Shown here: positions 1 through 64,000 of the stretch, one piece after another | How the letters are laid out: each line of letters begins with the position of its first letter | Position numbering within the stretch: position 1 is the first letter of the stretch | Assembly (NCBI GenBank): GCA_963765495.1 | Contig: CAVXWP010000016.1 | Span: 96,001-160,000, forward strand | Reading direction: 5' to 3' | DNA length: 64,000 nucleotides | DNA from: Blastocatellia bacterium | GTDB lineage: Bacteria; Acidobacteriota; Blastocatellia; UBA7656 | Program-made: the position numbers and the translations under genes | The notes under the pieces: generated by a model | Databases searched by the model: none | Told to the model about the DNA's origin: nothing | The model's input: the letters and a program-made list of their open reading frames with translations, nothing else

Positions 1-1394
1 CACGCTTCGGTAAGCCTTGGCGGGCGCAAGTTGAGCGGCACGGTAGGCTTCGGATGTCGAACAGGTTCCCCGCTCCCGCAAACCTCGTATGCAATCTCAC
101 GCACTCGATAAAACGTATCCCGCGCGTCTTCACCCGTGCGCGCGGCCTGCTCGACCGTGCGCGCCACCTGCGCGTGCAACGCGTCCATGCGCGGGTCCGT
201 GTGCGCCCACTCATAGGTAAAGGATTCCTGAACGAGCGGACCCAGCCACTTTTCGGCATCGGGCTGATTCAGAAGAAGAGAGCCGGGCGGGATAAGCAAT
301 CGAATGCTGTACTGCACAGGGTCTATGTGATAGATCAACCCGCGCGCTTCCACGAAATCGAGCACCTCGATAAAATCGTCTATCGAAGTCCAGGGCGTGA
401 ATGACACAAAGGAAGGTCTGAGAGCCACCCCGGCCTGTTCGAGAATATCGAAAGCCTCTTCGACCTCTGCCCGCGTGTGGCCCTTTTCAAGGCGTTTGAG
501 CACCCTATCGCTCAACGATTCAACCGCCGAGACTACAAACAGACAGCCCGTCCGGGCAAAATCGGCTATCATCGAGCGGTGCTTGATTATGTGCTCGACC
601 TTGGCCGTGAAATCATATGAAAGGGTGGGAAATTCGTCATGCATGGCCTGCGCGATGCGGAGCGAATGAGTGGGGCCGTTAAGAAAATCGGGATCGCCGA
701 AGGTTATATGACGAGCGCCCGCCGAGACTAAATTTCGAATATCTTCGAGAACTACGGATTGCGGCACTACAAAAAAGCGGCCTTCGTAAACAGGCGGTAT
801 CGGGCAGTGCGTGCACATGTGCAGACAGCCCCGGCTCGCCTCGGTGTATCCTACAAGCCGCTGCTCGTCTTCGCGTTCCAAACGGGCGTACCGCTCAAGC
901 GGCGGCAACTTGCCTCTTCCGGGCACGGCAAAAGGCAGACGGGTAAGCACAGGAGAAGCCGCGTGAGTCTTTGTCCTTACTCCTTCGATACTGACAGGCC
1001 CAATAGCATCGAGCGATTTGATGAGAGCAACGAGCGCCTGTTCAAATTCGCCGCCGATTATGGAATCGGCTACGGTTTCGAGCAGGTAATCTGCGTTGAG
1101 CGATGCGTACATTCCGTAAAAGCAGATATGACACTCGGGATTTATGCGGCGAATCGCCTCGGCTACGCGCAGGCCCAGACGCAACGCCGTGTGCATAGGA
1201 ACCGATAGCCCCACAAACCGGGCGCGGCGCGCTTTCTCCTCGTCGAAGCCTTCGACCGATACATCCATCGCTTCGGCCTCGTAGCCCGCTCGTTCAATCA
1301 ACCCCATCGCCGTGGCGATCCCCGAGGGCTGATGTCCAAGCTCGTAGCAGGAGACAAGCAGTATCGGGGTAGATATGGTTTCTGATTCTGTCAT
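1..1394 (-). CDS. B12-binding-like radical SAM protein, CUAEP/CCAEP-tail (seleno)protein type; 3' end outside the window
   Basis: Not in the ORF track because it runs off the edge. Manual translation from ATG at 1394 gives MTESETISTPILLVSCYELGHQPSGIATAMG...EASRGCLHMCTHCPIPPVY (CxxxCxxC)...RPPRLTEA(W), open to position 1. YELGHQP and PRLTExW are motifs I recall for this family. Confidence 0.85.
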   Translation of the reverse strand, partial: MTESETISTPILLVSCYELGHQPSGIATAMGLIERAGYEAEAMDVSVEGFDEEKARRARFVGLSVPMHTALRLGLRVAEAIRRINPECHICFYGMYASLNADYLLETVADSIIGGEFEQALVALIKSLDAIGPVSIEGVRTKTHAASPVLTRLPFAVPGRGKLPPLERYARLEREDEQRLVGYTEASRGCLHMCTHCPIPPVYEGRFFVVPQSVVLEDIRNLVSAGARHITFGDPDFLNGPTHSLRIAQAMHDEFPTLSYDFTAKVEHIIKHRSMIADFARTGCLFVVSAVESLSDRVLKRLEKGHTRAEVEEAFDILEQAGVALRPSFVSFTPWTSIDDFIEVLDFVEARGLIYHIDPVQYSIRLLIPPGSLLLNQPDAEKWLGPLVQESFTYEWAHTDPRMDALHAQVARTVEQAARTGEDARDTFYRVREIAYEVCGSGEPVRHPKPTVPLNLRPPRLTEA

Positions 1395-1421
1395 AGTCAA
1401 TAATTATGGTAAGCCCCGCGT

Positions 1422-1451
1422 ATCTGAGATATCAAATCTCAAATCTCAGAT
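1422..1451. repeat. Short TTTGAGA/TCTCAAA heptamer element (family A)
   Basis: atctgagat...aaatctcaaatctcagat between the ATP-grasp stop and the rSAM start. Confidence 0.65.
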
Positions 1452-1475
1452 CACGGCGGATGAAAGAGATCAGCT

Positions 1476-2708
1476 TCACTCTATCACAAATTCTATCCTT
1501 CGGTGCGCCTCGCGCAGAGCGGCTTCTGCCCGGTCGGGTGTTTCGGCGCGAGCGAAGATGAAGCCCAGATAACTCGCGCCTTCGGGCGGAGGCAATAACT
1601 CTTGAGTGACGTGCGCGGTGATTATCACATCCTCGATCTCTTCGACGGCCCCGGCTTCATCGAGCCCTCGCACCTCTTTCAATATGCCGCGCCGGGGAAT
1701 CGGTATCATCATCACTCCCGCAGCGAGGTTTTCGCGTTCGACCCCGTCTACATCGCGACCGAGAGCGTGTCGAAGTATAAGGTCTTCGAGAGAGAGACTT
1801 GCGCCGAAGCGCAAGGTGCGGGCACAGAGGCCGCCGATTGCGCGAGCGGCTACCTCTATCACCCATGCGCCCATTTCGTTTACGCGGAGTTCGGCGTGCA
1901 CGGGGCCGCGCGTGAGCCCTAAAGCGTGCGCGGCCCGGGCTGTGGTGTCCGCTATCCGGTTTTGGACCGGCTCGGGCAATCGCGAAGGCGTGACATAGAT
2001 AGTCTCTTCAAAAAACGGCCCGTCGAGCGGGTCGGGCTTGTCGAATATCGTAAGCACTCGAAGCCTTCCGTCTGTAAGCAAGCCTTCAAGGGCTACCTCG
2101 CGACCGGGTATGAATTCTTCGGCGAGCACGTCTCGCGCCGCCTCCCGGCCACGTCTTTTAATATCGGGGCTTTCCAGTATCGCTTCCAGCCGCCTGACTG
2201 CCGCCGTGAATTCATCCACATTATCGGCTCGCATCACACCCCGGCTGGTTGAGAGAAAGACCGGCTTGACTACACACGGATAAGAGATGCACCGGGCAAT
2301 CTCTGCCGCATCGTCATCGAGCGTGAAGTGCCAGTAATGCGGAATCTGTACATTTGCGCGATTGAGACGCTGGCGCATAAGGAATTTGTTTTTTGCGGCC
2401 TGAACGGATTCGACCGAGTTGTGCGCCAGGTTGAGCGCGCGGGCTATGTGGGCGGCTACGACGGCCGTGTCTTCATCTACGGGTATGATCGCGTCAATCG
2501 GATACTCTTCATTGAATCGGGCGGCCTGCCGGGCCGCGTGTTCGGGATCGAGAAAATCGAGCGTGAGCAACTCCGAAGGATTCTTTGCGGCAAGCGTACT
2601 GGGCCTTTCAGATGCGGCGACAATATCTGTGCCCGCGCGAAGCGCTGCATCTATAAACGCCTTTGTGCGGTACGTCGTAGTGGGAAGCAGCAATAAGAGT
2701 CTCGGCAT
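1476..2708 (-). CDS. ATP-grasp domain protein
   Basis: 410 aa; AAKNKFLMR, PCVVKP, SRGVMRAD, EEFIPGREVALEG, HAELR, IEVAAR are ATP-grasp motifs. Confidence 0.9.
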   Translation of the reverse strand: MPRLLLLLPTTTYRTKAFIDAALRAGTDIVAASERPSTLAAKNPSELLTLDFLDPEHAARQAARFNEEYPIDAIIPVDEDTAVVAAHIARALNLAHNSVESVQAAKNKFLMRQRLNRANVQIPHYWHFTLDDDAAEIARCISYPCVVKPVFLSTSRGVMRADNVDEFTAAVRRLEAILESPDIKRRGREAARDVLAEEFIPGREVALEGLLTDGRLRVLTIFDKPDPLDGPFFEETIYVTPSRLPEPVQNRIADTTARAAHALGLTRGPVHAELRVNEMGAWVIEVAARAIGGLCARTLRFGASLSLEDLILRHALGRDVDGVERENLAAGVMMIPIPRRGILKEVRGLDEAGAVEEIEDVIITAHVTQELLPPPEGASYLGFIFARAETPDRAEAALREAHRRIEFVIE

Positions 2709-2715
2709 TTTCTTA

Positions 2716-3561
2716 TCACCCGTTTGAAGAGCCCTCTTCCCTGTTGCGCAACGCGTTCAATTCGGCAATCCTCGTTTCGGCAAGCTTGCTCAAATACTTT
2801 TCCCACTCCATGCGATAAGGCCTGAGATGTTCGGCTATCGCCTGAGCCACGGCGAGGTTGCGGAACCATTTCTTATCGGCCGGGATTATGTGCCACGGAG
2901 CATAATCGGTTGTGCAGCGAGTAATCGCATCTTCGTAAGCACGCATGTAATCGACCCACATGCGGCGCTCTTCCCAATCGCTTGCCGATAGCTTCCACGC
3001 CTTTTCGGTCTCTTCCTCTCGCGCTTTCAGGCGTTTCTCCTGCTCGGCATAGCTGATGTGCAGATAGAATTTCAGAATGATCGTCCCGCTGTCTGAGAGC
3101 ATCTGCTCGAAGTGCTTTATGTGATCATAGCGCCGCTTCCATACAGCTTTCGGCACAAGGTTGCGCACGCGAACGATGATTACGTCTTCGTACTGCGAGC
3201 GATTGAAAATGGTCATCATTCCGCGCGCAGGCGTTACCTGGTGAATCCGCCACAGATAGTCGTGCGCAAGCTCATTTTCAGTCGGCTTCTTGAAAGCCTC
3301 CACCCGGCACCCCGTAGGATTGACATCCGACATCACGTGTTTGATAGTGCCGTCCTTGCCGCTCGTATCCATTCCCTGAAGAACGATGAGCAGCGAATTC
3401 TGCCCTGCGGCATAAAGCAATTCCTGAAGTTCGGCGATCTCCTGGCTGAGCCCGCCAAGCAGCCTCGCTCCTTCCTCCTTCGATAGCCCTCCGGTGAATG
3501 ACGTATCATAATCATCGAGTTTCACCTTTGTGCCCGGCTTGATTCTTGTCTTCAATTCCAT
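2716..3561 (-). CDS. ppk2: Polyphosphate kinase 2 family protein
   Basis: LQGMDTSGKDG Walker A, FNRSQYEDV, ADKKWFRN. Start moved to MELKTR (3561) because the longer ORF's N-terminus is translated repeat. Confidence 0.92.
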   Translation of the reverse strand: MELKTRIKPGTKVKLDDYDTSFTGGLSKEEGARLLGGLSQEIAELQELLYAAGQNSLLIVLQGMDTSGKDGTIKHVMSDVNPTGCRVEAFKKPTENELAHDYLWRIHQVTPARGMMTIFNRSQYEDVIIVRVRNLVPKAVWKRRYDHIKHFEQMLSDSGTIILKFYLHISYAEQEKRLKAREEETEKAWKLSASDWEERRMWVDYMRAYEDAITRCTTDYAPWHIIPADKKWFRNLAVAQAIAEHLRPYRMEWEKYLSKLAETRIAELNALRNREEGSSNG

Positions 3562-3574
3562 AGTTTTCTCCAAG

Positions 3575-5166
<1,592 letters not shown>

Positions 5167-5223
5167 TCTCTTTTTGAAGCGCCATTATTCTATAGACCGG
5201 CTCACGCTAAAAGCAACGCCAGC

Positions 5224-5252
5224 TTGAAATACGCGACACGATGAAGTAGTAT
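5224..5252 (+). promoter_or_regulatory. Putative sigma70 promoter of the MFS-LLM operon
   Basis: TTGAAA-N17-TAGTAT; a divergent TTGCTT-N18-TAGAAT (5187-5216, minus strand) precedes GT9. Confidence 0.5.
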
Positions 5253-5398
5253 GCCGCCGCTCCTTCTGTGAAGATAGGAAGAGGCTTGTCGGCCGGAGGG
5301 GATCAAAGACAGACAGGGCCAGACAGAAGTCAGACAGGGCGGTCACGCTTTCCATTCAATCTGTTAAACCTGTCTCATTTTACGAGGAGGAATATCTG

Positions 5399-6688
5399 AT
5401 GAGCACAACGCGCCGTTCTTTTACTGGCCATGATTTTTTGCTGCTGGTTATAGCCTTTTTTGGAATATTCGTTTACGGGCTCCTGACCGCGCTTCCGGGT
5501 TCGGTCCTGCCTACGCTTGAACGCCACAAGTTTCTGCCCGACGATGCCGTAGCCGGGACATTCCTCTTCATCAACGCAATCGGCGCGGTAGTGGCCTATA
5601 TGGTGAGCGGGCCTATTATTGACAGGGTCGGAAAGAAGTTTGCGCTCGCGGCAGGTTCGCTTCTGGTCATCGGGTCGATGGTTGGGTTTTGGGCGACCGT
5701 CGCAAATGTGGAACCCGCCGCCGCGCGCGTTTTGATCTTCGCCTGCTCGCTCGTTTTGGGACTGGGCGCAAATGCCATTGTGAGCGCGGGTCACGCGCTT
5801 GTGGCAGACGTTGCGGACGCGGGGCGGAATTCGGCGCTAAACCTGCTCGACGTATGCTTCGGGCTCGGGCTTATGACACTGCCTTTTATGATCTCTAAGT
5901 TGGATTGGAGCGAGCGACTGGGGATCGTTTTTCTCACGCTCGCCGTGGCGACGATAGTCCTGCTCGCGCTGATTTTGATGCCGAGTTTTCCCCAACCCAC
6001 GCATCCTGAGTCCTTCCCTCTAAACGAAGCCAAAGACCTTTTCAGCAGCCTCCCTTTCTGGTTGCTGGCAATTGCGCTTTTTATGTATGTGGGAACAGAG
6101 GTAGCTGTGGGCAAATGGGTAGTGACATTTATCCAGCGAGACGGGCGGCTGCTTGAGGGGTTTGGGGGCAACCAGACGAGCGCAGCCGATTTCGCGCTGC
6201 TGACGCTTTCGTTTTTTGGCTTTTCTTTAATCATCGGGCGATTGCTGTCGAGTTTCCTGCTCGGCGTGATAAAGATGAACAGCTACGTGCTGCTCACGCT
6301 CGGCTCGCTTGTCACAAGCGTAGGGCTTGCGATTGCTTTCACGGCTTCGAGCGCGGGCGCGGTCAGATGGGCGGTCTTTTTCTCAGGGATTGGGATGGGG
6401 CCGATCTTCCCGACATCGGTAGGGCTTGCATCGGTGATCGTGCCTAAAATCGCGGGCACCGCTATGAGTTGGGTGATGGGGATCGGATTTGCCGGATTGC
6501 TTGTTATCCCGCCCTCGGTCGGCTACATCTCAAGCGCCGTAGGCGGCGAAGCGGGCGACGTGCGAACGGGTTTACTTGCCGTGCTCGCGGCTTCGATAGT
6601 GATGCTACTGCTTCACATCACGCTCGCCCTGCGCCAGCGCCGTTACCCTGCTGCTGTCTCTGAAATGAAACCGGCACAGGCGGAATGA
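5399..6688 (+). CDS. MFS transporter (FucP/TsgA-like)
   Basis: About 12 hydrophobic segments, [10 protein letters not shown] motif [16 protein letters not shown]; RBS gaggagg. Confidence 0.9.
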
Positions 6689-6701
6689 GAAAGGAGCGCG
6701 T

Positions 6702-7727
6702 ATGCGTCTCGGATTAAATTTTGGCTACTGGAGTTCGGGTCCATCCGACAACGTAGCCGTGGCTCAGGAGGCCGAACGGCTGGGTTATCACTCGCTGTGG
6801 ACGGCTGAAGCCTACGGGTCGGACGCGGTAACTCCGCTCACGTGGCTTGCGGCGCGAACCGAGCGCATAAACGTAGGCACGGCGATAATGCAGATGCCTG
6901 CGCGGACTCCGGCAATGACCGCGATGACGGCGGCCACGCTCGATCTTTTGACCGGAGGCCGCTTCCTGCTCGGCATAGGAGCATCGGGCCCGCAGGTGGT
7001 CGAGGGCTGGCACGGCGTCGTCTACGGCAAGCCGCTTGCCCGCGCGCGCGAGTACGTCGAGATCATTAGAACGGTGCTGAAACGCGACCGCCCGCTCGAA
7101 CACCACGGCGAGTATTACGACATCCCCGTCGAAGGCGGGACGGGGCTTGGGAAACCGCTCAAGCTTATCGTTCATCCATTGCGCCCGAGCATTCCGATTT
7201 ATCTGGCAGCGATAGGGCCAAAGAACGTGGCGCTGGCGGCTGAAATCGCCGATGGCTGGCTGCCGGTCTTCTTCTCTCCTCACCGGATGAATATATTTCG
7301 TGAATCGCTCGAAGAGGGCTTCACCCGCGCGGGTGAAGAAAAAGACCGCGCCCGATTCGACATAGCGCCGACGGTCAGTATAGTTGTGGGCGATGACACC
7401 GATTCTTGCCGCGCCCAGATAAAGCCTCATCTTGCGCTTTACATTGGAGGGATGGGAGCGCGCGGTAAGAATTTCTATAACGACCTTGCGTGCCGTTACG
7501 GCTATGAAGAGGCGGCTGCAAAGATTCAAGAATTGTACCTTTCGGGAAAGAAAAACGAAGCCATCGCCGCCGTGCCCGATGAGCTTGTAGATGAAGTGGC
7601 GCTGTGCGGGCCGCGCGACCGCATTGCCGACAAGCTGGGCGCGTGGCGCGAAGCCGGGGTGACTACGATGATTTGCGCCGTAAACTCGCTTGAGGCCGTC
7701 CGCGTAATGGCCGAGCTCGCCAGTTAA
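6702..7727 (+). CDS. LLM class oxidoreductase, probably F420-dependent
   Basis: [47 protein letters not shown]. Confidence 0.88.
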
Positions 7728-7730
7728 AAA

Positions 7731-7819
7731 ATTTGAGATTTGAGATTTGAGACTTGAAATCTCATTCTCAAATCTCAATCCCATATCCCAATCTCAAATT
7801 TCAGATCTCAAATCTCAAA
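7731..7819. repeat. Inverted heptamer array, TTTGAGA/TCTCAAA (family A)
   Basis: atttgag-atttgag-atttgag...tctcaaa-tctcaa...tctcaaa-tctcaaa just after the LLM stop. Confidence 0.85.
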
Positions 7820-7822
7820 CAG

Positions 7823-7849
7823 TGTAACCTTTTGGCATGCTCAAACGTG
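7823..7849 (+). promoter_or_regulatory. Putative ECF-sigma promoter
   Basis: TGTAACC-N16-CGTG about 30 nt upstream of the oxidoreductase-ECF operon; resembles the ECF41 consensus TGTCACA-N16-CGTC. Confidence 0.55.
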
Positions 7850-7879
7850 TTATAGGTAGAATTCAGAATAAAGGAGCGT

Positions 7880-9205
7880 TTGAGCATGCAATCTTTTGAG
7901 CGGAAATCGGATGTGATCATAACAGGCGGAGGTGTGGCCGGGCTGACCGCTGCGGCTCTGCTGGCCCGACGGGGAAAGGATGTGCGGTTGATCGAGCAGT
8001 CGCACGCGGTCGGCGGGCGAGCGCGGACAAAACAGCAGAACGGATTTTATTTGAATCAGGGACCGCACGCGCTCTATCGCGCGGGGCGCGGGATCGAAAT
8101 CCTGAGAGAGCTTGGTATCGAGCCTCGCGGACGTGTCCCCGCGATTTCAGGCGCGTTCGCCGTCCGCGACGGCGTAAAACAGACGCTGCCGACCGGCTTT
8201 GTTTCCTTGCTAACCACCAACCTCTTAGGCCCCGGAGCAAAACTTGAAATGGGCCGATTGTTATCATCCATCGGCAAGCTTGACGGCGCGGAAGTGATGC
8301 GCGTGAGCCTCGCGGACTGGGTTGACGAGAATATTTCACATGAAGAGGTCAAAGGGTTGTTTTATGCGCTTTGCCGCGTTTCGACCTACACGAACGCGCC
8401 TGAAATCATGAGCGCGGGCGCGGCAATCGAGCAATTGAAACTGGCCTCCGACAAAAGCGTGCTCTATCTTGACGGCGGCTGGCAGACGATTGTTGACGGG
8501 CTAGGCGAGGCCGCGATAAACGCCGGGGTAAAGATAGAAACAGGTGTGAAGATCAAATCCATCGAGCGCGACCAGACGGGCGCTGTGCGAGCGGTCCGAA
8601 CCGATGACGGTCGTAATCTCGAAACAGACGCCGTGATAATGGCTTCAAGCCCAAAGGTGGCCGCTTCGCTCATCGAAGGCGGAAACGATACTTCGCTTGC
8701 AAAATGGGCCGCCGAGGCCGTGCCGGTAAAGGCGGCATGTCTCGACATCGCGCTCGACCGTTTGCCCGACCCGAAAGCGACCTTCGCGCTAGGCATAGAC
8801 CGACCGCATTATCTGTCGGTGCATTCGGCTACGGCGAGGCTTGCGCCCGAGGGCGGTGCGCTCATCCAGCTTGCGAAATACCTGCCGCCCGATGACCCCT
8901 CGCCCGAAAGCGCAGAGCGTGAGCTTGAAACTTTGATGGACCTCGTGCAATCGGGATGGCGAAAGGCTGTCGTCTATCGCCGATTCCTTCCAGATATGGT
9001 GGTGATGAACGCGATTGCTACGGCCGAGCAGGGAGGAACCGTGGGGCGACCCTCTGCGCAGGTCGAGGATGTGCCGGGTCTGTTTATAGCGGGCGACTGG
9101 GTAGGCAGTGAGGGACTTCTGGTCGATGCCTCGCTTGCGAGCGCAAAAGAGGCGGCCGAACTTATAGTCCGGCTTGAGCCCGCCAGGCTTCGAGCGGCGG
9201 TGTAG
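7880..9205 (+). CDS. FAD-dependent oxidoreductase (phytoene desaturase/amine oxidase-like)
   Basis: GGGVAGLTAA...IEQSHAVGGRART Rossmann motif; C-terminal GLFIAGDW. Confidence 0.88.
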   Translation: MSMQSFERKSDVIITGGGVAGLTAAALLARRGKDVRLIEQSHAVGGRARTKQQNGFYLNQGPHALYRAGRGIEILRELGIEPRGRVPAISGAFAVRDGVKQTLPTGFVSLLTTNLLGPGAKLEMGRLLSSIGKLDGAEVMRVSLADWVDENISHEEVKGLFYALCRVSTYTNAPEIMSAGAAIEQLKLASDKSVLYLDGGWQTIVDGLGEAAINAGVKIETGVKIKSIERDQTGAVRAVRTDDGRNLETDAVIMASSPKVAASLIEGGNDTSLAKWAAEAVPVKAACLDIALDRLPDPKATFALGIDRPHYLSVHSATARLAPEGGALIQLAKYLPPDDPSPESAERELETLMDLVQSGWRKAVVYRRFLPDMVVMNAIATAEQGGTVGRPSAQVEDVPGLFIAGDWVGSEGLLVDASLASAKEAAELIVRLEPARLRAAV

Positions 9206-9214
9206 GTTAGGATT

Positions 9215-10144
9215 ATGGCAATTGCCGCTGAAACATTTGAAAGCAATCAGGGTCTGTTGTGGGGCTTGTGCTATCGCATGACGGGCAATGCGGCCGACGC
9301 GGACGATCTTGTGCAGGAGACTTTTATCAGGGCGCTCGAACGACCGCCCCGCCGGTTGGATGAGCCACTGCGCCCCTGGCTCGTTCGCGTCGCAATCAAT
9401 CTGAGTCGCGATCTTTTAAGGCGGCGACGGAGAAGACATTATAAAGGCGAATGGCTTCCGTCTCCCGTACCGACGGATGAACTTGAAAGCCCCGCTTCCT
9501 ACGAGCCGCCCGCGCCCGACAGCGACTCGCCCCTTTCGCGTTATGACATGCTCGAGAGCGTCTCGTTTGCTTTCCTTCTGGCGCTTGAGGCGCTCACGCC
9601 CACTCAAAGGGCCGTGCTTTTGCTGCGCGATGTCTTCGATTACTCTACGCTTGAAACAGCCGACGCGCTCGGTCTAGCGGAATCCAACGTCAAGGTAAAT
9701 CTGCATCGCGCTCGAAAAAAGATGCGAGATTACGATGATGATCGCCGGGTGCCCGGACGCGCGCAGGGCGAAGCCACCCGCCGCGCGCTCGAACAGTTTC
9801 TGACCTGTTTGAATTCCCGTGATGTCGAAGGGCTTGAGCGATTGCTCACCGAAGACGTTATCAGTATTAGCGACGGCGGTGGAGAAGTGGCGGCGGCGAT
9901 TGCGCCCATTCGCGGACGCGACAAGGTACTGAGACTGCTCGTAGGGCTGGCCGGGAAATATGGTTCTTCCCCAAAATATTCCTTCCGCACGCTCAACGGA
10001 TTTCCCGCGATAGTCTACGAGGTACCCGGGGCGCGGCCGGGCGTTGCGTCGCTTTTTACAATGGGATGCGAGGTTGACCCGGCGGGACGAATACGACGCT
10101 TGAATGTTGTGCTTGCGCCGACGAAACTTACCGCCCTCATTTGA
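9215..10144 (+). CDS. ECF sigma factor with SnoaL-like C-terminal extension (ECF41/SigJ-like)
   Basis: DADDLVQETF region 2, WLPSP (cf. WLPEP), region 4 RAVLLLRDVFDY, SDGGG, terminal APTKL (cf. NPDKL). Confidence 0.88.
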   Translation: MAIAAETFESNQGLLWGLCYRMTGNAADADDLVQETFIRALERPPRRLDEPLRPWLVRVAINLSRDLLRRRRRRHYKGEWLPSPVPTDELESPASYEPPAPDSDSPLSRYDMLESVSFAFLLALEALTPTQRAVLLLRDVFDYSTLETADALGLAESNVKVNLHRARKKMRDYDDDRRVPGRAQGEATRRALEQFLTCLNSRDVEGLERLLTEDVISISDGGGEVAAAIAPIRGRDKVLRLLVGLAGKYGSSPKYSFRTLNGFPAIVYEVPGARPGVASLFTMGCEVDPAGRIRRLNVVLAPTKLTALI

Positions 10145-10222
10145 TGAAGAGATTTATTCTTCCCACAGGTTTTGACTTGCGCCACAGGATCGGTTACCAT
10201 CGCCAAAGAGTATTTATTGACT

Positions 10223-10906
10223 ATGACGGCACAGCACAACACACCAGCTTTGACCGGCGAACAGTTCATCAGCGAGCTTGTCGAAGAGAATCGCCTGGCG
10301 CTTGAAAGACTTGGTCAGATGAGCGCGGCGGGCGATGTTCCCGAATCTCTCACGATGGAACAACTGCTCCGCTTGGCGCTCAAAAACGAGCTTGAGGCGA
10401 CCGAGATCGCCGCTCTCTGGATAAGTACAACCGCCGAACTAGACGTAAAGCTCGCTTTCGCCCGCCAGGTCGGCGACGAGGCCCGGCACTATCGTTTGAT
10501 CTCGGACCGGCTCCGTCAACTGGGCGTTAACGCGCAGGAGATTGACCCGCTTGAGAGCGGCTATTCGCCGTTGTTTGAATATCTCAAACAGCTTCAAAGT
10601 ACGATTGCCCGCGTAGCCGCGGCCCAGTTCACCCGCGAAGGGATCGCCATAGTGCGAAACGAGCGATTCATCGAGTTTTGCCAGGCGGTCGGCGACCACG
10701 AGACCGCCGCGCTCTACCTGGAGCAAATTCAACCCGACGAGCAGCATCATCACGAGCTTGGGAAGAGACTGCTTACTCGCTATGCGCTGACGGCAGACGA
10801 GCAACAGATGGCGAGGCAGGCTGCGCGCCGCACGCTCGAGCTCGCCGAAGAGATACAGGAAATGGCGCGGCTCAAGAGCGGGATATGCCGCGCGCCCGGT
10901 TGCTGA
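10223..10906 (+). CDS. Ferritin-like di-iron protein
   Basis: E...DEARH and E...DEQHH carboxylate/His motifs; ends GICRAPGC; start MTAQHN chosen by judgement. Confidence 0.8.
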   Translation: MTAQHNTPALTGEQFISELVEENRLALERLGQMSAAGDVPESLTMEQLLRLALKNELEATEIAALWISTTAELDVKLAFARQVGDEARHYRLISDRLRQLGVNAQEIDPLESGYSPLFEYLKQLQSTIARVAAAQFTREGIAIVRNERFIEFCQAVGDHETAALYLEQIQPDEQHHHELGKRLLTRYALTADEQQMARQAARRTLELAEEIQEMARLKSGICRAPGC

Positions 10907-11127
10907 GGCGACCGAAACCCGCCTTTTTTCCGTATCGTCCTTTACACCGCCGAGATTTGTATTTACTCACCTGATGAGTCCGGCTAACATAGATCACAAG
11001 GCCGGTTATGACTATTTGCAGGTAACCCGGCTCTGGTGGGGATTGAGATTTAACTGGCGGTTGCTGCGCGCGGTGTATGAGTAGACTAGAGTTGGACTTG
11101 TCGGGAGAGCTTCGAAATACTGAATCA

Positions 11128-11162
11128 CGGCGGGCGGGTTGCCGCTCCGCCGAAGTTTTTTT
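11128..11162 (+). terminator. Terminator-like hairpin in the leader of the pentapeptide gene
   Basis: cggcgggcgg-gttg-ccgctccgccg followed by aag and T7. Confidence 0.45.
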
Positions 11163-11266
11163 CTGAGCAAACCTTCTCAGCCTGTCGCGCAGATGTTTTT
11201 AGCCTCTGAGATTCAAACGCCTCCTGTTCTGCCCCTGCATGTAAGGACTGTCTCTCGAGACGCATA

Positions 11267-12634
11267 ATGTCGCAATTTTCCAGAGAAGAAATTCTTGCCT
11301 GCGCGGCTCGCGGCGAAAGCCTGCGCGGGATCAATCTTGTGCGCGGAGACATATCGGGGCTGCATCTGGTACAGGCTGATCTGGCCGAAGCCAACATGCG
11401 TATGGCCAATCTGTCGCGCGCCGATCTAAGAGAAGCGCGGCTGACGGGCAGCTTCTTAAGCGGTGCAATGCTTGAGGAGGTCAATCTGGTCGGCGCTAAT
11501 TTGATCGAGGCCAGTCTGATCGGGGTGAACATGTCGCGGGCCGATCTGAGCCGGGCCGATCTGAGCGGCGCGGACCTCACGGGCGCAACTCTCGAAGAGG
11601 CGCAATTGCTTGGCACCTACCTCGTAGGCACCTACATGAACGAAGCCGATCTGGGCGGGGCCAACCTGTCGGGCGCCTACATGAGGATGGCCCAGATGGC
11701 CGGCTGCAATCTGACAAACGCGGTGCTTGAAGGGACGGACCTTTCACAGTCTGATCTGTCCGGCGTTCGTCTGGACGGATGCTGTCTGGTCAGGGCCAAT
11801 CTGACTGACACAAATCTTTCGGGCAGCACGCTGACGGGTTGCGATTTGCGCGGGGCCGATCTGACGGGAGCCGACCTGACCGGCTGCGACCTGACCGGGG
11901 CCAAGTTGCGGGGAGTCAAATTTCCGAGAGCAAAACTTGATGACGCCTGGGCCGACTGGGTGAACATGAGCGCGGGCGGCAACGAAGAGCGCGCGGCGCT
12001 TGAAGATGTTTTCGGCTGCATTATGGGCAAGCCCCTGGCGCAGGTGCTCATCGAAGGCCACGTCAGCGACGAAGTCTGGGTCGTAATTCTGTCTCATCTG
12101 TGCCGCTTTCAAAACACGCACCCTTCGCAGGCGGATGTAAGACTCAAAGCCATCCATCAGGGAATGAATTCCTCGGCGCTTTATCTTGAAGCCAATGAAG
12201 AGAACAGCCTGGCAGCATATCTGGCCGAATTCGCAGACATTATAGGCAAGGGCTATCTGGAATTATTCGAAAAACTCGCGGCGGCGGTCGCCGACCAGCG
12301 CAGCCGCGATAACGGGTCAAAATCTCCTTCAGGAGGTTCCTACAACTCGGGCGGCCTCATCGCCTCCCCTTCTGCCGAGCGCGGAAACGGTTCGTCGCAT
12401 TCGGCTCAGACGGCCTCCGATGGCATCGAGATGTTGCAACGCACCGCTTTCTGGACCAGCGAAAAAGCCTTTCTGATACTGACCGGCAGCCGCCGCGTAT
12501 GGCTCGAAGCAGCATCAAGCGAAACGCTTACGATACGCCCGCCGCACGGCTCAAACCTGGCCGTAGACCTTATACACGGACGTTTCGTTACAGAAGAGAG
12601 CCGACGCCAGCCCTACGCCTCCGCGCAAGGATAG
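11267..12634 (+). CDS. Pentapeptide repeat protein with unknown C-terminal domain
   Basis: A(D/N)LxG-type repeats over roughly the first 230 aa, then a non-repeat region. Confidence 0.9.
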   Translation: MSQFSREEILACAARGESLRGINLVRGDISGLHLVQADLAEANMRMANLSRADLREARLTGSFLSGAMLEEVNLVGANLIEASLIGVNMSRADLSRADLSGADLTGATLEEAQLLGTYLVGTYMNEADLGGANLSGAYMRMAQMAGCNLTNAVLEGTDLSQSDLSGVRLDGCCLVRANLTDTNLSGSTLTGCDLRGADLTGADLTGCDLTGAKLRGVKFPRAKLDDAWADWVNMSAGGNEERAALEDVFGCIMGKPLAQVLIEGHVSDEVWVVILSHLCRFQNTHPSQADVRLKAIHQGMNSSALYLEANEENSLAAYLAEFADIIGKGYLELFEKLAAAVADQRSRDNGSKSPSGGSYNSGGLIASPSAERGNGSSHSAQTASDGIEMLQRTAFWTSEKAFLILTGSRRVWLEAASSETLTIRPPHGSNLAVDLIHGRFVTEESRRQPYASAQG

Positions 12635-12642
12635 CAACCCGA

Positions 12643-12683
12643 TTGAGATTTGAAATTTGAGACCTGAGATTTCTGATCTCAGA
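12643..12683. repeat. Heptamer array (family A) between convergent genes
   Basis: ttgagat-ttgaaat-ttgagac-ctgagat-ttctgatctcaga. Confidence 0.75.
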
Positions 12684-12693
12684 AAAGGCGGAT

Positions 12694-13563
12694 TTATTTC
12701 TTCAGCAGGCGAGCGAGCAGCTCAAGCGATTGTTTGTCTGTGCCTGCGCGTTCGGCAAGTATTAGGCTGCGCCTTGCAAGCAATTTATAGATTCCGAGCC
12801 AGTCCGAATCCACCGAGGCCACAGCCTTGAGGTTTCGCCTTACGGTTCCCGTGTCCCCCCTGCGGACGGGGCCGGTAAGAGCGCGTGCCGGGCCAACTGC
12901 GCGAAGGTTTGCAAGAGTGCCTTCGGCAAGCGGCAAGAGCACCCGCCGGGCTTCCTGCTCGCTCAGCCCGCAGCTACCGAGCATATCCTGGCTGACGCTA
13001 AAGAGCGAAACCATACCGCCCGACGCCAGAACCGCCGCCGCGTGATAGAGACTCTTCATCTCTGTAGCTATTTCAAAGGGACGCGCTCCCATCCTCCGCG
13101 CAAGTCTTCGGGCTGCCTTTACGGCCCGCGCCTCACCCTCTATGCAGAAATACGACCCGCGAATAAGTTGAAGCGCACGCGCAGGGTCCTGAAAAGATTG
13201 AAGCGGATGACACGACCCCCGGCTCATACAAAAGCGGGCAAGCGGGCGAAGCACATCGCTTGAGAGCGCGCCGCTTGTGTGCAGCACAACTGCCCGTCCA
13301 ATTGCGCGGGCAGAATCTTCGATCATCTCAACCGCCTCGTTAATACTGTCATCGGGCGTCGAGATTAGAATCAGGTCTGCCGCCGTCAGGTGCGAAAGTG
13401 ACGCCTGACGAGCACTTCCCGAGCCGATAAAGCGAACTGCCTTTCGCGCGCTTTTCACAGACCGGCAGACTATATCGCCTATATCGTAGCCGGATTCCTT
13501 AGCCAGTCGTCCGAGCGTTTGCCCTACGCGGCCTGCGCCTATGATCGAAATTCTCAATCGCAC
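12694..13563 (-). CDS. Rossmann-like and DUF2520 domain protein
   Basis: IIGAGRVG, TPDD, HTSGA, HPLQSF, YHAAAV, ALTGPVRRGD. Confidence 0.88.
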   Translation of the reverse strand: MRLRISIIGAGRVGQTLGRLAKESGYDIGDIVCRSVKSARKAVRFIGSGSARQASLSHLTAADLILISTPDDSINEAVEMIEDSARAIGRAVVLHTSGALSSDVLRPLARFCMSRGSCHPLQSFQDPARALQLIRGSYFCIEGEARAVKAARRLARRMGARPFEIATEMKSLYHAAAVLASGGMVSLFSVSQDMLGSCGLSEQEARRVLLPLAEGTLANLRAVGPARALTGPVRRGDTGTVRRNLKAVASVDSDWLGIYKLLARRSLILAERAGTDKQSLELLARLLKK

Positions 13564-13802
13564 GACTCCTTCGCCGGGTTCTTTACGCGGCTCTCATACT
13601 AATCATTTGCTCTTTGCAGCGCAAATTAACGCATTATAATTTACTTCTAATCACCTTCTAATCTTCAGAGAGTATAATCTGATGGGATTGTAAACACTCT
13701 GGAGCACGGCTTTCCGTCCGGGAAGCGGCTATTGATTAACTTTAGAGCGACCCTAACCCGTGAGGGTGCTCGACACGTCTTATCAGATAGGAGTTCACCG
13801 AA

Positions 13803-14855
13803 ATGAGGAAAAGCTTATTCAAGCGCACAGCAATCTTTATGCTTGTGGTGATGCTCGGCGCGCCTGCGACGATGCTGGCACAAAATACTTCCGCGCCCAA
13901 AGGCAAGCTTGACGACGACGAGAACCCGGAAATGATCGGCAAGCGAAACATCAACAAACGCCAGATCAATTTCTACTCGCTCGAAAAAGAGGTCGCGCTC
14001 GGACGCAGGCTTGCAGCAGACGTTGATCGGCAGGCCAAGTTTATTGATGATCCGGTCATCACGGAATACGTCAATCGCGTAGGCCAGAACATCGTTCTCC
14101 ATTCGGATGCGAAAGTGCCTTTCACGATAAAGGTTCTCGACTCGGATGACGTGAACGCATTCGCTCTGCCCGGCGGCTTCTTCTATGTCAACAAAGGGCT
14201 CTTACTTGCGGCGGACAATGAAGCCGAGATCGCAGGCGTCATGGCTCACGAGATAGGCCACGTAGCTGCCCGCCACGGAGTAGAGCAGGCCTCGAAGGCG
14301 CAGATAGCAAACTTCGCAATGATACCTTTGATCTTCGCAACCGGAGGTCTGGGGGCGCTTGCCTATAACGGTGTTCAGATACTCGTGCCTCTCGCATTCC
14401 TCAAATTCACACGCGGCGCGGAATCGGAAGCCGACAGGCTCGGCGCACAGTATGCCTGGGCAGCCGGATATGATCCGCAAAGCCTTATCAGCTTCTTTGA
14501 GAAACTCGAAAAGAAAGACAAGGATAAGCCGGGGACATTATCGAAACTCTTCCGCACTCATCCGCCTACGCCTGAACGTATACAGGCCGTGCACGAGTTG
14601 ATCGCGAAATTCCCGGAGCGCGACGAATACACCATAAACACGTCGGAGTTTAATAAAGTCAAGGCGCGATTGCTGGCCATTACAAACTCGAAGGTGCTTG
14701 ACCCGGCAGCGCGCGATTCGGGACCGAAGCGGCCTACACTCAAGCGCCGCAAGGAAGGCGATGACCCGGATCAACCCGAAGAGAAACAGCCTGCGGAAAA
14801 GCCTACGCTCAAGCGACGCGACAGCGACGGCAAACCGCCCTCTCAACAAAATTAG
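13803..14855 (+). CDS. M48 family metalloprotease (BepA/YfgC-like), secreted
   Basis: Signal peptide, VNAFALPGG, AHEIGH, ESEAD, THP; acidic/Pro tail with two PTLKRR motifs. Confidence 0.92.
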   Translation: MRKSLFKRTAIFMLVVMLGAPATMLAQNTSAPKGKLDDDENPEMIGKRNINKRQINFYSLEKEVALGRRLAADVDRQAKFIDDPVITEYVNRVGQNIVLHSDAKVPFTIKVLDSDDVNAFALPGGFFYVNKGLLLAADNEAEIAGVMAHEIGHVAARHGVEQASKAQIANFAMIPLIFATGGLGALAYNGVQILVPLAFLKFTRGAESEADRLGAQYAWAAGYDPQSLISFFEKLEKKDKDKPGTLSKLFRTHPPTPERIQAVHELIAKFPERDEYTINTSEFNKVKARLLAITNSKVLDPAARDSGPKRPTLKRRKEGDDPDQPEEKQPAEKPTLKRRDSDGKPPSQQN

Positions 14856-15001
14856 TTTTGAGTTTTAAGTTTTGAGTTTTGAGTAAAAGAGCCGGAGGCG
14901 GGAACCAACCATTCAAACCCGCCTCCGGTTTTCTGCGTCTGGCCGGTCTACTTCTGACTATCTGCTTGAAATTCAAAACTCAAAACTCAAAACTTAAAAC
15001 T
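14854..15001. repeat. Inverted heptamer array TTTTGAG/CTCAAAA (family B) enclosing a terminator
   Basis: agttttg-agtttta-agttttg-agttttg ... caaaact-caaaact-caaaact-taaaact; both ends overlap the TAG stops of the convergent genes. Confidence 0.9.
14891..14932 (+). terminator. Intrinsic terminator, probably bidirectional
   Basis: gccggaggcggg...cccgcctccggt with an A-run before and a T-run after. Confidence 0.7.
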
Positions 15002-15479
15002 ATGAAGCTATCTGCCTGATAGCTTCATAGAGGACGATGCCGACCGAGGTGGCGAGGTTGAGCGAGCGAATGCGCGAATTTGGCATAGGAATGGTCAACG
15101 CGCGTTCCCAGTTAGCCCGCAACAATTCTTCGGGCAGCCCGCGCGTCTCGCGCCCAAAGATCAGACAATCCCCGGGCTCGTACTCGAAATCGGTGTAAAC
15201 GCGTTCGGCTTTTGTCGTGAAATAGAGGAAGCGGCTTTGCGGAATCGCTTCATAGAGCGCCTCGATCTTCAGGTGATAATGAATCTCTATATCTTTCCAG
15301 TAATCGAGGCCCGCTCGCCTCAGCGCCTTATCATCGGTGCGAAATCCGAGTCTGCCTACAAGATGCAAAGGGGTGAAAGTGGCCCCACATAACCGCGCTA
15401 TGTTGCCCGTATTGGGCGGGATTTCAGGCTCGACCAGGGCGACGTGCAACCCGGCCCGGATGTAATCCGAATCCTTCAC
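15000..15479 (-). CDS. trmL: tRNA (cytidine(34)-2'-O)-methyltransferase
   Basis: LVEPEIPPNTGNIARLC, RRAGLDYW, FGRETRGLP, RSLNL; GTG start at 15479 inferred. Confidence 0.93.
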   Translation of the reverse strand: MKDSDYIRAGLHVALVEPEIPPNTGNIARLCGATFTPLHLVGRLGFRTDDKALRRAGLDYWKDIEIHYHLKIEALYEAIPQSRFLYFTTKAERVYTDFEYEPGDCLIFGRETRGLPEELLRANWERALTIPMPNSRIRSLNLATSVGIVLYEAIRQIAS

Positions 15480-15480
15480 A

Positions 15481-15957
15481 TCAGGCTCTCTTTTTTGAAT
15501 CATCAGTAAATAATTGCTTGAGCGCCGCACGAAGAATCTTCTTGTGATCGAAGGCAAGTTTGGGCGGGCGCTCGGACGAGTGCCACGCTACTTCATCGGC
15601 ATCATCAGCCGCTTCGGCCTTCATATCGCGTCTGATCACGGAAGCAAACACGATGCTTACGGTGTGTCCGCGAGGGTCGCGCCCGGGGTCGCCGAAAGCG
15701 CCGATCTGTTTGAGGCGAATCCCTTTGAGCCCGGTCTCTTCCGTCAACTCGCGAGCGGCGGCATCCTCGAGCGATTCATCCTTATCTACGAACCCGCCCG
15801 GGAAAGCCCACATCCCCTTAAACGGCTCGCGCGCCCGCTTAATCAGCAGCACCTCTTTGCGCCCCTCCCTCTCGCGTAAAAGCACCATATCGACCGTTAC
15901 GGACGGGCGAGGATGATCATAGCAGTATTGCTTTTTATCTCTCTTTTTATCCGTCAT
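15481..15957 (-). CDS. NUDIX hydrolase (ADP-ribose pyrophosphatase-like)
   Basis: GGFVDKDESLEDAAARELTEETGL Nudix box, RDPRG, LAFDH. Confidence 0.92.
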   Translation of the reverse strand: MTDKKRDKKQYCYDHPRPSVTVDMVLLREREGRKEVLLIKRAREPFKGMWAFPGGFVDKDESLEDAAARELTEETGLKGIRLKQIGAFGDPGRDPRGHTVSIVFASVIRRDMKAEAADDADEVAWHSSERPPKLAFDHKKILRAALKQLFTDDSKKRA

Positions 15958-15958
15958 C

Positions 15959-16507
15959 TTATAGCCTGCTGGCTTCCAGTTCGCGCTCGAATGCCTTGTA
16001 ATCGCCCGCGCCGAATAAAACAAAGACAACTCGATTGAGACTCGACTGCGGGTGGGAATCGGCGTAACTTCTCGCGGCTCCCATCATAACCTGCGCGCAC
16101 TCATCTACGGGGAAGCCACCTACGCCTGTCGCAAGCGCGGGAAAAGCTATAGAGCCGCAGCCGAGTCTATCGGCAATCTTTAAGCTGTTTGTGGTGGCCA
16201 GGCGAATGATTTCTGCGCTCGACTGCGAGCCTTCGCGTTTCGGCACGTCGCGATCTTCATCGCGATAGCCCATAGCGGCGGCGTGAATGACGTAGCTGTT
16301 CGGCAGGTTGCCCGCGATTGTTTCGACGGCTTCGCCCAATCTTATGGGCCCTTTTGCGACCGCTTCGCGTTCAATCTCGGGCCCGCCACGCGCGCTGATT
16401 GCGCCTGCCACGCCCGAGCCGAGCCATAGCTCGGTGTTCGCAGCATTGACTATGGCGTCGATGTCGGGTTGATTGGTGATGTCGCCCTGTCGAATCTCGA
16501 TTTTCAT
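15959..16507 (-). CDS. Macro domain protein
   Basis: GDIT, DAIVNAAN, GSGVAGAI, SIAFPALATGVGG. Confidence 0.93.
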   Translation of the reverse strand: MKIEIRQGDITNQPDIDAIVNAANTELWLGSGVAGAISARGGPEIEREAVAKGPIRLGEAVETIAGNLPNSYVIHAAAMGYRDEDRDVPKREGSQSSAEIIRLATTNSLKIADRLGCGSIAFPALATGVGGFPVDECAQVMMGAARSYADSHPQSSLNRVVFVLFGAGDYKAFERELEASRL

Positions 16508-16676
16508 AAGCGATATTATAACCGAAATCGGGGCGGCGATTCTGGTTAATCTCTTCGGTCATTTTATTTCCCTTCTATCGGATTCAAATCGATGTTGCTG
16601 CCTATGCATGGGCGTACGGGCACACATTCTGCCCGTCACCTCTCCAATTAGCATAATGATCTGGCGGTGAATGGCG

Positions 16677-16790
16677 TCACCGTCCTGGAGCGCGCTGCTT
16701 GACTTCCTGGATCAGCCAGCCCGGGATCGAGGCCGGGGCCTGTCTTTGCGGTCCGAAGATGATGATCGCTTCCAATTTGAGATTTATTGG
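16677..16790 (-). pseudogene. Internally deleted remnant of a VOC/glyoxalase paralog
   Basis: Reads PINLKLEAIIIFGPQRQAPASIPGWLIQEVKQRAPGR*, matching pieces (MKLE, ASIIFG, WLLQEIKERLPGR) of the VOC gene at 17701-18378; an upstream in-frame TGA and no ATG. Confidence 0.7.
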
Positions 16791-16820
16791 TCTGCCTCAC
16801 TGAGTGTGATAGCTTTGCTC

Positions 16821-17417
16821 CTAATCCTGTTCGCTGAGAGTTTGGGCAAACGTTTTGCCGTACGGATAGAAGAGTTCCTTGCGGCCTTGCTCCCACGCCG
16901 CTTTGAGTTCCGGCGTTGTGATGTCCCAATCCGGGCGGCATTTTCTGATAACTGCGCGCAGGTCCTGGCGGAGTTCTTCCAGCGTGGGCCGCCCGAAGAA
17001 CCAGTAGCCGTTGTAGATCTTATAAATGACAAGGCCGGGCTCGAGGACAATCGTGTGGGGGATCATGGGATTGTGTACGGGATCAGTATATTCGGCGATG
17101 TCGAGATCTTTTTGGACGGTTCGCCCCGCGTCGGAGAGGAAAGGCCAGTGAGCACCAACGCCGCTGCGATATTCATTTGTCTCAGTGATGTTGTCGGTGC
17201 TAATCGTGACCAGTCGGCAATAGCCAACCTCAAGCTCACGATGGAGTTGAACAAGCCCTTCAGCCTGGCGGCGGTCCTTGGGGCAGAACCCCCCGCGTCC
17301 CAGGACGAGAATCATTGGATCCTGCCCTTGCAGTTCGGAGAGCTTCCGGCGTTTCGCGGTGTGGTCGGGAAGCTCGTAATCGGGGAATATGGCTCCTGAA
17401 ACAATGTCAGATCGCAT
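16821..17417 (-). CDS. Redoxin/AhpC-TSA family protein
   Basis: FPDYELPDH...LSEL, GGFCPKD, FLSDAGR; RBS aaaggtgg before MRSDIV. Confidence 0.85.
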   Translation of the reverse strand: MRSDIVSGAIFPDYELPDHTAKRRKLSELQGQDPMILVLGRGGFCPKDRRQAEGLVQLHRELEVGYCRLVTISTDNITETNEYRSGVGAHWPFLSDAGRTVQKDLDIAEYTDPVHNPMIPHTIVLEPGLVIYKIYNGYWFFGRPTLEELRQDLRAVIRKCRPDWDITTPELKAAWEQGRKELFYPYGKTFAQTLSEQD

Positions 17418-17574
17418 ATGAAAACCACCTTTCTTGTTAACACTGACAACCCTCAACGTGAAGAACTGACAAAGCCTCGGACCAATGCGGCGATCTCATC
17501 TGCCGGCGTATCCTAAAAGTACTTCTTGCTACTGGAGCGACGACCGAGCATTGCTCGCCGCGCCGTTACTTCCC

Positions 17575-17625
17575 CTAGAAAATGATTTCCATCTCGACCG
17601 GGGCGTCGAGAAGAAGACTTGTGAG
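17575..17625 (-). pseudogene. Possible 3' remnant of a RidA-family gene
   Basis: LTSLLLDAPVEMEIIF* resembles the RidA C-terminus (SLPLxAPVEIExIF); short match only. Confidence 0.4.
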
Positions 17626-17700
17626 GGTAGAAGGCGGCGCGCGGCTCTACGTTGCGCGCCAGAGGTCCCGTACTCGGAGAGTGCGGCCATTCGAACGGCG

Positions 17701-18378
17701 TCATCGGGGAAGAACATGAAGGACCTCTCCCATGTAGCGGTCGGCGGCGGCGGCTGACTCCTCCGGACTGCCGCCGTTCTGACGCGCGCTCAGGTAGGGC
17801 GCGTACCAGTCCCACCAGTGATGCTCGGCGTGCGTCTTCTCGAAATGGCCGTGGCGCTCTTCTGTCTCGTGGAGGAGATCTGCAAGGGTTGCGACATCCG
17901 GGGCTTGTGCTTGCGTCAACTTCCACTCGCGACCGGGAAGCCGCTCCTTGATCTCTTGAAGCAGCCAATCGTTGCCATCGGGATCGCTGAACGAAGCATA
18001 CGAGGCGTAGGAACGGCCCTGGGGATCTCGACCCGGCGCGCGCGCCTCGGTGCCTGCGTAAAAGCCGCCGCCGAGGCCACCGCCGGCGTCGTGGAACACC
18101 TCGCTTACCTCGACGCCGTGCGAGAGGAGCTCACCGCGGACCGCGTCGATGTCGTACACCGCAAGGACCAGGCGGTCGATCGAGCCCGGCTGGGCGGAAG
18201 TGACTCCCTTGCCGAAGATGATCGACGCCTCCGAACCAGAAGGCGTGAACTGTATTATCCGGTAGTCCTCGTTGGCGGCATAGTCGATATCCAAGCGAAA
18301 TCCCAGTTTCTCGTAGAATGCTTTGGCGCGATCGACGTCGGAAACGGGTACGATTAAGACTTCTAGTTTCATGTCCAT
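17701..18378 (-). CDS. VOC (glyoxalase/bleomycin resistance) protein with His/Trp-rich C-terminal extra domain
   Basis: PVSDVDRAKAFY, FSDPDGNDWLLQE, then LLHETEERHGHFEKTHAEHHWWDWYAPY; RBS aaggag. Confidence 0.88.
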   Translation of the reverse strand: MDMKLEVLIVPVSDVDRAKAFYEKLGFRLDIDYAANEDYRIIQFTPSGSEASIIFGKGVTSAQPGSIDRLVLAVYDIDAVRGELLSHGVEVSEVFHDAGGGLGGGFYAGTEARAPGRDPQGRSYASYASFSDPDGNDWLLQEIKERLPGREWKLTQAQAPDVATLADLLHETEERHGHFEKTHAEHHWWDWYAPYLSARQNGGSPEESAAAADRYMGEVLHVLPR

Positions 18379-18824
18379 GATTGATGCTCCTTTTCTTTAT
18401 TCTCGGTCCTGAACTTCGATACTGGCTATACTAAAGAGCTGACGGCTGTGGCGTTACGCCGGCTTATTCCCTGCCCATGGTTGCCGCCTTTCGTTGGCCT
18501 TTCGACGCTCACACTATGCCGGAACGGAGCAAGAAATACATCACGAGATTGAGTGTTTTTATGCTACCACCTTTGACAGCCTGCGAGATACCACTATCGT
18601 AGTAGGAGAGAATGACACAACGCTGCCGCCGAGCCGCAACAGAGGTGAAGGTGCGGCACGACAGGCAAACGTGGCTCAAGGTGGCACGGGAGGGTTTTGC
18701 CAGGGGGCAGCACAAGTTTGCCTTTTGGGGTGAATCAAGTATATCAAAGCCAAAACTATCTAAAGCTTTCCGGCAAATTCTGAGGTAAAACGAGGGAAAC
18801 AGAACGCGAGCAGGGCCAAGAGTT

Positions 18825-19046
18825 CAGGGCCATTCAGTTCTTGAGTTGAGGGCAATAGGCGGAAAAAATATTAAAAGTTGAGTTGACGCAAAGGCGAGTT
18901 GAAATAGGCCGCGGATAACGCGGATCGAGCGGATCTACGCGGATTAGCTCATATATGTTCAGATCCGCGAAAATCCGTCGCATCCGCGTACGTCCCGGCC
19001 TATTTCCCTTATCCCTTTCTACATGTTGGAAAACTGAATGACCCTG
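18825..19046. mobile_element. Non-autonomous MITE, 222 bp, ISAs1-like CAGGG ends
   Basis: Left TIR CAGGGCCATTCAGTT (18825-18839); right TIR reverse-complements to CAGGGTCATTCAGTT (19032-19046), 14/15 match; 9-bp direct repeat CCAAGAGTT at 18816-18824 and 19047-19055. Confidence 0.85.
18901..19006. repeat. 9-mer-periodic palindromic (REP-like) repeat inside the MITE
   Basis: gaaataggccg + 4 x gcggat units ... 3 x atccg units + cggcctatttc. Confidence 0.8.
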
Positions 19047-19149
19047 CCAAGAGTTAACGAAAAATTAAAACGGAGGTAATACCCGTCTAATCTGTCTGAG
19101 TTATGATGATAATCGCAGGAAACCAGAGCAAGGGGAAGGGATTGGAGCG

Positions 19150-19383
19150 GTGTCAAAGATTTTGAAAAAGATTAAGGCAAGGCTTGAGCGAGAGGCCAGA
19201 GAACATGTCGAAAGTATCAGGCAAGCAGTTGGACAGTATAAGACGGCCGTTGAAGGTGACGGACCGAAGGATGCCTCGTTTCAGCAGGCTAACCAACAAG
19301 AGATCGAGCACGCCGTAGCCAATTTCCTGCGATTGCATAAGACGCTCAAACGGCTCCGCAAGAAAATGCGAGCCGACAAGTAA
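19150..19383 (+). CDS. Hypothetical small basic helical protein
   Basis: 77 aa, GTG start with ggag RBS, amphipathic helical pattern. Confidence 0.55.
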   Translation: MSKILKKIKARLEREAREHVESIRQAVGQYKTAVEGDGPKDASFQQANQQEIEHAVANFLRLHKTLKRLRKKMRADK

Positions 19384-19421
19384 ACGACATAAGTTCTAAT
19401 ACCGATAGTGCGAGGTAAACG

Positions 19422-19826
19422 ATGCTTGATAAGAGGTTCACGATTGACGGGTGCGCGGCCGATCTGGAGATGGCTCGCAAGGCGCTCGATCACCTGACGC
19501 GAGATCAGAAAGCTGCCGACGAGCAGATTCATAAGGCAGCCGTTCACGCCAAGAAGATCGAAGTAAAACTAGCTTCCGCAAAGCTCGCTCAGGCCGAATA
19601 TTATCTCTCTTCTTTAATGGCGCGCATGGATTATCTGGAAGCGCGTTGCGCCCGCGAGGAGGGCGCGACAAGAGCCGAACAGGAGGAACTGGCCTGGGCG
19701 CATCAGGCACTCCCGATAAACAGCGCTACCGTCAGCAGACTCGCCGACGACCTGGCACAGCGCAAGAACGAACTGGCATCCCTGCTCAAACAGCAGCAAG
19801 TAATTTTGTATGCTCGCCATCTGTAA
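19422..19826 (+). CDS. Hypothetical coiled-coil protein
   Basis: 134 aa, RBS gaggt, Ala/Leu/Glu/Gln-rich. Confidence 0.6.
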   Translation: MLDKRFTIDGCAADLEMARKALDHLTRDQKAADEQIHKAAVHAKKIEVKLASAKLAQAEYYLSSLMARMDYLEARCAREEGATRAEQEELAWAHQALPINSATVSRLADDLAQRKNELASLLKQQQVILYARHL

Positions 19827-20290
19827 TCACGGTTGACACTCTACGGAAGATCATAACAACCCCCGGTTAAAACGTCTGCGCGACGTTTCTCGCCCGAAGC
19901 AAAATAGATACTTAATCAGAAGAATTACTCCGAGCTAAAATCTCTTCGGTTGGGTTAATGGGAGGATGGTGGAACAGGGAGGTGAGTGCTAAGGCCTGTT
20001 CCACCATTGGAGGTCACCGTGGTTGCGCGGTATTTCGTGTCTCCAGCTTGCCGCGCATCCGTTTATGAGGTACCACAACATCCTGGAAGTTGATTGCAAT
20101 ATAACCCGGGTAGATTAGATTTAGGTTACTCAAAGATTAAATTCTTATGAAAACTCTCGAGTGAAAACCCTCATGGCGCGTATCGAACAGCCCGCAATTA
20201 TGCAGGCCATAATTACACAGGTCACAATTATACGCGCTCGTCTGAGCCGGCGTAATTTGCGGCCTATTTCAAAGGATGAGCAATTGAGAA

Positions 20291-20503
20291 TTATGTGCTC
20301 GGCGAAGCTATGCTGTGCGTGGCTGTAGCGCCTGCCTGCCGCACAATCATATGAGCGTCCACGTAAAGAAGCTTTGTTTGAAGCGCTCCGATCTCTTCGG
20401 AGGTCAGTCCTCCGCTGTTTTTTATCTCTGCCACAACCTGCGCATATTCTTTAAGGGGCTGATTGAAATATGCATTCAACAGCTTATCGATCCTGCTGGC
20501 CAT
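20291..20503 (-). CDS. Hypothetical small protein
   Basis: 70 aa, RBS aggag 7 nt before ATG. Confidence 0.5.
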   Translation of the reverse strand: MASRIDKLLNAYFNQPLKEYAQVVAEIKNSGGLTSEEIGALQTKLLYVDAHMIVRQAGATATHSIASPST

Positions 20504-20742
20504 TTTTATGCTCCTGCTGCAATTTTCACTTCTTTGGTTGCTGCTTTATCAGATCGGTAAGATAGCCGCGCCGCAACCGATTGTCAATGTCTCGGGCTAT
20601 CGCGCAAGGCTCAGGGATCGCCGATTGTTCCCTGCCGGAAAATAAAAGGAACGGCCCGCCTGGACCGTCCCTGTTCGGAGGCTATTATGTAAATGATCAA
20701 ACGGGGGAGTCTGGTTCTAGCCGCTCGATCATTTGAAGAGGG

Positions 20743-21462
20743 CTATTTGTTAGTGCTTGACGTAGTGCTGGCATTCGCACCGTCGGTTACGCTGCGGGTA
20801 AGGAGACGAATTTCGACGCGGCGATTCTGCGCGCGCCCTTCACGCGTGGTGTTTTCCGCCACGGGACGAACTTCACCGAATCCGAGAATATGCATTCGAT
20901 AGAGCGGTATATTATGCTGCTCGGCCAAATAACGGCGCACAGCATCGGCTCGCTTCTGCGTGAGTTGATCGTTGTAGGCCGCCGTGCCTACGGCATCGGC
21001 GAAGCCCTGGATTTCCAGTATATAGTTATTTCGGTCGGTTATTTGTGAAGCCAGTTGATCGAGCGATTCTTTTGCTTCAGGAGTGAGTTGAAAGCTATCA
21101 AACTTGAAATTCACGGTTGCCGTGTTTTGAAGCCCGTATTTATCGAGGTTGGTTCGCAGATCAGTGACCGATTCCTCCGTAGAGCTTACGCGGGTATTGG
21201 CCTGCTCGGCGCTCGATAGCGCGCTGTCAGCCTGTGACTGCACGCGATCAACTTTCCCTCGTACGTCGTTAACGCCTTCATTCAACTGTCCTATGTCCTG
21301 ACTGTTGCGGCGCGAAGTCTCTTCCAACTCCCCGGTGCGCTGTTCAAGAGGCGTAACTCGCTCGTTTATGCGATTGCGCGCGTACTTCTTTGTGGCGCAC
21401 GCCGTCGAACCCATTACTGCCAGCGCCATCAAAACCGAAACAACCATTATCCTGCTTTTCAT
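20743..21462 (-). CDS. OmpA-family lipoprotein with coiled-coil (alanine-zipper-like) N-terminus
   Basis: Lipobox-like STAC, VNFKFDS, IQGFAD, LTQKRADAVRRYL, NRRVEI; RBS ggagg before MKSRIM. Confidence 0.92.
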   Translation of the reverse strand: MKSRIMVVSVLMALAVMGSTACATKKYARNRINERVTPLEQRTGELEETSRRNSQDIGQLNEGVNDVRGKVDRVQSQADSALSSAEQANTRVSSTEESVTDLRTNLDKYGLQNTATVNFKFDSFQLTPEAKESLDQLASQITDRNNYILEIQGFADAVGTAAYNDQLTQKRADAVRRYLAEQHNIPLYRMHILGFGEVRPVAENTTREGRAQNRRVEIRLLTRSVTDGANASTTSSTNK

Positions 21463-21616
21463 ATCATTTCCTCCCACTTTCCATGATCGTAGAAAAGGCG
21501 ATGCGGTATTCATTTCCGCATCGCCCACGTGGTTACCGTCCTCACCACAGTAACCGTTTAAGAGAACGGAAAATGAAATAATCATCTACCCGTATCTCTG
21601 CCCCATCTGGTGTTAT

Positions 21617-21632
21617 TGCAAGAGCTATGCCG
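21617..21632 (-). promoter_or_regulatory. Putative sigma54 -24/-12 promoter of the OmpA-family gene
   Basis: Minus strand CGGCATAGCTCTTGCA = GG-N10-GC. Confidence 0.6.
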
Positions 21633-21756
21633 CCGATCAAAGGAGGAGAAACCCTTAGAATTTGGCCAAAAATGAAGGGATTGTGGAAGGCAAGACGTTG
21701 CCGGAGTTCGCGCAAAGGTAAAGATTACCAGTTGGCTATGTAAGATTTTCCGGCAA

Positions 21757-21839
21757 TTGCCCGTTGTCCGTTGTTCTTTGTTGAAAAATATTTACCCTGG
21801 ACCTGCGGTTTGCGCTCCATACAACGGACTATGGACAAT
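21757..21839. repeat. Degenerate inverted heptamer element CCGTTGT/ACAACGG
   Basis: ttgcccg-ttgtccg-ttgttct ... acaacgg-actatgg-acaa; right arm encodes the P450 last codons and stop. Confidence 0.6.
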
Positions 21840-23178
21840 CTCGCCCTTTCAGCGTCACTTTTATACCGTTCTTTGGTCGCAGGGTGATCGAGGGGGACGG
21901 GATTACGGGATGATCCGGGGCGAGCGTAAAAGTGAATCTTTGAGCAATGGTCGCAAGAATCAAGACGGCTTCCATAATAGCGAAAGAGTTTCCTATGCAA
22001 AGGCGCGGACCGCCGCCGAACGGGCAATAGGCATAGCGGGGCAATCGCTTTTCAAACTCATCAGTCCATCGGTCGGGGTTGAATCTTTCCGGTTCCGTGT
22101 AGTAACGCGGGTCTCTGTGCAGTACCCATTGGATTATATAAAGCTGCGAGCCTGCGGGCACATGGTATCCGCCGATTTTGCAATCCTCCAGCGCCTCGCG
22201 TCCGATGCTCCAGGCCGGGGGATAGAGCCTCATTGATTCCTTGATTACGCGGTGAGCATAAGGCAACCGTGACAGATCCTGAACAGATGGAGCCCGCCCG
22301 CCAAGTGCCGCTTTCAATTCACTAACCAGTTTTGCTTCCGCTTCGGGATGGTTGGCCAGCAAGTAAAATGTCCACGAAAGGGCCAGCGCCGTCGTTTCGT
22401 GACCGGCCAGAAACAGCGTCATAGCCTCGTCCCGCAATTGTCTGTCGGTCATCCGGCTGCCGTCTTCGTCCTGAGCCTCTAAGAGCATCGAAAGCAAATC
22501 GCCTCCATCGCGCCCGCTGGCTCTGCGTTTGCGGATGATGTCATAGATGACTCGATCAAGATTACGGACCGCCGCGTCGAAGCGCCTTCTGCCGGGGGTC
22601 GGCAGATAATTGTCGAGCATTCGCGTGAGGCTCCCCTCAGTAGAGAAGCGATCCATAGCGACTTCCAGAGCAGCGGTCACTTCTTCGGATTCTCCCACCG
22701 GGTCTACGTCGAACAGAGTTCGAGTCACAATGTTCAAAGTCAGCCGCATCATCACGCGATGAATGTCGAGAGACTGGCCGGGCTGCCACTCTTCAAGCAT
22801 CTGCTCGGTATAGGCGACCATAACCTCGCCGTAAGAGTTTATGCGGTCTTTGTGGAAAGCGGGTTGAGCGAGCCTGCGCTGGCGGAGCCAGAAGTCGCCC
22901 TCGCTCGTCAATAATCCGTTGCCGAGCAGCCGCCCAAAGTTGTACATCCGCGCGCTCTTGTCCTTTATGAAATTGCGATTGTTTGTGACCAGCGCGTATT
23001 CGACATAATCCGGGTGATTGAGCAGATAGCCCCGGATGTTGGCGAAGCGGATGCGAACTATATCGCCGTACTCGCGCGCGCACATCTCAAGAAAAGAGAG
23101 AGGCGAGCGGCTGAGTTCCGGCAGGCTGCCGAGCAGGAAATTACCCTTTGGTCCGGGTGGTATCAATGCAGTTGTCAT
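21829..23178 (-). CDS. Cytochrome P450
   Basis: AGHETT, ESMR (ExxR), PERF, PFGGGPRLCIG heme motif. Confidence 0.96.
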   Translation of the reverse strand: MTTALIPPGPKGNFLLGSLPELSRSPLSFLEMCAREYGDIVRIRFANIRGYLLNHPDYVEYALVTNNRNFIKDKSARMYNFGRLLGNGLLTSEGDFWLRQRRLAQPAFHKDRINSYGEVMVAYTEQMLEEWQPGQSLDIHRVMMRLTLNIVTRTLFDVDPVGESEEVTAALEVAMDRFSTEGSLTRMLDNYLPTPGRRRFDAAVRNLDRVIYDIIRKRRASGRDGGDLLSMLLEAQDEDGSRMTDRQLRDEAMTLFLAGHETTALALSWTFYLLANHPEAEAKLVSELKAALGGRAPSVQDLSRLPYAHRVIKESMRLYPPAWSIGREALEDCKIGGYHVPAGSQLYIIQWVLHRDPRYYTEPERFNPDRWTDEFEKRLPRYAYCPFGGGPRLCIGNSFAIMEAVLILATIAQRFTFTLAPDHPVIPSPSITLRPKNGIKVTLKGRDCP

Positions 23179-23248
23179 AACTTGTTTCAAACCAGGGCCA
23201 ATCTTATAATGTTTTCACCCAGGTTTTCAAAGCATCAGAGGAGCAACC

Positions 23249-23599
23249 ATGAGCAGTGAAGACTTCACACAGAAACTACCCGACAGCGATCGCCTCGATC
23301 AGCTTATCACCCTGGCTCAAGGAATAGAGACTCTTGTTGGAGGAATAGACGTTCGCCTGACGAGCCTGGAAGAAAAAGTAGACGCGCGTTTGCACGACAC
23401 GCGCCCGATTTGGGAAAGCGTTCGCTCGGACATAGCCGAATTGCGCAAAGGACAGGAGCAGCTTCGCTCAGATATGGTGATTGGATTGCGAAAAGTCGAG
23501 CGAAAGATAGGCTTACTCAATGACGACTTTCTGCAAATGAAAACCGATCAGCGAATGCTTGAAGACAGGATAGAAAAACTGGAACCTCAGACCCCTTGA
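23249..23599 (+). CDS. Hypothetical coiled-coil protein
   Basis: 116 aa, RBS gaggag, heptad pattern. Confidence 0.7.
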   Translation: MSSEDFTQKLPDSDRLDQLITLAQGIETLVGGIDVRLTSLEEKVDARLHDTRPIWESVRSDIAELRKGQEQLRSDMVIGLRKVERKIGLLNDDFLQMKTDQRMLEDRIEKLEPQTP

Positions 23600-23638
23600 G
23601 ATGCTGCCCTGTTGTCGGCTTACAAATCTAACCGACAT

Positions 23639-23715
23639 GAAGCCCGCCCGATAACTGAATAACACGTGAATAACTAGAAAATCTTTTTCGTCTGTCCGCG
23701 CATCGAGCGGGCTTC
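23639..23715. terminator. Inverted repeat between convergent genes
   Basis: gaagcccgcccgat ... atcgagcgggcttc with a long loop. Confidence 0.4.
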
Positions 23716-23724
23716 GACCTTACA

Positions 23725-24174
23725 TCAGCACTTGCGCCGTTCCCCGCGTTCGCCATGCTCTCCTCTGTGCCTGCGATGCCTGGCCCACTCTTCGACGCTC
23801 TCGCGTATGAATTCTCCGAGGTCTTCTATTTCGCACGCCGATTTGCGCCAGAACTCTTTGAAGGTTACAGGGTCGAAGGCCACGCCATAGGCTTTGCCCC
23901 ATCGCCCGAACTGCCCGACTTCGTCTTCGTAGTAAGCCGCCAGTTGACGACAGGCCATAGCAGCCACCGTAAGCGAGCTCTCCGCCGCGAGAGGGCTGAA
24001 TACACTGGTCAACTCCGAGTCAAGCTCTTTTAGCCGCGCAAGCACGCGATTGTACTGATCTACGCAGTAGGTGGCCGTATCCTGAGCGCCTCCGGTCCAT
24101 TCAGCCTGCAAGGCCATGCGCGAAGTGCGGCGCAATACATTGACAAGTTTTGCTATCTCTTTTTCTCTTTCCAT
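23725..24174 (-). CDS. Hypothetical soluble protein coupled to an ECF sigma factor
   Basis: 149 aa, overlaps the 3' end of the sigma gene; RBS gaggtg. Confidence 0.75.
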   Translation of the reverse strand: MEREKEIAKLVNVLRRTSRMALQAEWTGGAQDTATYCVDQYNRVLARLKELDSELTSVFSPLAAESSLTVAAMACRQLAAYYEDEVGQFGRWGKAYGVAFDPVTFKEFWRKSACEIEDLGEFIRESVEEWARHRRHRGEHGERGERRKC

Positions 24175-24743
24175 TTTTCACCTCGTTTCAATAATTCGAT
24201 CTGTTCGCGCATCAACTGTTTTCCTCGATGCACGCGCCATTTCACGGTCGAGAGCGGCACGCTCAGAAAAGCCGCTATCCGCTTGAGCGGCATCTCGTCT
24301 TGATAGCGAAGCCGCAACACCATCGCGTAATCGGCGGGAAGTCGTTCGAGAGCGAGATTCAGTTCTCCGTCATCGTCGCCTGCGCCCACAAGGGGCCGCG
24401 CAAGCGCCTGAACCTGTTCGAGCAACACCTCATCCAGTTCTACGCGCCCGGCCTCACGCGCCCGCTCGCGCTTGCTGAGGCGAAAGGCGCGATGACGGGT
24501 TATAGCCGAAAGCCAGGCGGCAAACTTTCCGGGCTCTTCAATCGAAGGCAGCGCTTTGAAGGCGAGCAGCAGCGCATCCTGAGCCACGTCTTCGGCATCC
24601 TCTCGACCGACTATGGCCTGAGCCGCGCGCACGACCGCTGCCCGGTACCGCGCGGCAAGCTCATCGAACGCGCCGAGATCGCCGAGTATAGCCGCGACCA
24701 CAAGCACCTCATCGGGCGGCTCTGCACTTGCCTTCGCCATCAA
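24153..24743 (-). CDS. ECF RNA polymerase sigma factor
   Basis: AFDELAARY, DAEDVAQD, FAAWL, LERLP...IAAFLSVPLSTVKWRVHRG. Confidence 0.93.
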   Translation of the reverse strand: MMAKASAEPPDEVLVVAAILGDLGAFDELAARYRAAVVRAAQAIVGREDAEDVAQDALLLAFKALPSIEEPGKFAAWLSAITRHRAFRLSKRERAREAGRVELDEVLLEQVQALARPLVGAGDDDGELNLALERLPADYAMVLRLRYQDEMPLKRIAAFLSVPLSTVKWRVHRGKQLMREQIELLKRGEKWKEKKR

Positions 24744-24830
24744 TTGCTCCAGAGCCGTTGCTTCGGATCTTCAACGGCCTCCATGAATTATAGAGACATA
24801 CGGCGGGAAAAAGGTTAGCAAGCGGGAAAG

Positions 24831-24890
24831 AATTTGAGATTCGAGATCTGAAAACTCAAAACTCAAAATTCAAAACTCAAAACTCAGATT
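24831..24890. repeat. Hybrid family A/B heptamer array
   Basis: aatttgagattcgagatctg then aaaactc/aaaattc x5, abutting the stop of the Slt-like gene. Confidence 0.8.
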
Positions 24891-27332
24891 CTATCTGGGC
24901 TTGAGGTCTTTGGTATAAAGATGTTGATAAGCTCGATAATTATTCATCACCTTGCCGACATAATCTTTCGTTTCCGGGATGGCCACTTCGCCCAAAAGCA
25001 GGTCGTAATCATTCGACTTGGCGCGAAATATCCATCGCTCGACGTTCTGCTCGCCCGTGTTGTAAGAGGCCACCACGGCATAGGGATTATCTGGAAAGAG
25101 CTTGAAGAGTCCGGCGACATAGCGCACTGCGAGCCGGATTGCAATTTGCGGATCGTATACGTCATCAAGCTTGAAATTCTTTATTCCTTCTTCCCGGGCC
25201 ATCTGCTCCGCGGTCTCGGCTATGAATTGCAACAGCCCGCGAGCCGCCGCTCCGCTCTTGACCGCCGGATCAAAGCGGCTCTCCTGCCGCGCAAGCGCCA
25301 GTACCAGACGCGGATCAACTCCCGCCTGTGGCGCGTAGCGGTCAAAGGCATCCCGATATGGCGCGGGATACATCATCTCGGCCAGATCGCGCGGCACAAG
25401 CTCTATGCGATAATCCTGCGGGACGGAACTAAAAAACGGCTCGGCGAATCTGATCGCGTATTTCGATTGATCGCCGCGATTGCTGTAAACCGCGAGCGAA
25501 TAAGCCGTGTTGCTGCCTCCACCCGTGGTAGAGACGACCACATCGCTCAGGTCTTCATCGTTTGACTCAGCCGATTTGTCATCCGAAGCGCGACGGCCTC
25601 CGAACCCGCCCAGCCGCACTTCGGTCGCGCCCTCATCATACAATCCCAGAAAGATCAGTTCCGCCCCCAGCGCCTGATGAGAAGAGCCGGGTCTAAGAGT
25701 CTCGTCCGAATCGATCACATCGCGCGCTACGGGGATCAACCGGAACCGCGAGATAGAAGAGTATGCGGGAAGATGGCTGTAACTTGCTCTCAAAATCGAA
25801 AGCATCTCGCGTTGAACGCCCGTGTCCTCGTCGAGCCTGATCGCCTGTGTGGCCGCGTCTTTCGCCTCACTGTAGCGCCCTGCCTGAAGCGCCGCTCGCG
25901 CCTGATCGGCGTACCTGCGCGCCATTGGTTCGATCACGCGCCGCCCTTCGGGAGTGCGAGCCATCGCTTGAAGTCTGAGCGTTGCGCGGTAGCCGAAATA
26001 ATTATCTCGTCCGTCAGGGATAGCCATGTAAAGCCGCGCCGCTTCACCAAGCCGCCCCATCTGCTCTATTGCGAATACGCGCAGGAAAGCGGCCTCGCCG
26101 CGAATCGGCGCGCCGAAAAGCCTCGGGTAGACGCGGTCTACAGAAAGCCGGGTCAGCAGAGTGAGCGCCCGGTCGTAATTGCCCTGGACCATTTCGATCT
26201 TCGCTTCATTGTAGAGGCCGACCGTAGCCAGCGGTTTGCCCGCAAATCGCTGCTCGATTTGCCGCGACCACTGAATCGCCTCAGCCGGTTTGCCCGCGTA
26301 ACGGAAGCTGTCTACCGTATTGCGATACGCGGATTCTATCAAGTCGCTGTCGGGATATGCCGAGATAAAGTCAATATACCTCTGGGCGGCCTCTTCATAT
26401 CGCTGCGCCTTTTGAAGCGCCGTGGCAACCCAGTAATACCCCTGTTCGCCTTCGGTCTTCGTAGGAAACTCCGTGTGCGCCCGTTCAAACCATTTTATGG
26501 CTTCCTCTTGATTGTCTTCTCGATAGTATGTGAATCCCGTCTGATAGAGCGCTTCGGCGCGATTTGCGCTTTCGGGAAAGCGTTCGACTATGTTGAGAAG
26601 ATGCAAGCGCGCCTCTGGCCAGTGGCGATTGTGCAGATAGATTCTGGCTCGACGGAGCGATTCGAATTCGTCTGCCTTGACTCCCGCGTCAGTGTCGAGA
26701 CGGTCAAGCCCCGCAGCGGCTGAGAGCGCATAATCATCTCGCGAGCCCGCGACCAGCTGATTGAAAATCGTCTGCGCCGACGAGCGATCACCCGCCCTCG
26801 CATAAGCCTCGCCAAGCAGAGCCATCGCTCCGCGCCCGCCTCGCCCCCGCGTTGCGGGCCGAAGCAGCGCTATAGCCGCGCTGTACTGATTGCTCTCAAG
26901 CAGACTGTCAACCATTCGCTCGCGTGCGCGAGTAACGAGTGCGCTCGACGGATAGGAGGCAAGGAGTCGGTTTATATATTGTCGCTCAAGCGCCAGGTCT
27001 TGCGCGCTTCGGGCAATGACGGCCAGATGCCACAGGCAGTACTGAGCGAGCGCGGATTTGCGATTGAGGATGTCCAGATAAAGCGCCGCGGCTTCGGTTG
27101 TAGCGCCACGTCTCTCCTTCAAACGCGCCAGAAGATAATCATAGTTATTGCGCGTGAAGGCAGCCCTGTCGCTTGCGCGCAATGCGTTGACAAGGCTTTC
27201 GGCGCGGTCGAAATCGCGCGTCTCCATAGCGGCGCGTATCTCTTCGGCTCTGGTTTCAAGCCCCCCGGCGGCGGCCTGATTCGCAAAAATGGCTATAGAG
27301 AAAAAGAGCGCGGCAATAAATAATCGAAGCAT
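24891..27332 (-). CDS. TPR-containing soluble lytic transglycosylase
   Basis: Signal peptide, multiple TPRs, C-terminal SLT motifs ARQESRF, GLLQF, SYNTG, ETKDYV. Confidence 0.92.
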   Translation of the reverse strand: MLRLFIAALFFSIAIFANQAAAGGLETRAEEIRAAMETRDFDRAESLVNALRASDRAAFTRNNYDYLLARLKERRGATTEAAALYLDILNRKSALAQYCLWHLAVIARSAQDLALERQYINRLLASYPSSALVTRARERMVDSLLESNQYSAAIALLRPATRGRGGRGAMALLGEAYARAGDRSSAQTIFNQLVAGSRDDYALSAAAGLDRLDTDAGVKADEFESLRRARIYLHNRHWPEARLHLLNIVERFPESANRAEALYQTGFTYYREDNQEEAIKWFERAHTEFPTKTEGEQGYYWVATALQKAQRYEEAAQRYIDFISAYPDSDLIESAYRNTVDSFRYAGKPAEAIQWSRQIEQRFAGKPLATVGLYNEAKIEMVQGNYDRALTLLTRLSVDRVYPRLFGAPIRGEAAFLRVFAIEQMGRLGEAARLYMAIPDGRDNYFGYRATLRLQAMARTPEGRRVIEPMARRYADQARAALQAGRYSEAKDAATQAIRLDEDTGVQREMLSILRASYSHLPAYSSISRFRLIPVARDVIDSDETLRPGSSHQALGAELIFLGLYDEGATEVRLGGFGGRRASDDKSAESNDEDLSDVVVSTTGGGSNTAYSLAVYSNRGDQSKYAIRFAEPFFSSVPQDYRIELVPRDLAEMMYPAPYRDAFDRYAPQAGVDPRLVLALARQESRFDPAVKSGAAARGLLQFIAETAEQMAREEGIKNFKLDDVYDPQIAIRLAVRYVAGLFKLFPDNPYAVVASYNTGEQNVERWIFRAKSNDYDLLLGEVAIPETKDYVGKVMNNYRAYQHLYTKDLKPR

Positions 27333-27525
27333 TACAACCCCTTGATCGGATTTCCTGCTGAGTCAGTTATCGAAATTTGAGGGCGGCGAATCGGCAGGCA
27401 ACCAATCCAGCCCGGATAGTCTCAACCCGCCACATCAATTATCACACGGGACACTTGCATCGGCAAGAAAGGGAAATTGACGGACAAACGCAAAGTCTGA
27501 TTTTCCCTCGGGGCGACTATTGGGC

Positions 27526-27589
27526 AGAGGCGGATAAACGAAGAGCCACAGATGTTATTTCCACCGTGGCTCTTCGTTTATCCGCCTCT
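27526..27589. terminator. Perfect 24-bp stem hairpin downstream of the TPR gene
   Basis: agaggcggataaacgaagagccac-N16-gtggctcttcgtttatccgcctct. Confidence 0.7.
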
Positions 27590-27618
27590 ATCAAGGCTGA
27601 GTTTGTCGGGAATCGGTT

Positions 27619-28869
27619 TCAGGGTTTGCGGCGACGCTTTGAGCCTTTTTCCGGCTCGACATTAGCCGCCTTCTTAAGCGCATCAAGCGACTCTTTCACA
27701 GTGGCCGCCCGGCTGTCGTTTGCAGGAGCTTTACTGGCGAAATCGCTAAGATAATTAGCTGCTTCCTGATAATTGGCTTCATTGCCTGTAGCAAAGAGAG
27801 TAAGGCCAAGACCATACAACGCATCAATATTGCCCGGGTCGGTGGCCAACACTTCTTTGTACGTTTTTATCGCATCATCCGAACGGTAGGCCGTGCGATA
27901 GAGATCCCCTTTGGCAACATTCCATTTCGCGCTGTTGGCCGTATCAAGAGCCCTGGCCTTGTCAATCGCCGTGACGGCTTGATCAACGGCATCCGTCTGC
28001 TGGTAGAATTCAACCAGAAGCTTGGCATTCTTCAGCCAGATGTTGTAGTAATTGATCAATTCGTTATTGAGATTCGGGCCGGGTTTTGGCGAAGACGAAG
28101 CGATACTGATCGCCTTGTTTATCTCTTCGATGGCCTTCTCGAAATGAGGCTTTGCTTCATCGCGCTTTCTTTGATTGAAAAGCGGAACGGCTAACTGATA
28201 ATGGGCCTCGGCGGCGTTGGCATGCGCTTTGTAAGCCAGTTCCGTGAATGCCGCGTGCTTGCCGGGGTCCACCGCCGATGCGGCCTCAAACTCGCTCACC
28301 GCGCCGGAATAGTCGTTTGTGTTCATCAATTCCAGACCGTGGTTATAGCGCGCCACTGCCTGATCGAAGGCGGCCTGCATCTCCTTGCTCTCTTTCGCCT
28401 TGGCCTCATATTCCTTTTGCGCGGCTTCGGCAGCCGCTTTGTTTTGCGGCGTGGCGGTTGAAGGTGCGCCCTGTCCTTCCTGAGAGAGGGTCTTTTGCAC
28501 CTCTTCGTAGGTTATCTTGGCTCCGTCGCCGGGGTTTCCGACAAGGTCTATGGCTCCCTGTGTTATCCTGGCGTCCGTGATAAAGGTCGGCTGCATACCG
28601 GGACCCGACGCGGTTACAATAAAGGTTCCCTGTACAGGCAATCCGAGACGCACGTAGTGGCCCGACTTGTCGGTTTTCATATCCCAATGGCCTTTGATGT
28701 CGGTACGATAAACATCAACCTGTGCGCCTGGAACCGGCGTCATCGTTCCATCCGCATTCTTTATCTTGACCGTTCCTTCGATTGTTCCGGTCTGCGCAAA
28801 TACCATTATGGATGAAGCAATCAAAATCGCGCTGAGACTGACGGCTCTCCTCAAAATCTTGCTTACCAT
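27619..28869 (-). CDS. Secreted carboxypeptidase-regulatory-like domain + TPR protein
   Basis: Signal peptide, GTIEGTV...PVPGAQV...TDKSGHY, TPRs; RBS ggagg. Confidence 0.85.
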   Translation of the reverse strand: MVSKILRRAVSLSAILIASSIMVFAQTGTIEGTVKIKNADGTMTPVPGAQVDVYRTDIKGHWDMKTDKSGHYVRLGLPVQGTFIVTASGPGMQPTFITDARITQGAIDLVGNPGDGAKITYEEVQKTLSQEGQGAPSTATPQNKAAAEAAQKEYEAKAKESKEMQAAFDQAVARYNHGLELMNTNDYSGAVSEFEAASAVDPGKHAAFTELAYKAHANAAEAHYQLAVPLFNQRKRDEAKPHFEKAIEEINKAISIASSSPKPGPNLNNELINYYNIWLKNAKLLVEFYQQTDAVDQAVTAIDKARALDTANSAKWNVAKGDLYRTAYRSDDAIKTYKEVLATDPGNIDALYGLGLTLFATGNEANYQEAANYLSDFASKAPANDSRAATVKESLDALKKAANVEPEKGSKRRRKP

Positions 28870-29070
28870 CACGATTCCTCCATTAAATCTACCGGGTAAT
28901 TTTTCTATCAGATGAAATCTCACGTGTTAGGATGCCTCACTTGCGGCATCAGTTGGCAGACAAATTATGAATCTGAATTTCTCTGCTTAAAACAGGCGAT
29001 AGCTCAAAATCTCAGTCTATACCAGAGGTTTTCGAGTGTCAACGTAGCAGTTTCTCTCGCGGCGGCATAG

Positions 29071-29118
29071 AAAAATCCCGGCCTCCGACCCTTCTTAAAT
29101 CCGGGCCGGACCGGGATT
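29071..29118 (-). terminator. Intrinsic terminator
   Basis: aatcccgg...ccgggatt stem followed by a T-run on the minus strand. Confidence 0.55.
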
Positions 29119-29178
29119 GATCTCTCTTTTTGAGCCCTCTAATCAGGCGACAACGCGCTCGATTTTTTGAGACGGGTA

Positions 29179-30132
29179 TCAGCCCTGCGGGTTATATTCC
29201 CAGTGCCAGGGTTCGTAGAAATAAGGCCGGAATCCAAAGCGAGCGGCATTCTTTACCAGCCAGCGATAGACCGGCGTTTGAACCTGAATCATTCGGTTGT
29301 CATCTTTGGTGCTTACGGGTTCGCCCCCGACATATATGTCAAGCGCGCGGCCCGTAAAATGCGGGCTGTTGACGGCCAGACCCGCGCGCCCGCTCGTGGG
29401 CGATTTCTTGCGAAGCTCGGCCTGATACTCGGGCGAACGATAGGCCGATATTATCTTGAGATACTTTTCGCCTTCGGCAAGATCGCCCGTTCCCGTCACT
29501 CGAAGCCCGAGCGATTTGTCGGATGCCGCTGCCGCTACCATGCGTTTGTACGCCATGTAGGTTTGGCGTTCTACCTTGCGAAGCTCCTCCGGGCGCGAGG
29601 CATCAAAACAATCTGAGATCGGGGCCGTGACAAGCTGGTCATCCGTGGGCAGCGTACGATTCTTTATCCGGCGCGATTGAAAATCCTTTATCATGCCAAA
29701 CCACGTGCCGTTATCCAGAATGCCGCTCGAAACGAGCCCGCTTCTCTTTTGCCATCGGGCGAGAGCTTCGGCAAAACTATTCTCCTCGGCCGTATCTTCG
29801 GCGTTGATCGTCGCCGAGATCAACGGCACATACAGTTCCCAGCCTAACTGCGATTTTCCGCCAAAGTCCCAGCGCATCTCCTTTCGAAGTCGGATATTTT
29901 CAAGCGCCGCCGAATTAAAAGCGGAGTTTGCCGAAACTTCGGGTTTAGAGCCTTCCGCGCGCGCGGGTCCGGCAGGCGAGGATAATCGGACCACGGATTT
30001 ATCTTGAACGGAAGAGGCCTTTACCGATTCGATCTTACCGGCTTGCCCGGCCTGAATCGCTTTGAGCCCGAACGCCATTAATACGGTTATAAATAAAACG
30101 ACTATTCCGATATTTGCCCTCTTGTTCGACAC
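29179..30132 (-). CDS. D-Ala-D-Ala carboxypeptidase (VanY/M15B family)
   Basis: ISAYRS, SPHFTGRALD (SxHxxGxAxD), WLVKNAARFGF, EPWH. Confidence 0.9.
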   Translation of the reverse strand: MSNKRANIGIVVLFITVLMAFGLKAIQAGQAGKIESVKASSVQDKSVVRLSSPAGPARAEGSKPEVSANSAFNSAALENIRLRKEMRWDFGGKSQLGWELYVPLISATINAEDTAEENSFAEALARWQKRSGLVSSGILDNGTWFGMIKDFQSRRIKNRTLPTDDQLVTAPISDCFDASRPEELRKVERQTYMAYKRMVAAAASDKSLGLRVTGTGDLAEGEKYLKIISAYRSPEYQAELRKKSPTSGRAGLAVNSPHFTGRALDIYVGGEPVSTKDDNRMIQVQTPVYRWLVKNAARFGFRPYFYEPWHWEYNPQG

Positions 30133-30443
30133 GTTTATTCTCCTATTTAATTTGAACTGAACAGCAGTAATTTTACTATATAACCGCCTTTTATCTCAAC
30201 AATTTGGCCCGCCCGCACCCGTATCACAATAAAAAGAAAACAATTGCGCCCTCAAGCTTTGGCCGATTGTCGGGCGAGTAAAAATGTCTCTGTAAAGAGA
30301 TCGAAAGCTTAACTTGTAGTGGCGAACCGCGTGCAGGCGATGGATAATATTACCCGAGTGTGCGAGGCGCGTTTTGTAAGATCGCGCCCGTCTGCGGTAT
30401 CTTTATGAGTTCGCGGGCAATCAATCAAATAATGAGGAAAGAT

Positions 30444-30890
30444 ATGAAAGAAATCGTTCGCTGTCTGATCATAATGTCATTCGCCGTTATCTTAGTAGCA
30501 ATGGCGGCCTGTTCGAAGCCGCCTGCCGAAGAGAACACAAACGTAAGCAATACCAATCAATCTACCGAAACGGGAAACAAACTGGCTCCCGGCACTATAC
30601 TGGCCGAAAGAGAGGAGCAAAAGGCAAAAAGGAACCCGAGCCAGCCCGGAAAAGGCACGATCAAAGTTGACTCGCAACCGGCGGGCGCTGCCGTTTTATT
30701 GATAGTGGATGAAGAAGGCGGAGCAGGCGACCCGCAGCCTCGCGGCGTGACTCCGACAGTCATCACAGACGTTGTGCCGGGCAAGTATGCCGTACATCTC
30801 GAGATGCCCGGATACAAGTTCTTTCAAAAAACCGTAGATGTGAAACCCGGTATAATTACCTCCGTCTATGGAAAGCTGAAGAAACAATGA
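30444..30890 (+). CDS. PEGA-domain lipoprotein
   Basis: Lipobox MAAC; IKVDSQPAGA...GVTP...PGKY...PGY. Confidence 0.8.
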   Translation: MKEIVRCLIIMSFAVILVAMAACSKPPAEENTNVSNTNQSTETGNKLAPGTILAEREEQKAKRNPSQPGKGTIKVDSQPAGAAVLLIVDEEGGAGDPQPRGVTPTVITDVVPGKYAVHLEMPGYKFFQKTVDVKPGIITSVYGKLKKQ

Positions 30891-30982
30891 CCCTCGATTT
30901 TGTGTATTTAGCTATTTCGTATATTTAGCCGGAAAGCATTTCATCTGACCGCACCGAGTATGGCCGAAAAGGAGTTTACAAA

Positions 30983-32221
30983 ATGAGCCGTATTAAATCT
31001 GTTATGGTTGCCGCCGCTGTGCTTTTGAGCCTCGCTACGCAAGCGAGTTCACAGGATAAACCTGACGCGTCCGAACTGCTCAAGCGGGTCAGTAAAACGT
31101 ATAAGAACCTCAAGAGCTATCACTTCGAACTGCTCTCCGTGACCGAGTCAACCATAACCGGCGAGCGGGTAAAGCAGACCTCGGAATCGGAGCAGCGAAT
31201 AGTATCGGCAGCCGCCCCTCACGACAGGTTAAGGATCGAGGTGAGCAACCCTTATCTCACGGTAACGGCGATCTCTGACGGCAAGATGGAGTGGATATAT
31301 TTACCCGGACTTAACCAGTACACGGTTGCGGCTACCGGAGAAAGCGATGTAGATGAAGGTGGATTAATCGCCTCGTTTACCTCTCAGGCGCTCAACCTGG
31401 TTTCCTCTTACGAGCATACATTTGAGCGATTGAAAGAGGCTGACATCAAACGTGAAGAGACAATCGAGGTCAACGGACAACAGATACCCTGTTATGTGGT
31501 CGAAGGCACATACAAAGACAAGTCCCCCTCGGTTGAGCCGCCAAGTGTGAGCTATTGGATAGACAAAACCAGAAACATCATTCTGCGCGAAATCGACGAG
31601 GTCAAGACCAAAACGCCTTACGGCAGCCTTATGCAGACAAAGACGACGACCAGGTTCACCGTGGCCAGCATAGATAAACCTGCGCCCGATGATCTGTTCG
31701 CCTTCTCTCCGCCTGCGAGCGCCGAAAAGGTCGCGGAGTTGAATCTGCCGGGAACAAATCGTCCGGCATCGAGAGCCTCTGAGATGGCTGGCAAACAGGC
31801 CGAAGATTTTACGCTTGAAGACCTCAAGGGTCAGCAAGTCAGCCTGAAGAGTTTGCGAGGCAAGGTGGTGTTGTTGAACTTCTGGGCAAGCTGGTGCGGC
31901 CCCTGCCGCGTTGAGATGCCCAACCTTGAAAAGCTACATCGCGAGTTCAAGGATAAAGACCTTGTTGTTTTAGGCATCAACACAGAAGAGGCTGAAAACG
32001 CACGCAAGTTTTTCAAGAGCAGCGGCTTCAGTTTCACCACGCTTCTCGACGAGCAACAGCAGGTTGCCGCAAGCTATCATATCACCGCCATTCCACAGGT
32101 ATTCATAATAGGGAGAGACGGAAAGATAGTCGCGCATTACATAGGGGCTCGAAGTGAAGACGAGTTGCGAGCAGGTTTGAAACAGGCGGGCATCGGCGCG
32201 GCCCAGCCGGCCTCCAGGTAA
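30983..32221 (+). CDS. LolA-like domain fused to a TlpA thiol-disulfide oxidoreductase
   Basis: Signal peptide; ISDGKMEWIYLP...NQYT and FAFSPP (LolA-like); LNFWASWCGPC. Confidence 0.85.
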   Translation: MSRIKSVMVAAAVLLSLATQASSQDKPDASELLKRVSKTYKNLKSYHFELLSVTESTITGERVKQTSESEQRIVSAAAPHDRLRIEVSNPYLTVTAISDGKMEWIYLPGLNQYTVAATGESDVDEGGLIASFTSQALNLVSSYEHTFERLKEADIKREETIEVNGQQIPCYVVEGTYKDKSPSVEPPSVSYWIDKTRNIILREIDEVKTKTPYGSLMQTKTTTRFTVASIDKPAPDDLFAFSPPASAEKVAELNLPGTNRPASRASEMAGKQAEDFTLEDLKGQQVSLKSLRGKVVLLNFWASWCGPCRVEMPNLEKLHREFKDKDLVVLGINTEEAENARKFFKSSGFSFTTLLDEQQQVAASYHITAIPQVFIIGRDGKIVAHYIGARSEDELRAGLKQAGIGAAQPASR

Positions 32222-32257
32222 AGAATAAAACTTCCGCATCATAAATGAAAAACCGCT

Positions 32258-32860
32258 ATGAATGACAAGCCGATAAAGGTTGACCCCGTCACGCTCGACG
32301 GCCTTCACGTGCGCCTCGAGACTTTGAGCCTCGAACATCATCCGGCGCTGTGCGATGCCGGGCTGGACGAAGAGCTATGGCGCTGGACCACCGCATTTAT
32401 CCGAACGCCCGAAAACATGCGCAAGTACATTGAGACGGCGTTGAAAGAACTGGCCGAAGGCACGGCCCTGCCTTTTGCGACCGTTGACAAAGCCTCGAAT
32501 CGCGTAGTGGGCAGCACTCGATTTGCAAATATAGACAGATTCAATCGCCGGCTTGAGATCGGCTGGACCTGGATCGCCCGCCCCTTTCAACGTACGGTCG
32601 TCAACACCGAAGCAAAATACCTGATGCTAAGACATGCATTTGAGACGCTCGGCTGTATTCGAGTCGAGTTAAAAACCGATTCGCTCAACGAGCGGTCGAG
32701 ACGCGCGATCCTTCGCATAGGCGCGAAAGAAGAAGGCGTATTTCGCAATCATATGATCTGCGCGGACGGGCGTCTGCGCCATTCGGTTTACTACAGCATC
32801 ATCGATTCGGAATGGCCCGAGGTAAAGACCGGTCTCGAAGAAAAATTGAATCGCGCCTGA
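32258..32860 (+). CDS. GNAT N-acetyltransferase (RimJ/RimL-like)
   Basis: VGSTR, EIGWTW, NTEAKYLML, NERSRRAI, GAKEEG. Confidence 0.92.
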   Translation: MNDKPIKVDPVTLDGLHVRLETLSLEHHPALCDAGLDEELWRWTTAFIRTPENMRKYIETALKELAEGTALPFATVDKASNRVVGSTRFANIDRFNRRLEIGWTWIARPFQRTVVNTEAKYLMLRHAFETLGCIRVELKTDSLNERSRRAILRIGAKEEGVFRNHMICADGRLRHSVYYSIIDSEWPEVKTGLEEKLNRA

Positions 32861-32861
32861 T

Positions 32862-32899
32862 AAATCTCGAATTTGAGATTGAGATTTGAGATCTCAGAT
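32862..32899. repeat. Heptamer array (family A) between convergent genes
   Basis: aaatctcgaatttgagattgagatttgagatctcagat. Confidence 0.7.
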
Positions 32900-32924
32900 G
32901 AGCGGCATAATCTTCAACTAAAGT

Positions 32925-34331
32925 TTAGGGCCGCGAATACAAATCTATGACTCGCTCGATAGCCCGTCTGCACACGGCGCAGAAAGGCACGTCGTTGCGC
33001 GTAAACATGATGCAATCCGCTTCGGGGCGATAATAACCCCTGGCCTCGTACATCGCGCCTTCGAAAGCGCCTACCTTGCCGTAATATTTTTCGGAAGACA
33101 GTTGTCGGCTTTCGTGTTCTTTCTCTTCCAGAAAGAGCGCGTCCATCTCTTTTTCAGGTCGGCCAAGCCTGCGAATCTCTCGCCTGCGTTTCTGGATTTC
33201 GAGCGAGTATTTTTCAAACTCTTCCTTATTCCAGGGCGTGGGAATCGGCGTACCCGGCGCGACCAGGTCTTTCCACTTCAGGTTATCGGGGTCGAGCAGC
33301 GCCGTGGCGTTTGGCTCCCACGGCTCCACGCGGTCGGTGGCGGGCGCATAAGCCACCGATGAAGTGTAGTATTCATCGGCAAGCCCGGCGATGTGGTGCC
33401 CGAATTCATGGATAAAGACGTACGGCGACCAGAGACTGTCGGCGGCTACGGTCGAGTAAAGACCGAATATGCCCCCGCCGCCGTAGGTCTGGTTGTTGAC
33501 GAGTATCTCTACGAACTCGTAGGGCGCAAACGAAGCGATGGTGCGAAAGGCCCGGTTGTCAAAGGTCAGGACGTATCGCTCCGAGCCGAAAGCGTCATAA
33601 GTTGCCCCTAGCGGCGACCCGTGATGCACTCCGGTCGAAGGACGCGAGACTCCCGATTCAGCCGAAGGCGGGCAAAGCGCCCAGACATTGAAATCCGACC
33701 GCCGTTCCTTGAAAGGCGATTTCGAGAAAAGGATGTCGGAAAGCCTTCGCGCATCCTTCTCGAATTTGCCGCGCTCGGCCAGGGTGTACCCGTCGCCGAG
33801 TATGAGAAAGTCAACCTTTGAAGCCGGGTCGCCGCTGTTTTGAATCTCGATGAGCGGCCCGGGCGAGGCGGGCTTCGAAGTGTCTACGAACATATCTGCC
33901 GGGTCGAGTATGGTTGACCAGATTTCGCGAAAGGCATTATGAGCATCGCGCTTTTTCAGGACTACCTGAACGACGGATGCGGGCGCGGGAAAGCGAAGCG
34001 ATTCGTGAAAGGTGCGATTGACGGTCTTCGCCTCATCAGTAGTCTCCCACTCGCCGTAGATCGAAGCGAAGCCGCGCGAGTAAAGCAGGCGATTCGTCTT
34101 GCGGTCAATCACCTCGAAGAGATACTTGCCCAGGTTTGTATCGTCAATCGGCTTCTGCGGGTTTCCCGGCCAGGGAAGCGGTTCGATGACGACCCGGTCT
34201 ACGCTGAATATTTCCTGAGAAGCGTTACCCGTGTGATAGTAATCCAGCCGCATAGTCGGCGTGGCCGCAGAAGCCGCTACGGCAAAGATCGTGAGCAGAA
34301 TGGGGAGTGAGACAAAAAGTTTCATAATCAT
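32925..34331 (-). CDS. Peptidase M64 (IgA peptidase family), secreted
   Basis: LGDGYT, YGGGG, HEFGHHIAGLADEY, CIM...FCAVC; the longer ORF's N-terminus is translated repeat. Confidence 0.92.
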   Translation of the reverse strand: MIMKLFVSLPILLTIFAVAASAATPTMRLDYYHTGNASQEIFSVDRVVIEPLPWPGNPQKPIDDTNLGKYLFEVIDRKTNRLLYSRGFASIYGEWETTDEAKTVNRTFHESLRFPAPASVVQVVLKKRDAHNAFREIWSTILDPADMFVDTSKPASPGPLIEIQNSGDPASKVDFLILGDGYTLAERGKFEKDARRLSDILFSKSPFKERRSDFNVWALCPPSAESGVSRPSTGVHHGSPLGATYDAFGSERYVLTFDNRAFRTIASFAPYEFVEILVNNQTYGGGGIFGLYSTVAADSLWSPYVFIHEFGHHIAGLADEYYTSSVAYAPATDRVEPWEPNATALLDPDNLKWKDLVAPGTPIPTPWNKEEFEKYSLEIQKRRREIRRLGRPEKEMDALFLEEKEHESRQLSSEKYYGKVGAFEGAMYEARGYYRPEADCIMFTRNDVPFCAVCRRAIERVIDLYSRP

Positions 34332-34382
34332 ATCAGCGATCATACCTCGCAGTGTTATTGAAAATCGCAGTAACTCAAAGTA

Positions 34383-34443
34383 GCCACAGAGGCACAGAGA
34401 AAAGATTATAAAGAAATCTCTGTGTCTTTGTGTCTGCGGTGGC
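34383..34443. repeat. REP-like palindrome (CACAGAG/CTCTGTG type)
   Basis: gccacagaggcacagaga ... tctctgtgtctttgtgtctgcggtggc. Confidence 0.75.
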
Positions 34444-34479
34444 AAATCTTCCCCCTCTCAAGAGAGGCTGGGAATCGAG

Positions 34480-34935
34480 TCATCGAGAAGCCGACCGACC
34501 TGCCCTGCCCGTGCTGCCGAATCCGCCCTCGCCGCGTGACGTAAGGTCGAGCTCTTTTACCTCGACTACGGTTGCCTCGACTACTTTTTGAATCACGAGT
34601 TGAGCTATGCGGTCGCCGCGATGAATGTGAAACGGCTCGCGTTTGTCTGTGTTGAGCATGATGATCCTGAGTTCGCCGCGATAGCCCGCGTCAATAAGAC
34701 CGGGCGAGTTCACGCACGCTATTCCGTGACGCGCGGCAAGCCCGCTGCGAATCATCACAAACCCGGCGTAGCCCGGCGGTATCGCGACCGATACTCCGGT
34801 AGGGATCATGGCGCGCTCGCCCGGTTCAAGAACGAAATCTACGCGGCTGGGCAGATCAAGTCCGGCATCGCCTTCGTGCTGATAACGAGGTGCGGGCAAG
34901 TCTTCTTCGAGCATCTTGACGGCAAGCTCTATCAT
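34480..34935 (-). CDS. dut: dUTP diphosphatase
   Basis: AGLDL, RSGLA, GLIDAGYRGE, GDRIAQLV, RGEGGFGSTG. Confidence 0.97.
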   Translation of the reverse strand: MIELAVKMLEEDLPAPRYQHEGDAGLDLPSRVDFVLEPGERAMIPTGVSVAIPPGYAGFVMIRSGLAARHGIACVNSPGLIDAGYRGELRIIMLNTDKREPFHIHRGDRIAQLVIQKVVEATVVEVKELDLTSRGEGGFGSTGRAGRSASR

Positions 34936-34994
34936 CGTTTGCCTGCTCCAAAGTCTTTGACAGGGTTAAAGGGAATTATAAAATTTTGAGCCCC

Positions 34995-35591
34995 TCATTT
35001 GAACTCGACCGATTTGATGAAATCCATGTACTGCTGGTCCTGGCCGGCAATTGTCTTTTCGGGGCCGACCAGTTTGACGAAGTAAGCGCCCTTCGGCGTT
35101 TCGATGACCGCCCCGCGAAGACGGTACCCGGCGTTGTTGTGATGGTCGCCGCTGCCCGGCGACATCTCCGCCGTGTAGGTTCCCGAAACATCCACGAGCG
35201 ACACTTTCAACCCGTTCACCGTCATGGTTTCGGTCCGGGCCTTCTCCTTTGGGGAGCCGCCGTCGGGTTGTTCCATCTGGCCTATCCAGCGATCCAGATT
35301 GGCCTCGGTAGAACCGCCCTGCCCCTCGCCAAAATAATAGACGACAAGCGAAGCATCCGCCGCGTCTCCTTCGGCTCGCGGCAGTTTGTACTGGGCCACT
35401 CTCATGTTGGAAGAAGGCGGTTCCTCCATCCACCCGGAGGGGGTTTTGAAATGCAGCCCGCTCGATGACGAACCTGCTTGAGTAGAAGCGGGCGCGCTCG
35501 CGGAATTTGCAGTATAGCCGTTGTCGGAACACGCCCAGCAAAGAACTAACAGAGGCAGTAATATTCCTGCTCTTTTGATCAAGTTAAACAT
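34995..35591 (-). CDS. Hypothetical lipoprotein
   Basis: Lipobox CWAC; GGSTEANLDRWIGQ, FVKLVGP. Confidence 0.75.
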   Translation of the reverse strand: MFNLIKRAGILLPLLVLCWACSDNGYTANSASAPASTQAGSSSSGLHFKTPSGWMEEPPSSNMRVAQYKLPRAEGDAADASLVVYYFGEGQGGSTEANLDRWIGQMEQPDGGSPKEKARTETMTVNGLKVSLVDVSGTYTAEMSPGSGDHHNNAGYRLRGAVIETPKGAYFVKLVGPEKTIAGQDQQYMDFIKSVEFK

Positions 35592-35667
35592 GTAGTGAAC
35601 CTTTCCTGACCGACAGTTAAACCCTCAGGTTTTTGCGCTGGAAATGGCTTCATTCCCACCCGTTCAT

Positions 35668-35715
35668 ATGAGATTTGAAAGCTGAGATTTGAGATTTGAG
35701 ACCCAAAATCTCAGA
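35668..35715. repeat. Heptamer array (family A) after alaS
   Basis: tgagatt-tgaaagc-tgagatt-tgagatt-tgagacc-caaaatctcaga. Confidence 0.75.
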
Positions 35716-35719
35716 CAGG

Positions 35720-38481
<2,762 letters not shown>

Positions 38482-38626
38482 TTATAGCAATTTTGAATTG
38501 TGCGTAACAGGCGGCGACCATATTGAATGCCAATTTGAAAGAGAGGAGAGTGAGAATAGACCGGGTCCCGTTAAAGTTTCACCTTGCGCGAATGTGCCGC
38601 GCTTGCCATTATCGAAATCTAAGCTT

Positions 38627-40378
38627 ATGAAACCCGAAGAACTTTCACTGTTTGAGCTTTTGCAAATAGACGAGGCCGCCGGGACCATTTATTTCAAAAA
38701 CCGGCGGATGCTGATCTTTGACGCCGACGCGATGGGGCTGCTGCGAAAAGAGCTTATAGAACATCTCGGGGTCGGGCTTGCCCGGCAGATACTCGCCCGC
38801 TTTGGCTATGCCAGAGGCTATCGCGATGCGCTCACTTCGAAGGAGATGTTCGAATGGGAGACGCTCAAACAGTGGTGGAAGGCCGGTACGCGCCTGCACG
38901 CCCTCGAAGGCATAGTCGGCGTGCGCCCGATCATATTCAGGCTCGATGAGCAGACGGGCGATTTCGAGGTCGAAGCCGAATGGATCAATTCGTATGAAGC
39001 CGAGCAACACCTCAAACACATAGGCAAAAGCGATACGCCCGTTTGCTGGACGCTGACAGGTTACGCAAGCGGCTACACATCGGCGGTTCTCGGTCGAAAC
39101 GTCTTTTATTTCGAGCGCGAATGCATAGGCCGGGGCGATGACAGGTGTCTTGTCTTTGCAAAATCCGATCTCGATCAGCGGGGCGAGGATGCGCGCCGCG
39201 CGATGGAGCATTACCACATCGAGGATTTCGACATTCAGCAAATCGTCGAAGGAAGAACCCGCGTCAGACAATTGATGGTTGAGCTTGATCAGAGATCGAA
39301 AGCCCTGACCGCCGAGCGCGAACGGGTCGAAGAACTTCAATCCCAGGTGATTTATCTGCAAGAGGCGATAAATCAAAACTACAACATCAACGAATTGATC
39401 GGCACAAGCGCCGCCTTTCGTCAGGTGATGAATGAAGTAAACCGCATCGCCCAATCGGATGTGACCGTGCTGATATCGGGCGAGACCGGAACCGGCAAGG
39501 AAATCATAGCCCGCTCCATCCACGCGCAAAGCCGGCGGCGCGGCAAGCCCCTCGTTACGGTCAATTGCGCTGCCTTGCCATCGGGGCTTGTCGAGAGCGA
39601 GTTGTTCGGGCACGAAAAGGGCGCGTTCACAGGGGCGAGCGGGCGAAAACTCGGACGATTCGAAATCGCAAATCAGGCTACTATCTTCCTTGATGAAGTC
39701 GGAGAATTGTCGCTCGAAACTCAGGCGAAGTTTCTTCGAGTCTTGCAGGAAGGAGAGTTCGAACGCGTAGGCTCTACCAGAACAATCAAGGTTGATGTGA
39801 GAGTCATCGCAGCCACCAACCAACCGCTCGCCCGGCTGGTTGAGGAAGGCAAATTCCGCTCTGATCTTTTCTATCGCCTTAATGTTTTCCCCTTGCAGGT
39901 TCCGCCTTTGCGCGAGCGAGGCAACGATATAGTTTTGCTGACAAATTACTTCGCGCAGAAATTTCGCGTCCTCTTCAAAAAGAATATATCCTCGATAAGT
40001 CAGGCATCGCTTGAGCGACTTCAGAGCTATTCCTGGCCCGGCAACATCCGCGAACTCGAACACATAATCGAGCGCGCCGTTCTGCTTTCGGATGGAGAGG
40101 TCCTGACGATTGATTTGCCGATCGCAAACACAGCCCCGGCCTTATCGGATCACGCACCTGCAAACAACTCACCTGCAAACAACTCACCTGCAAACAACTC
40201 ACCTGCCCCCCTCGTTACCCTCGAAGAGATGGAACGCGGCTATATTGAGCGCGTCCTCAAACACACAAAAGGAATGATAGGGGGGAAGGGCGGCGCGGCA
40301 GACATTCTTGGCCTGCCCGCCTCTACCCTGCGCAGTCGCATGAAAAAACTCGGCATGAAAAAGCTCGGCATGAAATAG
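38627..40378 (+). CDS. XylR_N/V4R-sensor sigma54-dependent transcriptional activator
   Basis: XylR/DmpR-type N-terminus (NRRMLIF, PVCWTLTGYASG, ECIGRGDDRC), GETGTGKE, GAFTGA, WPGNIREL, C-terminal HTH. Confidence 0.93.
   Translation: MKPEELSLFELLQIDEAAGTIYFKNRRMLIFDADAMGLLRKELIEHLGVGLARQILARFGYARGYRDALTSKEMFEWETLKQWWKAGTRLHALEGIVGVRPIIFRLDEQTGDFEVEAEWINSYEAEQHLKHIGKSDTPVCWTLTGYASGYTSAVLGRNVFYFERECIGRGDDRCLVFAKSDLDQRGEDARRAMEHYHIEDFDIQQIVEGRTRVRQLMVELDQRSKALTAERERVEELQSQVIYLQEAINQNYNINELIGTSAAFRQVMNEVNRIAQSDVTVLISGETGTGKEIIARSIHAQSRRRGKPLVTVNCAALPSGLVESELFGHEKGAFTGASGRKLGRFEIANQATIFLDEVGELSLETQAKFLRVLQEGEFERVGSTRTIKVDVRVIAATNQPLARLVEEGKFRSDLFYRLNVFPLQVPPLRERGNDIVLLTNYFAQKFRVLFKKNISSISQASLERLQSYSWPGNIRELEHIIERAVLLSDGEVLTIDLPIANTAPALSDHAPANNSPANNSPANNSPAPLVTLEEMERGYIERVLKHTKGMIGGKGGAADILGLPASTLRSRMKKLGMKKLGMK
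40155..40206 (+). repeat. In-frame 15-bp tandem repeat x3.5 (PANNS)
   Basis: cacctgcaaacaact x3 + cacctgc in the AAA-HTH linker. Confidence 0.9.
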
Positions 40379-40446
40379 CCCCGCGAGACGGCGGATTTTC
40401 AGACCTGTTTTCGATCTTCCTCGTGATTTATTTCCAGCTTCACCTT

Positions 40447-40482
40447 GACGCGACATATCGCGTCGACACGAAATATCGCGTC
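40447..40482. promoter_or_regulatory. Tandem palindromic enhancer (UAS) candidate
   Basis: GACGCGA-CATA-TCGCGTC followed directly by GACACGA-AATA-TCGCGTC, about 100-135 bp upstream of a GG-N10-GC element. Confidence 0.7.
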
Positions 40483-40580
40483 GAAATCTTTTCGACTTTA
40501 TCTGCCCGATTCTAATTGCACGCGAGCGTAAACATTATCTATCAAGAGTTTAGGCTCACAAGCGCGATCTCCGTCAGATG

Positions 40581-40596
40581 TGGAAGGGGGATTGCA
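40581..40596 (+). promoter_or_regulatory. Putative sigma54 promoter
   Basis: TGGAAGGGGGATTGCA = GG-N10-GC. Confidence 0.6.
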
Positions 40597-40622
40597 ATAT
40601 CTATAGACGGAGGTTTGGATTA

Positions 40623-40904
40623 ATGAGCGTGCGCATATCTCAAGCTGAGGATCGAAGCACCGGGCAGACATCGCTGCGGGTGGAAGGCTCACTTACGGGC
40701 GAGGCGGTCGAGTTGCTCGAAAATCTTTGCCTGAACCTGCTCAAGCAGCCCGAGACCAGTGTAGTCATCAATCTGGGCGAGGTCGATTTTCTCAACGAAG
40801 ACGCGGCCAGATTATTATGTCGCCTCAAGCGCGAGCAGGGAATTTCACTGGAAGGATGCCGGCTTTTCACTCGGCAGGTCATAGAGGATATGAACGCCTC
40901 ATAG
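40623..40904 (+). CDS. Small STAS-like domain protein
   Basis: LRVEGSLTG, VVINLGEVDFLNEDA; RBS ggagg. Confidence 0.75.
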   Translation: MSVRISQAEDRSTGQTSLRVEGSLTGEAVELLENLCLNLLKQPETSVVINLGEVDFLNEDAARLLCRLKREQGISLEGCRLFTRQVIEDMNAS

Positions 40905-40936
40905 CAATCGGCAGGTTAGAGATCGAGGAAGGAACT

Positions 40937-42394
40937 ATGTCGAAAGTAATAGACGAAAATAGAGAGGGACAATTCGCCTTTGACGGCGACCGGGACGATG
41001 CAGAGTTGCCGGAGATAAACGAAGAGGAATTGAAAAATCTGCTCCGCTCAGCCCCCGCAGAACAACCCGACGCAGAGCAGCCGCTCAGAAAGAAACGGCC
41101 TCTTTATAAACGGCCTGTTGCGATTCTCATCGCGTCATTGCTGGTTATTGCGGGGCTCATTTTCGGGACGCGATACTACCTTTACGCAAGCGCGCACGAA
41201 TCCACGGACGATGCTTTTATAGATGCGCGCATCATACAGATAAGCCCGCAGGTGACCGGCCATATCCTGAAGGTCTATGTTTCAGACAATCAGGAAGTAA
41301 AGAAGGGCGATCTATTGGCAGAGATAGACCCTCGCGATTACCAGGCGCGTCTCGATCAGGCCAGCGCCGCGTTGCAGGCTGCCCAGACAAAACAGCAGGC
41401 TGCCCAGATAAACGTAGGGTTGACAACCACTACATCGAGCGCGGGCGTCGAGCAGGCCGCATCTCAGGTAGAGATGGCGAAATCGGGTGTTGAAACGGCT
41501 CGCGCTCAGGTGAGCGCCGCCGAAGGGCGTTTGGAGCAGGCGCGAGCGCAGGTGAAGACCGCTCAGGCAAACGTGGCTCAGGCGCGGGCACAGGTCGAAG
41601 CGGCACAGGCGGAAGCCGTCCGCGCACAGGCCGATCAGGTGCGGTATCAGAAGTTGTACGAGTCCGAAGACGTATCGCGCCAGCAACTCGATAACGCCAT
41701 AGCGACGGCGCGAACGGCGAACGCGCAGCTTGAGGCGGCGCGAACAAAAGCCGCAGCCACGGAAGCTCAGGTGGCCGAAGCCCGCGCCGCCGAAGGAGCG
41801 GCCGAGGGAAATCTGCAACAGGCAAGGTCGGGGATCACAACCGCTCTGGCTCACGTAGGCGAAACCGCCGGACAATTAGCCGCCGCCAATTCCGCGCCTC
41901 AGCAGGTCGCGGCTAGCCGGTCTCAGGCTCAGACCGCGAGCGCCGACGTTCAACAGGCGCAGGCCAACGTAGCTCAGGCGGAACTCAACCTCTCATATAC
42001 AAAGATATATGCGCCCGAAGACGGGCGGGTGGCTCGCAAATCTATAGAAGAGGGCGCGTTTGTGCAGATCGGTCAGTTGCTTATGGCCGTCGTCCCCGAC
42101 GAGCTTTGGGTTACGGCCAACTTCAAAGAGACCCAGCTTGACAACATAAAGCCGGGCGAGCCGGTCGAAATAAAGACGGATGCCTATCCAGATAAAGTAT
42201 TCAAGGGACACGTTGACAGCATACAGGCGGGTACGGGCGCGCGCTTCAGCTTGCTTCCGCCGGAAAACGCTACGGGCAATTACGTCAAGGTCGTGCAGCG
42301 CGTGCCGGTAAAGATAGTCTTTGATGAACAGCCCGACCCCAGTTACCCGCTCGGCCCCGGCATGTCCGTGATCCCGGAAGTAAAGATTCAGTGA
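40937..42394 (+). CDS. emrA: HlyD/EmrA membrane fusion protein
   Basis: ESTDDAF, long coiled coil, ANFKETQL, FSLLPPENATGNYVKVVQRVPV. Confidence 0.92.
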   Translation: MSKVIDENREGQFAFDGDRDDAELPEINEEELKNLLRSAPAEQPDAEQPLRKKRPLYKRPVAILIASLLVIAGLIFGTRYYLYASAHESTDDAFIDARIIQISPQVTGHILKVYVSDNQEVKKGDLLAEIDPRDYQARLDQASAALQAAQTKQQAAQINVGLTTTTSSAGVEQAASQVEMAKSGVETARAQVSAAEGRLEQARAQVKTAQANVAQARAQVEAAQAEAVRAQADQVRYQKLYESEDVSRQQLDNAIATARTANAQLEAARTKAAATEAQVAEARAAEGAAEGNLQQARSGITTALAHVGETAGQLAAANSAPQQVAASRSQAQTASADVQQAQANVAQAELNLSYTKIYAPEDGRVARKSIEEGAFVQIGQLLMAVVPDELWVTANFKETQLDNIKPGEPVEIKTDAYPDKVFKGHVDSIQAGTGARFSLLPPENATGNYVKVVQRVPVKIVFDEQPDPSYPLGPGMSVIPEVKIQ

Positions 42395-42455
42395 ACCAGA
42401 GCGGTTAAAGACCGCCCGGTCATGAGAGCGTGAAAGCGGACAAGGAAGAGTCAAG

Positions 42456-44045
42456 TTGAGCAGCGAAGTCAAAACCAATTTAATAAACAGCCCCGCCGAT
42501 GAATGGAAGCCGAGTTTCAATCCGTGGCTTATAGCGATGTCGGTCATGCTGGCTACGTTTATGGAGGTGCTCGACACGTCGGTTGCAAACGTAGCTCTTC
42601 CGCACATCGCGGGCAATCTTTCGGCCAGCACCGATCAGGCTACGTGGGTGCTTACGAGCTATCTGGTCTCGAATGCCATCATCCTGCCCGCAACCGGGTG
42701 GCTTGCAAATACATTCGGGCGCAAGCGACTCCTCGTGATCTGCATAATAATCTTCACGCTCTCTTCATTCATGTGCGGCGCGGCGATGAGCCTCGGCATG
42801 CTTATAGTGGCCCGCGTGATTCAGGGCGCGGGAGGCGGAGCGTTGCAGCCCATCGCGCAGGCGGTGATGCTTGAAAGCTTTCCGCCGATCAAACGCGGAG
42901 CGGCGATGGCCGTCTACGGCATGGGAGTGGTCGTAGCCCCCATCATCGGGCCTACGCTCGGCGGGTGGATCACGGATAATTACTCGTGGCGGTGGGTTTT
43001 CTACATCAATCTTCCCGTAGGCATCCTCGCCATATTGATGGCTCAGGCGTTTGTCGAAGACCCGCCTTATATCAAGAGAGCCGCCCGAAAGAGTATTGAT
43101 TATATAGGGTTCGGCCTTATGGCGCTGTGGCTCGCAGCCTTGCAGATAATGCTCGACAAGGGACAGGATGAAGACTGGTTCTCATCGAACTGGATAATCC
43201 TGCTCGCCGTCATTTCAGCCGTCTCGATGGTGGCCTTTATAATCTGGGAGCTTCGCTCGGACGAGCCTATAGTCAACTTGCGGGTTCTTGCAAATCGCAA
43301 CTTCGCGGCGGGCACTTTTCTGATCGCAATCGTAGGCATAGTTCTCTACGGCACGACGGCGCTCTTGCCGCTGTTTCTGCAAAACCTGATGGGCTATCCG
43401 GCCCTGCAAAGCGGTATGGCGGTCAGCCCGCGCGGGCTTGGCACTATGGTCGCGATGATAATCTCCGCCCGCCTGATAGGCCGTGTTGACAGCCGATGGC
43501 TGATCTCAATCGGTTTTTGTTTGCTCGGTATTTCGGTCTACCTGCTTGGCGGCATAAATCTGGACATCACGGCGACGAGCGTCATCTGGCCGATTATCAT
43601 AAGCGGCGCGGCGATGGGATTCGTCTTTGTTCCGCTTTCGACGACTGCGGTGGGCACGCTTCGGCAGGATGAGATGGGCAATGCCACCGGTCTCTACAAC
43701 CTTATGCGAAACATCGGCGGCGGCATAGGCATCTCTGCCGTAACCACCATGCTCGCGCGCGGAGCGCAGGCGCATCAGGCAGCTATGGCCTCGCACATGA
43801 GCATGTATGATCCGGCATTCCAGCAACGTTTACACGCCTTACAGGAAAGACTCGCGTCACAACTCGGGCCGGTCGAGGCGCTACAGCAGGCGACCTCCAT
43901 GCTTTATGGCATGCTTCAGAAGCAGGCCATGCTGTGGGCGTTTATTGACAACTTTCGCTTGCTGGGCCTTGTTTGCCTGATATGCGTTCCTGCCGTTTTC
44001 TTGTTAAAGAAGGTAAGGGCGCGCGGCCCCGTGGCGGCACATTGA
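42456..44045 (+). CDS. emrB: DHA2 MFS efflux permease (EmrB)
   Basis: FMEVLDTSVANVALPHI, WVLTSYL, APIIGPTLGGWITDNYSWRWVFYINLP. Confidence 0.93.
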   Translation: MSSEVKTNLINSPADEWKPSFNPWLIAMSVMLATFMEVLDTSVANVALPHIAGNLSASTDQATWVLTSYLVSNAIILPATGWLANTFGRKRLLVICIIIFTLSSFMCGAAMSLGMLIVARVIQGAGGGALQPIAQAVMLESFPPIKRGAAMAVYGMGVVVAPIIGPTLGGWITDNYSWRWVFYINLPVGILAILMAQAFVEDPPYIKRAARKSIDYIGFGLMALWLAALQIMLDKGQDEDWFSSNWIILLAVISAVSMVAFIIWELRSDEPIVNLRVLANRNFAAGTFLIAIVGIVLYGTTALLPLFLQNLMGYPALQSGMAVSPRGLGTMVAMIISARLIGRVDSRWLISIGFCLLGISVYLLGGINLDITATSVIWPIIISGAAMGFVFVPLSTTAVGTLRQDEMGNATGLYNLMRNIGGGIGISAVTTMLARGAQAHQAAMASHMSMYDPAFQQRLHALQERLASQLGPVEALQQATSMLYGMLQKQAMLWAFIDNFRLLGLVCLICVPAVFLLKKVRARGPVAAH

Positions 44046-44050
44046 TAAAG

Positions 44051-44141
44051 AGTGATTTGTGATTCGTGATTAACCAGATTTTCAAATTGTCCTTTACAGG
44101 CAGGCTCCGTAAGAATCACGAATCACTCATCACGAATCACG
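44051..44141. repeat. Inverted heptamer element CGTGATT/AATCACG (family C)
   Basis: gtgattt-gtgattc-gtgatt ... aatcacg-aatcact-catcacg-aatcacg; spacer homologous to 52911-53004. Confidence 0.88.
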
Positions 44142-44169
44142 CAGACGTGCCGATCTCAAACGGTTTGAT

Positions 44170-44892
44170 TCAGATGATAACGCCCGCCTCTTCTTCATCC
44201 TGTATGCGGAGCAGGTCGAGCAGCAATCCCATGTTGCTTGTGGCCTGCACCTGGCGTTCGTATTCGACTTCGACTCTCTTAAACTCGAAGGTGCCTTCGG
44301 TGGCGCCCAGAAATCTGGTGATCGCTTCTACGCCCGTATCCGTGGCTGAACGGCCTCCTGCGATCAATCCCTCATTGAAATGTATCTCGCCCTTTGTGGC
44401 GGGAGATGTTATCACGAGCGCCCCGGTCAACCGGCTGTTTTCGATGATCTGAATCACATCGAACAGACTGACGAGCGCAAAATTCCCCGTCAAAATGATT
44501 TCAGATGTGGAAGGCAAGAGGGCCGCTTCCTGCAAATTATTGCTCGCTTCGATCACTTCTTCGGCAGAAGGCAGTGGCTTGCCATCGACAAAATTCTCGA
44601 TCACTTTTCGATGGTAGGGCTTTAAATCGAGAAAATGTATCCCCATGCCGACCTGCGGCATACCATAACGCACTTCGCCCGTCACTACGATAGGCACATC
44701 TCGAACCGCGAATTTCATTGTCAGCTTCGTGCCGACTTTATAACTGGTCATCGAATCAATGAAGACTCCGGTCGCACTCAGATCGTTTATCCGAGTGTTG
44801 AGACGAGAGACGTTGTCGCCTTCGCACTGCACCTCGCATACATAGCTGATTCGCTTTGCTTCCCGTCTCTCTTTACCGCGCCTTATCATCAT
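44170..44892 (-). CDS. PilZ + DUF4388 (PatA_N-like) domain protein
   Basis: ERREAKR (RxxxR) and DLSATG (DxSxxG); C-terminal LTGNF...SLFDVIQ...TGAL...GEIHFNEG...GTFEF...LLLDLLRIQDE. Confidence 0.88.
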   Translation of the reverse strand: MMIRRGKERREAKRISYVCEVQCEGDNVSRLNTRINDLSATGVFIDSMTSYKVGTKLTMKFAVRDVPIVVTGEVRYGMPQVGMGIHFLDLKPYHRKVIENFVDGKPLPSAEEVIEASNNLQEAALLPSTSEIILTGNFALVSLFDVIQIIENSRLTGALVITSPATKGEIHFNEGLIAGGRSATDTGVEAITRFLGATEGTFEFKRVEVEYERQVQATSNMGLLLDLLRIQDEEEAGVII

Positions 44893-45452
44893 TCATCATC
44901 CTCGACGCTTGCCCTGAGCGAGCGGAGCTTGCGCATGATCAAATCGTAGTCGAAGCCGCGCCGCGCCAGATGGTCGAACATACGCTTTTCGCCGTTGCGG
45001 TCCGTGGGACGGCCGTGTGTGCGAATGCGCTTCTCTATGGCTCGTTCAATCAATGTCTCTTCTTCCACCTCGTCAAAGACTATATCGAGCGCCTCATCTA
45101 TCCTCTCGCGAGGAACCTTCTTTCCGGCCAACTCGCGAGCCAGCCGCGATCTCCCCACAGGCTTTGTGCTGACGCGATAGCTGGCGTAATTCCGGGCATA
45201 CTGGCTGTCGTTTATGAGCCCCTGCTCTTTCAATCGGGCCATGCACTGATCAACAAGATCAGGATCGGCCCAGGGCTTTGCCAGCAATCGCTCTCGCAAT
45301 AGACGCTCGCTAAACGGACGCGAGGCCAGCATCTTTAAGGCCGCCCCCATGGTGCGCTTCCCCGCACGCTCCCTGCTCGCTTCTCCCCCTGCTTGCGTCT
45401 CTCCTCGCTCGCTCGCAGCAGACCCCTCTGCTCGCGCGCGAGCGCGGCTCAT
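44889..45452 (-). CDS. recX: Regulatory protein RecX
   Basis: ALKMLASRPFSERLLRERL, GLINDSQYA, RELAGKKV, LARRGF; ATGA overlaps with both neighbours. Confidence 0.9.
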   Translation of the reverse strand: MSRARARAEGSAASERGETQAGGEASRERAGKRTMGAALKMLASRPFSERLLRERLLAKPWADPDLVDQCMARLKEQGLINDSQYARNYASYRVSTKPVGRSRLARELAGKKVPRERIDEALDIVFDEVEEETLIERAIEKRIRTHGRPTDRNGEKRMFDHLARRGFDYDLIMRKLRSLRASVEDDE

Positions 45453-46660
45453 CTGGTCACTTGCTCTGTTCCTTCGAGTAGCCAATTTACAAACTGTTTC
45501 GTTTCGGGCTTGCCCGATTCCGTTGACCCGGGCCGCCTTCTATTTGAGCGCTCCATGTCCTCTCGCGCCTGCTCGGATACCGATCTGACCCCTGAAACCC
45601 GCAGCTTGAACTCGTCGGGGTTTGTAGCCCCGGCAAGCGCTTCGTCGTATGTTATCAATCCGCGAGAATACAAATCAAACAGCGACTGGTCGAAGGTCTG
45701 CATGCCGTATTGCGAAGTGCCCTGGGCTATCGCATCGCGTATGAGCGATGTCTTTTCGGCGTGGATGATACAGTCGCGTATGTATGGAGTGACGACCAGA
45801 ACCTCGACGGCCGGAACCCGCCCCTGAATAGGCTCTGCTGCCCTGACCAGTCGCATGGAGATCACCGCCTTGAGCACGCTCGCAAGCTGTAGACGGATCG
45901 CGCGCTGCTGATGAGGCGGGAATACCGAAACTATTCGGTTGATGGTCTCGGTCGCATCGAGCGTGTGCAGCGTAGAGAGCACGAGATGGCCGGTCTCGGC
46001 TGCCGTAAGCGCCGTCTCTATCGTTTCGTAATCGCGCATTTCGCCTACCAGAATCACGTCCGGGTCCTGGCGCAGGGCGCTACGCAGAGCTTCTGAAAAA
46101 CTGCGCGTGTCTACGTCCACTTCGCGCTGATTCACATAAGATTTCTTGTCGCGGTGAAGAAACTCTATAGGGTCTTCGATGGTGACGATATGACCCGTGC
46201 GTATGCGATTTATATAATCAATCATCGCGGCGAGCGTCGTTGACTTGCCCGATCCCGTAGTTCCCGTGACCAGTATCAGGCCCCGGGTTTCATCGGCAAT
46301 CTTATCGATGACCCCCGGCAAGCGAAGCTCTTCTATCGTGCGCACAGTCGTCGGGATGACCCTCAAGACCATGCCGACCGTCCCGCGCTGCTGAAATATG
46401 TTGCAACGAAACCGCCCCAATCCCGACACCCCGTACGCGATATCGATCTCGGAATTTTCGGTAAAGCGTTGCTTTTGCCGGTTGTTCATTATCGAGAATG
46501 CCATATTGAGCGTGTCTTCGCCCGCAAGTCTCTGCGCCTCTACCATAGGCTGCAACTCGCCGTTTACGCGAACGAAGGGAAAACTTCCGGCTTTTATATG
46601 CAGGTCGGATGCGCCTTTGCTGCATGCTATTGTCAGCAATTGGTCAATGCTCGGTGCCAT
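45449..46660 (-). CDS. pilT: Type IV pilus retraction ATPase
   Basis: ASDLH, GTTGSGKST, TIEDPIE, LRQDPDVILVGEMRD, TGHLVLSTLH, AIRLQL, GMQTFDQ. Confidence 0.95.
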   Translation of the reverse strand: MAPSIDQLLTIACSKGASDLHIKAGSFPFVRVNGELQPMVEAQRLAGEDTLNMAFSIMNNRQKQRFTENSEIDIAYGVSGLGRFRCNIFQQRGTVGMVLRVIPTTVRTIEELRLPGVIDKIADETRGLILVTGTTGSGKSTTLAAMIDYINRIRTGHIVTIEDPIEFLHRDKKSYVNQREVDVDTRSFSEALRSALRQDPDVILVGEMRDYETIETALTAAETGHLVLSTLHTLDATETINRIVSVFPPHQQRAIRLQLASVLKAVISMRLVRAAEPIQGRVPAVEVLVVTPYIRDCIIHAEKTSLIRDAIAQGTSQYGMQTFDQSLFDLYSRGLITYDEALAGATNPDEFKLRVSGVRSVSEQAREDMERSNRRRPGSTESGKPETKQFVNWLLEGTEQVTR

Positions 46661-46817
46661 TAGCGCTTGCCTCGTTAGAACTAGTCCAGCGATTCATTGA
46701 AGTTGTGTGGGGACCAATCAAGCAGCATCAGCTTCTGATGATTGCCGGGGTAGAAATTAAAGAGGGGGCCTCACGAGGGTCTGTCGAGCTTCTAACTGCA
46801 AAACCCTCAGCGGCTGT

Positions 46818-46846
46818 ATTATAAACATAACTCTAAATGGGGGCAA
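46818..46846 (-). promoter_or_regulatory. Putative sigma70 promoter of the pilT operon
   Basis: TTGCCC-N17-TATAAT on the minus strand, followed by ACAGCC. Confidence 0.6.
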
Positions 46847-46858
46847 CAGTAATAAAAT

Positions 46859-47023
46859 GGGGGTCAGGGGCCGGGGGCCGGGGGCCGGTGTTGTTGAATG
46901 TTGCATTGAATCGGTTAAATCGCAGTTTCCGCGCCCGGATTCATCTAAGGCCATTATGTTTCGTTATAACCAGCGTCTTCTCAAATTCATAACCGACCCC
47001 CGACCCCCGACCCCCGGCCCCTA
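46859..47023. repeat. Inverted heptamer element GGGGCCG/CGACCCC (family D)
   Basis: ggggtca-ggggccg-ggggccg-ggggccg ... cgacccc x3-cggcccc-ta; ends on the TAG stop of the HD-GYP fusion. Confidence 0.88.
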
Positions 47024-49108
47024 TTTTTTGGCGCGGTCGGCGATGATTATGTAGTTATGCAATCCGCCCGTCACTTCGGTCAAATCCTTTGAGTAAGTCG
47101 CGCGCACGGGCCGGTGCTCTTTTATAAGCTCGCTGATGTCGCGAGCCGAGGCCAACCCGACTTCCTGGTATTCGATTGCCCACGTGGGAAGGTGCGCGGC
47201 CGAGCGTAACAATCGATCAATCATCGCCAGGTATGATTGTTTGGATTGGGGAACGCTCGAAAGCTTTGCCAGATCGTCAGCGCAAGGCTCATCCGCGCCA
47301 CGCACCCAGCAATCGCGCCAGTCTGATCTCGTCCCCGAACCGGCTCGCTCGGCGTGCGCGGACGGCAGATTGAGATAGAGCAGGTCGGCCCGCGTGCGGC
47401 TGACAAACTCTTCGACCGGCACGTTATAGCCACGATTGTGAGGATGGCCCGGCGGGCCGCTCAAAACGCGACCGGCCAGCCGCCAGAATATCGTCGTAAG
47501 CGGGCGTTTCAATTCCCGCGTCTCTTCATTGAACGACATCGCGTAATCGCCCGTCTGAAGTCCAAGCACAAGCGCCTGCGCCCGCAATGTCTCGTCTTCA
47601 ATCCTCTCGATTGAGCGGCGGAGATTATCGAGCCACCACGCATCAATTTCGCCAAACCAGCGCCTCAGACCGGGATTGCTCAAATTGACGCCGGGCACGT
47701 AAACATCTTCGAGCAGACGTGTGATCTGCTGTTCGTCGAGCCAGCTTTTCGATTCGAGCATCGCTCGCGTAGCCGCAGCCGCCCAGGGGCGCGGATCGTT
47801 CGACAATATGAGCTTGCCCCAGCCTTTCAAATACCAGTCGAGCTTCGCCCATCCGCTAAAGGCTATGGCAATCGAGCGGAACTCGATCTGACGCAGGACG
47901 CTGGCTTCAAACCCGAGCAGAGCCTTCTTGTTGTAGCGGCTCCTCGTCCATCCCTTCCACCTGTCAGACTCATCTCCGGCAAGCTCTTTCGCACCTCGGC
48001 GGGCAAGCAATAGCTCAACGGGAGGCAGTTTTTCCGGGCGTGGACCGGCAGAGACTATGCGAGGGCTGGCCGCACTTTCTTCTATGCTTTCTTCCGCGCT
48101 TTCTTCCGTCACGGGCGCTTGTTCCCCGTTGGGCGCTGCTTCCGCTGCGGGCGCTTCCTCTACGACAGGCGACTGCTCCCGGGCGGGCGGGACCTCTGTT
48201 CCCACCTCTTCATATGCAACCTCGGCGGGCTGATCGCCCGAGGGCGTTTCCCCCTGTTTAGCGGTCGGTTGCTCCTGCTGAAAAGCGGGGATCTCCATTC
48301 CGGTAAGGGTCTTGGCGTATTGCGGGCGAAAGCCTTCTTCCTCGTTTGCGGCAGTTTCAGACGATCCTTCGGCAGGAGGCGCAGGCCCGGCATCAGGGTC
48401 GGGTCCAGGTTCGGTTTCAAGTTCGGTTCTAAATTCGGCGGCAGGTTCAACCTTTGCTTCCGGGGCAGCCTGTTCAGGCTGTTCCGGCGTAAATGATAGA
48501 GGTTCCGCCGGTTCGTCTTTTTTCGCCTGCTCTCGCAAATCGTCAAGCAAAGCTACCAGCGCTTGAACGACATAGGGATCGCATTCGATGCCTGCCGACG
48601 ATAGAAGCGTTTCTTTGGCTTCGTCGTCTGTGAGCGCGGCGCGGTATGTTCTATCGGATATGAGCGCGCTGTAAAGCTCGACTGCGCGCAATATTCGCGC
48701 GCCTATGGGGATGTCTTCGAAGGCCAGCATATCGGGATATCCCGATCCGTTCCACCATTCATGATGCCATCTTACAAGCAATTGGGCCTGTCGCGAGGCT
48801 TCTCTTTTGGCCATCTGCTGTTCGCCTATGATGGGATGTCGCCACAGGTCTATGCGTTCTTCAAAGGTGAGAGGGCCGGGCGAAGCGAGATATGGAGGCG
48901 TCATCGCGTACAGCCCTATGTCGACCAGCAGCGCAGCTTCGGCCACGGCGTGAACATCAGGCTCAGTAAGCCCGAATCTCCGGGCCAGGTGCGCAGCCAG
49001 TTCGGCCATCACACGCGAATGCGGGCGGGTGTATCTTTTGTAGCTGTCGATTCGTTCGGCGAGCCTGCTGATTATCTCTTCCCGAGTCTTACCCTTGGCC
49101 GTCTCCAC
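47021..49108 (-). CDS. Fusion of degenerate HD-GYP domain, acidic/Pro linker and degenerate DNA adenine methyltransferase-like domain
   Basis: N-terminus: HSRVM, ALLVDIG, HPIIG, HHEWWNGSGYP, IPIGARI, DRTYR. C-terminus: YNKKALL...IAFSG...LKGWGK..LSND, WLDNLR, ADLLYLNLP, WAIEY, NYIIIA. GTG start with aggagg RBS. Confidence 0.8.
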   Translation of the reverse strand: METAKGKTREEIISRLAERIDSYKRYTRPHSRVMAELAAHLARRFGLTEPDVHAVAEAALLVDIGLYAMTPPYLASPGPLTFEERIDLWRHPIIGEQQMAKREASRQAQLLVRWHHEWWNGSGYPDMLAFEDIPIGARILRAVELYSALISDRTYRAALTDDEAKETLLSSAGIECDPYVVQALVALLDDLREQAKKDEPAEPLSFTPEQPEQAAPEAKVEPAAEFRTELETEPGPDPDAGPAPPAEGSSETAANEEEGFRPQYAKTLTGMEIPAFQQEQPTAKQGETPSGDQPAEVAYEEVGTEVPPAREQSPVVEEAPAAEAAPNGEQAPVTEESAEESIEESAASPRIVSAGPRPEKLPPVELLLARRGAKELAGDESDRWKGWTRSRYNKKALLGFEASVLRQIEFRSIAIAFSGWAKLDWYLKGWGKLILSNDPRPWAAAATRAMLESKSWLDEQQITRLLEDVYVPGVNLSNPGLRRWFGEIDAWWLDNLRRSIERIEDETLRAQALVLGLQTGDYAMSFNEETRELKRPLTTIFWRLAGRVLSGPPGHPHNRGYNVPVEEFVSRTRADLLYLNLPSAHAERAGSGTRSDWRDCWVRGADEPCADDLAKLSSVPQSKQSYLAMIDRLLRSAAHLPTWAIEYQEVGLASARDISELIKEHRPVRATYSKDLTEVTGGLHNYIIIADRAKK

Positions 49109-49120
49109 TCTGCCTCCTGA

Positions 49121-49166
49121 TTGACCGTCAAGGCTGTAACTTACAGCCTAAGCCTGCGACAGTCAA
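49121..49166 (-). promoter_or_regulatory. sigma70 promoter overlapped by palindromic operator candidates
   Basis: TTGACT-N17-TAAGTT (49138-49166); perfect AGGCTGTAA-C-TTACAGCCT (49131-49149); TTGAC-C-GTCAA (49121-49131). Confidence 0.7.
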
Positions 49167-49200
49167 GGCAGAGCATTCCAGATAACGATTATGAATCGAA

Positions 49201-49392
49201 TCACGCGGCCATCTCTACCGAGGCGCTAACGGGTCGCGCACGGAGATTGAAACAGGAGTTGCACCAGCCGTAAAGGATTCCGTCAATAAGGTGATACGCT
49301 ACCGTATCCTCTGCTGAAACCGTCCGATGGCATTGTTTACATTCCCACGAATCGTTTTGAGTAGTCGCTGCTTGTTCGAGCACTGTTGCCAT
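49201..49392 (-). CDS. Small CxxC...CxxC zinc-binding protein
   Basis: 63 aa: WECKQC...WCNSCF; purine-rich RBS aaggga. Confidence 0.65.
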   Translation of the reverse strand: MATVLEQAATTQNDSWECKQCHRTVSAEDTVAYHLIDGILYGWCNSCFNLRARPVSASVEMAA

Positions 49393-49547
49393 TTCCCTTT
49401 GCAGAGCCCTTCTGGCCCTGCCTCTCCCTTCAAGTAATTTACCGGCTATTTTATTAGAACGACCGGGACATCATTTGATACGTACTTTCAAACGCCACTC
49501 TTTTTACATGGTTCCACATAATGATCAACGGCACAATGCTTATCTTT

Positions 49548-49734
49548 GGGGGCCGGGGGCCAGGGGTCAGGGGCCGGGGGTCAGCAGGGGCTAATCTTGA
49601 AGCCTGGCTAAATCATATTCGCGTAGATTCGCCGCATCCGTGGCCTATTGCCGTTTACCCATCCACGTGCTTCGGTTTAATCAAAATTTTTCTGAACTCA
49701 CCCCCGGCCCCTGGCCCCCGGCCCCCGGCCCCTA
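49548..49734. repeat. Inverted heptamer element (family D)
   Basis: gggg(c/t)c(a/g) x5 ... cccccgg-cccctgg-cccccgg-cccccgg-ccccta; ends on the TAG stop of the helicase. Confidence 0.88.
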
Positions 49735-51780
49735 ATTGATAAGCCGGGGGTTGTCTTCGGATTCGAGTTCGAGTGTTTCTTCTTCGACCGACCATACCTC
49801 AAGCAGTTCGCGGGGAATTTCGGTGATAAAACGCGAGGGCTTTTGAATGACGGTCTGACGCGACCAGTCGGTTACTACCAGCGGATAGCAGAGATAAAGC
49901 TCGTCTTTCGCTCGCGTGACGGCGACATAAAACAGGCGGCGCTCCTCTTCTTCGCTTTCCGGGTCTTTCAGGCTGCGAGCGGATGGGAACTTACCGTCTG
50001 CTGCCCAGATCAAAAACACGACCCGCCATTCGAGACCCTTGCCCTGATGTATAGAACTTAAAACCAGCTTTTCGTCTTCGTCGCCACCCATCACTACGTC
50101 TTCGGCAGTAGTCCCCTCGGGTGCGCCGAATCGCTCGGTGTTGACAAGCGCAAGCTCCGAAAGAAACTCTTCCGTAGATTCATACCGCGCGGCGTAATTG
50201 GCAAGCTGGCGCAAATCTTCCATCCGAAGGTCGGCATTCTCATAGCTGTTTTCAAGATGTTCCTGGTATCCGCTTGTAAGTATCAACTCGATCTGCGCCC
50301 CCGGACGGTCGAGGTACTCGGGGCTGACGAGAAGCTCCACGAGTCGAACAAAATCGCGCCACCCGATTGCAGCGCGCGGCTGCGCGTCGAAATCCGAGCG
50401 ACGAATGAGCGCAAGCGGCTCATCGACGTAGGCGATCCGTTCCCAGATTCGATTCGCCGTGGCGTTGCCGATCTTCGGTATGAGCTTTAAGACCCGCTTC
50501 CAGGCAAGCTCGTCGTGCGGGTTGACGATCAATCGTAAATAACAGATCACATCTTTTATGTGCGCCTGCTCAAAAAAACGCATCCCGGAACGAACTACAT
50601 AAGGAATATCGCGCCTGACAAGTTCGAGTTGAAGTTCGAGCGCGTGCCAGTGACTGCGATAGAGCACGGCGATTTCAGACAACTCAACGCCCTCTTCGCG
50701 CAATTCCAGTATGCGACCCGCGACAAAGGCGGCCTGCTGGTCCGTATCCTGTAGCGGAATCATCGCGGGCGTATTGCCCGCAGATTGCCGCGCGGCATGC
50801 AGGTTTTTTGGGAATTGTTTTCTGTTGTTTCTGATCGAAGCGTTTGCCAGAAAGACTATTTCAGGCCGCGAGCGATAGTTGGTCTCAAGATGATATTCCA
50901 AAGCATCGGGGTAGCGCTCTTTGAAGGTGTAGATGTTTGCGAAGTGCGCGCCTCGCCAGCCAAAGATCGATTGCGCATCATCGCCCACGACCATGATGTT
51001 GCGATGGCGGACGGCGAGCAGGTCAACGATCTCCGCCTGAATCTTGTTTGTGTCCTGATATTCATCTACGAGAATCTGCTCGAACTGCCCGGCCCAGTAC
51101 TCTCCGATCTCAGGCTTTTCGACAAGCAATCGCTTCCAGTTGATAAGCAGATCGTCGTAGTCCATCGAGTTGCGCTCAAGCTTCCGCGCCTGATAGATGC
51201 GGTCTACGCGCTCGATCTGCGTAGAGAGCAGCTCGAAGTGCGGATAATTCTGGATCAGGCAATCGCGGATCATCATATCGCGGTTGTTTGCAAAGCTGAT
51301 TATATCGCCGATGACTTCGGCTTTCGGGAAACGGCGCGCCTTCTGGTCTATGCCTGCTTCCTGAATCGAAGCCTCGATCATGTCGCGAGCGTCTTCGGAA
51401 TCGAGTATGGTGAAACTCTGTTGATAGCCAAGGGATTCAGCGTGACGGCGCAATATGCGATTTGCGATTGAGTGAAACGTGCCGCCCCAGATTCTTCGCA
51501 CGTCTGCCTGCACGAGCCCTTCGACCCTGTGCAGCATCTCGCGCGCGGCCTTGTTTGTGAAAGTCACAAGCAGGATATGAGCCGGGGCGATGCCGCTTTC
51601 GATCAACCGCGCCACCCTGTAAGTGACCGTGCGCGTTTTGCCCGATCCCGCGCCCGCTATCACAAGCATTGGCCCCGCGCCCGCCGTCACAACCCGGTAT
51701 TGCTCCTCGTTGAGATCGGCCTTGTAGTTGACCAGAAACTTGCGCGGCACATCGCGTTTTATTACATACCGCTTAGACAT
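49732..51780 (-). CDS. ATP-dependent DNA helicase UvrD/PcrA family
   Basis: AGAGSGKT, TFTNKAA, TFHS, VDEYQDTN, GDDAQSI, NYRS, KGLEW, EEERRLFYVAVTRA. Confidence 0.95.
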   Translation of the reverse strand: MSKRYVIKRDVPRKFLVNYKADLNEEQYRVVTAGAGPMLVIAGAGSGKTRTVTYRVARLIESGIAPAHILLVTFTNKAAREMLHRVEGLVQADVRRIWGGTFHSIANRILRRHAESLGYQQSFTILDSEDARDMIEASIQEAGIDQKARRFPKAEVIGDIISFANNRDMMIRDCLIQNYPHFELLSTQIERVDRIYQARKLERNSMDYDDLLINWKRLLVEKPEIGEYWAGQFEQILVDEYQDTNKIQAEIVDLLAVRHRNIMVVGDDAQSIFGWRGAHFANIYTFKERYPDALEYHLETNYRSRPEIVFLANASIRNNRKQFPKNLHAARQSAGNTPAMIPLQDTDQQAAFVAGRILELREEGVELSEIAVLYRSHWHALELQLELVRRDIPYVVRSGMRFFEQAHIKDVICYLRLIVNPHDELAWKRVLKLIPKIGNATANRIWERIAYVDEPLALIRRSDFDAQPRAAIGWRDFVRLVELLVSPEYLDRPGAQIELILTSGYQEHLENSYENADLRMEDLRQLANYAARYESTEEFLSELALVNTERFGAPEGTTAEDVVMGGDEDEKLVLSSIHQGKGLEWRVVFLIWAADGKFPSARSLKDPESEEEERRLFYVAVTRAKDELYLCYPLVVTDWSRQTVIQKPSRFITEIPRELLEVWSVEEETLELESEDNPRLIN

Positions 51781-52025
51781 AAAAAGTCTCTATATTCGAT
51801 TATAAACCACTACGGCTTAGTGATGGACCGAATATAGAGATTTGCCGCCGTTCGGTCAATCAAAGTGAGCCGCGCCCGCCTGCTCGCGTCCCGTGAAAAA
51901 CAAATGTAATAGTTTTGTATTATCAGCCTTTTTGAAGGGCTGAATTATTGTCTTTTAACATCTTACCGTTTAGGCTGGTACAGGGACGAATTAACTTTTG
52001 CCTGGCCCTCAACTAAGGAGAATCA

Positions 52026-52907
52026 ATGCTTGAAATAAAGACGCTACCACCAACCCTGCTCAACAAAGACGCAGACGCGGCGACCGATTATGTCGAGAAC
52101 AAAGACAAAATCTCGCCCAAGATCATACCTTTTATCTTCATGCATCTTGCCTGTATCGCGGTCATATTCGTCGGAGTCAGTCTTCCGGCAGTTCTGCTTT
52201 GCCTCGGGCTTTATGCGCTAAGGATGTTCGGACTGACCGCCGGATTTCACAGATATTTTTCCCATCGGACTTATAAGACGAGTCGGGTTTTTCAGTTTAT
52301 CATCGCTTTTATAGGCACACTGGCCGTGCAGAAGGGGCCGCTTTGGTGGGCGGCGCATCACCGTCGTCATCATAAGTACACCGATCAGGAAGGCGACGTT
52401 CATTCGCCCGTCCAGGACGGTTTCTGGTGGTCTCATGTCGGGTGGATTATCAGCACAAAATACGACCCCACGGACTGGAGCGCGATCAAAGATTTCGCTC
52501 AGTACCCGGAGCTTCGCCTGCTGAACAAATACAGCACGACTCCGGGCATAGCCCTTGCCGTGTTGTGTTTCTTAATCGGCGGATGGCAATTCCTGGTTTG
52601 GGGCTTTTTCGTAAGCACAGTGCTTTTGTATCACGGCACGTTTTCGGTCAATTCGCTCGCGCACATGTGGGGCAGCCGCCGCTTCAAATCAAACGACGAC
52701 AGTCGAAACAACTTCTGGATAGCGCTGTGGACCGGCGGCGAAGGCTGGCACAACAATCATCATCACTACATGTCATCGGTCAATCAGGGCTTTTACTGGT
52801 GGGAAGTTGATTTCACTTACTACACCCTGAAGGTGCTGTCGTGGTTCGGGATAGTCTGGGACATGCGCCGCCCGCCCGAACGCATTCTTGCCGAAGGCAA
52901 ACGCTAG
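52026..52907 (+). CDS. Acyl-CoA (delta-9) desaturase
   Basis: His boxes HRYFSH, HRRHH, HNNHH. Confidence 0.94.
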   Translation: MLEIKTLPPTLLNKDADAATDYVENKDKISPKIIPFIFMHLACIAVIFVGVSLPAVLLCLGLYALRMFGLTAGFHRYFSHRTYKTSRVFQFIIAFIGTLAVQKGPLWWAAHHRRHHKYTDQEGDVHSPVQDGFWWSHVGWIISTKYDPTDWSAIKDFAQYPELRLLNKYSTTPGIALAVLCFLIGGWQFLVWGFFVSTVLLYHGTFSVNSLAHMWGSRRFKSNDDSRNNFWIALWTGGEGWHNNHHHYMSSVNQGFYWWEVDFTYYTLKVLSWFGIVWDMRRPPERILAEGKR

Positions 52908-52910
52908 ATC

Positions 52911-53004
52911 ACGTGATGCGTGATTCGCGATGCGTGAAATTTAGAGAGCCTGCCTGTTAAAGACAACTTGCAAGCCCGGTAAATCACGCATCACGCATCA
53001 CGCA
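52911..53004. repeat. Inverted heptamer element CGTGATG/CATCACG (family C)
   Basis: cgtgatg-cgtgatt-cgcgatg-cgtga ... aatcacg-catcacg-catcacg-ca; supplies the TGA stop of the ROK gene. Confidence 0.88.
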
Positions 53005-53996
53005 TCATCCAATGTTTTTTTATCCTCCCACTCCTGTTGGACTTCTCGCGCAAGCATCGCCGCCCCGATTATTCCCGCATCATCGCCAAGCGCAGACCGC
53101 GCTATATTCACATCTTTTCTTATGGATTCGAAGACCACCTTGCGGGCGGCGCGATCAATGCGATGGATGAAATCATCGCTCATGGCTTCGATCATGCCCC
53201 CGCCGAGAACTATTATTTCAGGGCCGAGCAGATTGACCACGCTCCCCACGGCGATTCCTATGTATCGGGCCGCGTTGTGAATTACCTGCGTGACCACTTT
53301 ATCGCCCTCATCATAAGCCTTCCTGAGAGCGCTGCTCCGAAGAGCGCCGGGTTGTTTGTCGAGCAGTTTGGCCAGAGACGATTTCTCGCCGCGCTTAATG
53401 GCTTTTTTTATATCGCGCGTCATGGCTACACGGCTTGCAAGCGCTTCGAGGCAACCGCGAGCGCCGCAGCCGCAACGCGGGCCATCCGCCTCTATGACGA
53501 TGTGGCCTATTTCGCCCGCGTTCCCCGTGAAGCCGGTATAGAGCGCGCCGTTTAGGATCAGGCCGCCACCGATACCCGTTCCGATAAACATGCCCAGCAC
53601 GTCGCTTGCGCCGCGCGCCGCTCCGGCTTTGAATTCGCCGTATGTGCCCGCGTCCACATCGTTTGAGACGATTACGGCGCAACCGAACCTTTCGGCCATG
53701 AGAGGGCCGAGGGGGAAATTATTGAAATTCAAGTTGACGGATTCGATTATATAACCCGTCTTTGAATCGAGCGGGCCGGGTGAGCCTATGCCTATCGCGG
53801 CCAGATTTTGCGCCTCAACGCCCGCGCGGGCGAGGGCTTTTTGAGCGATGCCCGCGATGGTTTCGAATACTTCTTCGTTTGCGCGCCAGGCTTTTGTTTT
53901 TGCGCGTGCGCGGCCAGTGATGTGTCCCTCCCCGTCAATTACTCCCGCGCTGACCTTCGTTCCTCCAAGATCAATTCCCAGAACCTGTGATTGCAT
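52998..53996 (-). CDS. ROK family sugar kinase (glucokinase-like)
   Basis: GIDLGGT, GSPG, ND, GTGIGGG, GEIGH...CGCGARGCLE. Confidence 0.93.
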   Translation of the reverse strand: MQSQVLGIDLGGTKVSAGVIDGEGHITGRARAKTKAWRANEEVFETIAGIAQKALARAGVEAQNLAAIGIGSPGPLDSKTGYIIESVNLNFNNFPLGPLMAERFGCAVIVSNDVDAGTYGEFKAGAARGASDVLGMFIGTGIGGGLILNGALYTGFTGNAGEIGHIVIEADGPRCGCGARGCLEALASRVAMTRDIKKAIKRGEKSSLAKLLDKQPGALRSSALRKAYDEGDKVVTQVIHNAARYIGIAVGSVVNLLGPEIIVLGGGMIEAMSDDFIHRIDRAARKVVFESIRKDVNIARSALGDDAGIIGAAMLAREVQQEWEDKKTLDDA

Positions 53997-54110
53997 AGGG
54001 TCTTCTCATAGCCTTCATTCGATAAAATAAGAGCAGGGCTAATATAAAAGCGCCGCGCGCAATTGTCTATGCGGTTTCTGACGGATGGGTCTTTATCGCC
54101 CGGCCTCGGT

Positions 54111-54380
54111 TCAGGCATCGAGCCTGTAGCCGGGATCAATCTGTTGAAACCCCAGCAGGATTTCGTGTACGTCGAATGGATTGGTGTTCTGGCCCGTAAA
54201 AATGGGCCTCAGGACCTGGAAGATGTGTTCTATTCCCTGAGCATCGTCCATGTCGGCGTCAATTATGAATTCCAGAGTCTCGGGATTGCTGAAGAATGTG
54301 AGCTGGAGGTTACCGTAGAGGTCCGGCGTCTTCAGCGAATCGGATGACTTGAAGCCCGGCGGCGGGAGGAGTTTTGGTGT
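54111..54380 (-). pseudogene. Probable 5'-truncated remnant (C-terminus of a larger conserved hypothetical protein)
   Basis: PPPGF...KTPDLYGNLQLTFF...DADMDDAQGIEHIFQVL...TNPFDVHEIL...DPGYRL resembles C-termini I recall from longer proteins; the ORF's N-terminal 25 aa look unrelated. Confidence 0.45.
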
Positions 54381-54500
54381 CACGAGAAGGGGTAAGCATT
54401 CAAGGCAGTAATCACAGCTTTTCGCACACTTCAACGGTTTATTTCTACCCGCCATCTAGCCTAGACGGGTTTTTGCGCGCGAATTCTGCAAATGTTTTTT

Positions 54501-54639
54501 CAGTAGGCAGCAGGCAGTAGGCAGTTATCGGAGTCGGGTGCCAACTACTCATATCCATACCCGGCCTCCTGCCTTTAGCTTCCCGGGTTAGCATGATTTA
54601 TCGGTTTATTACAAACTGCCTACTGCCTACTGCCTACTG
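54501..54639. repeat. Inverted heptamer element CAGTAGG/CCTACTG, 139 bp
   Basis: cagtagg-cagcagg-cagtagg-cag ... actgcct x3-actg; spacer 24/30 identical to the copy at 3575-3711. Confidence 0.9.
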
Positions 54640-54642
54640 TTT

Positions 54643-55467
54643 TTAGTGTACACCCAATCTTTCGGCCGTTTCGCGATCAATGCGCCCGGTCACAGGTAGA
54701 TTGCTGTCACGCTGAAATTGGCGGAGCGCCCCGCGAGTCCGCGTACCCATCAGCCCGTCGGCCGGGCCGGCGTTGTAGCCCTTTTGATTAAGCTCGCGCT
54801 GCACCTCCATGATGGTCGCGCGAGTGACGTGGAAGCTATCATAGCCTTCTTCAGAAGCTCGACCCGTCGTTTTGAGTGCGCGGATTTCTATCTCCGTGCC
54901 GGAATCGAGTCTCAACTCTTTTTCGCCGTCAATGACAAGCGAGCCTGCTCCCGCGCCGCCGCCTAAGAGGATTCCTATCGCGGCTCCTTTGCCGCCGCCA
55001 ATCAACCCGCCCAGCACGCCGCCTACGGCAGCGCCGATGGCCCCGCGCTTGATTGCCTGTTTGCCACGGCTGCCGGATTCGATATGGCCCTCTTCATCGA
55101 CTACCTTGACGGATTCGGACTGGCGCACCTCCATCAACTCTGCGCTGAGCGGAGATGTTCGCCCGCCCGGCAGTTCTATTGAATCGAAAACCAGAGACAT
55201 CTCCGTCTTGCCTTTGACCTTGCCCGATTCTTTTATCTGAGCGATATGACCGTGCACCGTGCCGTTTTCGTATTCGAGCGGCGAGATGATCGTCCCCGTG
55301 AAACGGTCTCCGGCGCGGCTCGTCTTGCTGCTGATCCCGTTATTGAGTTTCATCAATATGCGAGTCCGAGCCGGCACAGGCAGCTTCTGAACCGGCGCGG
55401 CGAACATCGGCAGCGCAAGAAACGCCAGGGTGATGATTGATAAGATGCCCGTACGGTAATTCTTCAT
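54643..55467 (-). CDS. Secreted protein: VirB10/TrbI-like beta domain, glycine zipper, peptidoglycan-binding domain
   Basis: Signal peptide; LNNGISSKTSRAGDRF; GAAVGGVLGGLIGGGKGAAIG; VQRELNQKGY...DGLMG...ALRQFQ...TG. Confidence 0.8.
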   Translation of the reverse strand: MKNYRTGILSIITLAFLALPMFAAPVQKLPVPARTRILMKLNNGISSKTSRAGDRFTGTIISPLEYENGTVHGHIAQIKESGKVKGKTEMSLVFDSIELPGGRTSPLSAELMEVRQSESVKVVDEEGHIESGSRGKQAIKRGAIGAAVGGVLGGLIGGGKGAAIGILLGGGAGAGSLVIDGEKELRLDSGTEIEIRALKTTGRASEEGYDSFHVTRATIMEVQRELNQKGYNAGPADGLMGTRTRGALRQFQRDSNLPVTGRIDRETAERLGVH

Positions 55468-55682
55468 AATTCGCCTCCTTCTGGTTGCTCTTTGATTAAG
55501 CTCTTCAAAGCTCTTTCGGTTGAATCGCGCTCATAGTTTTCACTCGATCTGCTTATCATTATGTTATCACATGCCTTTCGACAACCGGCTGAAACGCTTC
55601 TCGTTGCCAATTAAAAATACGCCTTAAAGAGGATGCGCACAGCGGGCAAAAAGATTTCTGCGGTTCAAATAAATATCGCAGA

Positions 55683-56636
55683 TTACATCAGCGCCTGTTT
55701 CAAGTGCTCGAGTGAAGTGTTGCCGCCCGAACAGACCATTCCCACCCTTTTTCCCGCAAGTTCCTCGCGCATCGCGTAGATCACGGCCAGCGCCGCCGCC
55801 CCCGCCCCTTCGGCAAGCGTATGCGCGCGCTCGATCATCCACACCATCGCTCGTTTTATCTCTTCATCACTCGTCAGGCGAAAATCAGCAAGCCGATCCC
55901 ACAGGATCATCTGCGGCAAAGCGAAGGCCGTGCCCGTCGCAATCCCCTCGGCAAAGGTGTGATTCGGCGCTTCTACAAGTCGGCGCTCCTTCCACGAATT
56001 GTAGGCAGCGGGCGAGCTCTCCGATTGGACTCCCACGACGCGAATGCCGGGATTGACGGCTTCCGCAGCAATCGCAACACCGGCGGCACCGCTGCCTCCG
56101 CCCACGGGCACAAAGATAAGGTCGAGGCCCGGTTCGTCTTCGAGCATCTCTAAAGCCTCGGTTGCGACCCCGGCAATCAGCAGAGGTTCGTCGCCCGAAT
56201 GGATGTAGCGATAGCCTCGCTCGGCGGCAAGCGATTCGCAATGGAGGCGCGCATCGTCGAATTTTTCGCCGTGAAAAATCACCTCGGCCCCAAGCCCGCC
56301 GATAGCGGCCACCTTGCCGGGATTAGCCGCTTCCGGCACCACTATGCGAGCTTCGACTCCAAACAATCTGGCAGCGTAAGCCACCGACTGCCCGTGATTG
56401 CCGGTCGAGGCGGCGATCACTCCGCGCGCGCGCTCCTTCGGGCTTAACTGTGAAATCAGGTTTATGCCGCCGCGCACTTTGAAAGCGCCCGTTGGCTGAT
56501 AGTTTTCGTGTTTGATAAAGACCTCGGTGCCGATCAAATCATTGATCGCCGGGTATGAGTGCAGAGGCGTGCGCAACAGATAAGGCTCGATCCGTTTGCG
56601 AGCCATCAGCACATCTTGAAAATCCGGTATTTTCAT
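55683..56636 (-). CDS. Threonine/serine dehydratase (PLP-dependent)
   Basis: KHENYQPTGAFKVRG, STGNHG, VGGGSG, SGGN. Confidence 0.93.
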   Translation of the reverse strand: MKIPDFQDVLMARKRIEPYLLRTPLHSYPAINDLIGTEVFIKHENYQPTGAFKVRGGINLISQLSPKERARGVIAASTGNHGQSVAYAARLFGVEARIVVPEAANPGKVAAIGGLGAEVIFHGEKFDDARLHCESLAAERGYRYIHSGDEPLLIAGVATEALEMLEDEPGLDLIFVPVGGGSGAAGVAIAAEAVNPGIRVVGVQSESSPAAYNSWKERRLVEAPNHTFAEGIATGTAFALPQMILWDRLADFRLTSDEEIKRAMVWMIERAHTLAEGAGAAALAVIYAMREELAGKRVGMVCSGGNTSLEHLKQALM

Positions 56637-57385
56637 AGCTCGATCTCCTTTTCCAGATCACTGCGTCTTCCGGCCAGGTGAAAGAACACATCTTCAAACG
56701 GCGCGTCGGCAAGTCCGGTCAAGACTCGCAAATCAGAGGGCGCGTCATTGGCTACCAGACGACCCGTGCGCATTATGGCCACGCGATCCGAGACGCGCTC
56801 GACAAAACTCATCACGTGCGAAGAGACAAGCACGGCGCGGCCCTGCCTGCTTTCGGCTTCTATTCTGAGCCTCAGATTGCGCATCATCTCTACATCCAAA
56901 CCGTTGAGCGGTTCGTCGAGCACAACCACATCGGGCGAGCCGATCATAGCCGCCGCAAGCCCAAGCTTTTTACGCATACCGAGCGAGTAACCGCCTACGA
57001 GTTTATCCTTGGCTTGCGTAAGCTCAAAAAAATCGAGTTCTTCGGGGATAGTCTCGCCGCTGATCTCCTTCAGACCGGCTACTAGATGCAGGTATTCGCT
57101 GCCCGTCAATTGTTCGTACAGTATAAGCTCTTCGGGCAGGTAGCCGAGATGTCGTTTGGCCGTAGGCATCTGACTCGTCAGCGCCTCGCCGTGGATAAAG
57201 ACCTTTCCCGCGTCAGGTTCTGTGATGCCGACGATCATACGTATCAAGGTAGATTTGCCCGCGCCGTTTGCGCCTACCAGCCCGCAGACCTGTCCGGCAG
57301 GAATGTCGAGGCTTACCTCATTGACCGCCGTGATGTCGCCGTATCGCTTTGTGACCGCGTCAACTCTTATCAGGCTTTCGCTCAA
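56633..57385 (-). CDS. ABC transporter ATP-binding protein
   Basis: GANGAGKST, YSLGM, LDEP, SSH; TTG start overlapping the upstream TGA. Confidence 0.92.
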   Translation of the reverse strand: MSESLIRVDAVTKRYGDITAVNEVSLDIPAGQVCGLVGANGAGKSTLIRMIVGITEPDAGKVFIHGEALTSQMPTAKRHLGYLPEELILYEQLTGSEYLHLVAGLKEISGETIPEELDFFELTQAKDKLVGGYSLGMRKKLGLAAAMIGSPDVVVLDEPLNGLDVEMMRNLRLRIEAESRQGRAVLVSSHVMSFVERVSDRVAIMRTGRLVANDAPSDLRVLTGLADAPFEDVFFHLAGRRSDLEKEIEL

Positions 57386-58893
57386 TCGTCCTCCGTAATC
57401 AGATAGTACCTGACTCTTGCCCGCCCGCGTTCGGGCAAACCGTGCATCGCCTGAAAGTATATTATTATCCCGAAAGGCCATAACAAAGCCGCGAGGGCTC
57501 CGCCCGCAAGCCCGACTGTCACCATAAAGATGATCGCAAGACCGGGCCGGTTCGGCATCTCGAATGAAAGCGAGCCCATGAGGGAACTGACCAGCCACCA
57601 CAGAAACAGAGACTCGGCAAGCAAGGGTATCGCGTAATAGAGCGGGACCTCCGCGCTGACAAACCCCAGCAGCCACACGATGATTGGCGCAGGCGCGCTC
57701 ACCATTCGCGTGTACCAGAGCTTTGCCTGCCATATCTCGAGACCGGTAGTGCCGAGCGAGCGTTCAAGCCAGAGATGAGGCAGTTCGTATGCCACAAGCA
57801 CCGGGGTCAGAGCCGAAAGTGACACCACAACAAGCGCGCAGCCCGCTTTCACGGCCATCACGGAAGGCCGCCATGTCGCGTTGAACCCGCTTGCGTCGTC
57901 GGGGCCGAGCGGTATAACGCTCGCCGCAAGAGGCAGCAGCCGCGCCGTGAGCGCGATGAAAAGCGCAAAGAGCCAGAGCACAGAGATGCCCAGTGCCACA
58001 TACACGGCAGATGAAAACGCCCTCACCGTCAATTGCAGATCACGAGCCAGTTCGGCCGCCACCTTCGCTCCAAACCAGCGCCTGAAAATCCTCACGCTAA
58101 AGATGCTGCGGCGATTCGCATCCTGTAGCCGCTTGACAAACTCGATGTCTGCCGCTCGCCAGCGCGCGTGCAGCCTTTGCGTTATCAGATAGACGAGCGC
58201 GCACAAGAATGCGCTCGCAGCCATTGATAATACGCCCGTGAGACGCGAGACCGAATTCGGCTCAAGCGAGAGCACAAGCAACTCTCCCGCTGCAATTGAA
58301 GTAAAAATTATGATGACAAGCGCGATTGCTGCCGCTCGCAGATTTCGCCTATGGCCCCAGTGAATCCAGTTTAGCCCGGCAAACAATTGCGTGAGCGCCG
58401 TGAGGATGACAAATAACGCGAGAGGCGGCAGGCTTCGCGGATTTGTCAAAGCGGTTTCGCCTGAAAGCGACCAGACTTCAATGACAACCACGCCCGCGAC
58501 AAGGGTTCGGGTGATGCGAATTGCGAGCGCGGCATTTAGGTGAAGGGCGGGAGAGAGGGGAAAAGATTCGAAAAATGATTCCGGTCGCTTGAGATGATAA
58601 ATCTCGATGCTCGCGCGCGACAGGTTGAGCGCCGTCAGACAAAGCACAAACAGCGTCGCAAGCGACAGGGCGAGCCCGAGCGAAGGCCGCCACGCGGGAA
58701 GATTATCTGAGAGGCGGCTTATTGTGAACCAGGTGAGCCCGAGAACCACAGGGCCAAGCACAAGCCAGGTGTAAATATGCCGGACGGCCCATCTAAACTC
58801 TGAGCGAAGCGCCGCACCCACGAGCAATTTGAAAGGATGAAGGATGTTCGGAAGGATGAAGGATGAGCGATGAAAAGAACTGTGAGGAGGCAT
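57382..58893 (-). CDS. Polytopic membrane protein, putative ABC exporter permease (start uncertain)
   Basis: About 12 TM segments, coupled to the ABC ATPase; the first ~21 aa come from a heptamer repeat; alternative TTG/GTG starts near 58823-58829. Confidence 0.75.
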   Translation of the reverse strand: MPPHSSFHRSSFILPNILHPFKLLVGAALRSEFRWAVRHIYTWLVLGPVVLGLTWFTISRLSDNLPAWRPSLGLALSLATLFVLCLTALNLSRASIEIYHLKRPESFFESFPLSPALHLNAALAIRITRTLVAGVVVIEVWSLSGETALTNPRSLPPLALFVILTALTQLFAGLNWIHWGHRRNLRAAAIALVIIIFTSIAAGELLVLSLEPNSVSRLTGVLSMAASAFLCALVYLITQRLHARWRAADIEFVKRLQDANRRSIFSVRIFRRWFGAKVAAELARDLQLTVRAFSSAVYVALGISVLWLFALFIALTARLLPLAASVIPLGPDDASGFNATWRPSVMAVKAGCALVVVSLSALTPVLVAYELPHLWLERSLGTTGLEIWQAKLWYTRMVSAPAPIIVWLLGFVSAEVPLYYAIPLLAESLFLWWLVSSLMGSLSFEMPNRPGLAIIFMVTVGLAGGALAALLWPFGIIIYFQAMHGLPERGRARVRYYLITEDD

Positions 58894-58975
58894 TTCGTTA
58901 CCTGGCCAATCGCATGAAGCAGATTATGTCAACATGCTCCTTTTCATCCCTCATCCCTCATCCCTCATCCCTCAT
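58833..58975. repeat. Inverted heptamer element GGATGAA/TCATCCC (family E)
   Basis: aggatga-aggatg...aggatga-aggatga-gcgatga ... tcatccc x4-tcat; supplies the TGA stop of the FKBP gene. Confidence 0.85.
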
Positions 58976-59487
58976 TGGATTCCAAGCAGTTCGACTTCGA
59001 AGGTAAGCGGAGCATTGGGCGGTATTAAGGGTGGTTTTCCTGCCGCACCATAGGCGAGGTTGTAAGGGATCATCAGCTTGCGTTTGCCGCCTACTTTCAT
59101 CGTCATTATGCCTTCGTCCCAACCTTTGATGACCGCGCCAGTGCCGATCCTGAATGTAATCGGCTCTCCACTGTCTAACGAACTTTGAAATTTCGTTCCG
59201 TTTTCAAGCCAGCCCGTATAATGCACGGAGACGGTCTGGCCCGGCTTCGGGGTCTCTCCTGTGCCTTCGACAAGGTCAATGTATTTCAACCCCGAATCGG
59301 TAGTGACTATGTGATTGCCGCGTGTGAGCAAAAAGGCCGCCGCGCCAACTGCGAGCACGCCGATCACCACGGCTGCGATTATGATATATCGAGTCGTTTT
59401 TTTCTGCTTCGATCTCCTGCCCGAAGCATAGACCTGTCTGGAGGATATTCCGCCCTTTCCGGACTTTCTTTTGCGACTTTGTGGCAA
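58972..59487 (-). CDS. FKBP-type peptidyl-prolyl isomerase with N-terminal membrane anchor
   Basis: [40 protein letters not shown]. Confidence 0.94.
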
Positions 59488-59582
59488 CTCTCATACTCCT
59501 TTGAAACTAAGATAAAACCGGCCGAGCCGAAGAGTTATACCCGATTGCTCTATGCCGGTTCAATTCAAACGGCGACCCGGCG

Positions 59583-60902
59583 TCAGGCGCTGGTCGTGGC
59601 ATTTTCCGTTTCCTCTTTGCGCTCGTCAATCAGCGTGTAATCGCGCTCATCGTATCCCAGATAAATCTGGCGCGGGCGGGCAATCTTTTGCTCGCTGTCG
59701 TTGAGCATCTCTACCCATTGCGCGAGCCATCCCGATACGCGCGGAATTGCGAAGAGCACAGGGAACATGTCTACGGGGAAACGCATCGCCTGATAAATTA
59801 TCCCCGAATAGAAATCCACATTCGGGTAGAGCCTTCGTTTTATGAAGTACTCGTCTTCAAGCGCGATCCGTTCAAGTTCGAGCGCGATGTCTAAGACGGG
59901 ATTACTGCCCGTCACCTCGAAGACATCATAGGCGATCTGCTTGATTATCTTTGCGCGCGGGTCGTAATTCTTATAGACGCGATGTCCGAATCCCATCAAT
60001 CGAACATCGCCTTTTTTCACTCGCTCGATATAGGCGGAGATGTTCGACTTGGAGCCGATCTCGTTCAACATCCTGAGAACAGCTTCGTTTGCTCCGCCGT
60101 GAAGCGGGCCGTAAAGCGCCGCCGCCGCTCCGGCTACCGCAGAATAAGGGTCGGATTCGGAACTGCCTATGCTGCGCATGGCGTTTGTGCTGCAATTCTG
60201 TTCGTGATCAGCGTGCAGTATAAACAGCACGCTGAGCGCGCGTTCGAGCACCGGGTTTGGCTCGTACTTTACCTCCGTAGCCTTAAACATCATGTTGAGG
60301 AAATTGCCCGTGTAGCTCAGGTCATTATCGGGATAGGCATAAGGCATTCCTACGCTGTGGCGATAGGCAAAGGCTGCTATCGTGGGCATCTTCGCTATGA
60401 GACGATGAATCTGTTTGCGACGCTGTTGATCGTCAAAGATATTTTTCGCCTCCGGGTAGAAGGTCGAAAGGGCGCCCACCGTGGCTACGAGCATCCCCAT
60501 CGGGTGCGCGTCGTAATGAAACCCGTCCATGAATTTCTTTATCTGTTCGTGGAGCAGCGTGTGATGCGTGATGTCCCATATCCACTCCTTGAGATGCACC
60601 TCACTGGGCAATTCGCCGTGAAGGATCAGGTAAGCCACTTCGAGATAGGTGCTGTGTTCGGCAAGCTGTTCGATAGGGTATCCGCGATAGCGCAATATGC
60701 CACGGTCGCCGTCTATGTATGTGATGCGGCTCTTGCACGAAGCAGTGTTTGTAAATGCCGGGTCGTAGCCCATAAGCCCGAAGTCATCGTCTGAGACCTT
60801 TATCTGTCTGAGGTCCATCGTTTTTATAGTGCCTTCTTCGATGGGAACCTCGTACTGCTTCCCTGTCCTGTTGTCGGTTATTGTCAAAGTGTCTTTACTC
60901 AT
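59583..60902 (-). CDS. gltA: Citrate synthase
   Basis: YIDGDRGILRYRGYPIEQLA, HADHEQN, GPLHGGANE, MGFGHRVYK, YPNVDFYSG; RBS ggagg before MSKDT. Confidence 0.97.
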   Translation of the reverse strand: MSKDTLTITDNRTGKQYEVPIEEGTIKTMDLRQIKVSDDDFGLMGYDPAFTNTASCKSRITYIDGDRGILRYRGYPIEQLAEHSTYLEVAYLILHGELPSEVHLKEWIWDITHHTLLHEQIKKFMDGFHYDAHPMGMLVATVGALSTFYPEAKNIFDDQQRRKQIHRLIAKMPTIAAFAYRHSVGMPYAYPDNDLSYTGNFLNMMFKATEVKYEPNPVLERALSVLFILHADHEQNCSTNAMRSIGSSESDPYSAVAGAAAALYGPLHGGANEAVLRMLNEIGSKSNISAYIERVKKGDVRLMGFGHRVYKNYDPRAKIIKQIAYDVFEVTGSNPVLDIALELERIALEDEYFIKRRLYPNVDFYSGIIYQAMRFPVDMFPVLFAIPRVSGWLAQWVEMLNDSEQKIARPRQIYLGYDERDYTLIDERKEETENATTSA

Positions 60903-60953
60903 GATTCCTCCGTCTGTTTTCAATCCGCCCGCGCTCTGTCTGCGTTCCACCAA

Positions 60954-62672
60954 TCAATCTACTTTGAGTTTATACCGCATATAGCGCGGATGCCACATCG
61001 TCTCTTCGATCAATCGCGTCAACTCCTCAAGAGATTTCTCTTCGGCCAGACCCGAGCGCCCGGCTTCAACCGCTACGGCGAGCGCGACGCGACGCGAGAC
61101 TTCGCGCACGTCTTCGAGCGCCGGGAAAAGCGAGCGCGAAGCGTCACGCCGGGCCGGAGACAACGCGCTCAGGGCGCGGGCAGCCGCTACAAACATCTCG
61201 TTGCTCACGCGGCGGGCGCGCGAGGCAATCACGCCAAGCCCCACGCCCGGAAAGATATAAGCATTGTTGCACTGGCCGGTGTAAAAAGTCTTTCCGTTAT
61301 AAATCACTTCTGGGAAAGGGCTGCCCGTGGCAACAAGGACGCGGCCTTCGGTGTAATTGATCAAATCAGTCGGTATCGCCTCGCATTTCGAGGTAGGGTT
61401 GGAAAGGGGAAAGATAATCGGACGCTCGACCTGGGCGGCCATCAGCCGCACGACCTCTTCGGTGAAGGCCCCCGGCTGGGCGGACGTGCCTATGAGAATA
61501 TTGGGGCGCACGTTTCTGATCACATCGAGCAACATGATTTGATTCGGGTTGTCGAGTTGCCACCCGGCGAGGCTCTCGCCGGGCTGCGAATATTTCCCCC
61601 TGGAAGATTCAACCTGATCCTGACCCGTGTGAACAAGCCCGTGTCGGTCAACCATCCAGATCGACCGGCGGGCTTCTTCTTCCGAAAGACCTTCGCTCAC
61701 CATCGCCGCGACGATCTGATCGCTTATGCCCGTAGCCGACGATCCCGCCCCGAGCATCACTATGCGCTGGCGGCTGATCTTTGAGCCGGTCACTTCGACC
61801 GCCGCAAGCAACCCCGCAACCGCGACCGCTCCCGTTCCCTGTATGTCGTCGTTGAAGGTGCACAAACGGTCGCGGTAACGTTCGAGCAAACGCCCGGCAT
61901 TGGCCTTTGCAAAATCTTCCCACTGAAGCAGCACGCCCGGAAACTTGCGCTTTACCGTCTCTACAAAGATTTCGATAAAGTCGTCGTACTCCTTGCCGCG
62001 TATGCGCTCGTGCCGCCAGCCGAGGTAAAGCGGGTCCGTGAGCAGGTCCTGATTGTCGGTTCCAACGTCGAGCGTGATGGGCAGGGTAGTGGCCGGATGA
62101 ATCCCCGCGCACAGGGTATAAAGCGACAGTTTCCCTACAGGGATTCCCATGCCTCCGACGCCCAGATCGCCCAGACCCAGTATCCGCTCGCCGTCGGTAA
62201 ATACGATCACCTGAACATCGGTCGTGGGAGCGTTGTCGAGTATCAGATCGATCTCTTCGCGTTGCGGATAAGAGATGTAAAGCCCCCGGGGCTTTCTATA
62301 TATGTGGCTGTAGTGCAGACAACCAAGCCCCACCACGGGCGTGTAGATGATGGGCATCATCTCGGTTATATGCTCCTCAAGCAATCGGTAAAAGAGCGTC
62401 TCGTTGCGGTCTTGCAGAGAGACCAGAAAGATATAGCGTTCGAGATCGGATTCTTTCCGCTTAAAGTTTTCATACAGCCGGGCCAGTTGTTGATCCATCG
62501 TCGAAACGTGTGGCGGCAAATGGCCGAGAAGTTTGAACTGGCGGCGCTCGTCTTCGGGAAACGCGCTCCCTTTATTGAGCAGAGAATGATCCAGCAGCAG
62601 GTCTCCGCTCAGTGAGACTTCGAGAAACTCTTCTCCCGTTTTTTCATCCCGAACGGGCTTATACGGACTCAT
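60954..62672 (-). CDS. maeA: NAD-dependent malic enzyme
   Basis: [44 protein letters not shown]. Confidence 0.95.
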
Positions 62673-62825
62673 ACGCGCCCCCCCGTGGCATATTGAACGA
62701 TCCCGGCATATCTGGACAAATCGGTTTGTAAGACTGGAAATCCGTCAAGAATTGATTAAACCGCAGGAAAGCGCCTTTGCGCAACGCAATAGTGCTTCAC
62801 TCAGCGCCACGAGTTTGAAAACCCA

Positions 62826-62853
62826 TTGACAAAACCTGCCTCTGTGATAGCAT
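62826..62853 (+). promoter_or_regulatory. Putative sigma70 promoter
   Basis: TTGACA-N16-TAGCAT about 310 nt upstream of the DUF4331-like gene. Confidence 0.45.
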
Positions 62854-63164
62854 ACGATTGCCTGTGTCCGGCGCGTACCGGATCTTTCGATTCAGCAGAA
62901 TCGAAAACAGCTATTATAGGGAATGGCATTTTCGTGCAATTGGGTCTTGACCAGTACAACATTATTGCGCATACGCCATCCTGACAGGGATTAACTCTTC
63001 GGATAACTCAAGAGTTTGAGGTCTGCAAACCCTGCATACCGACTAACCAATATTCCTCACCTTTTACAAATTCTTGAGTACTCCAATCAGGGTGGTCCAT
63101 TATGTTATGACCAGATAATTAAACATTCAAAATTGACGATCAATCGTAAATTAAGGAGGAAACC

Positions 63165-64000
63165 ATGATCTTCACACACAGCAGGAATATTGCGTTAGTC
63201 GCTCTTTGCCTGATAGTAGCTTTTGGAACGTTGTTGCTTCCAGCTCCATCAATTGTCGCTTCCGACCACGGAGATGCGCCAATCAACTCCAACGATCAGG
63301 GAATTGACCAGGGTGATACCTATGCCTTCCTCGATCCCAACGATAATACAAGGGTCGTTCTCGCACTGACCGTGCGCGGATTTATCGTGCCTGGCGAGGC
63401 AGTCAACTTTGCCTTCTTTGATGATCAGGTGCGATACAGGTTCGAGCTCGAGACGACGGGCGATGCAATACCCGATCAAGCCATCAACGTCACATTTTCG
63501 AAGCGGACATCGACAAGCACTCCGCAAACGGCAACCATCGAATTGCCTTTCGGCCAGAAATTTACCGCGCCCACGACCATAGCGACGCAGGCGGCCCAGC
63601 CAAACCCGTTCACGGTGACTACCGATCCGGCCACCGGGGTTTCGTTCTTCGCAGGCGAAACTGATGACCCGTTCTTCTTCGATATACCCGCCTTCTCCCG
63701 ATTCATTTCATCGATCAGGGCAGGCTCTCCCGACCCGTCGCAGTTCGCGCGTGGGCGCGACAGCTTTGCAGGCTACAATATTCTCTCAATCATCCTGAGC
63801 GTGCCCCGCTCTGTGCTGCGCCTCCAATCCGATAGCGTCATAGGAGTGCAATCGCTCACGCAGCGGCGGCGCAAACGCATTATCAAGGGAGATATGATCG
63901 CCGATCGCGGCGACTATGAAACGCTCGACCGCAGCGCAAATCCCGGCATCAATGCCCTGATCATCCCCTTCGCTCGCAAAGACGAATATAATGCCTCGAC
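63165..64000 (+). CDS. DUF4331-family secreted protein, 3' end outside the window
   Basis: Not in the ORF track. RBS aaggagg; MIFTHSRNIALVALCL...ASDHGDAP...DTYAF...FFAGETDDPFFFD...GRDSFAGYN...DRSANP; open to the window end. Confidence 0.85.
   Translation, partial: MIFTHSRNIALVALCLIVAFGTLLLPAPSIVASDHGDAPINSNDQGIDQGDTYAFLDPNDNTRVVLALTVRGFIVPGEAVNFAFFDDQVRYRFELETTGDAIPDQAINVTFSKRTSTSTPQTATIELPFGQKFTAPTTIATQAAQPNPFTVTTDPATGVSFFAGETDDPFFFDIPAFSRFISSIRAGSPDPSQFARGRDSFAGYNILSIILSVPRSVLRLQSDSVIGVQSLTQRRRKRIIKGDMIADRGDYETLDRSANPGINALIIPFARKDEYNAS

Follow-up and report, generated by a model that had tools for sequence, protein, structure and literature searches.

The gene described here lies on the minus strand of the window, by which we mean the whole 64,000-nucleotide stretch of DNA from a soil bacterium of the Blastocatellia that was analyzed. 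It starts with a GTG codon at 49108, stops at 47021-47023, and encodes an N-terminal HD-GYP domain, an acidic linker and a C-terminal domain with the fold of a DNA methylase, which we call DamL (Table 1). The N terminus of the 695-aa protein agrees in alignment with the N termini of its homologues, and an identical protein is already held in the public protein set (P0138). Public records name such proteins "HD domain-containing phosphohydrolase" or "hypothetical protein"; other records carry "ribosomal protein L12E/L44/L45/RPP1/RPP2", which is a wrong name. The small CxxC reading frame upstream is a possible operon partner: tblastn detected it in 26 of 39 fused-clade loci, in one of them far upstream, and a Pfam search with it gave no significant match.

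The division into HD-GYP domain, linker and methylase-like C terminus had been made in a preliminary description of this DNA, and it is right. The motif strings quoted there are all found in the 695-aa protein where they had been placed: LLVDIG at 60-65, HHEWWNGSGYP at 115-125, IPIGARI at 133-139, VELYS at 143-147 and DRTYR at 152-156 in the first domain; YNKKALL at 392-398, IAFSG at 415-419, LKGWGKLILSND at 427-438 and ADLLYLNLPS at 574-583 in the second. The linker is some 150-190 aa long here and 34-232 aa among relatives. Residues 196-384 comprise 37 Glu, 30 Ala and 28 Pro among 189 (pI 4.2), and residues 214-350 have pLDDT below 50 in the full-length AF2 model, which nevertheless reaches a pTM of 0.78 despite about 140 disordered residues.

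Table 1. Positions in the window of the gene, its parts and nearby features
Feature	Position	Strand	Basis or remark
Whole gene, HD-GYP / linker / DamL protein	47021..49108	-	one unbroken ORF, 695 aa
Shine-Dalgarno-like AGGAGG	49113..49118	-	read from DNA; 5 nt 5' of GTG start
63-aa ORF with two CxxC pairs, upstream	49201..49392	-	same strand, 92 nt from gene
HD-GYP domain, residues 1-196	48521..49108	-	Pfam HD_5, Foldseek
Codon GTC, V62, at expected His of HD dyad	48923..48925	-	codon read from DNA
HHEWWNGSGYP, residues 115-125, two M2 ligands and GYP loop	48734..48766	-	core of predicted DamL interface
Acidic Glu/Ala/Pro-rich disordered linker, residues 197-384	47957..48520	-	composition, pLDDT
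DamL, Dam-like Rossmann methyltransferase-fold domain, residues 385-695 (311 aa)	47024..47956	-	model, Foldseek, HMMs
Motif-I remnant I415-A-F-S-G419	47852..47866	-	after beta1, strand 412-415 in model
N437-D438, motif-II acidic position	47795..47800	-	end of beta2, strand 433-437 in model
G520-D-Y-A-M-S-F526, helical-insert motif	47531..47551	-	center of predicted HD-GYP contact
N580-L-P-S583, motif-IV position (D-P-P-Y in Dam)	47360..47371	-	after beta4, strand 576-580; colinear non-significant hhalign

[quoted passage not shown]

Pfam HD_5 covers residues 20-178 at a strength far above chance (E 1.4e-26), Pfam HD also matches (E 2.5e-6), and HD_5 is carried by all 11 homologues of at least 528 aa. 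When the full-length model was compared with solved structures by Foldseek, HD-GYP domains ranked at the top. DvhD from Desulfovibrio vulgaris came first (9rbz; E 2e-8, target TM-score 0.77, 32% identity), followed by PA4781 (4r8z; E 1.4e-7) and PmGH (4mcw; E 1.1e-6), both at 29-33% identity; 3tm8 and V-cGAP3 (5z7c) were further matches. Like PA4781 and PmGH, the domain keeps H30, D63, H91, H115, H116, the GYP residues and RxYR, a form of RxY[K/R], which is described as the c-di-GMP specificity motif (bioRxiv 10.1101/2021.11.05.467447). The metal ligands H30, H91, H115 and H116 are present in 119-120 of 120 fused relatives, and all 120 share H115, H116, E117, G123, Y124 and P125 as well as R153, Y155 and R156 of R153-T-Y155-R156. 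N120 occupies the Asp position of the HHExxDGxGYP consensus given in PMC3188283.

The domain departs from PA4781 and PmGH in several respects. It lacks both the KPG lysine and the Lys after HDIG: the KPG motif, which binds the second guanine according to bioRxiv 10.1101/2021.11.05.467447, reads S76-P-G78 here, and its Lys position is variable among 12 aligned fused proteins. The arrangement is also different, since here HD-GYP forms the N terminus, with the partner domain following it or supplied by a gene of its own; HD-GYP domains are described as typically C-terminal behind sensor domains and rarely stand-alone (bioRxiv 10.1101/2021.11.05.467447). The last metal-ligand Asp (D305 in PmGH) is replaced by Glu144, which may still ligate the metal. 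VELYS had been read as the loss of the AD..D metal-binding motif; the change is real, but it is a conservative Asp-to-Glu swap spread across the clade, with E144 in 119 of the 120 fused relatives. Y26 takes the place of PmGH E185, a likeness to binuclear HD-GYPs (bioRxiv 10.1101/2021.11.05.467447), and the domain is therefore probably binuclear.

In the HD dyad, His ligates metal M1 and Asp bridges the metals (PMC3188283). The dyad reads V62-D63 here, a further difference from PA4781 and PmGH. His occupies position 62 in 116 of the 120 fused proteins, Leu in the three nearest relatives of this protein, and Val in this protein only; 29 of 30 split HD-GYP partners, those encoded apart from DamL, also have the histidine. 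The earlier suggestion that both domains are dead therefore fails for the family. In the four-member sub-lineage that lacks the histidine, HD-GYP identity is still 82-95%; T154, like V62, is unique to this protein at an otherwise invariant position. Because HQE replaces HHE in 13 of the 30 split partners, metal-ligand plasticity may be normal for this family, and Bd1817 is reported to hold its metals by non-consensus ligands (PMC3188283). A single His-to-Val change at M1 is thus no proof of lost activity.

For most of the family, we expect an HD-GYP domain capable of catalysis. The copy here is most likely a hydrolysis-impaired c-di-GMP binder, because its M1-ligating His is replaced by Val and that of its three nearest relatives by Leu. 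That a degenerate HD-GYP domain can serve as a c-di-GMP receptor, as had been pointed out for this protein, has a proven precedent in DvhD, which binds c-di-GMP without cleaving it (PMC13090378). DvhD, a membrane receptor with PAS and HD-GYP domains that serves a Lap-like system, is described there as having lost both HD (now SQ) and HH (now MN) and binding no metal. In the family described here, by contrast, one ligand is lost, only in the four-member sub-lineage, and the partner is a methylase-fold domain.

The fold and motifs of DamL

The AF2 model of DamL (pLDDT 86, pTM 0.84) has a Rossmann methyltransferase fold. Its best Foldseek match is E. coli Dam (4rtj_A; E 4.3e-5), at modest TM-scores of 0.44 (query) and 0.55 (target), and Mcbe1 (7m6b), DpnM and T4 Dam are also in the list, in keeping with the Dam-like fold assigned in the preliminary description. 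Of 24 family members, PADLOC Type II methyltransferase HMMs match 19 (best E 6.7e-13) and 17 (best 1.4e-14); such an HMM is common to DamL and Dam, and along the 643 positions of PDLC03261 E. coli Dam and DamL match different halves. Three of the five ESM Atlas rows shown represent unnamed Acidobacteriota clusters of about 310 aa, and the other two carry PF02086 (in 26% and 100% of members).

In other comparisons DamL differs from Dam. It has no Pfam or NCBIfam match and, in particular, no Pfam methyltransferase at gathering threshold; PF02086 does not match the protein here and matches one of 24 family members at E 0.043. PDB sequence searches with DamL found nothing. In hhalign comparisons with the DamL profile, neither E. 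coli Dam (E 0.14) nor a profile of 10 Dam sequences (E 0.27, probability < 1%) aligned significantly, so the motif-by-motif mapping onto Dam rests on fold, strand positions and colinearity.

The elements of DamL follow one another as in the D12-class, alpha-type N6-adenine DNA methyltransferases E. coli Dam, T4 Dam and DpnM: an N-terminal segment, beta1 with the motif-I remnant, beta2 with Asn-Asp at its end, a helical insert, beta4 and the motif-IV position. The FxGxG of Dam motif I, in which F35 and G37 are invariant in ten of ten Dam sequences, is reduced to F-x-G/S/N: it reads F417-S-G419-W-A here, without the second Gly, and position 419 is Gly in 67, Ser in 28 and Asn in 23 of the 120 fused relatives and Gly in all 36 split ones. 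The motif-II acid, the invariant D54 of Dam, is present as D438, an equivalence drawn from strand position without a significant alignment; N437 is found in 119 and D438 in 118 of 120 fused relatives, and in 34 of 36 split relatives. In the broad family, several members lack the motif-I glycine and several the motif-II Asp. At motif IV, D181-P-P-Y184 in ten of ten Dam sequences, DamL has N-L-P-S after beta4. P582 is kept in all 120 fused and 36 split relatives, position 580 is Ser, Asn, Arg, Thr or Asp, and position 583 is aromatic in none of either set (0/120 and 0/36). No relative examined (120 fused, 36 split) has DPPY, and the loss of this motif, already noticed in the protein here, thus extends to all of them.

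Dam reads GATC with a beta-hairpin. Where Dam has it, between beta2 and residue 559, both AF2 models of DamL have helices only, and the colinear but non-significant hhalign alignment has an 11-column gap. The helical insert carries the GDYxxSF motif, which is kept in fused and split clades: G520, Y522, S525 and F526 are present in all 120 fused relatives, D521 in 119, and the motif in 33-35 of 36 split relatives. DamL would descend from a Dam-like (alpha-class, type II) DNA adenine methyltransferase, and we regard it as a pseudo-methylase because the DPPY loop is lost and the DNA-recognition hairpin is apparently absent. Yet N437, D438, W597, R598, Q621, S622, R666, Y672, K674 and D675 are strictly conserved and lie outside the predicted interface with HD-GYP; since so many polar or aromatic residues are conserved off the interface, DamL has a role beyond docking, and it might yet prove to be an enzyme. 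METTL14 and DNMT3L are pseudo-methyltransferase subunits that keep the fold, have lost the catalytic motif and have a binding or regulatory role. They pair with an active methyltransferase paralogue, whereas DamL pairs with a phosphodiesterase of a different fold.

Pairing of the two parts

A survey of 185,579 species genomes gave 599 candidate stretches, 513 of which encode a relative, and 80 Acidobacteriota loci were kept. HD-GYP lies directly upstream of DamL on the same strand in 76 of these, and in the remaining four the sequence upstream is shorter than 350 nt. The two parts are fused in a continuous ORF in 35 of 39 Blastocatellia-type loci; among 41 Pyrinomonadaceae-type loci, 27 have separate abutting genes, with a 4-nt overlap in six of the split pairs, and one has a fusion. 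We take the module to be specific to Blastocatellia-class Acidobacteriota. Purifying selection acts on both domains: across eight independent close pairs, dN/dS is 0.05-0.28 for HD-GYP and 0.08-0.15 for DamL, compared with 0.31-0.65 for the linker. Their pairing is not accidental. The preliminary description had left room for a fusion that was unique to one assembly and decaying; it proves to be conserved instead, in 76 of 80 loci and with dN/dS of about 0.1 in both domains. Of the losses expected to be conserved with the fusion, that of DPPY is, but that of HD is restricted to four of the fused proteins.

DamL was always accompanied by HD-GYP and never seen alone. This, together with the lack of a restriction or repair context, sets it apart from Dam; no restriction, DNA-methylation or methyl-directed genes are among the recurrent neighbors of these loci. 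We did not find the architecture in the literature searched, and in the Foldseek search with the full-length model no PDB chain spans both parts.

The structure of a complex between the HD-GYP domain and DamL was predicted with ipSAE values of 0.87, 0.87 and 0.88, the best control reaching 0.01. Of 80 solved complexes 58 attain the mark used for this score, as do 2 of 110 mismatched pairs; these counts hold only roughly here because our own, unvalidated alignments were used. The runs share at least 96% of contacts, and partner pLDDT is at least 84. On the HD-GYP side, the predicted interface includes residues 119-122 and 124-135, among them Y124 of GYP, and residues 82, 86 and 93 near the KPG equivalent, and it abuts the substrate cleft. 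On the DamL side it includes the motif-I-adjacent residues 420, 422 and 426, and the lowest-error contacts are made by G520-F526, to HD-GYP residues 119-120 and 172-178. Conservation is higher at the interface than elsewhere (Mann-Whitney p 0.044 and 0.028).

The GYP region of HD-GYP proteins is described as surface-exposed and available for partners (PMC3188283), and in RpfG-type proteins it has been proposed as a partner docking surface (PMC3188283; bioRxiv 10.1101/2021.11.05.467447). The predicted interface here likewise centers on the GYP loop. The known partners of RpfG-type proteins, however, are GGDEF or EAL proteins in dynamic contacts, whereas DamL is a pseudo-methylase that fusion or gene adjacency hard-wires to its HD-GYP.

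Function of the module

We see about an even chance that the gene encodes a two-part c-di-GMP signaling module, in which an HD-GYP domain and a Dam-derived, non-catalytic DamL are held in a fixed complex. The HD-GYP part, probably binuclear, keeps residues known to bind c-di-GMP, and we infer that the complex forms in the cell with c-di-GMP as its ligand. The disordered acidic linker would tether the parts in the fused clade, and two abutting genes would supply them in the sister clade. According to the models, the N-terminal segment of DamL, its helical insert (GDYxxSF...RPLTT) and its beta6-beta7 hairpin would clamp the GYP loop and the last HD-GYP helices, in a position adjoining the substrate cleft. 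DamL may thereby be a regulatory or adaptor subunit of the phosphodiesterase, one that gates access to the active site or sets its activity, and a ligand containing adenosine, bound in the vestigial AdoMet pocket, might be what it responds to. The His-less copy would still work through the same complex. A more specific version, in which DamL is a sensor subunit with an adenosine or AdoMet/AdoHcy-type pocket, and c-di-GMP hydrolysis is gated, via the GYP-loop clamp, by the state of the methyl cycle or by another adenosine ligand, seems to us rather unlikely.

The roles could also be reversed, a catalytically dead HD-GYP domain sensing c-di-GMP and controlling DamL as a methylase-fold DNA binder or methylation reader in a transcription or chromatin-type regulator. 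The loss of the HD histidine from four members whose domain is otherwise so similar, the retained c-di-GMP-binding motifs and the example of DvhD as a pure receptor (PMC13090378) are consistent with this, as are a closest fold that is a DNA methylase and a basic DamL (pI 8.95 here, fused-clade median 8.3). However, the HD dyad is intact in so many fused and split relatives that sensing without hydrolysis cannot be the ancestral logic of the family. The DNA-binding or methylation-reading output itself is unsupported: the models show no hairpin, and the segment equivalent to Dam G-x-F-N-V-P-F-G is predicted to touch HD-GYP, not DNA. DamL is not consistently basic either (broad-family median pI 6.4), the protein has no helix-turn-helix domain, and the recurrent neighbors include no restriction or methyl-directed genes. 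We consider this reading decidedly unlikely; DamL regulating or serving an active phosphodiesterase fits most of the family better than a dead sensor controlling DamL.

DamL might instead be an AdoMet-dependent methyltransferase with a non-canonical site and a non-DNA substrate (small molecule, protein or RNA), coupled to the phosphodiesterase. Its strong purifying selection would suit an enzyme, and so would the near-invariant N437-D438, the Gly at 419 in every split relative and the invariant polar residues W597-R598, Q621-S622-K623 and Y672-S-K-D675 off the interface. The state of the motifs argues against it, the motif-I Gly being kept in little over half of the fused clade and the second Gly missing, motif-I Gly and motif-II Asp failing in parts of the broad family, and motif IV having neither a conserved acidic or amide residue nor an aromatic one; the absence of a Pfam methyltransferase match points the same way, and we find catalysis fairly improbable. 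That the interface abuts the cleft, with Y124 and DamL 420, 422 and 426 among its residues, would suit a composite nucleotide site, in which the former adenine/AdoMet pocket of DamL aids recognition of a cyclic or linear dinucleotide with adenine (3'3'-cGAMP, pApG) instead of or besides c-di-GMP. The unconserved KPG lysine and the presence of V-cGAP3 among the fold matches would agree with such a site, and some HD-GYPs are reported to hydrolyze cGAMP (bioRxiv 10.1101/2021.11.05.467447). The c-di-GMP specificity motif is nonetheless intact, with R156 in every fused relative, and we rate this reading very improbable. Recent decay or an assembly artefact, in which an HD-GYP gene and a dying methylase gene were joined by accident, has next to no chance of being correct. 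V62 and T154, seen only here at otherwise invariant positions, are what might suggest it, and we reject it in view of the pairing conserved over two clades, the continuous ORFs, the low dN/dS of both domains and the identical protein on record.

Of the c-di-GMP phosphodiesterases, the HD-GYP class is the less understood, and a hard-wired partner for the docking role of the GYP loop has so far been missing. The HD-GYP/DamL family supplies a candidate, conserved by fusion or as an operon pair throughout a bacterial class, and offers a testable interface; its forms with His, without His and with HQE make a natural series of variants. A domain left blank in public annotation also receives a name and a fold. 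On our favored reading, a DNA-methylase fold was recruited to second-messenger signaling after the loss of its chemistry; if the sensor reading is true, the GYP loop would have in DamL a defined protein partner that is hard-wired to it, and a former DNA-recognition surface would have been turned into a protein-protein interface.

The HD-GYP/DamL pair across genomes

The HD-GYP-DamL gene joins an HD-GYP domain, an acidic linker and a C-terminal Dam-like domain (DamL) in one frame (see table). It starts with GTG, with AGGAGG 5 nt upstream, and its N-terminus agrees with those of homologues; every motif string quoted in the preliminary description was found, with the residues as stated. The linker contains 37 E, 30 A and 28 P per 189 residues, and in the full-length AF2 model pLDDT falls below 50 across residues 214-350.

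Features of the HD-GYP-DamL gene and its surroundings in the window
Feature	Position	Strand	Remark
Gene order		-	UvrD-type helicase, 63-aa CxxC...CxxC ORF, HD-GYP-DamL gene, PilT-like ATPase, RecX, PilZ-DUF4388 protein
Heptad-bounded element	49549-49732		intergenic
63-aa ORF (orf63)	49201-49392	-	two CxxC pairs; 92 nt upstream of HD-GYP-DamL gene
HD-GYP-DamL ORF	47021-49108	-	single uninterrupted 695-codon frame
HD-dyad His (M1 ligand) to Val	48923-48925	-	codon GTC
HD-GYP domain	residues 1-196
Linker	residues 197-384		acidic, Glu/Ala/Pro-rich
DamL	residues 385-695		compact alpha/beta domain
Heptad-bounded element	46860-47021		intergenic
PilZ-DUF4388 gene	44170-46660	-	three genes downstream, past PilT-like ATPase and RecX

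When all of 1.84 billion representative proteins were scanned with the DamL part, 136 matched at E <= 1e-3. HD_5 is N-terminal in each of the 11 matches that reach 528 aa; no Pfam domain is recognised in the forms of ~300-320 aa. With the whole protein as query there were 387 matches, and the best 120 of these are 50-100% identical to it, the 100% match being the window's own protein. Among these 120, the named sources are Blastocatellia or Acidobacteriota MAG proteins, and the records are called "HD domain-containing phosphohydrolase" or "hypothetical protein". One source names six homologues (P0143, P0146, P0164, P0229, P0244 and P0287) "ribosomal protein L12E/L44/L45/RPP1/RPP2", probably a misannotation prompted by the acidic Ala/Glu/Pro linker.

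We then looked at loci in 185,579 genomes, one per species, using a narrower alignment (A3), the broad family alignment (A1) having no sufficiently conserved stretch. A relative was encoded in 513 of 599 candidate stretches. In 76 of the 80 loci kept, DamL is immediately preceded on its own strand by an HD-GYP, and each of the other four has less than 350 nt of upstream sequence. The closer, fused clade (L001-L039, 56-74% identity) comprises 35 fused loci, 3 unclear and 1 cut by a contig end, bearing out the conserved fusion that a survey of homologues had been proposed to look for. In the Pyrinomonadaceae-type split clade (L040-L080, 38-45% identity), a simple purpose-made ORF caller gave 27 two-gene loci, 1 fused, 10 unclear and 3 cut. 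The split pairs consist of genes of ~225 aa and ~310 aa separated by -47 to +297 nt, with a 4-nt overlap in six. This is a classic fusion-or-operon pattern. Two fused-clade loci, L022 and L024, are titled "uncultured Clostridia bacterium"; their DamL copies are 60-68% identical and their neighbours are as in Blastocatellia loci (orf63, a desaturase and a ROK kinase, with the UvrD helicase in L022 only). The Clostridia label of these MAGs looks doubtful.

Across eight independent close pairs of fused loci, dN/dS was 0.05-0.28 for HD-GYP, 0.08-0.15 for DamL and 0.31-0.65 for the linker, the length of which ranges from 34 to 232 residues among relatives. The preliminary description had allowed for a fusion unique to this assembly and under relaxed selection; that does not fit, because dN/dS is low in both domains across all eight pairs.

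Metal ligands of the HD-GYP domain

Pfam HD_5 matches residues 20-178 (E 1.4e-26), and solved HD-GYP domains are the first Foldseek matches of the full-length model (pLDDT 79, pTM 0.78). They include DvhD (9rbz; E 2e-8, TM by target 0.77, 32% identity), the binuclear PA4781 (4r8z), the trinuclear PmGH (4mcw), Bd1817 and V-cGAP3. Residues were mapped using passages of the Galperin and Chou preprint (bioRxiv 10.1101/2021.11.05.467447) and of Lovering et al. (PMC3188283). On the assignments in those passages, Y26 occupies the position held by Glu in trinuclear enzymes, so the domain is probably of the binuclear type. H30, D63, H91, H115, H116 and the GYP tyrosine are kept, as is the RxY[K/R] c-di-GMP motif (R153-T-Y-R156). 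The HD-dyad histidine has become Val, the final Asp ligand is Glu144, and the KPG lysine is missing.

How far these changes extend bears on the original proposal that the HD-GYP domain is catalytically dead. Glu144 is clade-wide, being present in 119 of 120 fused proteins. The HD histidine is kept in 116 of the 120; it is replaced by Val in the window protein and by Leu in its three nearest relatives, P0139-P0141. This group of four has two other changes in common, with HD-GYP-domain identity still at 82-95%. Of 30 split-clade partners, 29 retain HD and 28 have Asp as the last ligand. "Dead" thus fits only a four-member sub-lineage, where no more than one ligand is missing, and does not describe the family as a whole, because the histidine is retained in nearly all fused and split proteins. 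In the window copy's sub-lineage, hydrolysis has probably been lost or weakened, judging from the ligand change, and by analogy with DvhD the window copy may act as a c-di-GMP binder. DvhD is a more degenerate HD-GYP protein, for which passages of the published report describe an experimentally shown binder role (PMC13090378). In 13 of 30 split-clade HD-GYP partners (L040-L080), HQE replaces HHE at the second M2 histidine; at the sequence level this is a second, independent single-ligand change inside the family.

The Dam-like domain and its predicted docking

DamL has no match in Pfam or NCBIfam. A PDB sequence search gave only chance-level matches (best E 0.18, ribosomal protein S2), and a search of the PDB with the A1 profile gave none. 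In a Foldseek search with an AF2 model built on 24 family members (pLDDT 86, pTM 0.84), the top match is E. coli Dam (4rtj_A; E 4.3e-5, TM 0.44 by query and 0.55 by target), followed by other Dam entries, Mcbe1, DpnM and T4 Dam, with generic small-molecule methyltransferases ranking below. This ranking agrees with the Dam-like fold originally claimed for the C-terminal region. PADLOC Type II methyltransferase HMMs also match 19 of 24 family members (best E 6.7e-13) and 17 of 24 (best 1.4e-14). On one 643-position model, PDLC03261, E. coli Dam covers positions 24-283 and DamL positions 315-544; because the two match different parts, this is a tandem methylase model, and by sequence DamL resembles its second module. 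Of five ESM Atlas clusters listed, the first three are unnamed ~310-aa Acidobacteriota clusters, and PF02086 is found on 26% of members in one further cluster and 100% in another. A second profile search of the protein set returned, among the matches listed, close relatives only and no canonical D12 enzymes.

Comparison of the DamL profile by hhalign with E. coli Dam alone (E 0.14), or with a 10-sequence Dam alignment of E. coli K-12 and nine phage records (E 0.27), was not significant. The alignment, taken as a lead only, is colinear, placing A-D-L-L-Y-L-N-L-P-S opposite Dam V-V-Y-C-D-P-P-Y and G-D-Y-A-M-S-F opposite G-E-F-N-V-P-F. The full-length AF2 model agrees with this placement, with strand 576-580 stopping immediately ahead of N-L-P-S, strand 412-415 leading into F-S-G, and N-D closing strand 433-437.

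At the motif IV position, 120 fused proteins read x-[L/S]-P-x, with P582 invariant, S, N, R, T or D at position 580 and never an aromatic at 583; 36 split proteins read mostly R-L-P-R. D-P-P-Y is present in 10 of 10 Dam sequences compared, so its loss, asserted at the outset, is confirmed across both clades. Motif I has shrunk to F-x-[G/S/N], and the motif II Asn-Asp is retained in 118-119 of 120 fused and 34 of 36 split proteins. Both AF2 models of DamL have only helices between strand beta2 and residue 559, the region in which Dam carries its DNA-reading hairpin. Because motif IV is lost, motif I is reduced and the models show no strands in that region, DamL is very unlikely to be an N6-adenine DNA methylase. 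Five distant DamL-like proteins (P0101, P0111, P0116, P0117 and P0119; 18-23% identity) have x-P-P-x or x-L-P-x at the motif IV position and G-[F/Y] four residues later, and may be intermediate between true methylases and DamL.

Prediction of a complex between residues 1-196 and 385-695, each with a 93-row alignment, gave scores of 0.87, 0.87 and 0.88; the best of three controls scored 0.01. The mark that these values pass is attained by 58 of 80 solved complexes and by 2 of 110 mismatched pairs; both figures are rough, a purpose-built alignment having been used. Contacts agree by at least 96% between runs, and partner pLDDT is at least 84. No PDB chain spans both domains, which makes it unlikely that the predictor was reproducing a solved complex. 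On the HD-GYP side the predicted interface comprises the GYP loop (119-122, 124-135) and the last helices (169-183). On the DamL side it comprises 386-400, the motif I-adjacent 420-429, the helical insert 518-552, 589-594 and the hairpin 676-681, with G-D-Y-x-x-S-F and R-P-L-T-T at the centre of the insert contact. Conservation is somewhat higher at the interface than elsewhere (p 0.044, 0.028), and G-D-Y-x-x-S-F is kept in both clades. If the colinear Dam alignment is right, the Dam segment following the DNA-reading hairpin would have become the HD-GYP contact in DamL. The account in Lovering et al. (PMC3188283), in the passages concerned, has the GYP region surface-exposed and available for partners.

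Gene neighbourhood and interpretation

A tblastn search places orf63 in 26 of the 39 fused-clade loci, once far upstream, and in no split-clade locus. It has no significant Pfam family and, from its CxxC pairs, may be a zinc-ribbon operon partner. The UvrD-type helicase is present in 10 of 39 fused-clade loci. We discarded the PilT-like, RecX and PilZ-DUF4388 genes as system members; no copy turned up in the flanks retrieved around the 80 loci (up to 8 kb on either side). Of the 41 split-clade loci, 33 have a DUF4388-DnaJ-TPR gene as the immediate upstream neighbour on the same strand, and 20 have a HAMP-PP2C phosphatase downstream. A PATAN partner common to both clades was likewise rejected: DUF4388-DnaJ-TPR occurs in 35 split-clade loci, in no fused-clade locus and not in the window. 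DUF4388 (PATAN) proteins do occur near the module in different guises, as the PilZ-DUF4388 gene in the window and at 5537-7156 in the split-clade locus L040 and in 34 other split-clade loci; no homology between the two forms was detectable by tblastn.

Two intergenic elements of ~165-185 nt flank the unit of orf63 and HD-GYP-DamL. They share orientation and a 70-nt direct repeat (70% identity), and are bounded by inverted arrays of G-rich heptads (GGGGNCN) with arms of 23-39 nt, 90-92% complementary and 111-127 nt apart. Across the 64-kb window there are 10 occurrences of the heptad pattern, against 0.04 expected, always at the four arms. The elements have no Rfam match, nor does anything else in the window; possible identities are MITE- or REP-like elements, large hairpins and G-quadruplex-prone tracts.

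What the pair does was at first pictured as a DNA binder or methylation reader. That output finds no support and looks unlikely: the median pI of the family is 6.4, the models have no hairpin, and the context is not DNA-related. No restriction, repair or defence genes were identified among recurrent neighbours. A mobile or defence context was also set aside, since the only PADLOC matches are to methyltransferase models and the neighbours are housekeeping or signalling genes. The best-supported reading of the sequences and models is that HD-GYP-DamL would be a c-di-GMP phosphodiesterase module whose obligate partner, derived from Dam and non-catalytic, docks on the GYP loop. Many invariant polar DamL residues fall outside the predicted interface and so point to a further site, which could be an adenosine/AdoMet-type pocket or a new active site.

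A full-text literature search found no description of an HD-GYP architecture with a methyltransferase or Dam domain, including in Acidobacteria or Blastocatellia. The main text of an HD-GYP architecture review, the supplementary tables of which might list it, contains neither "methyltransferase" nor "Acidobacteri". The architecture ties a familiar signalling domain to a hard-wired partner domain that is undescribed in the literature searched.
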